Of a DNA stretch of 32,000 nt, positions 1 to 32,000 are shown one piece after another (the first letter of the stretch is position 1; each line of letters begins with the position of its first letter). This DNA is from Erysipelotrichaceae bacterium (GTDB lineage: Bacteria; Bacillota_I; Bacilli_A; Erysipelotrichales; Erysipelotrichaceae). Position numbers and translations under genes: made by a program. The stretch is from contig JAUVVC010000008.1 of the NCBI GenBank assembly GCA_030604855.1, positions 38,194 through 70,193 of the forward strand, in the 5' to 3' direction. The notes under the pieces were generated by a model. It made no database searches. It had not been told where the DNA came from and saw nothing but the letters and a program-made list of their open reading frames with translations.

Positions 1-1
1 C

Positions 2-592
2 CAAATATCTAAGCTTGTCTTGAGTTCTATAACAGCGCTATTTGGTACAAGTCAGATTGCAGCCAATGGCGTTGCACAGAGCTTCTGGTCAATGGCTGCT
101 TTAGTTGGAGTCTCTTTTGGACCAGCCTTCATTACCATCATCGGTCAAACATTAGGTTCCAAGGATATCGAAGCTGCTAAGTATTACATGGTTAAACTTT
201 TGAAGATAACCATGTTGAGTTCTGTTGCTTGGAATGCATTGATGTTGCTTATCGTTCCTCTAGCTTTGATGGCTTATGATTTAAGCCCAGAGACCAAGCA
301 ATTGGTCATCATCTTGGTCATCATTCATAATCTCTTCAATGCCTTCGTGTTTCCAATCTCATCCCCATTTACAAACGGTTTAAGAGCGGGTGGAGATGTA
401 CGCTATGCAATGTTTGTATCCATCTTCGCGACGGTGGTTGTCCGTGTCATCTTGTCCTATCTGTTTGGCATCGTTTTCAACCTTGGCGTCATCGGTATTG
501 CCTTAGCTATGGGCGTGGATTGGTGTGTACGTGCCTTCTTGAGTCTACGACGTTACCAGAGTGGTCGATGGTTGGTTCATCAAGTTATTTAG
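2..592 (+). CDS. MATE family efflux transporter, C-terminal part (5' end lies outside the window)
   Basis: The frame is open from the window edge, so the TTG at 20 is only the ORF-caller start. The sequence is polytopic and hydrophobic, with a MATE-like NGLRAGGDVRYAM loop. Stop TAG at 590-592. Confidence 0.75.
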   Translation, partial: QISKLVLSSITALFGTSQIAANGVAQSFWSMAALVGVSFGPAFITIIGQTLGSKDIEAAKYYMVKLLKITMLSSVAWNALMLLIVPLALMAYDLSPETKQLVIILVIIHNLFNAFVFPISSPFTNGLRAGGDVRYAMFVSIFATVVVRVILSYLFGIVFNLGVIGIALAMGVDWCVRAFLSLRRYQSGRWLVHQVI

Positions 593-610
593 GATTTTGA
601 AAGGAACATT

Positions 611-1798
611 ATGACCAAAAATTTAAACACAAAAGTCATGCTATCTATATTTGCAGCCATGTCAATATATCTATTCGCAGCAGCGGGTGGATATATGAAT
701 CCAAACATACAAACCAGCATCGAGGCTTGGCCTTCAGTACCCGCAGATCAGATTCGACTATTAAATACTTTACCTGCTTTGATCAGTCTACCTGTCATGC
801 TTCTTGTAAGCAGTCAAATCGGTAAGCGTATCAACTACAAGACAGCGATTCTGATTGGGACATTTCTAATCTTAGTTGGTGGTGTGGGTCCTTATTTCTA
901 TGCGCCATCTTGGAATACCGTTCTTGCCTTTCGTATGATCGTCGGTCTAGGTTCAGGCTTCTTTGGAATTCGTACCGCACTCTTGATTCATACAGTACCA
1001 AAAGAGAAGCGTGCCCGCTATCTTGGTTTGACAGGAATCTTATCAAGTTTGGCTACTACAGTCATCTCGCCAATCACAGGCTCGTTGGCAGAAATCAGCT
1101 GGCGCCATCCTTTCTTGATTAACTTCTTTGTCATCGTGATCGCATTGTTTGTTGGAACATTCTTGATTGAACCTGATCATGAGCAACACGCAAAGGACAA
1201 CGCAGAAGCACCTGTTGATGCGAAGTTTCCTTGGATGAGTTTGGTCTACATCGCCATTCAATTCATCACAACCATGACCATGTATCCAATGTTATCCGGG
1301 ATTTCAACGTTCATGCGTGAACAAAGTCTAGGCACAGCCTCTGTTGCAGGTTTAGCAATATCGTTTTATACCTTAGGGGGAGCGATGATTGGTTTGATTC
1401 TACCAAAGACACAAATCTGGTTTGGTCGTCGTACACAAGGCGTCGCATTGGTATTGGGTGCTGTTGGTCAGCTGATTGTCATCTTTGCTCCACATGCAAT
1501 GATCGCATGGTTGGGGGCATTCATTTGTGGAACAGGTTTTATCTTGATTGTGAATACTTTCCAGCTTTACAATGCTAAGATCGCCCATCCAAGTAAAATG
1601 GCATTAGGCTCTACGCTGCTGATCGCATCCATGCAAGCGGGTGTGTTCGCATCAAATTACTTCATCAGTCTCTCTCATATCGTTATCAAGGCAAACAGCG
1701 AAGTCATGAGCTCTTACTGGGCAAATATCGCAATCTATGCGATTCTAGCAGCCTTTGCGATAACTGGCTTTTTAGCTCCAAAAGCAGATAAGAAATAA
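611..1798 (+). CDS. MFS transporter
   Basis: 395 aa with a roughly 12-helix hydrophobic profile and a central charged loop (EPDHEQHAKDNAEAP). There is an MFS motif-A-like GKRINYKT after TM2. RBS AAAGGAA lies upstream of the ATG. Confidence 0.8.
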   Translation: MTKNLNTKVMLSIFAAMSIYLFAAAGGYMNPNIQTSIEAWPSVPADQIRLLNTLPALISLPVMLLVSSQIGKRINYKTAILIGTFLILVGGVGPYFYAPSWNTVLAFRMIVGLGSGFFGIRTALLIHTVPKEKRARYLGLTGILSSLATTVISPITGSLAEISWRHPFLINFFVIVIALFVGTFLIEPDHEQHAKDNAEAPVDAKFPWMSLVYIAIQFITTMTMYPMLSGISTFMREQSLGTASVAGLAISFYTLGGAMIGLILPKTQIWFGRRTQGVALVLGAVGQLIVIFAPHAMIAWLGAFICGTGFILIVNTFQLYNAKIAHPSKMALGSTLLIASMQAGVFASNYFISLSHIVIKANSEVMSSYWANIAIYAILAAFAITGFLAPKADKK

Positions 1799-1837
1799 TC
1801 GATAGAATGTACTAAAATTGTTATAAGGAGAACAATC

Positions 1838-2824
1838 GTGAAAAAAGTACGTTTAGGTTCAAGCGAATTGATGGTATCACAGATTTGCTTGGGTTGTATG
1901 GGCTTTGGAGATTCGGATCAAGGGATGCACAAGTGGACTTTGGATTATGAAGAATCCAAAACCATCATTGCTTATGCATTGGACAAGGGAATCAATTTCT
2001 TTGATACAGCAATGGCGTATCAAAGTGGAACGAGTGAAATCTATTTAGGATGTGCTCTGAAAGAACTTGCTAAGCGAGAAGATGTCGTGATTGCGACAAA
2101 GTATACACCGCGTACGCTTGAACAAATTCAAATGGGTATCAGTGCAGAGGAACACATAAATACCTGCTTAAAGAATAGTTTAGATCGACTAAGCACAGAT
2201 TATATCGACCTCTATATCATGCACATGTGGGATGCGAGTACCCCCATTGATGAATCCTTGAGAATTCTACATGCGACGGTATTGAGTGGAAAAGTAAAGG
2301 CGATTGGTATTTCGAACTGTTTTGCTTGGCAATTGGCAGAGGCCAATGTGATTGCGAAAGCTAAAGGCTATACACCCTTTACGTCCGTCCAAGGACACTA
2401 CAATCTCATTTTTAGGGAAGAAGAACGTGAGATGCGCCCCTATTGCACAAGTCACGATGTGGCAATGACACCTTACAGCGCACTCGCATCAGGTCGTCTC
2501 TCAAAAAGACCAGACGAAAAATCACAGCGTCTTGTGCTCGATAAGTTTGCAAAGGGTAAGTACGATGCGACCAAGGAACAAGATTCTTTGATCATCGAGC
2601 GCGTCATGGAACTAGCAGATCGTAAAGCCGTATCCATGACAGAAATATCGTTAGCGTGGTTGTTAAATAAAGTCACGTCACCTGTTGTTGGGGCGACAAA
2701 AACAACCCACATCGATGGAGCTATCAAGGCGAGTCAACTGATATTGAGCCCTGAAGAATGTGCCTATCTTGAAGAACCCTATACCCCACATCCTTTGGTT
2801 GGGGTCATGGCTAAACAAGGTTAA
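1838..2824 (+). CDS. aldo/keto reductase
   Basis: 328 aa with a GTG start 7 nt after AAGGAG. AKR hallmarks are present: LGCMGFG, INFFDTAMAY, DYIDLYIMH, IGISN. A terminator follows. Confidence 0.9.
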   Translation: MKKVRLGSSELMVSQICLGCMGFGDSDQGMHKWTLDYEESKTIIAYALDKGINFFDTAMAYQSGTSEIYLGCALKELAKREDVVIATKYTPRTLEQIQMGISAEEHINTCLKNSLDRLSTDYIDLYIMHMWDASTPIDESLRILHATVLSGKVKAIGISNCFAWQLAEANVIAKAKGYTPFTSVQGHYNLIFREEEREMRPYCTSHDVAMTPYSALASGRLSKRPDEKSQRLVLDKFAKGKYDATKEQDSLIIERVMELADRKAVSMTEISLAWLLNKVTSPVVGATKTTHIDGAIKASQLILSPEECAYLEEPYTPHPLVGVMAKQG

Positions 2825-2828
2825 CTAC

Positions 2829-2858
2829 AAACCGTGATTAAGTTCATGGTTTTTCTTT
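2829..2858 (+). terminator. putative rho-independent terminator after the AKR gene
   Basis: AAACCGTGA (2829-2837) pairs with TCATGGTTT (2844-2852): 9 bp including one G-U. A T-rich tail follows. Confidence 0.5.
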
Positions 2859-2882
2859 ACAACAAATAAATACTATCTTACT

Positions 2883-2899
2883 ATATCACTATATGATAT
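2883..2899 (+). promoter_or_regulatory. candidate PadR operator / promoter element
   Basis: Inverted repeat ATATCA-N5-TGATAT, nested in a direct repeat TATATCAC (2882-2889 and 2897-2904). It ends 18 nt upstream of the PadR start codon (2918). Confidence 0.3.
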
Positions 2900-2917
2900 A
2901 TCACGAGGTGAGTGTAA

Positions 2918-3235
2918 ATGGAAATATCTCCATCCTTATTCCATTTCTTATTGGTTCTCCTTAAACCTTTGCATGGCTATCAAATCATGCAAGAAGTTGA
3001 AAAAGCTTCAGGAGGAGAATTGACCATGGGTGCTGGAACTTGTTATGGCTTGATTGCGCGTTGTCTACAAGAGAAGTTAATAGAATTGGTGGAAGAGGTT
3101 GATCGCAAGAAGATTTACCGTGTGACACGTAAGGGTCGCGATATGCTTCAAGATGAGATCGACCGCATGCAGAAGCAGTTGAACATGACGAAGGATTATT
3201 TGGGGGAAATTTATGATCAAAGCATTAAAGTATGA
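2918..3235 (+). CDS. PadR family transcriptional regulator
   Basis: 105 aa with a PadR winged-helix signature (PLHGYQIMQEV...GAGTCYGLIARCLQEKLIE...KKIYRVTRKGR). RBS GAGGTG. It overlaps the next gene by 23 nt. Confidence 0.9.
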   Translation: MEISPSLFHFLLVLLKPLHGYQIMQEVEKASGGELTMGAGTCYGLIARCLQEKLIELVEEVDRKKIYRVTRKGRDMLQDEIDRMQKQLNMTKDYLGEIYDQSIKV

Positions 3236-4268
3236 TCCTTATTTACAGACTGAAGAATTCATTGCGTGGCTTGAAACCTATGCTTTGGAAGGGTGGTTCA
3301 TCAATGGGTTGAACCAAGACGATATCTGGGTAAGCTTTCATAGAGCTGAACCGCAACGTGTCCATTATTGTGTGTTCACGATTGAAGATTCGAAGTCATT
3401 CAATCGCACAGAATTTCTAGAGATCGCCAAAGCACAAGGTTGGGAATTAGTAGGAAATCAAACCTATCTACGTGAATTATTTTTGTTTATCAGTCATGAA
3501 GAGAATCTGATCCCGCTGGAAACAGATCCCATTGAACTGGAAAATAAGAATCGTCGACTGAAGCGAAACGCCTTGTGGTTTGTTGGCTTAGGCATCTTGG
3601 CGATTGTGACCTACTTGATACCGAGGAAGAATGGTACCTATTTTCAATGGTTTCCCGTGCTGGCTTATACTTACCTAAGTTTGATCCATGTCGTACAAGC
3701 CTTGCGAACAGCGTATTCGACAAATGCAACCGTGACGAAACGAAAGCGAGTCGCAAGCATCGTAAAGATGATTCGAGTTTCAATGGTGAGTGGATTCTTA
3801 GTGGTCTTAATGGGTGTAATCGTGGCATTCTTACACAACTCACAAGTTGAAGTTGAGGAAAACTCTCTCATTAGTTGGGAGATACCTGATCAAGCTGAAC
3901 TTGTTCATGCGACCTATACGCAGTCGCGTTTCAGTTTGTTGCCCAATGAAACAGCTATGATGACGATTGTAGAGAACGAAGTATTAACCAAAAGCATCTA
4001 TCAGTCTAAACAGAATTACATAGTATTATCAGGTTTGGATTTTCGCAAAATCGTGGATAAAGAATTGGATTGGTTCCGTTATGATCCGATATTGAAGTAT
4101 GAAGTGATCGATGGAAATTCATTGGAACGTGTTCTCTTGAAATCAAACAGTGGAATGGAATACTTAAGCTACATCAAGCGTGGAAATACGATACTCAGCT
4201 TACACACCATCAATCTAACTCAAGACGAACATCGTGCCTTATTGGCGAAGATGGAGGTAGAGGCATGA
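3213..4268 (+). CDS. DUF2812-like membrane protein (PadR-associated)
   Basis: 351 aa. The N-terminus (EEFIAWLETYALEGWFINGL...) matches the DUF2812 pattern that normally follows PadR genes. There are two or three central TM helices. It is coupled to its neighbours on both sides. Confidence 0.7.
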   Translation: MIKALKYDPYLQTEEFIAWLETYALEGWFINGLNQDDIWVSFHRAEPQRVHYCVFTIEDSKSFNRTEFLEIAKAQGWELVGNQTYLRELFLFISHEENLIPLETDPIELENKNRRLKRNALWFVGLGILAIVTYLIPRKNGTYFQWFPVLAYTYLSLIHVVQALRTAYSTNATVTKRKRVASIVKMIRVSMVSGFLVVLMGVIVAFLHNSQVEVEENSLISWEIPDQAELVHATYTQSRFSLLPNETAMMTIVENEVLTKSIYQSKQNYIVLSGLDFRKIVDKELDWFRYDPILKYEVIDGNSLERVLLKSNSGMEYLSYIKRGNTILSLHTINLTQDEHRALLAKMEVEA

Positions 4269-4900
4269 ATCAACGGATCTTCTTTACTGGGGTGCTCTTA
4301 ATCATCGTCTTCGTTATTTCGAGTTTTAGACCCTTGCCAATGAACATCTATCGCATTGCAGGACGAAGTGAGTATGATATTCGCTACCAAGCACGACGAA
4401 CCATTGAAAAGTATGATCATGAAGAATCGGAATGGTCAAAACTGAACCTCGTGCCAATTGAATATGTATCAAACTGTTACTCACAGTGGGATCACTGGGT
4501 GGCGAATGGTCTAGCGGATCGCTTGGGTAAGCCCATCGCTTGGCAACGGATTGTCCAATGGAATTACGAATGCGACGAAGGTAAGGAGCGCTATAATCCA
4601 ACGGATCAATATACGATCCTTTTATCCACAAATCCCATGGCGGCCTATCCTAGAAACAGTGTCTTCGAAAATCATTTGATAACGAATCAAGGCATCCAAG
4701 TAGATTATTCAACACAATGGGAGTACCCCTATACAAACAATGGGGAGACTTATCTCTACATACAAGTTCGATACGCTTTCAAGCATGAAGATAAGCATGT
4801 GTTCATAGATCAAGTATTTATGGATCAAGATGTGATTGAAAAAGACATTGCCTTATGGGTGGATACGCTTGTGAATGAATTAAAAACGGTGCTCGAATGA
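4265..4900 (+). CDS. hypothetical membrane-anchored/exported protein
   Basis: 211 aa with an N-terminal hydrophobic anchor (FFTGVLLIIVFVISSF). ATGA overlap with the upstream gene and a GGAGG RBS. I do not recognise any family. Confidence 0.6.
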   Translation: MNQRIFFTGVLLIIVFVISSFRPLPMNIYRIAGRSEYDIRYQARRTIEKYDHEESEWSKLNLVPIEYVSNCYSQWDHWVANGLADRLGKPIAWQRIVQWNYECDEGKERYNPTDQYTILLSTNPMAAYPRNSVFENHLITNQGIQVDYSTQWEYPYTNNGETYLYIQVRYAFKHEDKHVFIDQVFMDQDVIEKDIALWVDTLVNELKTVLE

Positions 4901-4911
4901 GCATCGTTTAG

Positions 4912-5379
4912 TTATTTGAAATCGTCTATGATAATTTTCTTCATCTCCAACAGTTTTTCCATAGCCAACTTTGCTCTCTGTTCATCCTTGGGATACAAGA
5001 CATCTTCAATTCCTTTAGGAATGATCTGCCAGCTTAAACCAAATTGGTCTTTGCACCAACCACAGGCTTCTGAGTCGGGATCTTTCGAAAGTTGGTCCCA
5101 ATAGAAATCAATCTCTGCTTGGTCATCACATTCGATCACAAATGAAATGGCTTCATTTAATTTAAAATGAGGTCCTCCATTAAGCGCTTGAAAGCGTTGG
5201 CTCATGATGGTGAAATCAACCGTTAGAATGGATCCTATCGGTTTTCCACTTGGATTCTCCGTGGTGTAATAATGAATTTCACCCAAGTGACTGTTGGGAA
5301 ACAATTTGGTATAGAACGTAGCGGCTTCAAGGGCTTGGTCATCAAACCAAAGCTCCGTAATCAGTCCATGTGTTGGCAT
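4912..5379 (-). CDS. VOC/glyoxalase-superfamily protein (PhnB / 3-demethylubiquinone methyltransferase-like domain)
   Basis: Motifs LWFDDQALEAATFYTKLFPNS...ALNGGPHFKLNEAISF...CGWCKDQFGLSWQI are typical of the PhnB-like family. I place the start at the ATG at 5379 (AAGGAGG 5 nt upstream) rather than the GTG at 5400. Confidence 0.85.
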   Translation of the reverse strand: MPTHGLITELWFDDQALEAATFYTKLFPNSHLGEIHYYTTENPSGKPIGSILTVDFTIMSQRFQALNGGPHFKLNEAISFVIECDDQAEIDFYWDQLSKDPDSEACGWCKDQFGLSWQIIPKGIEDVLYPKDEQRAKLAMEKLLEMKKIIIDDFK

Positions 5380-5525
5380 AGAAGCCTCCTTCTTTTCCAC
5401 ATCATAACATTCTCTTTAAAATGTGAGTTGAAAGATAATCTTATCAAGCGGATCAATGACACATATTTAGGATACTATGCATTCACCCTAGTCTTATTTC
5501 GTGATAAACTTATTCACAAGGAAAC

Positions 5526-7181
5526 ATGCAAAATATCAATCGAAAACGACTACTCATCGGCATCGGATTAATCACATTCATATTGATGATGTTTTTATTG
5601 AGCCGAAATGACCAACGTGAAGATTTTCATCTGATCATCGGCAAGATGCAAGAAGTCAAAGGACCTTGGACGGTAAGCAGCCAAGGTGTCATTCAAGAAA
5701 ACATATCGCTGCCTTATGATTTGGGCTTGGATGCGAATGTGCGATACAGCGCTTCAACACGCATTCCGCTTTTCTCAGACAAGCAAGATACTTTATTGAT
5801 TCGTTCTTCAATGCAGGATTTCTGGGTTTACATCGATGATGTCCTAATTCATGAACACATCCAACCTGAACCTCAAATCATTCACAGTCCTCCAACAAGT
5901 TTGTGGATTCTGGTCGATATGCCTGACAATTCTGCAGGCAAAACACTCAGAATTGATTTTGTTTCACAGGTTAAAGCCTTTTCAGGCGTGATCAATGCCA
6001 TCCATTTGGATCGTAAATCCATGATCCTTCATGATCTCTTCGTTTCACAAAGTTTTGGCTTTGCGGTGTTCTTGTTGTTGGCGCTCTTGGGCGTCATTTC
6101 GATCGGGACTTCATTTGCAATCAAGAATGCACAAGATTTACGTCTTTTCTATCTAGGTTTCATGTCCATCACATCGGGGATGTGGATACTTGCGGAGTCC
6201 AGGCTCTTGCAATTTTTCATTGGGAATCGTTTCATCTTAGGTTCAGTGGCTTATCTCATGATCCCCATCATTGCTTTCTTCTTTGCCCTTTACATCAAAG
6301 AAGCCATCATCACACAAGCAAAGTCTAAACAACATTTGAAATACCTGGCCATTCTATTTGTTGCTTTGGTTCTGATCAATGTGACTCTACAGATAACGGG
6401 TGTCATGGTATACATTGAGATGATGCAGTATACCCTACCCATCATTTTGATCAGTGCGATTTATGCGGCGTATTTGATTGTCTTGGAAATAACAGTACAT
6501 AACAATAAAGAAGCAGAACGCTTCGTTAAGTTCACGATCATCTTATTGGTCAGTTTGGTCTTGGAAATCGGATCCTTTTTCATACAAGCATTTAGTTCGA
6601 TATCATCTTACTTTAGAATCGGTGTCGTTATCTTCTTTGGGATGCTGGCGATCGACACGTTCATCTACGTTCGGTCCAACATGCGCTTGCGAGATGAAAC
6701 ACTCCTATTGGAGAAACTTGCGTATAAAGATTTTCTCACCGGTGGGTTCAATCGAACGGCGTATGAACGCGATGTTCAAGCCTATCTCGACAATCAAAAG
6801 AGTTTCCGCTTGATCCTCTTGGACTTGAATGAACTGAAGCACATCAATGATACCTATGGACATAATCAAGGCGATGAAGCCATTCGTTTGGTCTTCAATG
6901 CGATGGTGAATGGTTTCTTGCATGGGAAATGTTATCGCATCGGTGGAGATGAGTTTGCGGTTTTGATCGATGATGTGGATTCAAATCGTTACCAACACTG
7001 TCTGGAGAATTTCCAAAGCATCTTAAACGAAACGACCAAGGATTTCTTATATCCGATCTATGTGGCGGTTGGCAGCGACATCTACCGTTATGGGGATTGG
7101 GATAATTATTCCCGTTTCTACCACCATGTGGATCAGAAGATGTATGTGAATAAAAAGAAAATCAAGAATAATAAAAAATAG
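5526..7181 (+). CDS. membrane sensor diguanylate cyclase (extracytoplasmic domain + ~7 TM + GGDEF)
   Basis: 551 aa. It has a signal anchor, a roughly 150 aa external segment, about seven hydrophobic helices (res ~175-385), and a C-terminal GGDEF domain with an intact YRIGGDEFAVL motif. No RxxD I-site sits 5 aa upstream. Confidence 0.9.
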   Translation: MQNINRKRLLIGIGLITFILMMFLLSRNDQREDFHLIIGKMQEVKGPWTVSSQGVIQENISLPYDLGLDANVRYSASTRIPLFSDKQDTLLIRSSMQDFWVYIDDVLIHEHIQPEPQIIHSPPTSLWILVDMPDNSAGKTLRIDFVSQVKAFSGVINAIHLDRKSMILHDLFVSQSFGFAVFLLLALLGVISIGTSFAIKNAQDLRLFYLGFMSITSGMWILAESRLLQFFIGNRFILGSVAYLMIPIIAFFFALYIKEAIITQAKSKQHLKYLAILFVALVLINVTLQITGVMVYIEMMQYTLPIILISAIYAAYLIVLEITVHNNKEAERFVKFTIILLVSLVLEIGSFFIQAFSSISSYFRIGVVIFFGMLAIDTFIYVRSNMRLRDETLLLEKLAYKDFLTGGFNRTAYERDVQAYLDNQKSFRLILLDLNELKHINDTYGHNQGDEAIRLVFNAMVNGFLHGKCYRIGGDEFAVLIDDVDSNRYQHCLENFQSILNETTKDFLYPIYVAVGSDIYRYGDWDNYSRFYHHVDQKMYVNKKKIKNNKK

Positions 7182-7203
7182 AGTTCGCGTGAACTCTATT
7201 TTA
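7178..7203. terminator. bidirectional rho-independent terminator
   Basis: ATAGAGTTC-GCGT-GAACTCTAT forms a perfect 9-bp stem with an A-run upstream and a T-run downstream. It contains the stop codons of both convergent genes (TAG 7179-7181 on +, CTA 7196-7198 on -). Confidence 0.8.
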
Positions 7204-7786
7204 ATAACCAGACTTTGATGGCATCCAGCTCACTTTGGGTGAGACGATGTCCATTGTTTTCCCAATGAAGATGTACCTTGGCATGGGCTTCACGAAGCAG
7301 GCGTTCCAACTCAATGCTTTGCTCAGGTGGACAGATGGGATCGTTTTTCCCCGCTCCAATGAAGATGGATACATCGCTTAAATCGGGAAGTTCTTTACGA
7401 AGAGGGACCATAGGATGAAGTAGGATGGCCCTATCAAAAGCGTTCTGGTAATGAAACAAAATGCTTGCGGCAATGTTCGCTCCGTTTGAATAGCCCAATG
7501 CGATGACTTTCGTCCGATCGAAACCATATTCAATGGCTTTCATATTCACGAAATCATGAAGCTGATGCGTACGAAAAACCAAATCTTCTTCATCAAAGAC
7601 GCCTTCTGCCAAACGTTTGAAGAAGCGGTTCATGCCGTGTTCTTGGATCTCACCACGAACACTTAAGACGTTGAAGTTGGGATTCAGATATTGGGCAATG
7701 CCGAGAAGGTCATGCTCATCGCCCCCTGTCCCATGCAATAAAAGAAAGGTGTAAGTGGATTTGTGGTCTTTAAAGATGTGTTTCAT
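7196..7786 (-). CDS. phospholipase/carboxylesterase-family alpha/beta hydrolase (MhqD/YodD-like)
   Basis: 196 aa with LLLHGTGGDEHDL and a GYSNGA nucleophile elbow. ATGA overlap with the MarR gene. Confidence 0.85.
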   Translation of the reverse strand: MKHIFKDHKSTYTFLLLHGTGGDEHDLLGIAQYLNPNFNVLSVRGEIQEHGMNRFFKRLAEGVFDEEDLVFRTHQLHDFVNMKAIEYGFDRTKVIALGYSNGANIAASILFHYQNAFDRAILLHPMVPLRKELPDLSDVSIFIGAGKNDPICPPEQSIELERLLREAHAKVHLHWENNGHRLTQSELDAIKVWLLK

Positions 7787-8196
7787 GAGGCTTTACCAAT
7801 TTTCTTTAAGAGGGATTGAAGTTGTCCTTCTTCCTCGGGTGTCAGCTTATCTAAGGTGAGGCGCAGTGTTTCGACATGTTTCGGATAGATCTCATCCATC
7901 AAGGCTTTACCCTTCGTACTGAGATGGACATGATGGATACGGTTATCTTTAGGATCCATGACTTTGGTGATCAGATCCTTATCCAATAAACGTTCAATGA
8001 CATAACTCATGCTTGAACTGGCAATCAATACCTTTTCCTTAATGGCTTGGACGGGAAGTGGTCCTTTATGATACAGAACTTCCAACGCACCAAACTCACT
8101 GGTGTTCAAGCCATGGCAGCGCATGTCATCGCGGATGAGGTTTTCAAGTTTGTTTTGGGTTCGAAAGAGGATGGTAATGGTTTTCAGATCATTCAT
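7783..8196 (-). CDS. MarR family transcriptional regulator (MhqR-like by context)
   Basis: 137 aa with a winged-helix MarR pattern (LNTSEFGALEVLYHKGPLPVQAI...DPKDNRIHHVHLSTKG). It overlaps the dioxygenase stop by 8 nt, and an AGGAG RBS lies inside the upstream gene. Confidence 0.85.
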   Translation of the reverse strand: MNDLKTITILFRTQNKLENLIRDDMRCHGLNTSEFGALEVLYHKGPLPVQAIKEKVLIASSSMSYVIERLLDKDLITKVMDPKDNRIHHVHLSTKGKALMDEIYPKHVETLRLTLDKLTPEEEGQLQSLLKKIGKAS

Positions 8197-9178
8197 TGAA
8201 ATACTCCTTCACATAACTTTTCGTGCTGCGTACGGTGTCGATGGGGCGTACCACGGATTCCACATATGCACGCTTATCTCTGAAGCGAGGAGGCAAGGCA
8301 AGGATCTCACCTAAGGTTTCATAGGGTTCTTCATCATCGATGAAGCCAGGACCTTCGGTCGCAAATTCAAACAAAATGCCAGGGTATAAACGGGTGTAGA
8401 GGGATTTGAAATAGAAGCGATCCACAAAACCAGAATGACCGGCCCCAACACTGTTGAGACGTTGAATCCATTGATCCAGTTCCGCTTTATCTTCGATTCT
8501 AAAGGCCACATGGTGGACGCCACCATAACCTTGATACGCTAAAGGTAAGCTCACCGTTTCAAGAATGACGCTGGCTCCATTGCCTCCTTCACCCATTTCG
8601 TAGAGATGGTAAGAACCTTCACTTTGTGTGTGGCGCATGTCCATGATTTGGGTTAGGACTTTGCTCATGCCATCCAGTTTACTGACTCTGAAGAAAATGG
8701 GTCCTAAGCCGGTGATTCCATATTCCACAGGCACAGGTCCATTCAACCAAGGGGTGCCGGATCCGATGCCAACATTGTTTTCGTCCGAGAAGAGGGCGTA
8801 TTCTTGATCATCAAAGTCGACAAAGAACAAGGCTTTCTTGCCAAAGACATTGCGAATGGGTTCTTGAGCGACATTGTAATGCTTGAAGCGTTTGACCCAG
8901 TAGTCCAGTGCCGCATCATTCGCTACTCTTAAACCGATACGCGAGATCTCATTCGCACCGCGTTGGGCTTTACTGATGCCTTGGAAGTCAAAGAAGGTCA
9001 CGTCGGTACCCGCATTGCCACGATCGTCCGCAAAGAAGAGATGATAGGTATTGATGTCATCTTGATTGACGGTCTTTTTGACAAGACGCATGCCTAAGAT
9101 ATTTGTAAAGAATTGATAATTTTTTTCTGCACTGCTTGTGATGGCCGTGACATGATGGATGCCTTTAAGTGGATTCAT
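8189..9178 (-). CDS. ring-cleaving dioxygenase, glyoxalase/VOC family (MhqA/MhqE/MhqO-like)
   Basis: 329 aa two-module VOC protein. It carries GIHHVTAI... and ...GGVHHVAFRI, and ends ...FEFATEGPGF as in Bacillus Mhq dioxygenases. It is the first gene of a 3-gene overlapping operon. Confidence 0.85.
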   Translation of the reverse strand: MNPLKGIHHVTAITSSAEKNYQFFTNILGMRLVKKTVNQDDINTYHLFFADDRGNAGTDVTFFDFQGISKAQRGANEISRIGLRVANDAALDYWVKRFKHYNVAQEPIRNVFGKKALFFVDFDDQEYALFSDENNVGIGSGTPWLNGPVPVEYGITGLGPIFFRVSKLDGMSKVLTQIMDMRHTQSEGSYHLYEMGEGGNGASVILETVSLPLAYQGYGGVHHVAFRIEDKAELDQWIQRLNSVGAGHSGFVDRFYFKSLYTRLYPGILFEFATEGPGFIDDEEPYETLGEILALPPRFRDKRAYVESVVRPIDTVRSTKSYVKEYFNE

Positions 9179-9204
9179 AGTGTTTCTCCTTAGGATATGT
9201 CTCT

Positions 9205-9233
9205 ATATTATTTCGAATTCGAAATGAATTCAA
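9205..9233 (-). promoter_or_regulatory. sigma-A type promoter of the dioxygenase-MarR-hydrolase operon with an embedded palindromic operator
   Basis: On the minus strand: TTGAAT (9233-9228), a 17-nt spacer, then TAATAT (9210-9205). The perfect 16-bp palindrome ATTTCGAATTCGAAAT (9210-9225) fills the spacer. The AGGAG RBS and the ATG at 9178 follow. Confidence 0.6.
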
Positions 9234-9263
9234 GGATCATGCTCAAAGAAGGAATGACGTCAA

Positions 9264-9286
9264 AAGAAAAAAGCGATTGCTCGCTT
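9264..9286 (-). terminator. rho-independent terminator of the 3-hydroxyacyl-CoA dehydrogenase gene
   Basis: Minus strand: AAGCGA-GCAA-TCGCTT followed by TTTTTTC, starting directly after the TAA stop. Confidence 0.75.
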
Positions 9287-10225
9287 TTACTCTTCTTCAA
9301 ATAAGGTTTTTGCCAACTTGGTAAACATCGTATCACGATAGCGGATGACTTCCGCATCTCGACCATTGGAATAATCATAGAAACCTTTGCCTGTCTTGAC
9401 ACCCAGGTTATTGTTATCGACGCATTCTTTGATTAAGCCAAAGGGTTCTTTCGCATCACAGAGATCCGGGAAGGTGTATTTGGAGATATTGTTATGGATG
9501 TCCAAACCACCAAGGTCACAGATTTCAAATGGTCCAAAGGCTGCGTATCTGAATCCCAACGCATACTTCATCACATCATCGACGCCTTCAGGAGTCGCAA
9601 TGCCTTCTTGTACGATGTACAAAGCTTCGCGCAAGATGGCTTGTTGAATACGATTCAACACAAAACTTGGGGCATCCTTGACTTTGACCGGTCTTTTCTT
9701 AAGTTCAAGCGCAAAATCATAAACAATTTGAATTGTCTCATCAGAGGTCAATTTCGCTTGGATGACTTCAATCAAAGGAATGATATGGGGAGGGTTCATC
9801 CAATGCATGCCTGCGAAACGTTCTGGATGTTCAACGGCCTCCGCAATCGCAGTGATGCTTAAGCCTGAAGTGTTTGAACAGAGAATGGCATCTGGTCGAA
9901 CCAAGGCCGACACTTCTTTCCAAAATTTGTGTTTGACTTCTAGGTTCTCCAAGATGGCTTCGATGAGGAAATCACTGTCTTTAAGGTCTTGAAGTTCATG
10001 AGTGTAATGTATTTTTTGTTTCAATGCATCGGATTGTGTTTGTGTGACAATGCCCTGTTTGATCCAAGTCTCTTGATTTAGATCCACCAAACGTTGTGCC
10101 TTTTCTAAGGCTGTCTCAAAAATATCAAAGACTTTGACTTCATATCCAAATAAAGCAAAGGTTTGAGCAAGGGATGCCCCCATTGTGCCGGCACCCGCAA
10201 CTGAAATGTGTTTGAAATTAGACAT
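9287..10225 (-). CDS. 3-hydroxyacyl-CoA / 3-hydroxybutyryl-CoA dehydrogenase family protein
   Basis: 312 aa with an N-terminal Rossmann ISVAGAGTMGASLAQ. The family motifs SNTSGLSIT and MHWMNPPHIIPLIEV and the C-terminal dimerisation domain are present. It is monocistronic. Confidence 0.88.
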   Translation of the reverse strand: MSNFKHISVAGAGTMGASLAQTFALFGYEVKVFDIFETALEKAQRLVDLNQETWIKQGIVTQTQSDALKQKIHYTHELQDLKDSDFLIEAILENLEVKHKFWKEVSALVRPDAILCSNTSGLSITAIAEAVEHPERFAGMHWMNPPHIIPLIEVIQAKLTSDETIQIVYDFALELKKRPVKVKDAPSFVLNRIQQAILREALYIVQEGIATPEGVDDVMKYALGFRYAAFGPFEICDLGGLDIHNNISKYTFPDLCDAKEPFGLIKECVDNNNLGVKTGKGFYDYSNGRDAEVIRYRDTMFTKLAKTLFEEE

Positions 10226-10240
10226 AGTTCTCCTTAGCGA

Positions 10241-10254
10241 TGTAAGCGCTTATA
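10241..10254. promoter_or_regulatory. cre-like catabolite-responsive element (CcpA box) in the leader of the dehydrogenase gene
   Basis: TGTAAGCGCTTATA matches the cre consensus TGWAANCGNTNWCA at 13 of 14 positions. It lies 16 nt upstream of the ATG at 10225, downstream of a TGATATACT extended -10 box (minus strand, 10269-10261). Confidence 0.5.
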
Positions 10255-10460
10255 TGCATTAGTATATCAAACTGAAAACCGAACTTGTGAGAAATCATTA
10301 AGTTCTAATAAGTTCGTTCTTATACACACGATAAGTTTGGATTATACATGGTCAATGCGATAAGTTTCTAATTATGATCGATGAAAGTGAAGATTGAACG
10401 AAATAAGCTTCCATACCTGTCCATGAGTCTTGTATCACTAACCCAGCTTGCTTAAACTGA

Positions 10461-11984
<1,524 letters not shown>

Positions 11985-12048
11985 TGTGATTTTGATGCAA
12001 ATACGCTGCAGTGTGCTAAGCTATTTGCATTAAAGATGGAGTAAACCG

Positions 12049-12510
12049 ATGAAAATACAGGTAAAATACTACAACGACTTAAGTCGGGATGAACTCTATG
12101 CCATTCTCAAAGCACGTGTGGATGTCTTCGTCGTTGAGCAAAACTGTGCGTATCCAGAGATCGATGACAAAGATATACACGCATGGCATGTGATGCTTAT
12201 GGATGGGGATACGCTTGTGGCTTACCTTCGTGTCTTGGAAGCAGGTGTTTCCTTTGAACATGTGTCGATTGGTCGCGTGCTATCTTTGAAGCGTCATTCA
12301 GGCCATGGAAGAATCGTATTAAAGGAAGGCATCCGTATCGCCTTTGAAACACTCAAGGCAGAAGAAGTGTGGATTGAAGCTCAGAGTTATGCACGAACTT
12401 TCTATGCGAATGAAGGGTTTAGACAAGTATCGGATGAGTTCTTGGAAGATGGTATACCGCATGTTCAAATGGTATTGGAAAAAGAGACTTATCAAGGAGG
12501 GATTGAATGA
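12049..12510 (+). CDS. GNAT family N-acetyltransferase (ElaA-like)
   Basis: 153 aa. [28 protein letters not shown] matches the ElaA-type N-terminus. There is an RHSGHG acetyl-CoA loop and a GGAG RBS. Confidence 0.85.
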
Positions 12511-12869
12511 CGACACGTATTTACAAACTGACCTTTGCAAGTGTATATCCCTTGTATGTTCAAAAAGCAGAGAAGAAGGGACGTACGCAAGCAGAAGTGG
12601 ATGAGATCATTTTGTGGCTTACGAATTATTCAAAAGAGGCATTGAATCAACACATCCAAAGTGAAATCACCTTTGATGATTTCTTTAAACATGCACCCAT
12701 GATGAATCCCAATCGTCACTTGATCACAGGAGTGATCTGTGGTGTTCGTGTTGAGACGATTGAAGAGCCGTTGATGCGCGAAATACGTTATCTCGATAAA
12801 CTGATCGATGAATTGGCTAAAGGAAAAGCCATGGAGAAGATTCTGAGAAAAACCCAAGTAAAGGACTGA
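12507..12869 (+). CDS. DUF2200 domain protein
   Basis: 120 aa. [35 protein letters not shown] matches the DUF2200 family pattern as I remember it. ATGA overlap with the GNAT gene. Confidence 0.7.
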
Positions 12870-13031
12870 GTGATAAGGTTGTGAACAAATTGTCAAAAGT
12901 CTTGAATTCATCGAAGTTCCGATGTACGATACGCTTAGAGATCAAATGTCATAACATATCATTTCATCGCAACCCTTCGTTTTAAGTGCGTGAAACAAGC
13001 AGATGACATTGAATCGAAAGGAGCTTTTGAC

Positions 13032-13715
13032 ATGGATATCAAACTTCATTACACCGAAACAGGGACAGGCTTTCCACTCATCCTTCTTCATGGAAACAGT
13101 GAGAGTGGCGAAGTCTTTGTGCACCAAAAGGCATACTTCTCCAATGCCTATCGTGTCATTGCGATCGACACACGTGGGCATGGTCAATCGCCAAGGGGAT
13201 CAGCTCCCTTTACGATACGTCAGTTCGTAGAGGATCTGCATGCTTTCATGGATGATTTGAAGATCGAAAAGGCACATCTCTTGGGTTTTTCCGATGGAGG
13301 AAACATCGCTTTGCTTTTCGCAATCCAATATCCTGAACGGGTGAGCAAATTGATTGTGAGTGGTGCGAATTTGGATACTTCTGGAGTCAAGGGCATCTAT
13401 CAAGGCGTAATTGAGTTGGGCTATAAATTCGCATCCTTTATGGCTAAGATACGTGAAGGCGCTAAAAAGAATGTGGAATTCTTGAGCTTGATGGTGAATG
13501 ATCCCAATATAAAAGTTGAGGATCTTAAAAAGATTAAAGCCCCAACTTTGGTGATGGCTGGGACGAAGGATATGGTGAAAGAGAATCACACCAAACTGAT
13601 CAAGAACACGATCCCCAATGCCAGTCTTGTGATTATTGAGGGAACACATTTCATACCCGTTAAGAAACATGAAGTGTTTAATAAAGAAGTGAAAGAATTC
13701 TTAGATTTAGCCTGA
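13032..13715 (+). CDS. alpha/beta hydrolase
   Basis: HG oxyanion motif LILLHGNS and nucleophile elbow GFSDGG. I place the start at the ATG at 13032 (AAAGGAG 8 nt upstream) rather than 12990. Confidence 0.85.
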   Translation: MDIKLHYTETGTGFPLILLHGNSESGEVFVHQKAYFSNAYRVIAIDTRGHGQSPRGSAPFTIRQFVEDLHAFMDDLKIEKAHLLGFSDGGNIALLFAIQYPERVSKLIVSGANLDTSGVKGIYQGVIELGYKFASFMAKIREGAKKNVEFLSLMVNDPNIKVEDLKKIKAPTLVMAGTKDMVKENHTKLIKNTIPNASLVIIEGTHFIPVKKHEVFNKEVKEFLDLA

Positions 13716-13716
13716 C

Positions 13717-13747
13717 AAGTCGATCGTAACGATCGACTTTTTCTTTG
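13717..13747 (+). terminator. rho-independent terminator
   Basis: AAGTCGATCG-TAA-CGATCGACTT forms a perfect 10-bp stem followed by TTTCTTT. Confidence 0.8.
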
Positions 13748-13751
13748 TAAT

Positions 13752-13794
13752 TTTGACGTGTGTCAAAGATTTCAATGACTTCATGGTTTAAGAT
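13752..13794 (+). promoter_or_regulatory. Crp/Fnr-type dyad plus candidate class-II promoter of the HMA-ATPase-crp/fnr operon
   Basis: Perfect 16-bp palindrome TTTGAC-GTGT-GTCAAA (13752-13767) with a -10-like TAAGAT at 13789-13794. If that hexamer is the -10 box, the dyad centre falls at about -41.5. Confidence 0.55.
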
Positions 13795-13820
13795 AGGAAT
13801 GTCCCTAAGGAGGTCACATC

Positions 13821-14033
13821 ATGAACAAAACATATCAACTTGAAACGATTTCATGCCCATCTTGCATTAAAAAGATTGAAGGTATGCTTAAGACTTTAGA
13901 TGGCGTTGAAAGCTCAGAAGTACTTTTCAACTCTTCACGCGTCAAAGTGAACTTTGATGAAAGTACCATTTCATCCGCATTGATCAAGGCGAAGATCCAC
14001 CAACTCGGCTATAACGTACTCAGTGAAAAGTAA
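13821..14033 (+). CDS. heavy-metal-associated (HMA) domain metallochaperone, CopZ-like
   Basis: 70 aa ferredoxin-like HMA protein with the metal-binding motif SCPSC near the N-terminus. RBS AAGGAGG. Confidence 0.88.
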   Translation: MNKTYQLETISCPSCIKKIEGMLKTLDGVESSEVLFNSSRVKVNFDESTISSALIKAKIHQLGYNVLSEK

Positions 14034-15897
14034 GTTGAACACCATGTTCAAGCTCACAAAAAAACATATCATACAGCTCTCGACGGTGATGATCGTTTTG
14101 GCCTTTGTCTTAAGTCGTTTTTTACATCTTCAAAACCTAGCCGTAGCCTTGATGCTGGGAACGACGTTCATTGCTGGCACGCCGATCTTTAAGAAAGCTT
14201 GGTCTGCGCTACGATACAAGATCATTGGCATCGATGCCTTGGTTTCAATTGCGGTCATTGGGGCTTTATTTATTGGTGAATATTGGGAAGCCGCAGCGGT
14301 GACCTATTTATTCATGTTGGGAGATTATCTCGAATCACGAACCATCGATAAGACGCGTGAATCCATCAAGGCGCTCTTAGATCTCGCACCCAAGCAAAGT
14401 GTGGTTATTCGTGATGGCGTTGAAATGACGATACCTGCGGATGAGGTGCTGATCAACGATACGGTCATCGTACGTTCCGGTGAGAAGATTGCGGTGGATG
14501 GGACGGTTCTTAAGGGAATAGCGTCAGTCAATCAAGCTTCAATCACTGGTGAATCCTTACCGGTTCAAAAAGAAGAAGGCATGGAAGTGTATTCTGGTAC
14601 GATGTTGGAGACGGGTTATCTTTTGATTCGTGCCGACAAGGTGGGTGAAGACACCACCTTTGCCAAAATCTTACAATTGGTGGAAGATGCTCAAGACTCT
14701 AAAGCCAAAACACAGAAATTCATGGAGCGCTTCGCTCGTTACTATACGCCCTTTGTGGTGGTGTTGGCAGTTGTGATGTATTTCATCACGCGAGATGTGG
14801 AATTGGCCTTGACCATCATCGTCATCGCTTGTCCAGGAGCTTTGGTCATATCGACACCGGTCTCGATTGTGGCGGGTATCGGAAGTGGAGCCAAACATGG
14901 GGTGTTGTTTAAAGGGGGGGAATCGATTGAGAAGCTCGGGAAGATCAAAGTGCTCGCATTCGATAAAACGGGAACCCTTACTCAAGGCAAACCGGTCGTC
15001 ACTTCCATCGCGTCTTTCAATGGATACACTGAGCAAGAAGTATTGGTCATTGCGGCAAGTGGTGAAACCACCTCTGAGCACCCACTTGCCAAGGCCGTCA
15101 TTGATTACGCTCAAAACCAAGGAATGGATATCCAACAACCGGAATCAACCGAAATCATCCCTGGTCAAGGTTTACGTTTTGAATTTAAGGGGAAGGTTTA
15201 TTATCTCGGGAATCGCAAACTAACCCAAACGGAGCACATCCAACTGAGCGCAGAAGCTGAAAAGAGTCTTCAGACACATGAAGAAGCTGGGGAGACCGGA
15301 ATCATTCTTACCGATGATAAAACGGTATTGGCTTTGATCTATATTGCCGACACCATTCGTCCGGAAGCGGTTCAGCTGATCTCAAGATTGCGTAAGAGCG
15401 GCATCAAACATATGGTCATGCTTACCGGAGATAACCCCCGTACGGCACAAGCCATTGCCAAACAACTCCATTTGGACGATGTTCGCAGTGAACTTCTCCC
15501 TGCGGATAAGGCCAATGTGTTGAAAGAATTCAAATCCACCTATGGCCACGTCGCCATGGTTGGGGATGGCATCAACGATGCACCAGCTCTGGCCAGTGCG
15601 GATATCGGAATAGCGATGGGCGGTGTTGGATCGGATGTGGCGATGGAGACAGCGGATGTCATTCTCTTGTCTGCAGAACTCAGAAAGCTCGATTTCGCTT
15701 TAGGACTCAGTCGTGCCACGGTTCAAAACATGAGCCAGAATATCATCTTTGCACTGTTTGTGGCGGGGACTTTATTGGCGGGCGTTTTGGTCAAGACCGT
15801 CAATCTCTCCTTTGGCATGCTTATCCATGAACTATCCGTCTTCCTTGTAATCGTGAATGCGGTACGGTTGTTAAAATACAAAGAAACTCAAAAATAA
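14023..15897 (+). CDS. heavy-metal translocating P1B-type ATPase (no fused metal-binding domain)
   Basis: DKTGTLT phosphorylation site, TGES actuator motif and the GDGINDAP hinge, with 4 TM helices before the A-domain. The membrane motif is CPG (VIACPGALVISTP), not CPC. The start is ambiguous: GTG 14023 (overlaps the HMA gene) or ATG 14044. Confidence 0.9.
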   Translation: MKSKLNTMFKLTKKHIIQLSTVMIVLAFVLSRFLHLQNLAVALMLGTTFIAGTPIFKKAWSALRYKIIGIDALVSIAVIGALFIGEYWEAAAVTYLFMLGDYLESRTIDKTRESIKALLDLAPKQSVVIRDGVEMTIPADEVLINDTVIVRSGEKIAVDGTVLKGIASVNQASITGESLPVQKEEGMEVYSGTMLETGYLLIRADKVGEDTTFAKILQLVEDAQDSKAKTQKFMERFARYYTPFVVVLAVVMYFITRDVELALTIIVIACPGALVISTPVSIVAGIGSGAKHGVLFKGGESIEKLGKIKVLAFDKTGTLTQGKPVVTSIASFNGYTEQEVLVIAASGETTSEHPLAKAVIDYAQNQGMDIQQPESTEIIPGQGLRFEFKGKVYYLGNRKLTQTEHIQLSAEAEKSLQTHEEAGETGIILTDDKTVLALIYIADTIRPEAVQLISRLRKSGIKHMVMLTGDNPRTAQAIAKQLHLDDVRSELLPADKANVLKEFKSTYGHVAMVGDGINDAPALASADIGIAMGGVGSDVAMETADVILLSAELRKLDFALGLSRATVQNMSQNIIFALFVAGTLLAGVLVKTVNLSFGMLIHELSVFLVIVNAVRLLKYKETQK

Positions 15898-15926
15898 GGT
15901 ATGATTGATTCATAGGAGATCGATCT

Positions 15927-16613
15927 ATGACTTGTAATCATCATGCAAAAGAATCCGATAACTGTATCCAATGGGTACCCATCTTCAGCAATCTCTCAGA
16001 AGAAGAAATGCTGGAAGTGGCATACATCACCCATGAGGCACGTTTTGATAAGGGTTCTTTTGTTTATATGGCGGAAGATCCCGGAGGTAAGCTCTATGTT
16101 TTGCATAAAGGTAAAGTCAAGATCTCACGCATCGCTCAGAACGGCAAGGAACAAGTCCTTCGTATTGTAGAACCAGGTGAATTTTTGGGTGAGTTGAATC
16201 TCTTCAGTTCAAACAAGATCATGGACAATGCGGAAGTTCTGGAGCCTACCGTCATGTGTCTGATTGAAGCGGAGCCTTTGAAAGCCTTGATGGCCAAGTA
16301 TCCGTCCATTGCCTTCAAAGTCATGGAAGTTCTTAGCCAACGTTTGAATCAAGCAGAAACTTTGATTGAAAACATCAATCTCTATACTGTTGAGCAACGC
16401 ATCGCTCACCAACTCTTGCATCTTTCTGAAGGTAAACGGTCGATCCATCTCAAGATGAGTAAGGGAGATCTGGCTTCGCAAATGGGCATGAGCCAGGAGA
16501 CATTGAGTCGCAAGCTCACAGCCTTTCAGGAAATGGGTTGGATTGATTTGGAAGGTCAGCGTATCATCCACATCAAGAATCGTCTCGCACTCGAACAAAG
16601 CTTATCCGATTGA
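15927..16613 (+). CDS. Crp/Fnr family transcriptional regulator (FNR-like protein, Flp-type)
   Basis: 228 aa with a cNMP-binding-like beta-roll and a C-terminal HTH. The HTH carries the FNR-type E--SR recognition motif (QETLSRKL). There are only three Cys (C3, C13, C111). RBS AGGAG. Confidence 0.88.
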   Translation: MTCNHHAKESDNCIQWVPIFSNLSEEEMLEVAYITHEARFDKGSFVYMAEDPGGKLYVLHKGKVKISRIAQNGKEQVLRIVEPGEFLGELNLFSSNKIMDNAEVLEPTVMCLIEAEPLKALMAKYPSIAFKVMEVLSQRLNQAETLIENINLYTVEQRIAHQLLHLSEGKRSIHLKMSKGDLASQMGMSQETLSRKLTAFQEMGWIDLEGQRIIHIKNRLALEQSLSD

Positions 16614-16635
16614 CAAGCAGAAATGCTTGTTTTTA
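16613..16635 (+). terminator. rho-independent terminator after the crp/fnr gene
   Basis: ACAAGCA-GAAA-TGCTTGT followed by TTTTTA. It overlaps the TGA stop. Confidence 0.75.
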
Positions 16636-16750
16636 TATGGAAGTGAAAAATCTTTGCGTATCAATTAGTGAGTGAATACCAACAGAAAGTTGATGTAAAC
16701 AACATAGAAGTAAGCTAAACTTAAGATGTTCAAATTAGGAGATGTCAACG

Positions 16751-17470
16751 ATGCGTCAAAAAGTTCGTAAGTCATTCCTCTATCTCTCCGCACTCCTCTT
16801 TCCCGTAACACTTAATTATTTTTCACCTTATGTCTCAATCGACGGGGCTTTTTTGGGTATTGTAAGTGGGAGTGTCATTGTGTTTGGTTTACTATTTGTG
16901 TCCGCATTGTTTCTTGGCCGAGCTTGGTGTGCTTGGTTGTGCCCTGCAGGGGGTATCAGTGCGTTTGCACAAACCATCAACGCAAAAACTGTCCCTGTCA
17001 AAAGACTGAAATATGTTCGATATGGAATATTCACGGTTTGGTTAAGCATTTTGATTCTAGGGTTTGTATTGGCTGGAGGCATCAAAGGCGTCAATCCTTT
17101 ACATCTTACAGACACAGGTTTTTCAGTTGATGAACCTATTAAATACCTCATGTATTACTTGGTTGTATTTACCTGGTTAGGTTTATCGTTCTGGTTGGGC
17201 AAACGAGGAGCGTGTCATGCGATCTGTTGGATGTCGCCATTTTTGGTTGCAGGTACTTGGCTTGGCCAAAAGCTTCATCTTCCCCAATTAAAGATCAAGA
17301 GTGACCCTAATTTATGTATAAATTGTAAGCAATGTACGAAAGTCTGCCCAATGAGTATTATGGTTCATGAGGAGCTTATGCAAGGAGTGATTTCCAATAC
17401 AGACTGCATACGCTGTGCGGAATGTGTGGATGCATGTCCAAAGTCGGTGTTAAGATTAAACATCCATTAG
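16751..17470 (+). CDS. membrane-bound 4Fe-4S polyferredoxin (NapH/MauN/YccM-like)
   Basis: TM helices carrying the motif GRAWCAWLCP, plus two C-terminal ferredoxin motifs (CINCKQCTKVCP and CIRCAECVDACP). I place the start at the ATG at 16751 (GGAG about 10 nt upstream); the ATG at 16742 abuts the RBS. Confidence 0.82.
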   Translation: MRQKVRKSFLYLSALLFPVTLNYFSPYVSIDGAFLGIVSGSVIVFGLLFVSALFLGRAWCAWLCPAGGISAFAQTINAKTVPVKRLKYVRYGIFTVWLSILILGFVLAGGIKGVNPLHLTDTGFSVDEPIKYLMYYLVVFTWLGLSFWLGKRGACHAICWMSPFLVAGTWLGQKLHLPQLKIKSDPNLCINCKQCTKVCPMSIMVHEELMQGVISNTDCIRCAECVDACPKSVLRLNIH

Positions 17471-17509
17471 TCAAAAAGGACACAGTTCTTAATTTACGCC
17501 AGCGATATT

Positions 17510-17518
17510 TGATACAAT
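17510..17518 (+). promoter_or_regulatory. extended -10 promoter element upstream of the hydro-lyase/malic enzyme genes
   Basis: TGATACAAT (TGn + TACAAT) begins 26 nt upstream of the start codon at 17536. There is no convincing -35 box. Confidence 0.35.
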
Positions 17519-17535
17519 AATCATGAGGTATGGAT

Positions 17536-18381
17536 ATGCGCATTCTACAAACATCATTATTGACGCAAAAAGTCAAAGAACTTTTTATTGAAGCCAATGT
17601 GGACATTGGTCCATCTTTAGTTGATCGCTTACGTTCAGCCATGGAAGCAGAAGCTTCTCCAATCGGAAAGAATGTACTCGCTAAGATCATTGCGAACGAT
17701 GAATATGCAAAACGTGAGAAGATTGCGATCTGTCAAGATACAGGGGTTTCTGTTGTGTTCATCGATATCGGTCAAGATGTTCATTTTGATGGGGGCGACT
17801 TCAATGAAGCCATTCATGAAGGTGTACGTCAAGCGTATAAAGAAGGGTATTTGAGAAAATCGGTTGTGTCCGATCCTTTGTTTGATCGCAAGAATACACA
17901 GGACAACACACCTGCGATCATTCATCTTCGTATCATTCCGGGGAATGAAGTGCTTATAAAAGTCATGCCAAAAGGTTTTGGCAGTGAAAACATGAGTACG
18001 CTCAAACTCTTTGCCCCCTCAGTAGGCATCGAAGGGGTCAAACGATTCATCATCGAAACCATAGAAAAAGCAGGTCCCAATGCTTGTCCACCGATGATCG
18101 TTGGGGTGGGAATTGGAGGAACATTTGAGCAAGCCGCTTTGATCGCAAAGCGTGCCGTCTTACGTGGACCTGATCATCCGAACTTAGACCCACGATATTA
18201 TGAGTTGGAGAAAGAACTACTTGATCTAGCCAATCGTTTAGGGATTGGGCCAGCAGGCATGGGTGGTAGCACCACTGTTCTTGCCGTAAACATTGAGCAT
18301 CATCCAACACACATCGCATCGATTCCGGTTGCGATCAATATCAGTTGTCATGCGTCGCGGCATGCGGAAGGCGTTCTCTAA
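17536..18381 (+). CDS. Fe-S type hydro-lyase alpha subunit (class I fumarate hydratase / mesaconase type)
   Basis: CQDTG cluster ligand region, PKGFGSENMS, NACPPMIVGVGIGGT. This is fumarase-like rather than TtdA-like. ATG 17536 sits 7 nt after GAGG, whereas ATG 17530 sits 1 nt after it. Confidence 0.88.
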   Translation: MRILQTSLLTQKVKELFIEANVDIGPSLVDRLRSAMEAEASPIGKNVLAKIIANDEYAKREKIAICQDTGVSVVFIDIGQDVHFDGGDFNEAIHEGVRQAYKEGYLRKSVVSDPLFDRKNTQDNTPAIIHLRIIPGNEVLIKVMPKGFGSENMSTLKLFAPSVGIEGVKRFIIETIEKAGPNACPPMIVGVGIGGTFEQAALIAKRAVLRGPDHPNLDPRYYELEKELLDLANRLGIGPAGMGGSTTVLAVNIEHHPTHIASIPVAINISCHASRHAEGVL

Positions 18382-18932
18382 TGGAAAAGAAAATACAATT
18401 ACCACTGGATGAGGAAACCATTCTAAGTTTGCATGCAGGGGATACGGTATTATTATCAGGAACGTTGATTACAGGCAGAGATGCGGCGCATCTACGCTTG
18501 ATTCAAACACTTGAAAAGGGTGAGGACTTACCTATTGAACTCAAGGGTGAAGTCATCTATTATGTTGGACCTGCACCTGCAAGTCCTAATCATTTTGTTG
18601 GTTCTGCAGGACCGACATCCAGTTATCGCATGGATCCATTCACACCGACTTTGTTGGATGTTGGTCTAAAAGGTATTATCGGCAAAGGCGATCGTAGTCA
18701 ACGTGTCATCGATGCTTTAGTTCGCAATAAAGCAGTTTATTTTGCGGCAATCGGTGGTTTAGGAGCGTTGATTGCTCAAACCATTACTAAAAGTGAAGTC
18801 TTAGCGTATGCAGATTTAGGTACAGAGGCTATACATCGTTTCTGGATTGAAGATTTTCCTGTTGTCGTAGCCATTGATGCTTATGGAAACAACCTCTATC
18901 AGATCGAACAAGCCAAGTATCGTAAGGAGTAA
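18381..18932 (+). CDS. Fe-S type hydro-lyase beta subunit (class I fumarate hydratase / mesaconase type)
   Basis: 183 aa with GTLITGRDAAH...YYVGPAP...GPTSSYRMD...IGKG. TAATG overlap with the alpha subunit stop. Confidence 0.88.
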   Translation: MEKKIQLPLDEETILSLHAGDTVLLSGTLITGRDAAHLRLIQTLEKGEDLPIELKGEVIYYVGPAPASPNHFVGSAGPTSSYRMDPFTPTLLDVGLKGIIGKGDRSQRVIDALVRNKAVYFAAIGGLGALIAQTITKSEVLAYADLGTEAIHRFWIEDFPVVVAIDAYGNNLYQIEQAKYRKE

Positions 18933-18933
18933 A

Positions 18934-20094
18934 ATGTCAGATATCTATCAAAAAGCGCTTGAAGCGCATGCCTTATGGAAAGGTAAGTTACGTATCGAAG
19001 TCAATGCGCCAGTCAGTAATCGTGAAGAACTCAGCATCGCGTATACGCCAGGTGTCGCAGAGCCCTGTCGTGCGATTCATAAAGATCCGAGTAAAGTATA
19101 TGACTATACCTGGGTGGGCAATACGGTTGCGGTCATCACCGATGGGACTGCTGTTTTAGGTTTGGGCGATATTGGACCAAAGGCAAGTCTTCCCGTCATG
19201 GAAGGTAAATGTGCCCTGTTTAAGGCATTTGCTGGGATTGATGCGATCCCCATTGCATTGGATACAAAAGATCCCGATGAGCTCATCCAAATCATTAAAG
19301 CCTTAGCTCCGAGTTTTGGTGGTATCAATCTTGAAGATATTTCTGCACCCCGTTGTGTTCAGATTGAACGAGCGCTCAAAGATCAATTGGATATCCCTGT
19401 CTTTCATGATGACCAACATGGGACAGCCATTGTCGTATCAGCCGCATTGATCAATGCGTTGAAGTTGGTGAATAAAGAGATGTCTTCAATCAAACTTGTC
19501 GTGAGTGGAGCGGGAGCTGCAGGCAGTGCGATACTGTTCATGCTTAGAAATTTGGGTGTAAAAAATATCTTCGCATTTCGTAAAGAAGGCATTATCCTAA
19601 AGGATGATAAACATGACTTTTTAACGAAGGAACTGGCGGAATTCACCAATCCTGAACAAGCAGACATGAGCTTAGCGGAAGCTCTGGTTGGGGCAGATGT
19701 CTTTATCGGTGTTTCAGCACCACGTTTACTCAATTCAGATATGGTGAAGTCGATGAATAAAGATGCGATCATCTTTGCCTTGGCCAATCCTGAGCCTGAA
19801 ATTGATTATCATATCGCAAAAGAAGCGGGTGCCAGGGTTGTGGCAACAGGTCGCTCAGACTATCCCAATCAGATAAACAATGTGCTTGTTTTCCCAGGCA
19901 TCTTCAAAGGAGCCTTAGGTAGTCGAGCTAAACAAATAACTGAGGATATGAAAATCCGTGCAGCAGAAGCCATCGCTTCATTAGTCTCAGTCGAAGAATT
20001 ATCCGATGAATACATCATCCCTTCAGTATTCGATGCACGTGTAGCGGAGGCCGTATCGAAAGCGGTTGAAGAAGAGTCTCTGAAAGCGCTTTAA
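18934..20094 (+). CDS. NAD(P)-dependent malic enzyme (short form)
   Basis: 386 aa with LSIAYTPGVAEPC, VITDGTAVLGLGDIG, GINLEDISAP and the Rossmann motif VVSGAGAAG. RBS AAGGAG. The start is 1 nt after the beta subunit stop. Confidence 0.9.
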   Translation: MSDIYQKALEAHALWKGKLRIEVNAPVSNREELSIAYTPGVAEPCRAIHKDPSKVYDYTWVGNTVAVITDGTAVLGLGDIGPKASLPVMEGKCALFKAFAGIDAIPIALDTKDPDELIQIIKALAPSFGGINLEDISAPRCVQIERALKDQLDIPVFHDDQHGTAIVVSAALINALKLVNKEMSSIKLVVSGAGAAGSAILFMLRNLGVKNIFAFRKEGIILKDDKHDFLTKELAEFTNPEQADMSLAEALVGADVFIGVSAPRLLNSDMVKSMNKDAIIFALANPEPEIDYHIAKEAGARVVATGRSDYPNQINNVLVFPGIFKGALGSRAKQITEDMKIRAAEAIASLVSVEELSDEYIIPSVFDARVAEAVSKAVEEESLKAL

Positions 20095-20187
20095 TTTATT
20101 TACATAATAGTGTAGACTAGAACTATAGAACCACTTATCCATGCCAACCGAATGTATTCATATGTTTAAAAAGTAATGATGTACAAT

Positions 20188-20215
20188 AAGATGTCCTTTT
20201 AGGGCATCTTTTTTA
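20188..20215 (+). terminator. terminator-like hairpin immediately upstream of the glutamate mutase operon RBS
   Basis: AAGATGTCC-TTTTA-GGGCATCTT forms 9 bp including one G-U, followed by TTTT. The T-tract abuts the AAAGGAG RBS of the gene starting at 20226. Confidence 0.6.
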
Positions 20216-20225
20216 AAGGAGTCCA

Positions 20226-21146
20226 ATGTCACTTAATATCGATCAATTTCGTTATGCCACTTACTTTGCCCCGAGAGGTAAAAAACGCATGCAAAGCTTG
20301 GGTAACCAAGTCAGTCAACGTTATCTCTTACCAACCGATAAACTCATTGGTGTGATTGGGGATGCGGGGAGTGGGAAGTCCTTGTTTATCAAAGGGATGT
20401 TTCCAGGCTTGGAGTTGACCAATGATGATGATGGCATCAACACCCGTCCCTGTCCTTTGATGCGGGACTATGGACGCTCGCGATTTACCGCACATTCGTA
20501 TCACTTGGATGCACGCTTTGAATTGGCATTTCACCAAGTCTATGAATTGGTGGAAGCGATTCAAGCGGCGTTGAAAGACAACTCACGCATCATTGTCGAA
20601 CACTTCGATGCGCTGTACGACAATTTGCATCAAAACGCTAATCTCTTGATTGGTATTGGTGAGGAGATCATCATCGCACGTCCTACCTTGTTTGGACCAG
20701 AACCCGATGAGTTGAAGAATGTGGTTTTTCGAACCATTCAATATCGAAGAATGGCGCATACGGCGGAAGATTGTCTGGTCCATGTATTGGAAGAAGAATA
20801 CCACATCAAAATTGATGTCCACGGGGATGTCAAACACGGATTCATTCTTGGCTTCAATAAGAAGCCTCGTGTCTCGCTAAAACAACTCGAGAAGAAAGTG
20901 CGATCTTTGTTGGATCAACATCTACCGGTGACGTATCGGGACTTTGAACATATCCAGATCGGACCCAACATCACACAACACTGTACGGGTCCAAGAACAC
21001 ATGTTAAAAATACCGATCAAGTGGAGCATTTCAGAATTCTAGATCAATGGATCTATGATGAGAATCTTAAGGTCTATCAACTGATTGGTTTGGTTTCTAA
21101 AGAAGTTGTGCATGATATCCATAAAATCAATCAATATGCGGAATAA
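20226..21146 (+). CDS. uncharacterised P-loop NTPase-like protein
   Basis: 306 aa with a Walker A motif in LIGVIGDAGSGKSLF and a possible Walker B in RIIVEHFD. There is no ABC signature and I recognise no family. It is the first gene of the glm operon, with a strong RBS. Confidence 0.65.
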   Translation: MSLNIDQFRYATYFAPRGKKRMQSLGNQVSQRYLLPTDKLIGVIGDAGSGKSLFIKGMFPGLELTNDDDGINTRPCPLMRDYGRSRFTAHSYHLDARFELAFHQVYELVEAIQAALKDNSRIIVEHFDALYDNLHQNANLLIGIGEEIIIARPTLFGPEPDELKNVVFRTIQYRRMAHTAEDCLVHVLEEEYHIKIDVHGDVKHGFILGFNKKPRVSLKQLEKKVRSLLDQHLPVTYRDFEHIQIGPNITQHCTGPRTHVKNTDQVEHFRILDQWIYDENLKVYQLIGLVSKEVVHDIHKINQYAE

Positions 21147-21155
21147 GGAGCAAAT

Positions 21156-21563
21156 ATGGAAACAGTCGTAATCGGAGTCATTGGAGCGGATGTTCATGCG
21201 GTAGGCAATCGCATCATTGAATATGCTTTGAAGCAAGCGGGTTTCAATGTCGTCAATCTGGGGGTCATGGTCAGCCAGCAGGAATTTTTGGATGCGGTCA
21301 TAGAGACCAATGCCAAAGCGGTTATCGTCTCAAGCCTCTATGGCCATGGGGAACTGGATTGTCGTGGCATGGGAGATCGTTTCATTGAAGCGGGTTATGG
21401 TCATGTCTTGTTGTATATTGGGGGGAATCTTGTCATTGGCAAGACCGATTTCAGTGAAGTGGAAGTCAAGTTCAAAGCCATGGGTTTTCATCGAGTCTTC
21501 CCTCCGAACAGTGATATCAATGAAGGCATTGAACGTCTCAAAGAGGACTTATTGAAATCATGA
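21156..21563 (+). CDS. glmS: glutamate mutase (methylaspartate mutase) sigma/S subunit, B12-binding
   Basis: 135 aa. The cobalamin-binding DxHxxG motif is present ([12 protein letters not shown]), and size and sequence match clostridial MutS/GlmS. RBS AAGGAG. Confidence 0.92.
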
Positions 21564-22909
21564 AACGTTATTGCTTAATGGATGTGGGTTCAACCTTCAC
21601 CAAAGGATGCTGGGTGGATACCGATCATGTTGGTGTATTGGCTTGGGCAAGCGCCCCAACAACCGCATCCAGTGATATCAATGAAGGCATACAAAATGTC
21701 TTGAATAAATTAAAAACAATTTATCCGGATTTCAACTATGAAAGCATGCGCTTGTGCAGTTCCGCTAAAGGCGGCTTGCGCATGGTCGCAATTGGATTGG
21801 TTGAAGATCTGACCCTCAAGGCAGCACGCATGGCGTGTGCCAATGCGGGAGCGAAACTTGTGGGTGCTTACAGTCATAAAATCAATCTTCAAGAGTTGAA
21901 AGAAATTGAACATTTAAAGCCGGATATCATTCTCTTAAGTGGGGGCACCGATGGAGGCAATGAGGAAGTCGTACTCCATAACGCCAAACAACTTGCCAAA
22001 TTGAACACAGCTTTACCGATTCTTTATGCGGGGAATAAGAGTTGTCAGGATGAAATACAACAAATTTTAAATGAAGCCAAACATGATGTTCGCATCAGTG
22101 CGAACGTCATGCCTACTTATGGTGTCCTTAATGTCGAATCAGCACGAGATCAGATCCGTGCCTGTTTCCTTGAACAGATCATTGAAGCCAAAGGCTTAAG
22201 TGCTTTAAGCACAATTGTACAAGACATCATCATGCCGACTCCGGCCAGTGTCTTGGATGCCTTAAGTTTATTGGCGTATGGGACAAAAGATGAAAAGGGC
22301 TTAGGAGATCTGATGGCGGTGGATGTCGGTGGCGCAACCACGGATGTGTACTCACTAACGAGCAATCAAGCAGCACCTTCGGGTGTACAGATCAAAGGTT
22401 TGATCGAACCTTTGGCGAAACGTTCGGTTGAAGGTGATCTAGGATTGCGTATCTCTGCGAAACATGTCTTGGACTTGGATTCAGAACTTCATGAAAATGA
22501 GGACTTGTGTCGCTATGTCGATCGAATTACCCAGGAAATACATGGGACAAGCAATTCAAGTTTCGATATACGACTTGCCTCAAGCTGCGTCAAGATCGCA
22601 AGCCGTCGACATGCGGGTCGCTTGGAACAAATCTATACCCCGATGGGTTTGGAAACCATTCAATATGGGAAGGATTTAAGAACTGTGAAGACTTTGATCG
22701 GCATTGGGGGACCGATTGTCTATGCGGATGAGCCCAGTCTAATACTGAGTCAAGTCAAACAGACAGAAGCGGATATTTTATTGCCTCAGTCTTTGGAATT
22801 TATTTTGGATAAACAGTATGTCTTGAGTTGTTTGGGTTTGTTGGCAAAGACAGATCCAGAATGGACACTTAAAACAATGAAACATCATTTGGAGAAAATA
22901 AATGGCTAA
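21560..22909 (+). CDS. glmL: glutamate mutase accessory protein GlmL/MutL (ASKHA-type putative reactivase)
   Basis: 449 aa, positioned between the S and E subunits as in Clostridium. Motifs MDVGSTFTK and [10 protein letters not shown] resemble actin-like ATPase phosphate motifs. ATGA overlap. Confidence 0.85.
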
Positions 22910-24341
22910 AATTGCATTGGAAGTATTTCTGGCAGAACGCGCTGAGGTTTTGAAAGCCTGGCCGACAGGGAAAGATGTTCATCTCGAAGAAGCGATTGAA
23001 TATCAAAAGAGCATTCCGGATTCAAAGCGTTTCTCAAGTGTTCTTAAAAAAGCAGATCATGAACGTGAGACCTTGATTCAACCACGTGCAGGCGTAGCTT
23101 TACCTCAGGAACACCTCGCACTACTCAAACATCTACAAGATGAAGGAAAAGCGGATTTGTTGCCGACGACGATTGATAGCTATACGCGTCACAATCGTTA
23201 TGTGGAAGCTCAGGTGGGGATTGATGAAAGCATCAAAACCGGAAAATCTTTATTGAACGGGTTTCCAGCCGTCAATCATGGCGTTGCCTTATGTCGGTCT
23301 TTGAATGACGGACTGAAGGTTCCCCTTCAAGTACGACATGGGACACCCGATGCGCGCTTGTTGGCAGAGATCACATTGGCAGGCGGTTTCACTTCTTATG
23401 AAGGGGGCGGCATCTCCTATAACATACCTTACGGGAAGAACTATTCCTTAGAAAAAACGATACGCGATTGGCAATACGTGGATCGCTTGGTCGGTTACTA
23501 CGAGGAACAAGGCATTCGTATCAATCGTGAGCCTTTTGGACCTTTGACCGGAACCTTGGTTCCACCTTGCATCTCACACAGCGTTGCGATCTTGGAAGCT
23601 CTCTTAGCGGCTGAACAAGGTTGTAAGTGCATCACCGTCGGTTATGGACAATGTGGCAATCAGGCTCAAGACATTGCGGCGATCCGTTCACTTAAGCTTT
23701 TAACGAAAGAATATTTAGATCGCTTTGGGTACAACGATGTGCAAGTCACCACCGTCTTTCATCAATGGATGGGAGGCTTTCCACAGGATGAGGCTCAAGC
23801 CTATGGCGTCATTGCCTGGGGAGCCGCAACAGCGGTGCTAGCTGGGGCGACCAAAGTCATCGTCAAGTCACCGCATGAAGCTTTTGGGGTGCCGACCGCT
23901 GAGGCCAATGCGAATGGGCTAAAGACGACAAAACAGTTGACCCAAATGCTCAAGGACCAAAACAATGTCGACAGTCCTTTGATTCAAGAGGAAATGCGCT
24001 TGATCGGTGAAGAGACCCATTCCATATTGGAAGCTGTACTCAAGCTGGGTGAGAATGACTTTGCCTTGAGTGCGATCCGTGGCTTTGAGGCAGGCTTGAT
24101 AGATGTGCCCTTTGCGCCGGCGCAATGCAATGCGAATCAAGTATTGCCGGCCCGTGATCATCACGGTGCGGTCCGAATCTATGAGTTCGGTTATCTTCCA
24201 TTCAGTGAAGAACTTAAGAATGTTCATCGCGATAAACTGGATGAACGTGCGCAAGCAGAAGGTAGAGATGTGAGTTTTCAGATGGTGATCGATGATATTT
24301 ACGCTGTAAGCAAAGGACGCTTGGTAGGGAGACCGCGATAA
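22902..24341 (+). CDS. glmE: glutamate mutase (methylaspartate mutase) epsilon/E subunit
   Basis: 479 aa. Size, position and TIM-barrel-like sequence (IQPRAGV..., [21 protein letters not shown]) match GlmE/MutE. Confidence 0.9.
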
Positions 24342-25597
24342 TGAAAATACTGGATGTCGTAACGAGTTGTGGAAAAACTGGATTTTTCTTTGATGATCAA
24401 AAGGCCATTAAGAAACATGCGAAAGCCGATGGAAATTTCTATGTGGGCGAACCTGTCACTGCAGGTTTCAATCATGTGCGGCAAGCGGGGGAATCCCTGT
24501 CCATCCAATTGATCTTGGAAGATGGGCAGATCGCCTTAGGCGATTGTGTGGCGGTTCAATACAGTGGTTGTGGGGGACGTGATCCTTTGTTTATCGCGAA
24601 GGATTTTGAACCGATCGTTCATGAGCGCATTAAAGATTTATTATTAAATGAAGAGTTGGACTCGTTTAAACGTTTGGCTGAGAAATACGATCATCTGCAT
24701 ATTGATGGCAAACGGATCCATACGGCATTACGTTATGGTTTAACGCAAGCTTTGTTGGATGCGGTCGCAAAAGCTCAGCATTTACAAATGGCTGAGGTTG
24801 TGGCGAAAGAATATGGAACGACCGTGAGTACAGAGATGATTCCTATTTTTAGTCAAAGTGGGGATGCCCGGTATGACAATGCGGATAAGATGATCTTGAA
24901 AGAGACATCGGTATTGCCACACGGCTTGTTCAATCATGTGGAAGATAAAGTCGGCTTCAAAGGGGAGAAACTCTTGGCTTATGTCCAATGGTTGCGAAAT
25001 CGCATCGATACCCATAAGCAGAATCCTGAGTATCAGCCTGCGATTCATTTAGATCTTTATGGAACGATGGGTTTGATTTTTGAAGAGGATTTTGAGGCGA
25101 TGGTGGAATATTTCAAAACCTTGCGTGAGGCAAGTGGCTCGTATCGTTTGCGTTTGGAAGGTCCTGTCGACTACGATGATCAAGAGAAGACCATGAATGG
25201 TTTGACCATTTTGACGCGATTGATTGATGAGGCTGATTTGGACATTCAAATCGTCGCGGATGAATGGTGCAACACCCTTGAAGACATCAAGCGCTTTGCG
25301 GATGAGAAAGCCGGACACATGATCCAAATCAAAACACCGGACTTAGGTGGGATTCAGAATGTCATCGAAGCGGTACTCTATTGCAAAGACAAGGGTGTTG
25401 GGGCATACCAAGGGGGCAGCTGTAATGAGTCCGATGTGAGTGCCAAGGCTTGTGTACACTGTGCGATGGCCACGCAACCTTGTCAGATTCTTGCGAAGCC
25501 AGGCATGGGTGTGGATGAAGGCTTCATGTTGGCGTTCAATGAGATGCAGCGGATCTTAGCGGTACAAGATGCCAAGCAAAGGAGACGACATGGATAA
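24341..25597 (+). CDS. mal: methylaspartate ammonia-lyase (3-methylaspartase)
   Basis: 418 aa enolase-superfamily protein. N-terminus MKILDVV...GFFFDDQ, plus IQIKTPDLGG and YQGGSCNES as in clostridial MAL. TAATG overlap with glmE. Confidence 0.9.
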   Translation: MKILDVVTSCGKTGFFFDDQKAIKKHAKADGNFYVGEPVTAGFNHVRQAGESLSIQLILEDGQIALGDCVAVQYSGCGGRDPLFIAKDFEPIVHERIKDLLLNEELDSFKRLAEKYDHLHIDGKRIHTALRYGLTQALLDAVAKAQHLQMAEVVAKEYGTTVSTEMIPIFSQSGDARYDNADKMILKETSVLPHGLFNHVEDKVGFKGEKLLAYVQWLRNRIDTHKQNPEYQPAIHLDLYGTMGLIFEEDFEAMVEYFKTLREASGSYRLRLEGPVDYDDQEKTMNGLTILTRLIDEADLDIQIVADEWCNTLEDIKRFADEKAGHMIQIKTPDLGGIQNVIEAVLYCKDKGVGAYQGGSCNESDVSAKACVHCAMATQPCQILAKPGMGVDEGFMLAFNEMQRILAVQDAKQRRRHG

Positions 25598-26939
25598 CAT
25601 CAAGGTCTTATCACCGACTGCGATTTTGGGTTATGGCTTTCCAATCAGTAGCTTTGAAGCGGGTATGGCAAAATTACCCGATTGCATCGCAGTGGATGCG
25701 GGTTCGACCGATCCAGGACCTTATTACTTGGGGGCTGGACTGTCATTTACCGACCGTTATGCGGTCAAACGCGATTTAAGCATAATGATTCAAGCGGGTA
25801 TAGAACATCATATTCCTGTCTTGATTGGAAGTGCGGGGGGCAGTGGGGCTCAACCTCATCTTAAGTGGAACCTTGAAATCATCGAAGAAATCATCCAGGA
25901 ACAACACCTCCACATTAAATTAGCAGTCATTTCAGCAGACGTTTCAAAAGAACGTGCCTTGTTTGCTTTAAGTAGAGGGGAACTCAAACCCCTTCATCCC
26001 GCACCCGAGGCAACGGAAGCTGATATTACAGAAGCCAGCCATATCGTAGGTCAGATGGGGGTCGAGCCTTTCATTGAAGCACTTAAGGAAGGTGCGGATG
26101 TGATTCTTGCAGGTCGTTCATATGATCCCAGCATGTTTGCGGCATTGGCGATTCATCGAGGCTTCGATCCAGGAATCGCTTTACACTGTGGAAAGATCCT
26201 GGAATGTGCCGCCATCGCGTCAACACCAGGCAGTGGAAGTGATTGCATGCTTGGGACCATCTATGCGGATCGCTTTGTTTTAGAGACATTGAATCCAGCC
26301 CGTCGCTGTACGACGTTAAGTGTCAGTGCTCATACCTTGTATGAGAAGACCAATCCATACATCCTGCCGGGACCAGGTGGAACCTTAGACCTACATCAAA
26401 CCCAGTTCACCCAACTCAACGACCAACAAGTCGAAGTCAAAGGGACGGTTTTTATGCCAAGTGATCCATATACTGTGAAATTGGAAGCTGCGAAGTGTGT
26501 GGGTTATCGTACGGTAAGCATCGCGGGTGTGCGCGATCCTTTCTTCATCCAAGCTTTGGATGAGATCTTGAACGGAGTCAAACAACGTGTGCATGATAAT
26601 TTCAAAGAACTGGATTATCACTTGAATTTCAAGATTTATGGTAAGAACGGTGTCATGGGGGAATTGGAGCCCATAAGCGAAATACACAGTCATGAATTGG
26701 GCATCGTCATCGATGCGGTTGCGAAGACACAAGACATCGCCAACACCGTCTGTAGTTTCGCCAGAAGCACGATGTTGCATTATGGTTATACCGGACGCAT
26801 TGCAACGGCAGGGAATCTCGCATTTCCATACTCACCAAGTGATGCCAAGATGGGTGAAGTCTATCAATTCTGTCTCTATCACATCATCGATGTGCAAGAT
26901 CCTTTGGAATTATTTCCCATTGAATGGAGGGTTTACTAA
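25590..26939 (+). CDS. AtuA-like (DUF1446) family protein, function unknown
   Basis: 449 aa. SPTAILGYGF...VDAGSTDPGPYYLG...LIGSAGGSG matches the AtuA/DUF1446 pattern as I remember it. The ATG at 25590 follows AAAGGAG and overlaps the mal stop by 8 nt. Confidence 0.75.
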   Translation: MDNIKVLSPTAILGYGFPISSFEAGMAKLPDCIAVDAGSTDPGPYYLGAGLSFTDRYAVKRDLSIMIQAGIEHHIPVLIGSAGGSGAQPHLKWNLEIIEEIIQEQHLHIKLAVISADVSKERALFALSRGELKPLHPAPEATEADITEASHIVGQMGVEPFIEALKEGADVILAGRSYDPSMFAALAIHRGFDPGIALHCGKILECAAIASTPGSGSDCMLGTIYADRFVLETLNPARRCTTLSVSAHTLYEKTNPYILPGPGGTLDLHQTQFTQLNDQQVEVKGTVFMPSDPYTVKLEAAKCVGYRTVSIAGVRDPFFIQALDEILNGVKQRVHDNFKELDYHLNFKIYGKNGVMGELEPISEIHSHELGIVIDAVAKTQDIANTVCSFARSTMLHYGYTGRIATAGNLAFPYSPSDAKMGEVYQFCLYHIIDVQDPLELFPIEWRVY

Positions 26940-27253
26940 TGGTCAAGTTATTGGATTTGGCGAAGGTCATTCGTTCCAAGAATTCTGGACCCTATGAACT
27001 CACTTTGGACATCATCCTTAAGGATGAAGAAAGCTATCGTCTACTCATTGAGAAACAATGCATTACAAAAGATGTGATCGCCAAGCTGTATCGCATTCCT
27101 GTAGAGGACGTGATCAATGTGATACATTTCGAACCGGCACATGCGATCAAAGCAACGATCGTACGTCCCATGTGCAGTGGAGATCTCAATGAGACGGATG
27201 TGTATGGGGCTCAACAACACGCTCCACTCTTGCAGTTGGAATTTGATCTCTAA
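26939..27253 (+). CDS. DUF4387 domain protein (partner of AtuA-like proteins)
   Basis: 104 aa. LAKVIRSKNSGPYELTLDIIL...DVYGAQQHAPLL fits the DUF4387 pattern. TAATG overlap with the AtuA-like gene, with GGAGGG as RBS. Confidence 0.72.
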   Translation: MVKLLDLAKVIRSKNSGPYELTLDIILKDEESYRLLIEKQCITKDVIAKLYRIPVEDVINVIHFEPAHAIKATIVRPMCSGDLNETDVYGAQQHAPLLQLEFDL

Positions 27254-27276
27254 GTAGACCGCAAGGTCTACTTTTT
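27254..27276 (+). terminator. rho-independent terminator of the glm operon
   Basis: GTAGACC-GCAA-GGTCTAC followed by TTTTT, directly after the TAA stop. Confidence 0.85.
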
Positions 27277-27278
27277 GC

Positions 27279-27332
27279 TTACAAAAGAGTTTACAAAAAC
27301 TAAGTATTTTATTTACGATATTGTTTACAATA
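27279..27332 (+). repeat. four TTAC(A/G)A(A/T)A direct repeats arranged as two 12-bp-spaced pairs
   Basis: TTACAAAA at 27279 and 27291, TTACGATA at 27313, TTACAATA at 27325. They lie between two convergent terminators. Confidence 0.4.
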
Positions 27333-27357
27333 AAGTGACAAGCATTTCCATAAAGAC

Positions 27358-27385
27358 ATAAAAATCACATCCTATTGATGTGATT
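27358..27385 (-). terminator. rho-independent terminator serving the RpiR gene
   Basis: Minus strand: AATCACATC-AATAG-GATGTGATT forms a perfect 9-bp stem followed by TTTAT. It lies about 160 nt downstream of the RpiR stop. Confidence 0.7.
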
Positions 27386-27544
27386 CGTGAAAAACTGTTC
27401 CAATCTTTTTGCGATGGATTGAATCTTTATCTGATCAATGGTTAACTCTAGATAGAGCCAATTCCATCCTAATGGTCTTGCAGGGTTCACATGAATACAC
27501 ATTGGTCTAATTGTCACTTGCCCAGTACATTTCCCAATGTGTAT

Positions 27545-28411
27545 TTATTTTGTGCGACTTAAAACCGCCTCAACATTCATAGTCGGATCACTGACGACTT
27601 GATCGATTTCATCATAATTCTTGACGACGGCCATAGAAACCAGGATGTCCAAAATGTACTGTGCCGCAATCATGGAGGTCATGTTGTAAAGATTAAGTGT
27701 AGAGGCCACATCGATCGTATGGATGGTTTCTGTACACAGAGCACTCAATTTGGGATTCTGACGGCCTGTGATGAGTAAACTTGGGATCTGTAAACTGTGC
27801 ATGCGTTCGGCGATGTCGATGATCATGGGGTTGCTTCCACTGAGCGAGATCAGAATCGCAAAGCTCGGAATCTTTTTAATCTTAAGGCGCGATAGGTGTT
27901 GCCAGTGATCGGAGTCGTATGCGATCGCAGGGATATTGACTTCCTCAAAGCGATATTGGTACATGCGTGCAAGGTCGAAATTGGTACCGGTACCGTAGAT
28001 GCCGATGTGCTGACAATTCTGTAGGATATCAAAACACCGCTGAATAATTTTGAGATCAAGGGAAGATCGCGTCTTATCGAGTGACTTAGCATAGATCAGA
28101 GGTAAACGTGAAACGATGTCCTCTAGTGTGCTCTCTTTGGTGAAAGGGATATCGGTTGCCACTTCTTGTTGGGCGAGATAATGTTCATATTCTGAGATGT
28201 ATGCGTATTTAAAATCTGGGAAACCACGATAACCGAGTTTCTTACATAAACGTACGATCGTGGCATTGCTGGTGTAACTGATGATGGCCAGATCTCTAAG
28301 ACTCATTTGAATCAATTCATGTGGATGCATGAGAATGGTGTTCACAACGGCCTGTTCTTGGTGGGTTAGATTATTTAAGTATTTGAGTTGTTCAATGATC
28401 ATATGTATCAT
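27545..28411 (-). CDS. MurR/RpiR family transcriptional regulator (HTH + SIS domain)
   Basis: 288 aa with an N-terminal HTH_6-like region (LRDLAIISYTSNATIVRLCKKLGYRGFPDFK) and a C-terminal SIS domain (IGIYGTGTN...ILISLSGSN). The real start may be the ATG at 28402. Confidence 0.88.
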   Translation of the reverse strand: MIHMIIEQLKYLNNLTHQEQAVVNTILMHPHELIQMSLRDLAIISYTSNATIVRLCKKLGYRGFPDFKYAYISEYEHYLAQQEVATDIPFTKESTLEDIVSRLPLIYAKSLDKTRSSLDLKIIQRCFDILQNCQHIGIYGTGTNFDLARMYQYRFEEVNIPAIAYDSDHWQHLSRLKIKKIPSFAILISLSGSNPMIIDIAERMHSLQIPSLLITGRQNPKLSALCTETIHTIDVASTLNLYNMTSMIAAQYILDILVSMAVVKNYDEIDQVVSDPTMNVEAVLSRTK

Positions 28412-28451
28412 TGTATCAAGGAAAGCTTTGTGTTGAAAGGTGGTAGACTAA

Positions 28452-29249
28452 ATGAAGATCGCATTTGTGGATATTGATGGGACGGTGTTGGATTATGCGC
28501 GTGGGATGAATCAGCCAACCGAACGCTGTCTGGAAGCTTTTCGTAAGTTTCGTGCTCAAGGGAATTGTTTGATCGTGGCGACTTCACGCACCAAGTTGGT
28601 GGGTGGCTTGGATGGATCGATGTTTGATGGTTTTGTGTTCAGCAACGGTCAATACATCGAGTATAAAGGGGAAATTCTTAAAAACAACATCTTCTCTAAG
28701 GAACAGATTCTACTCCAACAAGCGATTTATGATCGTTATGAGGGAGGTTCCTTTTACTCCGGTGTAAAAGGTCAATGGATTTGTCCAAATCGTGAAGACT
28801 TGTCCATTGCGCATATGGTACATTATGGCTTGGATCCCAAGCAGGCACATGAACACTTCAAACCCTATATCTTGGAAGAAATCGAAGCAACAGCCGCAAC
28901 GGCAACCTTTGATGACTTTACAATGCTACGGTTGGCTGAACAAGCCTTACCTCAAGAGTGGGAGATCCATGCTTACTATGATTCAAAGGATATCCGCATG
29001 GATGTCCATCTACCGGGCATCACAAAGGGCAGCAGTTGCATGTTTCTGGTGGAACATGCCGGCTTGAAGCGCGAAGATAGCTATGCCTTTGGAGATGGCA
29101 TCAACGACATTGAAATGTTGGAGTTGGTTGGACATGGGGTCGCCATGGGCAATGCGGATGCGCGTGTCAAAGCGATAGCGGATCATGTCAGTGAGGATGC
29201 CTTAGAGGATGGGTTAGCAAAATCATTTGAGCGATTGTTTGGTCTTTAG
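28452..29249 (+). CDS. Cof-type HAD-IIB family hydrolase (sugar-phosphate phosphatase-like)
   Basis: 265 aa with the HAD motifs FVDIDGT (motif I), ATSR (motif II) and GDGINDIEM (motif IV). RBS AAGGTGG. Confidence 0.88.
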   Translation: MKIAFVDIDGTVLDYARGMNQPTERCLEAFRKFRAQGNCLIVATSRTKLVGGLDGSMFDGFVFSNGQYIEYKGEILKNNIFSKEQILLQQAIYDRYEGGSFYSGVKGQWICPNREDLSIAHMVHYGLDPKQAHEHFKPYILEEIEATAATATFDDFTMLRLAEQALPQEWEIHAYYDSKDIRMDVHLPGITKGSSCMFLVEHAGLKREDSYAFGDGINDIEMLELVGHGVAMGNADARVKAIADHVSEDALEDGLAKSFERLFGL

Positions 29250-29271
29250 CGGTCTTCTGATCGCTTTTTTT
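29248..29271 (+). terminator. rho-independent terminator after the HAD gene
   Basis: AGCGGTC-TTCT-GATCGCT forms 7 bp including one G-U, followed by TTTTTTT. Confidence 0.6.
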
Positions 29272-29311
29272 GATGGTTTTTCATACAATGGATGTAACAA
29301 ATGGAGGTCTT

Positions 29312-30442
29312 ATGATCAAGAATGAATCCTTGTATTTAGCCGGTCCGTTGGTCTTTTATGTGAATGGTATTGAGATGTGGCAGGCATGGCGTAGAGAAGC
29401 ACAGTACCATGGTTTCAATGTCGCTTTACCGAATGATAATGTCCCTGAAGCAGAACCTGGGAATAAGCGTCAATTGAGTGCTTCGATCTTTAAGAATTGT
29501 CGCGATTCCATCAATCAAACCACGACGATAATTGCCAACCTTGAAACCTATCGGGGCATGGTTCCCGATGGGGGTACGGTTTTTGAAGTGGGCATGGCGT
29601 ATGGTAAGGGGGCCAAATGTTATGGCTACACCAAAGATAAGCGACCTGAGGGTCAAAAGTATGGGTATGCGAAGTTGGATAATGAAGGGATTTGGGATTT
29701 GGAAGGTCGACCCTTGCCTTACTATCAACTGCCCTTTGGTCCCTGTTTGGTAGGTTCGAGCAAGATTGTTGAGGGTTCCTTCAGTGATGCGCTGGCGGTA
29801 TTCAAAGCAGACTTGGAAGAGGAGTCAAAGCTTAAGGCCAATCGCAACATCGAACTTAAGACTAAACCCGCAGAGCGTACCTTGTTTGCCAAAGATAAAC
29901 CTTTGGTCTATCTTTCAACTTTTGAGCGCTATGACAAAGATGCAGATCAGAAATTGAATGCGATGAAAGCAATCTTAAATCAATATGGCTTCCAAGGCAT
30001 CAGTCCATTGGACGATGCCCCGGGCGTTCAACGCATAGAGTCCGAGGATATGTATGAGCTTGCTTACAATACCTTTGATCACTATCAACAACATGTCCGT
30101 AATTGCGACATAATCCTTGCCAATCTCAATCCATATCATGGTTATGAACCCAATGAGGATGTGTCCTTTGAATGTGGTATGGCGTTCCAATTGGGCAAGA
30201 AACTCTTTGGATATGTGGATGATCTTAGACCCATGGTTGAATTGATTCCAAATGGAGGCGAAGCCAATGGCTGTCGTGATCTGAATGGGATGAATGTGGA
30301 AGATTTTGAGAATCCTTTGAATCTTATGTTTGGTGCTTCGTTCACCTTGTTTACGGGGGCATTTGAAACAGTGGTCAAGCAGATGGCGGATGCAATGCTT
30401 GATTTCAAGCTTGCGGATGATTTGGTTCCACCTGTTCTATGA
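29312..30442 (+). CDS. tandem-domain nucleoside 2-deoxyribosyltransferase-like protein
   Basis: 376 aa with two NDT/Rcl-like modules. Module 1 has LYLAGPLVF and DGGTVFEVGMAYGKG. Module 2 has EDVSFECGMAFQLGKK and the C-terminal VEDFENPLNLMF motif. ATG 29312 lies 4 nt after GGAGG. Confidence 0.75.
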   Translation: MIKNESLYLAGPLVFYVNGIEMWQAWRREAQYHGFNVALPNDNVPEAEPGNKRQLSASIFKNCRDSINQTTTIIANLETYRGMVPDGGTVFEVGMAYGKGAKCYGYTKDKRPEGQKYGYAKLDNEGIWDLEGRPLPYYQLPFGPCLVGSSKIVEGSFSDALAVFKADLEEESKLKANRNIELKTKPAERTLFAKDKPLVYLSTFERYDKDADQKLNAMKAILNQYGFQGISPLDDAPGVQRIESEDMYELAYNTFDHYQQHVRNCDIILANLNPYHGYEPNEDVSFECGMAFQLGKKLFGYVDDLRPMVELIPNGGEANGCRDLNGMNVEDFENPLNLMFGASFTLFTGAFETVVKQMADAMLDFKLADDLVPPVL

Positions 30443-30446
30443 ATGT

Positions 30447-30475
30447 AAGCTGCCGTTCGCGGTGGCTTTCTTTTT
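30447..30475 (+). terminator. rho-independent terminator
   Basis: AAGCTGCCG-TTCG-CGGTGGCTT forms 9 bp including two G-U pairs, with a UUCG loop, followed by TCTTTTT. Confidence 0.65.
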
Positions 30476-30500
30476 GGTATGATGGTGAAGTGAGGTTCTT

Positions 30501-31844
30501 ATGGACGCGATAACAAGAAATGACTTTTTACTGAGTTTGGCTTCGAAAGATCGAAATGCATATGATGACTACATAAAGCATCTCCATCCCATCGATGTGG
30601 CACTTTATCTTGAGCGCAGCACCGTTGAAGAACTGGATACCTTCATCAAATTTTCAAATGTCAATTATCGTGCCAGAGTGCTTGAGCAAGCGTCCATTGA
30701 CATGCAGATCCGTTTTCTCGAAGCATTGCAATATGAAGAGATCGTGGATCTTTTTGCCTTGATGTCGAAGGATGACGTTGCGGATACGTTAAGCCATCTA
30801 CCGATCAAAGATCGAAAATCACTCTTGAATGAAATGAAGAGTTCGGATACACAAACGATTGAGACCTTGCTTGGGTATTCAAAGGACAGTGCTGGGGGCA
30901 TCATGACCACCGAGTTCATCGCCCTAAAGAAGTCCTTGAATGTAAAAGAAGCGCTGCTTAAAATCAAAGAGATTGGACCTAAGACGGAAGTCATTGAGTT
31001 GATCTTTGTGGTGGATGAAGAACAGAAATTGTTTGGGACGGTTGATTTACGTGATATCTTTGTGGCGGAAGATAAGGTGCTCTTGGAAGCTTTGACGAAT
31101 GTGCATGTCGTAACGGTCTATCCTGAAACTGACCAAGAAAAGGTGTCTTTATTGGTTTCGAAGTATGATTTGAAGGCCATCCCGGTCATCAATAAGAATC
31201 GAGACTTATTGGGCATCATCACGGTGGATGACATCATCGATGTCATCGTGCAAGAACACACGGAAGATGTTTTACGCTTAGCGGGGGTTCGTGGTCAAGA
31301 CTTAGAGAATCGATCTGTCTTCAGCTCCGTACAAAGACGTTTGCCTTGGTTGATGATCAATTTGGGAACCGCATTCTTAGCTGCTTTTACGGTAACCTTG
31401 TTTGAAAGTGTCATCGCACAGGTCGTTGCCTTGGCTTCATCCATGTCCATCGTGACGGGGATGGGTGGCAATGCGGGCAATCAAAGCCTGTCTGTTGTGG
31501 TTCGAGGAATCGCCTTGGGTGAGTTGGATTTCAAGAAGAGTTGGCCTTTGGTGTTTCGTGAGATGTGGGTTGGCATCGCGCAAGGTGCGATCATCGGGGT
31601 CTTGGCAGGCGTCATTCTCTATCTGAAGGTTGGAAACATCATGTTTGGGGTGATCATCTTTCTAGCGATGGTCATGAACATGTTGATTGCGACAAGCTTC
31701 GGATTTTTGATTCCCTTGATCATCAAGCGTTTCAATTTCGATCCAGCCTTGGGTTCTTCCATTTTTTTGACGGCATCTACGGATATCTTTGGCTTCTTTA
31801 TTTTCCTAAGTTTGGCAAAACTTTTCTTGCCTTACTTAACCTAA
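30501..31844 (+). CDS. mgtE: magnesium transporter MgtE
   Basis: 447 aa with the MgtE N-domain, a tandem CBS pair (GGIMTTEFIAL..., IPVINKNRDLLGIITVDDIIDV) and a C-terminal 5-TM channel with GMGGNAGNQS. Confidence 0.93.
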   Translation: MDAITRNDFLLSLASKDRNAYDDYIKHLHPIDVALYLERSTVEELDTFIKFSNVNYRARVLEQASIDMQIRFLEALQYEEIVDLFALMSKDDVADTLSHLPIKDRKSLLNEMKSSDTQTIETLLGYSKDSAGGIMTTEFIALKKSLNVKEALLKIKEIGPKTEVIELIFVVDEEQKLFGTVDLRDIFVAEDKVLLEALTNVHVVTVYPETDQEKVSLLVSKYDLKAIPVINKNRDLLGIITVDDIIDVIVQEHTEDVLRLAGVRGQDLENRSVFSSVQRRLPWLMINLGTAFLAAFTVTLFESVIAQVVALASSMSIVTGMGGNAGNQSLSVVVRGIALGELDFKKSWPLVFREMWVGIAQGAIIGVLAGVILYLKVGNIMFGVIIFLAMVMNMLIATSFGFLIPLIIKRFNFDPALGSSIFLTASTDIFGFFIFLSLAKLFLPYLT

Positions 31845-32000
31845 GAACGTTATTGTTGAAAATAATCTAAATATTGCTTGATTGAAAAAGTAGATTCCAC
31901 ATTGTAAGAGTCAAGTCCATATTTTCAGGATAGATAGAAAATCGAGTCTTAAAAGGTAGGGTTTTTCTAAGCTAAACAGGATGAATTGAGCATTATTTAA

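Follow-up and report, generated by a model that had tools for sequence, protein, structure and literature searches.

What is a glutamate mutase and 3-methylaspartate ammonia-lyase gene set used for when it is packed together with three further genes, and do these genes add steps to the pathway? The question is raised by a locus of an Erysipelotrichaceae bacterium, which we analyzed within a 32,000-nucleotide stretch of genomic DNA (the window). Our answer is that the gene set very probably ferments glutamate via a CmlAB-type lyase to pyruvate, acetate, and ammonia, with gene 1 as an accessory protein. The argument builds on the following features.

17530..18381, forward strand: class I fumarate hydratase alpha subunit, candidate mesaconase subunit A (Pfam Fumerase, E 2e-112)
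18345..18932, forward strand: class I fumarate hydratase beta subunit, candidate mesaconase subunit B (Pfam Fumerase_C, E 2e-57)
18874..20094, forward strand: malic enzyme, SfcA-like (Pfam malic and Malic_M)
20188..20215, forward strand: hairpin with T-run between the malic enzyme gene and gene 1
20226..21146, forward strand: gene 1, conserved two-domain protein of 306 aa, TsaE-like P-loop plus SAD-like domain
21156..21563, forward strand: glmS, small B12-binding subunit of glutamate (methylaspartate) mutase, 135 aa (NF002612; Pfam B12-binding)
21560..22909, forward strand: glmL (mutL), glutamate mutase accessory/reactivating protein, 449 aa (NF040745; Pfam MutL)
22902..24341, forward strand: glmE, glutamate mutase catalytic subunit, 479 aa (TIGR01503)
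24341..25597, forward strand: mal, 3-methylaspartate ammonia-lyase, 418 aa (TIGR01502; Pfam MAAL_N and MAAL_C)
25590..26939, forward strand: cmlA, predicted large subunit of a CmlAB-type citramalate lyase, AtuA/DUF1446 family (PDB 9ERQ_A match)
26939..27253, forward strand: cmlB, predicted small subunit of a CmlAB-type citramalate lyase, DUF4387 (PDB 9ERQ_B match)
27252..27273, forward strand: intrinsic terminator of the operon (terminator scan: 9-bp stem with 4 GC pairs, T-run)

Between 20226 and 27253, the ORF listing contains seven ORFs, all on the forward strand, and it exactly reproduces the junctions of +9, -4, -8, -1, -8, and -1 nt given in the preliminary description, provided that genes 6 and 7 start at the ATG codons at 25590 and 26939. 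For gene 6 (listed start 25569 or 25590), the ATG at 25590 was chosen, which is preceded by AGGAG 5 nt upstream; for gene 7 (listed start 26924 or 26939), the ATG at 26939 was chosen, with GGAGG upstream. Both starts agree with those of the homologous proteins from the PDB and E. coli.

The unit had been described as bounded by hairpins, and a hairpin followed by a T-run is indeed found at each end. The downstream hairpin (27252-27273) folds with -14.4 kcal/mol (z -3.5), which is matched by 0 of 200 shuffles. The upstream hairpin (20188-20215) has a folding energy of -12.1 kcal/mol (z -2.4), which 5 of 200 shuffles also reach, and it matches no Rfam family. Its position is kept in Erysipelotrichaceae relatives, although the stem sequences differ, and the start codon of gene 1 follows only ~10 nt behind it. 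Thus, this element is terminator-like and may act as an intrinsic terminator or as an attenuator. The isolation of the unit, however, does not hold, since the fumarase alpha and beta genes and the malic enzyme gene lie directly upstream on the same strand, separated from the seven genes by this terminator-like hairpin.

Genes 2-5 represent the glmS-glmL-glmE-mal set, as proposed before, and all four products clear the curated cut-offs by a wide margin. GlmS scores 208 bits against NF002612 (cut-off 110) and carries the DxHxxG motif as D-V-H-A-V-G at residues 12-17. GlmL reaches 535 bits against NF040745 (cut-off 475; Pfam MutL, E 7e-148), GlmE 741 bits against TIGR01503 (cut-off 390), and Mal 542 bits against TIGR01502 (cut-off 286). 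The HMM check likewise bore out the earlier AtuA and DUF4387 domain calls. By this assignment, GlmS and GlmE would form the adenosylcobalamin-dependent mutase that converts L-glutamate to (2S,3S)-3-methylaspartate, GlmL would maintain this mutase, and Mal would remove ammonia to yield mesaconate.

The next step would most likely be taken by the upstream two-subunit class I fumarase (17530-18932), which is probably the missing mesaconase and would hydrate mesaconate to (S)-citramalate. Erysipelotrichaceae loci keep the alpha gene ahead of gene 1, many related clusters contain it as well, and the beta gene is paired with it in every surveyed locus. This arrangement agrees with the proposal that the two-subunit class I fumarases of such clusters are putative MesAB (PMC4682846). 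The malic enzyme, which accompanies fumAB in Erysipelotrichaceae and Sporomusaceae clusters, probably starts downstream of the listed TTG; SfcA is named in the legend of Fig 4 of the same paper (PMC4682846). Against a mesaconase role, the enzyme could be an ordinary fumarase paired with the adjacent malic enzyme. The candidate mesaconase genes had been overlooked in the preliminary description.

Genes 6 and 7 had been taken to lie outside the described methylaspartate pathway and to be candidates for undescribed steps that extend it. Instead, their products match the subunits of a citramalate lyase, CmlAB, whose structure has been solved: chains A and B of PDB 9ERQ and 9EVF bear the deposited names "Citramalate lyase, subunit A (cmlA)" and "subunit B (cmlB)". 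CmlA aligns to 9ERQ_A over its full length (E 3e-158, 56.7% identity over 436 aa) and CmlB to 9ERQ_B (E 1e-27), and the two genes overlap by 1 nt. The gene 6 product is 59% identical to the E. coli protein encoded downstream of mal, and the gene 7 product shares 45% identity with its E. coli homologue. The family profiles are passed as well, with 84 bits for gene 6 against PF07287 (AtuA; cut-off 22.8), which is matched only in part, and 132 bits for gene 7 against PF14330 (DUF4387; cut-off 27). A 2026 preprint describes the use of CmlAB in vivo, where it splits citramalate directly into pyruvate and acetate; together with FumA, Cml confers mesaconate-dependent growth, with label found in acetyl-CoA. 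The functional assignment of CmlAB is drawn from the names of the PDB molecules and from this preprint, as a literature search found no primary paper. The pathway is known to end with citramalate cleavage, and genes 6 and 7 would, as matches of the solved CmlAB, carry out this classical step with a non-classical enzyme.

The distribution of the two lyase types points in the same direction. CmlAB and the CitDEF lyase do not co-occur in any of ~160 related loci. Among the gene 1-seeded loci with glm/mal, 25 contain CmlAB, 15 CitEF, and 0 both; among the mal-seeded metagenome loci, the corresponding counts are 7, 13, and 0. Such mutual exclusion is expected of two enzymes for one step. In the Erysipelotrichaceae locus, CmlAB would thus replace the ACP-dependent CitDEF-type lyase by non-orthologous displacement; lyase activity of this particular CmlAB, with its AtuA-family and DUF4387 subunits, is predicted from its sequence.

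One could still read the AtuA-like, DUF4387, and P-loop proteins as catalysts of new reactions, with which the methylaspartate/mesaconate pathway would be lengthened or redirected, for instance by activating or modifying mesaconate. Genes 6 and 7 are tightly coupled to mal, and their products are without database function: NCBIfam holds no model for them, and RefSeq still names the E. coli counterparts "AtuA family" and "DUF4387". Moreover, a DUF1446 gene downstream of mal was noted in 2015 with its function explicitly given as unknown (PMC4682846). The full-length identity of 57% to a solved lyase, the in vivo cleavage of citramalate, and the strict exclusion of CitDEF all speak against new reactions, as does the lack of any CoA-transferase or mesaconyl-CoA hydratase among the window ORFs scanned (120 aa or longer). 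We consider this reading highly improbable. Among the three extra genes, only the ATPase-like gene 1 remains uncharacterised, within a complete and largely ordinary glutamate fermentation set.

The N-terminal domain of the gene 1 product is a TsaE/YjeE-like P-loop domain with GDAGSGKS as Walker A motif, and the C-terminal domain is AlaRS-editing/SAD-like with the motif C253-T-G-P-R-T-H259-V. In the AF2 model (pLDDT 81.9), Foldseek recovers TsaE (1htw, 6n9a; E 1e-5) and AlaRS/AlaX (2zzg, 1v7o; E 2e-4 to 7e-4). The TsaE structures 1htw, 6n9a, and 5mvr, which share the Walker A motif, superpose on the N-terminal half, and the AlaX/AlaRS editing structures 2zzg and 1v7o on the C-terminal half. A sequence search found this two-domain combination absent among solved structures. 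The SAD-like domain, which has no Pfam tRNA_SAD match, differs from SAD proteins by H-x-D and C-x5-H spacing in place of HxxxH and CxxxH, and it probably carries a metal site. Read from the sequence, its C-x-G-P-(x2)-H-V resembles CxGPHV, which we take to be the SAD family motif. The family is compact and highly conserved (3142 homologues), and the Walker A and H/D/C/H residues are invariant across all genomic contexts. An assignment as TsaE was rejected: gene 1 falls below both curated cut-offs (20.2 against 26.6 for the TsaE profile), and its product is twice as long as TsaE and carries an extra domain. In contrast to TsaE, gene 1 has a metabolic genomic context.

The neighbourhood survey confirmed that the three extra genes are conserved partners not confined to one genome; AtuA/DUF4387 genes follow mal from Firmicutes through E. 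coli. Many Firmicutes carry gene 1 in their methylaspartate clusters, whether the lyase is CmlAB or CitDEF, and it is placed there after cmlB, after mal, beside citC/D/E, before glmS, or before fumA. Of 80 gene 1-seeded genome loci, 52 have glm/mal and 60 any pathway gene nearby; where each flank spans at least 6 kb, these numbers are 26 and 29 of 33. Conversely, gene 1 is present in 15 of 20 mal loci with a lyase nearby, and 14 of 30 mal loci with good flanks are without it. In ~22-24 loci, gene 1 instead precedes rph-rdgB, as in Peptococcaceae-type genomes, and the reachable flanks contain no pathway gene; the link to the pathway is thus not obligatory. The E. coli cluster contains no homologue, which makes gene 1 dispensable for the chemistry. 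Gene 1 would take no step in the carbon flow and would act as an ATP-binding accessory protein, most likely to maintain or protect cells that use the pathway; it could serve the upkeep of cofactor or enzyme for the mutase, or clear a harmful by-product of an amino-acid intermediate.

A more specific role is that of an ATP-dependent cobalamin/mutase chaperone, which would load, protect, or exchange adenosylcobalamin on GlmS/GlmE together with GlmL, analogous to MeaB or the adenosyltransferase for methylmalonyl-CoA mutase. P-loop NTPases with an invariant His and Cys are typical cofactor or metal chaperones. Gene 1 directly precedes glmS here with a 9-nt gap, as it immediately does in 11 genome and 7 metagenome loci. 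Further, in three loci (L058, L065, L069) whose flanks contain no glmS, glmL, or mal matches, an orphan glmE adjoins gene 1 or lies one gene off. Four loci contain a CobO-type adenosyltransferase, and gene 1 is missing from three (E. coli L085, L097, L100), but this pattern comprises four loci only. The fold is TsaE-like, whereas MeaB belongs to the G3E family, and a chaperone function leaves the SAD-like domain unexplained. Outside the Erysipelotrichaceae, most loci place gene 1 beside lyase or fumarase genes rather than the mutase. In some loci (L074, L084, L043), only cit/fum genes are nearby, and gene 1 keeps all key residues beside rph-rdgB where the flanks are without glm. A chaperone function is conceivable, yet we regard it as unlikely.

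Still less likely is a housekeeping protein unrelated to glutamate fermentation, either TsaE, its JGI name, or a tRNA/RNA factor of the rph-rdgB neighbourhood, brought next to the cluster because the latter is located in the murI-gerM-rph region of Firmicutes. The weak TsaE match fits this idea, as do the gene 1-rph-rdgB triad in ~24 loci, the order cmlAB, gene 1, rph, rdgB in L066 and L080, rph-rdgB ~2 kb upstream of glmS in Sporomusa loci, and murI and gerM near gene 1 in L065 and L069. Gene 1 nevertheless fails TsaE membership. In Erysipelotrichaceae, Clostridium grantii, Petroclostridium, Vallitalea, Christensenellales, and Oscillospiraceae, it is part of the pathway cluster, and rph is not in the vicinity. 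Its varied positions in clusters of differing order are not accounted for by chance synteny. Its frequency in lyase-containing mal loci also speaks against a housekeeping protein.

The locus can be placed among known systems. Gene 6 shares PF07287 with Pseudomonas AtuA of acyclic terpene utilisation, but the profile match is partial and no atu cluster genes are nearby; since it is closely related to a solved citramalate lyase subunit, the "terpene" name tells nothing about its function here. The enterobacterial cluster (E. coli O157:H7 type; Kronen & Berg 2015, PMC4682846) has the identical core order glmS-glmL-glmE-mal-cmlA-cmlB, including the cmlA/cmlB overlap, and this core occurs in 1123 of 5426 complete E. 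coli genomes. Compared with CmlAB of the E. coli cluster and of Raoultella planticola (PDB 9ERQ/9EVF), identities to the window proteins are 57-59% for CmlA and 45% for CmlB. Downstream of the core, E. coli carries gltP, a class I fumarase gene, and cobO; the window lacks gltP and cobO and has the P-loop/SAD gene before glmS. Both clusters have an associated class I fumarase, which is a single-chain FumD downstream in E. coli and the two-subunit clostridial type upstream, with malic enzyme, in the window. The clostridial/Negativicutes cluster (CitDEF, MesAB) shares the pathway, glmS-L-E-mal, the two-subunit fumarase, malic enzyme, and the gene 1 family. Sporomusa sphaeroides (L002) has the order GntR-glmS-L-E-mal-gene1-citD-E-F-citC-fumA-fumB, to which the related loci L020, L023, and L026 add malic enzyme between citC and fumA. 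The lyase of these clusters is the ACP-dependent CitDEF with the CitC ligase, in contrast to the two-subunit CmlAB of the window.

The last two genes of the seven-gene unit encode a predicted citramalate lyase, CmlAB. Gene 6, which falls in Pfam AtuA, aligns with chain A of PDB entries 9ERQ/9EVF over 436 residues (4–441 versus 5–442) at 56.7% identity (E 3.2e-158), and gene 7 matches chain B of 9ERQ (E 9.5e-28) as well as Pfam DUF4387 (132 bits). In both entries, the depositors call chain A "Citramalate lyase, subunit A (cmlA)" and assign it to the AtuA family; chain B is deposited as "subunit B (cmlB)", with DUF4387 as its family. In the window, cmlB lies directly 3′ of cmlA with a 1-nt overlap. 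The preliminary description had read the AtuA/DUF4387 pair as a sign of undescribed steps, which is not borne out, since the two proteins match the citramalate lyase of 9ERQ/9EVF. Predicted CmlAB thus represents the reaction with which the methylaspartate pathway classically ends, performed by a non-classical enzyme, and adds no step. Of the three partners regarded as uncharacterized, genes 6 and 7 correspond to this recently solved lyase, while gene 1 retains that status.

A primary description of CmlAB was not found in the literature available to us; what we found is a note on DUF1446 from 2015 and a preprint from 2026 that uses the enzyme. The former places a DUF1446 gene 3′ of mal in Enterobacteriaceae and Dictyoglomus and states that it was unclear what becomes of citramalate in E. 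coli (Kronen and Berg, 2015; PMC4682846). In the latter, cmlAB of Raoultella planticola, a gift of the Berg laboratory, were put to use, and E. coli FumA together with Cml gave mesaconate-dependent growth, with label found in acetyl-CoA (bioRxiv 10.64898/2026.01.16.699985). Cleavage of citramalate to pyruvate and acetate is reported there for the R. planticola enzyme only. Annotation of CmlA and CmlB in RefSeq and NCBIfam trails the PDB entries: The name CmlAB is absent from both resources, and NCBIfam release 20 holds no model for either subunit. In the E. coli locus L085 (9636–11320; RefSeq 2026), the two genes are labelled "acyclic terpene utilization AtuA family protein" and "DUF4387 domain-containing protein".

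Genes 2–5 encode GlmS, GlmL, GlmE, and Mal, with scores far over the equivalog cut-offs. The NCBIfam equivalog HMMs give 208 bits for GlmS (cut-off 110), 535 for GlmL (475), and 741 for GlmE (390), while Mal reaches 542 bits with TIGR01502 (cut-off 286) and contains both MAAL_N (E 3.5e-69) and MAAL_C (E 1.9e-109). Moreover, GlmS matches Pfam B12-binding (E 4.5e-13), and its residues 12–17 (D-V-H-A-V-G) fit the base-off/His-on cobalamin motif DxHxxG. HMM searches of all seven proteins against Pfam and NCBIfam agree with every earlier domain call.

The architecture proposed for the unit also holds. Seven ORFs lie on the same (+) strand with gaps of +9, −4, −8, −1, −8, and −1 nt, values that rest on ATG 25590 and ATG 26939 as the chosen starts of genes 6 and 7; each of these starts has a good Shine–Dalgarno sequence, and the N-termini agree with homologues. 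Both hairpins described as bounding the unit are recovered by folding, each followed by a T-run:

20188–20215, + strand, hairpin before gene 1, −12.1 kcal/mol, z −2.4
27252–27273, + strand, hairpin after cmlB, −14.4 kcal/mol, z −3.5, also found in the terminator scan

The hairpin before gene 1 adjoins the ribosome-binding site, with ~10 nt from its end to the start codon. Its place (window 20095–20225) is kept, with differing stem sequences, ~150 nt 5′ of the gene 1 homologue in the Erysipelotrichaceae loci L005, L008, L010, L011, L012, L049, and L087. A weak −35/−10 match is located 5′ of it at 20080–20108. Given this hairpin, the seven genes would be expressed either via read-through from the fumAB/malic enzyme unit or from a promoter 5′ of the hairpin; if the promoter at 20080–20108 is used, the hairpin would be an attenuator. 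Two of the loci, L008 and L010, have a short ORF, equipped with a separate Shine–Dalgarno sequence, that lies before the hairpin or overlaps it, a hint of attenuation. Rfam returned no riboswitch or leader match in the 130 nt 5′ of gene 1 or in the whole window.

Judged by gene content, the window appears to hold the complete methylaspartate route. Glutamate would be converted to 3-methylaspartate by GlmSE with GlmL, and Mal would release ammonia from 3-methylaspartate to yield mesaconate. The fumarase alpha and beta subunits would then form (S)-citramalate from mesaconate, which predicted CmlAB would split into pyruvate and acetate. The fumarase is encoded as separate Fumerase and Fumerase_C subunits (17530–18932), and the same pair occurs in many related clusters. 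For two-subunit class I fumarases encoded in clusters of this kind, a function as mesaconase MesAB has been proposed (PMC4682846), and by analogy the pair in the window is a candidate MesAB. Overall, the operon represents a standard version of the methylaspartate pathway, located in a new lineage.

Several further genes surround this block. The 2015 cluster figure also draws SfcA, a malic enzyme (PMC4682846). A malic enzyme gene (18874–20094) accompanies the fumarase genes in the window and likewise in L020, L023, L026, L034, L039, and L129, a pairing that spans glutamate clusters of Erysipelotrichaceae and Sporomusaceae. To our knowledge, citramalate cannot serve malic enzyme as a substrate. 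The region 15927–17470, which immediately precedes the fumarase genes and shares their strand, encodes a regulator of the Crp/Fnr family along with a membrane-type 4Fe-4S protein; the two may act as an anaerobic regulator of the whole block. On the other side of the unit, 29270–30442 encodes a 390-aa protein with a tandem pair of nucleoside 2-deoxyribosyltransferase-like domains.

Two neighbourhood surveys place the unit in a wider context. The genome survey was seeded with the gene 1 family at one genome per species and covered the best 80 of 413 relatives, with loci scored by tblastn using the window proteins and Sporomusa CitDEFC. Its top relative, the MAG "Erysipelotrichaceae bacterium UBA4808", is 97% identical and has the same gene order. 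Within these best 80 of 413, glm/mal are found at 52/80 loci and any pathway gene at 60/80; for the 33 of them with at least 6 kb on each side, the counts are 26/33 and 29/33. The earlier argument from conservation is thus right in that glm/mal lie near gene 1 at 52 of these 80 loci, and AtuA/DUF4387 stand beside glm/mal beyond this genome, namely 3′ of mal in E. coli as well. The metagenome survey was seeded with Mal and comprised 30 loci whose flanks extend for 6 kb or more on each side; 16 of these carry gene 1 (15/20 where a lyase is nearby).

The lyase differs between clusters in a strict manner. CmlAB is present at 25 and CitEF at 15 of the glm/mal loci among the best 80 of 413, with none carrying both, and the Mal-seeded metagenome loci (n = 30) divide into 7 with CmlAB, 13 with CitEF, and again none with both. 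Summed over both surveys (genome part, best 80 of 413), 32 Cml loci face 28 Cit loci without a single overlap. This either/or pattern independently supports that CmlAB and CitDEF do the same job, as two unrelated lyases that replace one another in the methylaspartate pathway. Seven of the metagenome loci without gene 1 belong to a human gut lineage (L111, L115, L116, L121, L122, L123, L126) with glmS-glmL-glmE-mal, where neither a lyase nor a fumarase nor a homologue of gene 1 was found within 6–10 kb on each side; the remaining pathway must therefore be elsewhere or different.

The order glmS-glmL-glmE-mal-AtuA-DUF4387-gltP-fumarase-cobO is found in 1123 of the 5426 complete E. coli genomes, where CmlA and CmlB share 59% and 45% identity, respectively, with their counterparts in the window. 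Read as a citramalate lyase, CmlAB closes the route from glutamate to pyruvate and acetate in Erysipelotrichaceae and many gut and sediment Firmicutes, and also for the ~20% of complete E. coli genomes with the cluster. A gene 1 homologue was not found in the E. coli cluster, and a 314-aa hypothetical protein 5′ of glmS was tested and is not one. A CobO-type cob(I)alamin adenosyltransferase was seen in four fetched loci only (L085 from E. coli, L097, L100, and L110); the gene 1 family is missing from three of the four, too few for judging complementarity.

What remains new in the operon is the gene 1 family. It has 3142 detectable members but few full-length clusters at 50% identity, and is represented in the 1.8-billion-protein representative library by 329 sequences, mostly fragments. 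An alignment spanning Erysipelotrichia, Clostridia, and Negativicutes shows ~70 invariant residues and a mean column identity of 63%. Names that the sources assign, such as TsaE, lantibiotic ABC transporter, or [quoted passage not shown], amount to guesswork. The AlphaFold model (pLDDT 81.9) consists of two domains. In Foldseek searches with this model, residues 1 to ~155 resemble TsaE/YjeE/YdiB (E 1e-5), and residues ~160–300 resemble the AlaRS editing domain/AlaX (2zzg, 1v7o; E 2e-4 to 7e-4; TM-score ~0.5 on target). By sequence, the C-terminal half has no match in Pfam or the PDB, and single-sequence and profile searches of the PDB with gene 1 returned only Walker-A-level matches to ABC ATPases. 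Gene 1 is not the t6A ATPase TsaE, as PF02367 (20.2 versus 26.6) and TIGR00150 (21.6 versus 60.1) stay below their cut-offs; TsaE is a single domain of ~150 aa, whereas gene 1 has 306 aa and a second domain. In all gene 1 contexts, Walker A (GDAGxGKS), D67, D68, E125, H126, H199-x-D201, and C253-x-G-P-R-x-H259 are fully or almost fully conserved. In place of the HxxxH and CxxxH zinc motifs of the AlaX/tRNA_SAD editing domain, gene 1 has invariant H199, D201, C253, and H259 at changed spacing. A search for Rosetta-stone fusions in the 1.8-billion-protein library gave two candidates, P0212 (CotH fragment) and P0148 (Mob_Pre), both of which look like assembly or gene-calling artefacts.

Over both surveys (genome part, best 80 of 413), gene 1 lies after cmlB at 22 loci, after mal at 19, before glmS at 18, before fumA at 7, and elsewhere beside citC/D/E. 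As its place varies within clusters, gene 1 follows the pathway and not one partner. A role as CitG/CitX stand-in for lyase activation is out, since gene 1 also accompanies the ACP-free CmlAB. Among the best 80 of 413, a second conserved context is formed by ~24 Peptococcaceae-type loci:

Gene 1 directly 5′ of rph (RNase PH) and rdgB/Ham1: L027–L031, L037, L042, L046, L048, L052–L060, L065, L066, L069–L071, L080

These ~24 loci are without a pathway gene in their flanks and have varying 5′ neighbours, with all key residues of gene 1 kept. L066 and L080 unite both contexts in the order cmlAB, gene 1, rph, rdgB. In L069 (7353–10918), L058 (7410–10873), and L065 (7352–10846), an orphan glmE adjoins gene 1 or stands one gene off; it is full-length (Pfam 668 bits in L069) and lies between murI/gerM and rph, and its flanks gave no match to glmS, glmL, or mal.

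Gene 1 is not a step of carbon flow, because E. coli does without it and FumA with CmlAB is enough for the lower pathway, and because glutamate mutase and methylaspartase are active when purified. We therefore place it among accessory or maintenance factors, with two candidate roles that we weigh about equally. The first, a chaperone for cobalamin or the mutase, is suggested by the adjacency of gene 1 to glmS and glmE and by the distribution of cobO, which is weakly complementary to that of gene 1. The second, a SAD-type hydrolase that would clear a mis-acylated product of 3-methylaspartate, is suggested by what the two domains are related to and by the location of gene 1 beside rph.

It is conceivable, though in our estimate improbable, that gene 1 founds an undescribed pathway-linked protective class, in which an ATP-binding protein hydrolyses a mis-made aminoacyl ester at the His/Asp/Cys/His site of its SAD/AlaX-like domain. 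Its substrate could be, for example, tRNA mischarged with non-proteinogenic 3-methylaspartate, so that translation would be shielded where glutamate mutase runs. Such protection would explain why both domains resemble tRNA-associated proteins, why gene 1 has no fixed partner within the clusters and is dispensable for the chemistry, and why its second home is directly 5′ of tRNA-processing rph and house-cleaning rdgB. Whichever role applies, gene 1 is a compact, very conserved P-loop/SAD-like companion of the pathway in many Firmicutes, and its function could reveal an unrecognized upkeep need of B12-dependent glutamate fermentation.

Two known systems that share components with the unit differ from it in gene content. 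In the Atu system, AtuA is expected together with atuB-H (geranyl-CoA carboxylase and others), whereas the window has the Pfam AtuA domain only, and the domain scan of the window found no atu partner genes. Among the scanned ORFs of the window, all 120 aa or longer, none contains a CitD/E/F, CoA-transferase, mesaconyl-CoA hydratase, or β-methylmalyl-CoA lyase domain, and none is a cobalamin adenosyltransferase. The haloarchaeal methylaspartate cycle is excluded because CitDEF, CoA-transferase, and mesaconyl-CoA hydratase domains are missing from these ORFs. While that cycle places mesaconate CoA-transferase, mesaconyl-CoA hydratase, and β-methylmalyl-CoA lyase beside glm/mal, the window encodes the direct citramalate route.

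Follow-up and report, generated by a model that had tools for sequence, protein, structure and literature searches.

Genes and boundaries of the cluster

The stretch of DNA analysed here (the window) comprises 32,000 nucleotides of an Erysipelotrichaceae genome, and on its forward strand it carries a cluster of ten genes followed by a hairpin, which are listed with their supporting matches in Table 1. The names cmlA and cmlB are used for the last two genes in line with the interpretation given below. The start of the mesB candidate overlaps the stop of the mesA candidate (TAATG, 18379-18383), the match to NF005310 begins at residue 13 of the longer mesB reading frame that was listed, and the ATG of the malic enzyme gene lies 2 nt past the mesB stop. 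Class I fumarases are known mesaconases (PMC4682846), and Fig. 4 of the same paper shows an SfcA gene in similar clusters.

Table 1. Features of the methylaspartate pathway cluster, in positions of the window
Feature	Position	Strand	Evidence
mesA candidate, class I (Fe-S) fumarase-type hydratase alpha subunit, probable mesaconase large subunit	17530..18381	+	PF05681 Fumerase E 2e-112; NF004885 387 bits
mesB candidate, hydratase beta subunit	18381..18932	+	PF05683 Fumerase_C E 2e-57; NF005310 271 bits
Malic enzyme (decarboxylating malate dehydrogenase)	18935..20094	+	PF00390 + PF03949
Conserved uncharacterised P-loop protein, N-terminal TsaE-like ATPase and C-terminal AlaX/tRNA_SAD-like domain	20226..21146	+	Foldseek, sub-threshold Pfam
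glmS, glutamate (methylaspartate) mutase B12-binding subunit S	21156..21563	+	PF02310; NF002612 208 bits
glmL, mutase accessory or reactivating protein	21560..22909	+	PF13941 MutL E 7e-148; NF040745 535 bits
glmE, glutamate mutase subunit E	22902..24341	+	PF06368 E 6e-219
mal, 3-methylaspartate ammonia-lyase	24341..25597	+	PF05034 + PF07476; TIGR01502 542 bits
cmlA, predicted large subunit of a CoA/ACP-independent citramalate lyase (AtuA/DUF1446 family)	25590..26939	+	phmmer, AlphaFold/Foldseek against 9ERQ_A/9EVF_A
cmlB, predicted small subunit of the citramalate lyase (DUF4387)	26939..27253	+	PF14330, phmmer against 9ERQ_B, synteny
Terminator-like hairpin	27252..27273	+	consensus scan: 9-pair stem, 4-nt loop, then TTTGCTT

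The boundaries from mal to cmlB were read from the sequence and agree with the preliminary description, in which the start of each of the last two genes was said to overlap the stop of the gene before it. The ATG of cmlA (25590-25592) overlaps the mal stop (TAA, 25595-25597) in ATGGATAA and is preceded by AGGAG 5 nt upstream. Another in-frame ATG at 25569 was rejected as the start, since it lacks a ribosome-binding site and the homologues begin at the equivalent of 25590; it would add 7 residues that are absent from them. The cmlB ATG (26939-26941) overlaps the cmlA stop (TAA, 26937-26939) by 1 nt as TAATG and has GGAGG on its 5′ side. The products are of 449 aa (CmlA) and 104 aa (CmlB). The hairpin, with a T-run behind it, stands directly 3′ of the cmlB stop and closes the operon, and the gene after it encodes an RpiR regulator on the opposite strand. 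The stop and start overlaps together with the terminator after cmlB suggest that translation is coupled and that CmlA and CmlB are made in stoichiometric amounts.

The P-loop protein upstream of glmS has the Walker A motif GDAGSGKS and only sub-threshold Pfam matches (TsaE and tRNA_SAD). Its AlphaFold model (pLDDT 86) was matched by Foldseek to TsaE (6n9a_E, 4e-5) and AlaX (1v7o, 4e-4), and no sequence relative of it was found in the PDB. The E. coli hypothetical protein ECs_0767 was tried as a homologue and is not homologous.

Family assignment and structural match

Both proteins score above the gathering thresholds of Pfam, which bears out their earlier placement in the AtuA and DUF4387 families. 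CmlB matches PF14330 (DUF4387) with 132 bits (cutoff 27, E 1e-38) over profile positions 1-98 of 98. CmlA matches PF07287 (AtuA) with 84 bits (cutoff 22.8, E 1.2e-23) and its best stretch covers only residues 95-209; precomputed matches on homologues are flagged as weak. Because the coverage of the profile is partial, CmlA is judged from its sequence to be a member of a divergent PF07287 subfamily. There was no NCBIfam match for either subunit, and release 20 holds no model for CmlA or CmlB. Fumerase and Fumerase_C domains were searched with Pfam and are found in the mesA and mesB candidates instead of CmlA or CmlB.

The preliminary description held that the pair had no assigned activity, a view which is now outdated. 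The chains of PDB entries 9ERQ and 9EVF are named "Citramalate lyase, subunit A (cmlA)" and "subunit B (cmlB)", the title of 9EVF is 'Citramalate lyase - ADP - pyruvate complex' (release 2025-10-08), and a 2026 preprint also uses the name cmlAB. By phmmer, CmlA aligns with 9ERQ_A/9EVF_A over residues 4-441 of 449 with 57% identity (E 3.2e-158), and CmlB aligns with 9ERQ_B (E 9.5e-28). A structure comparison, proposed in the preliminary description, was done with AlphaFold and Foldseek; the model of CmlA (pLDDT 87) has 9evf_A as its nearest fold (TM 0.94/0.93, rmsd 2.2 Å, E 6e-63), and this is its sole PDB match at E <= 0.001. The window pair is thus orthologous to the solved enzyme in sequence and in fold.

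Across 13 sequences from Bacillota and E. coli, the E. coli orthologue among them, 150 alignment columns are invariant, and among the invariant parts of CmlA are two glycine-rich loops, GSAGGSG (residues 80-86) and PGSGSDC (residues 213-219). Within the family as a whole, identity falls without a break from 56% to about 33%.

Foldseek matches to the catalytic domains of homocitrate and citramalate synthases (6ktq, 3ble) had E > 0.03 and TM about 0.15 and are not counted as a sign of kinship with the DRE-TIM enzymes. At the sensitivity of Foldseek, nothing else in the PDB is structurally related to the CmlAB fold.

Occurrence of the cluster in other genomes

Relatives of the enzyme were found in at least 557 species genomes, and the best 80 species loci of these matches, at least 557 in number, were used for the synteny analysis. 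Within these best 80, cmlB adjoins cmlA in 78 loci and mal stands directly upstream of cmlA in 55 of 70. The median intergenic gap is 15 nt between mal and cmlA and 11 nt between cmlA and cmlB, and the order mal-cmlA-cmlB recurs across phyla. The tight coupling of the pair to mal, as first described for the window, is real, and the recurrence of the arrangement across phyla speaks against chance.

Of the 40 loci whose flanks are complete, 36 contain glmE. A homologue of the P-loop protein occurs in 29 of these 36 and in none of the four loci which lack glmE. In Desulforamulus putei the cmlAB genes come after a TRAP dicarboxylate transporter and have mesAB close by, while glm and mal genes are missing; this agrees with a function in the citramalate step and not in the amino-acid steps.

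Genes of the classical citramalate lyase type were also sought. Pfam and tblastn searches with CitC, CitD, CitE, CitF, CitX and CitG of E. coli K-12 (E <= 1e-3) gave no citCDEFXG homologue in the window, so that the absence of citDEF-like genes noted earlier is confirmed, and the same tblastn queries had no match at this threshold in 81 loci. In most of the 80 loci, as in the window, the pair keeps company with genes of the methylaspartate pathway and a mesaconase, and a CitDEF-type lyase is missing.

Assignment of the pathway step

The most probable explanation, held with high confidence, is that the two reading frames at 25590-27253 encode CmlA and CmlB of a two-subunit, CoA/ACP-independent citramalate lyase, which splits (S)-citramalate into pyruvate and acetate. 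In the proposed route, glutamate would be converted to 3-methylaspartate by GlmS/GlmE with the help of GlmL, and Mal would form mesaconate from it. The MesAB candidates, a class I fumarase-type hydratase, would then give (S)-citramalate, and CmlAB would carry out the last step of this glutamate fermentation, in place of the CitDEF-type complex that was not found in the window. Since the mesA and mesB candidates are encoded in the same cluster, it is the citramalate cleavage which is left for CmlAB.

As early as 2015, DUF1446 genes were reported to co-localise with mal in Enterobacteriaceae and Dictyoglomus, and Kronen and Berg 2015 drew attention to the DUF1446 gene which follows mal (PMC4682846). 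The same authors reported that citrate lyase, isocitrate lyase and methylisocitrate lyase of E. coli O157 have no citramalate lyase activity (PMC4682846). In the 2026 preprint, cmlAB is used as a direct citramalate lyase giving pyruvate and acetate in a module called CoA-independent; growth of E. coli on mesaconate was Cml-dependent, with isotope label reaching acetyl-CoA, and the preprint names Raoultella planticola and the Berg laboratory for the enzyme. Because the literature search, which included the methylaspartate pathway from 2022 on, found no primary biochemical paper on CmlAB, the activity is taken here from the names given by the PDB depositors and from this one preprint by users of the enzyme. 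The Erysipelotrichaceae orthologue would, by analogy, have the same activity and stereospecificity as the enterobacterial enzyme.

Among other readings, the best placed is a cleavage that depends on a nucleotide, for example through activation of citramalate by ATP with release of acetyl phosphate, or through obligatory regulation by ADP, and this we consider improbable. To expel a bare acetate carbanion without activation is difficult chemistry, which on general grounds would favour such a mechanism, and the two invariant glycine-rich loops of CmlA point the same way. The presence of ADP beside pyruvate in the 9EVF crystal complex suggests some role of a nucleotide in CmlAB, and the description as a plain lyase leaves it unexplained. 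Against this, the preprint describes a direct, CoA-independent cleavage to pyruvate and acetate, its text mentions no ATP requirement and does not contain the term 'ADP', and the upregulation of Acs in its evolved strain implies that free acetate is the product.

The preliminary description had placed the pair where a consumer of mesaconate would be expected, and had proposed a branched C5-dicarboxylate from the methylaspartate pathway as its substrate. The broader part of this proposal stands, as citramalate was among the compounds listed and is the substrate named for 9ERQ/9EVF; the mesaconate part does not. A direct use of mesaconate by CmlAB, be it through hydration, isomerisation or activation, would agree with the position of the pair immediately 3′ of mal, whose product is mesaconate, and with the lack of a mesA homologue within 10 kb in 21 of the 36 full-flank loci that contain glmE. 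It is nevertheless very improbable, as the window itself carries both mesA and mesB candidates, the solved orthologue bears the name citramalate lyase and its crystal contains pyruvate, a product of the cleavage, and the use of mesaconate in the 2026 preprint needed fumarase A and Cml together.

Least probable of all is that the window orthologue cleaves another 2-hydroxy-dicarboxylate (malate, citrate or methylmalate) while a different enzyme removes citramalate, a reading to which the identity of only 57%, the continuum of the family and the malic enzyme gene in the cluster lend something, but which is opposed by the full-length alignment, the operon position shared with enterobacteria, the 150 invariant residues and the lack of an alternative citramalate lyase in the window.

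A wider proposal may also be put forward tentatively, and in its joint form it is more doubtful than probable. CmlAB might be a mechanistically new C-C lyase in which a bound adenine nucleotide replaces the thioester/ACP chemistry of CitDEF; the AtuA/DUF4387 relatives, which form approximately 2,500 clusters at 50% identity and count AtuA of Pseudomonas and fusions of 600-1100 aa among them, might be lyases for other 2-hydroxy acids; and the P-loop protein might be an unrecognised accessory factor of the pathway.

Significance

CmlAB closes a gap that the work of 2015 had left, as it accounts for what becomes of (S)-citramalate where glutamate mutase and methylaspartase occur without citDEF, among others in E. 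coli O157:H7, in many gut Bacillota and in many Bacteroidota. The window pair is an ordinary orthologue of an enzyme that is already known and poorly annotated. The value of the window is practical and not conceptual: it places CmlAB in an Erysipelotrichaceae genome with a complete pathway cluster. The annotation of the enzyme lags behind, as seen from the missing NCBIfam models and from the RefSeq names in E. coli O157 Sakai, where ECs_0760 and ECs_0759 are labelled '3-methylaspartate ammonia-lyase' and 'acyl-CoA synthetase', neither of which is supported by the sequence. The enzyme can also be of use in metabolic engineering as a CoA-independent route linking citramalate with pyruvate and acetate.

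Comparison with known systems

The namesake of PF07287, AtuA from the acyclic terpene utilisation cluster of Pseudomonas, has this Pfam family in common with CmlA, but the match of CmlA to the family is weak and partial and the genomic context is entirely different. As AtuA has, to our knowledge, no demonstrated reaction, nothing can be transferred from it to CmlA.

The classical CitDEF complex, with CitC, CitX and CitG, is found in Clostridium tetanomorphum and its relatives; it has the same net reaction and the same place in the pathway as CmlAB. It works through an acetyl-thioester cycle and an acyl carrier protein whose prosthetic group is phosphoribosyl-dephospho-CoA. The two systems are not homologous in sequence, and CmlAB is without the acyl carrier protein and the activation genes.

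The closest system is the enterobacterial CmlAB of 9ERQ/9EVF, which like the window pairs a gene for a large subunit of the AtuA family with one for a small DUF4387 subunit and has both at the same place in the operon, behind glmS-glmL-glmE-mal. Its host is an enterobacterium, whereas the window belongs to Erysipelotrichaceae (Bacillota), where the activity is predicted from the match of subunit A (in identity and predicted fold) and subunit B. The mesaconase is split into MesA and MesB and encoded upstream in the window, against a fused FumD encoded downstream in the enterobacterial cluster, and the TsaE/AlaX-like P-loop gene stands where the latter has cobA. In E. coli O157:H7 Sakai the order is glmS-glmL-glmE-mal-ECs_0760-ECs_0759-transporter-fumD, with ECs_0760 having 58% identity to CmlA and ECs_0759 45% to CmlB, and this order matches that of the window from glmS through glmL, glmE and mal to the genes of subunits A and B.

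Identity of the gene pair

The search of PDB sequences settles, at the level of sequence, the identity of the two proteins as citramalate lyase subunits. CmlA, the large-subunit protein, was matched over residues 4-441 with 57% identity (E 3.2e-158) to chain A of the entries 9ERQ and 9EVF ("Citramalate lyase, subunit A (cmlA)"), and the small-subunit protein CmlB to chain B ("Citramalate lyase, subunit B (cmlB)") with E 9.5e-28. The AlphaFold model of CmlA (pLDDT 87, pTM 0.85) superposes with TM 0.94 on 9evf_A, a "Citramalate lyase - ADP - pyruvate complex" released on 2025-10-08; this was its only PDB match with E <= 0.001 in Foldseek, and the fold is therefore without another PDB representative at Foldseek sensitivity. 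In Pfam, CmlA was assigned to AtuA/PF07287 (84 bits, threshold 22.8, the best stretch covering only residues 95-209) and CmlB to DUF4387/PF14330, with the profile covered in full, in agreement with the families named in the preliminary description. The novelty claimed there for the pair does not hold, because the enzyme is already solved and named and the linkage of DUF1446 with mal, the methylaspartate ammonia-lyase gene, was published in 2015. As an orthologue of a known, badly annotated enzyme, the locus is nothing out of the ordinary.

Kronen and Berg 2015 (PMC4682846) described, for Enterobacteriaceae and Dictyoglomus, a DUF1446 gene located downstream of mal, reported that what becomes of (S)-citramalate in E. 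coli O157:H7 was unknown, and obtained no citramalate lyase activity from citrate lyase, isocitrate lyase or methylisocitrate lyase. In a 2026 preprint the enzyme was expressed as cmlAB, and an acetyl-CoA auxotroph grew on mesaconate via FumA and Cml in a Cml-dependent manner, as confirmed by isotope labelling. Searches of the available literature library retrieved no primary paper on CmlAB.

Organization of the cluster

The whole methylaspartate pathway is encoded by the cluster.

Features of the methylaspartate cluster and its surroundings (positions in the window)
Feature	Position	Strand	Description
Crp/Fnr gene	15927-16613	+	Crp/Fnr-family regulator
Hairpin	16612-16631		terminator-like
NapH-like gene	16742-17470	+	membrane polyferredoxin
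mesA candidate	17530-18381	+	class I fumarase-type hydratase, alpha subunit
mesB candidate	18381-18932	+	hydratase beta subunit; start overlaps mesA stop (TAATG)
malic enzyme	18935-20094	+	decarboxylating malate dehydrogenase
intergenic gap	20095-20225		131 nt, between malic enzyme gene and P-loop gene
P-loop gene	20226-21146	+	uncharacterised
glmS	21156-21563	+	mutase subunit S
glmL	21560-22909	+	mutase accessory protein
glmE	22902-24341	+	mutase subunit E
mal	24341-25597	+	methylaspartate ammonia-lyase
cmlA	25590-26939	+	citramalate lyase large subunit
cmlB	26939-27253	+	citramalate lyase small subunit
Hairpin	27252-27273		9 bp, with T-run
390-aa protein gene	29270-30442	+	nucleoside 2-deoxyribosyltransferase family (PF05014)

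The mal product was matched by PF05034, PF07476 and TIGR01502 (542 bits) in profile searches. The best start of cmlA is its ATG inside ATGGATAA, which has AGGAG 5 nt upstream and overlaps the mal TAA (25595-25597); an in-frame ATG at 25569 was rejected, being without a ribosome-binding site and adding residues not present in homologues. The cmlA stop (TAA 26937-26939) overlaps the cmlB start as TAATG, so that reading of the sequence bore out both the coordinates and the overlaps proposed earlier. The hairpin with T-run lies directly 3' of cmlB, and the next gene, on the opposite strand, encodes an RpiR regulator.

No citDEF-type gene was found within the window by Pfam and Cit-protein searches, as the first reading had held. 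That reading had placed the pair where a consumer of mesaconate would be expected; it was right about the pathway and had citramalate among its candidate substrates, but since class I fumarases are known mesaconases (PMC4682846), the mesAB candidates already cover this step. The unfilled step is citramalate cleavage, the reaction after which the solved orthologue is named.

The 131-nt gap holds an imperfect hairpin with a T-run behind it (GATGTCC...GGGCATC TTTTTT), and the cluster may therefore form two transcription units, mesAB with malic enzyme and the P-loop gene through cmlB. The Crp/Fnr and NapH-like genes lie immediately upstream of mesA and may have to do with regulation under anaerobic conditions or with maintenance of the hydratase Fe-S cluster. 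The 390-aa protein, with PF05014 in two stretches, is unrelated to cmlAB.

Distribution in other genomes

In E. coli O157:H7 Sakai the gene order is as in the window, glmS-glmL-glmE-mal-ECs_0760-ECs_0759, followed by a gltP-like transporter, fumD and cobA. ECs_0760 and ECs_0759 share 58% and 45% identity with CmlA and CmlB, and are labelled by RefSeq (L001, the Sakai locus, 26934-28618) as "3-methylaspartate ammonia-lyase" and "acyl-CoA synthetase"; neither protein is covered by a model in NCBIfam release 20.

A species scan with one genome each gave at least 557 relatives, and loci were counted in the best 80 (60-95% identity), which belong to Bacillota, Bacteroidota, Flexilinea, a spirochaete and Desulfoluna, the closest being uncultured Erysipelotrichaceae (94-95%), a match that identifies the lineage of the source. 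Here cmlB adjoins cmlA at 78 of the 80 loci; where enough upstream sequence is available (70 loci), mal comes just before cmlA in 55, and among the 40 with full 10-kb flanks glmE is present in 36; homologues of CitC, D, E, F, X and G were found in none of the 80. Literal overlap is not universal, the median gaps being 15 nt (mal-cmlA) and 11 nt (cmlA-cmlB).

The loci without glm and mal genes are from Desulforamulus and Desulfotomaculum (L025, L028, L037, L042). In Desulforamulus putei (L025, 7057-17879) cmlAB directly follow a TRAP dicarboxylate transporter, DctPQM, with a sigma-54 activator, mesAB and PEP carboxykinase a few kb downstream, a layout in keeping with a C5-dicarboxylate being taken up and converted via citramalate independently of glutamate. 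Such loci suggest a stand-alone module that would use an imported C5-dicarboxylate.

In an exhaustive profile-free search the hits, clustered at 50% identity, numbered 2,482 clusters at E <= 1e-3 and 482 with the cutoff at E <= 1e-30. Their identity declines smoothly from 56% to about 33%, and the window CmlA sits at the top of the range with the solved enzyme. Some hits of 600-1100 aa appear to be fusion proteins, as in the distant CmlA relatives P0243, P0264, P0276 and P0366 (41-48% identity).

The P-loop protein

The family of this 306-aa protein comprises about 3,100 sequences, whose annotations conflict (TsaE against "alanine-tRNA synthetase second additional domain-containing" against "lantibiotic ABC transporter"). 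In the model of the protein (pLDDT 86), a TsaE-like P-loop ATPase domain is joined to an AlaX / tRNA_SAD-like domain; the C-terminal half contains invariant His and Cys residues. A homologue lies directly 3' of cmlB in 38 of 72 loci, and was present in 29 of 36 loci containing glmE against none of four without it, a co-occurrence which suggests a function linked to the B12-dependent mutase rather than to Cml. The E. coli cluster has cobA in place of the gene and no homologue. The protein may serve the methylaspartate pathway as an accessory factor.

Reaction and comparison with CitDEF

Orthology, fold, synteny and absence of the classical lyase from the window and the compared loci were established here, and the reaction, (S)-citramalate to pyruvate and acetate without CoA, comes from other work; the window orthologue would have the same activity as the solved enzyme. 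The ADP in 9EVF and the invariant glycine-rich loops of CmlA (GSAGGSG 80-86, PGSGSDC 213-219) leave room for a nucleotide role, of which an ATP-consuming variant forming acetyl phosphate would be one form. Such a variant is unlikely, because the product appears to be free acetate, judging from the description in the preprint and from the upregulation of Acs in the strains evolved there.

Coupling of the genes would favour co-translation and stoichiometric supply of CmlA and CmlB. CitDEF acts on a thioester bound to ACP, which solves the problem of expelling an acetate carbanion, whereas CmlAB is without an ACP-thioester component.
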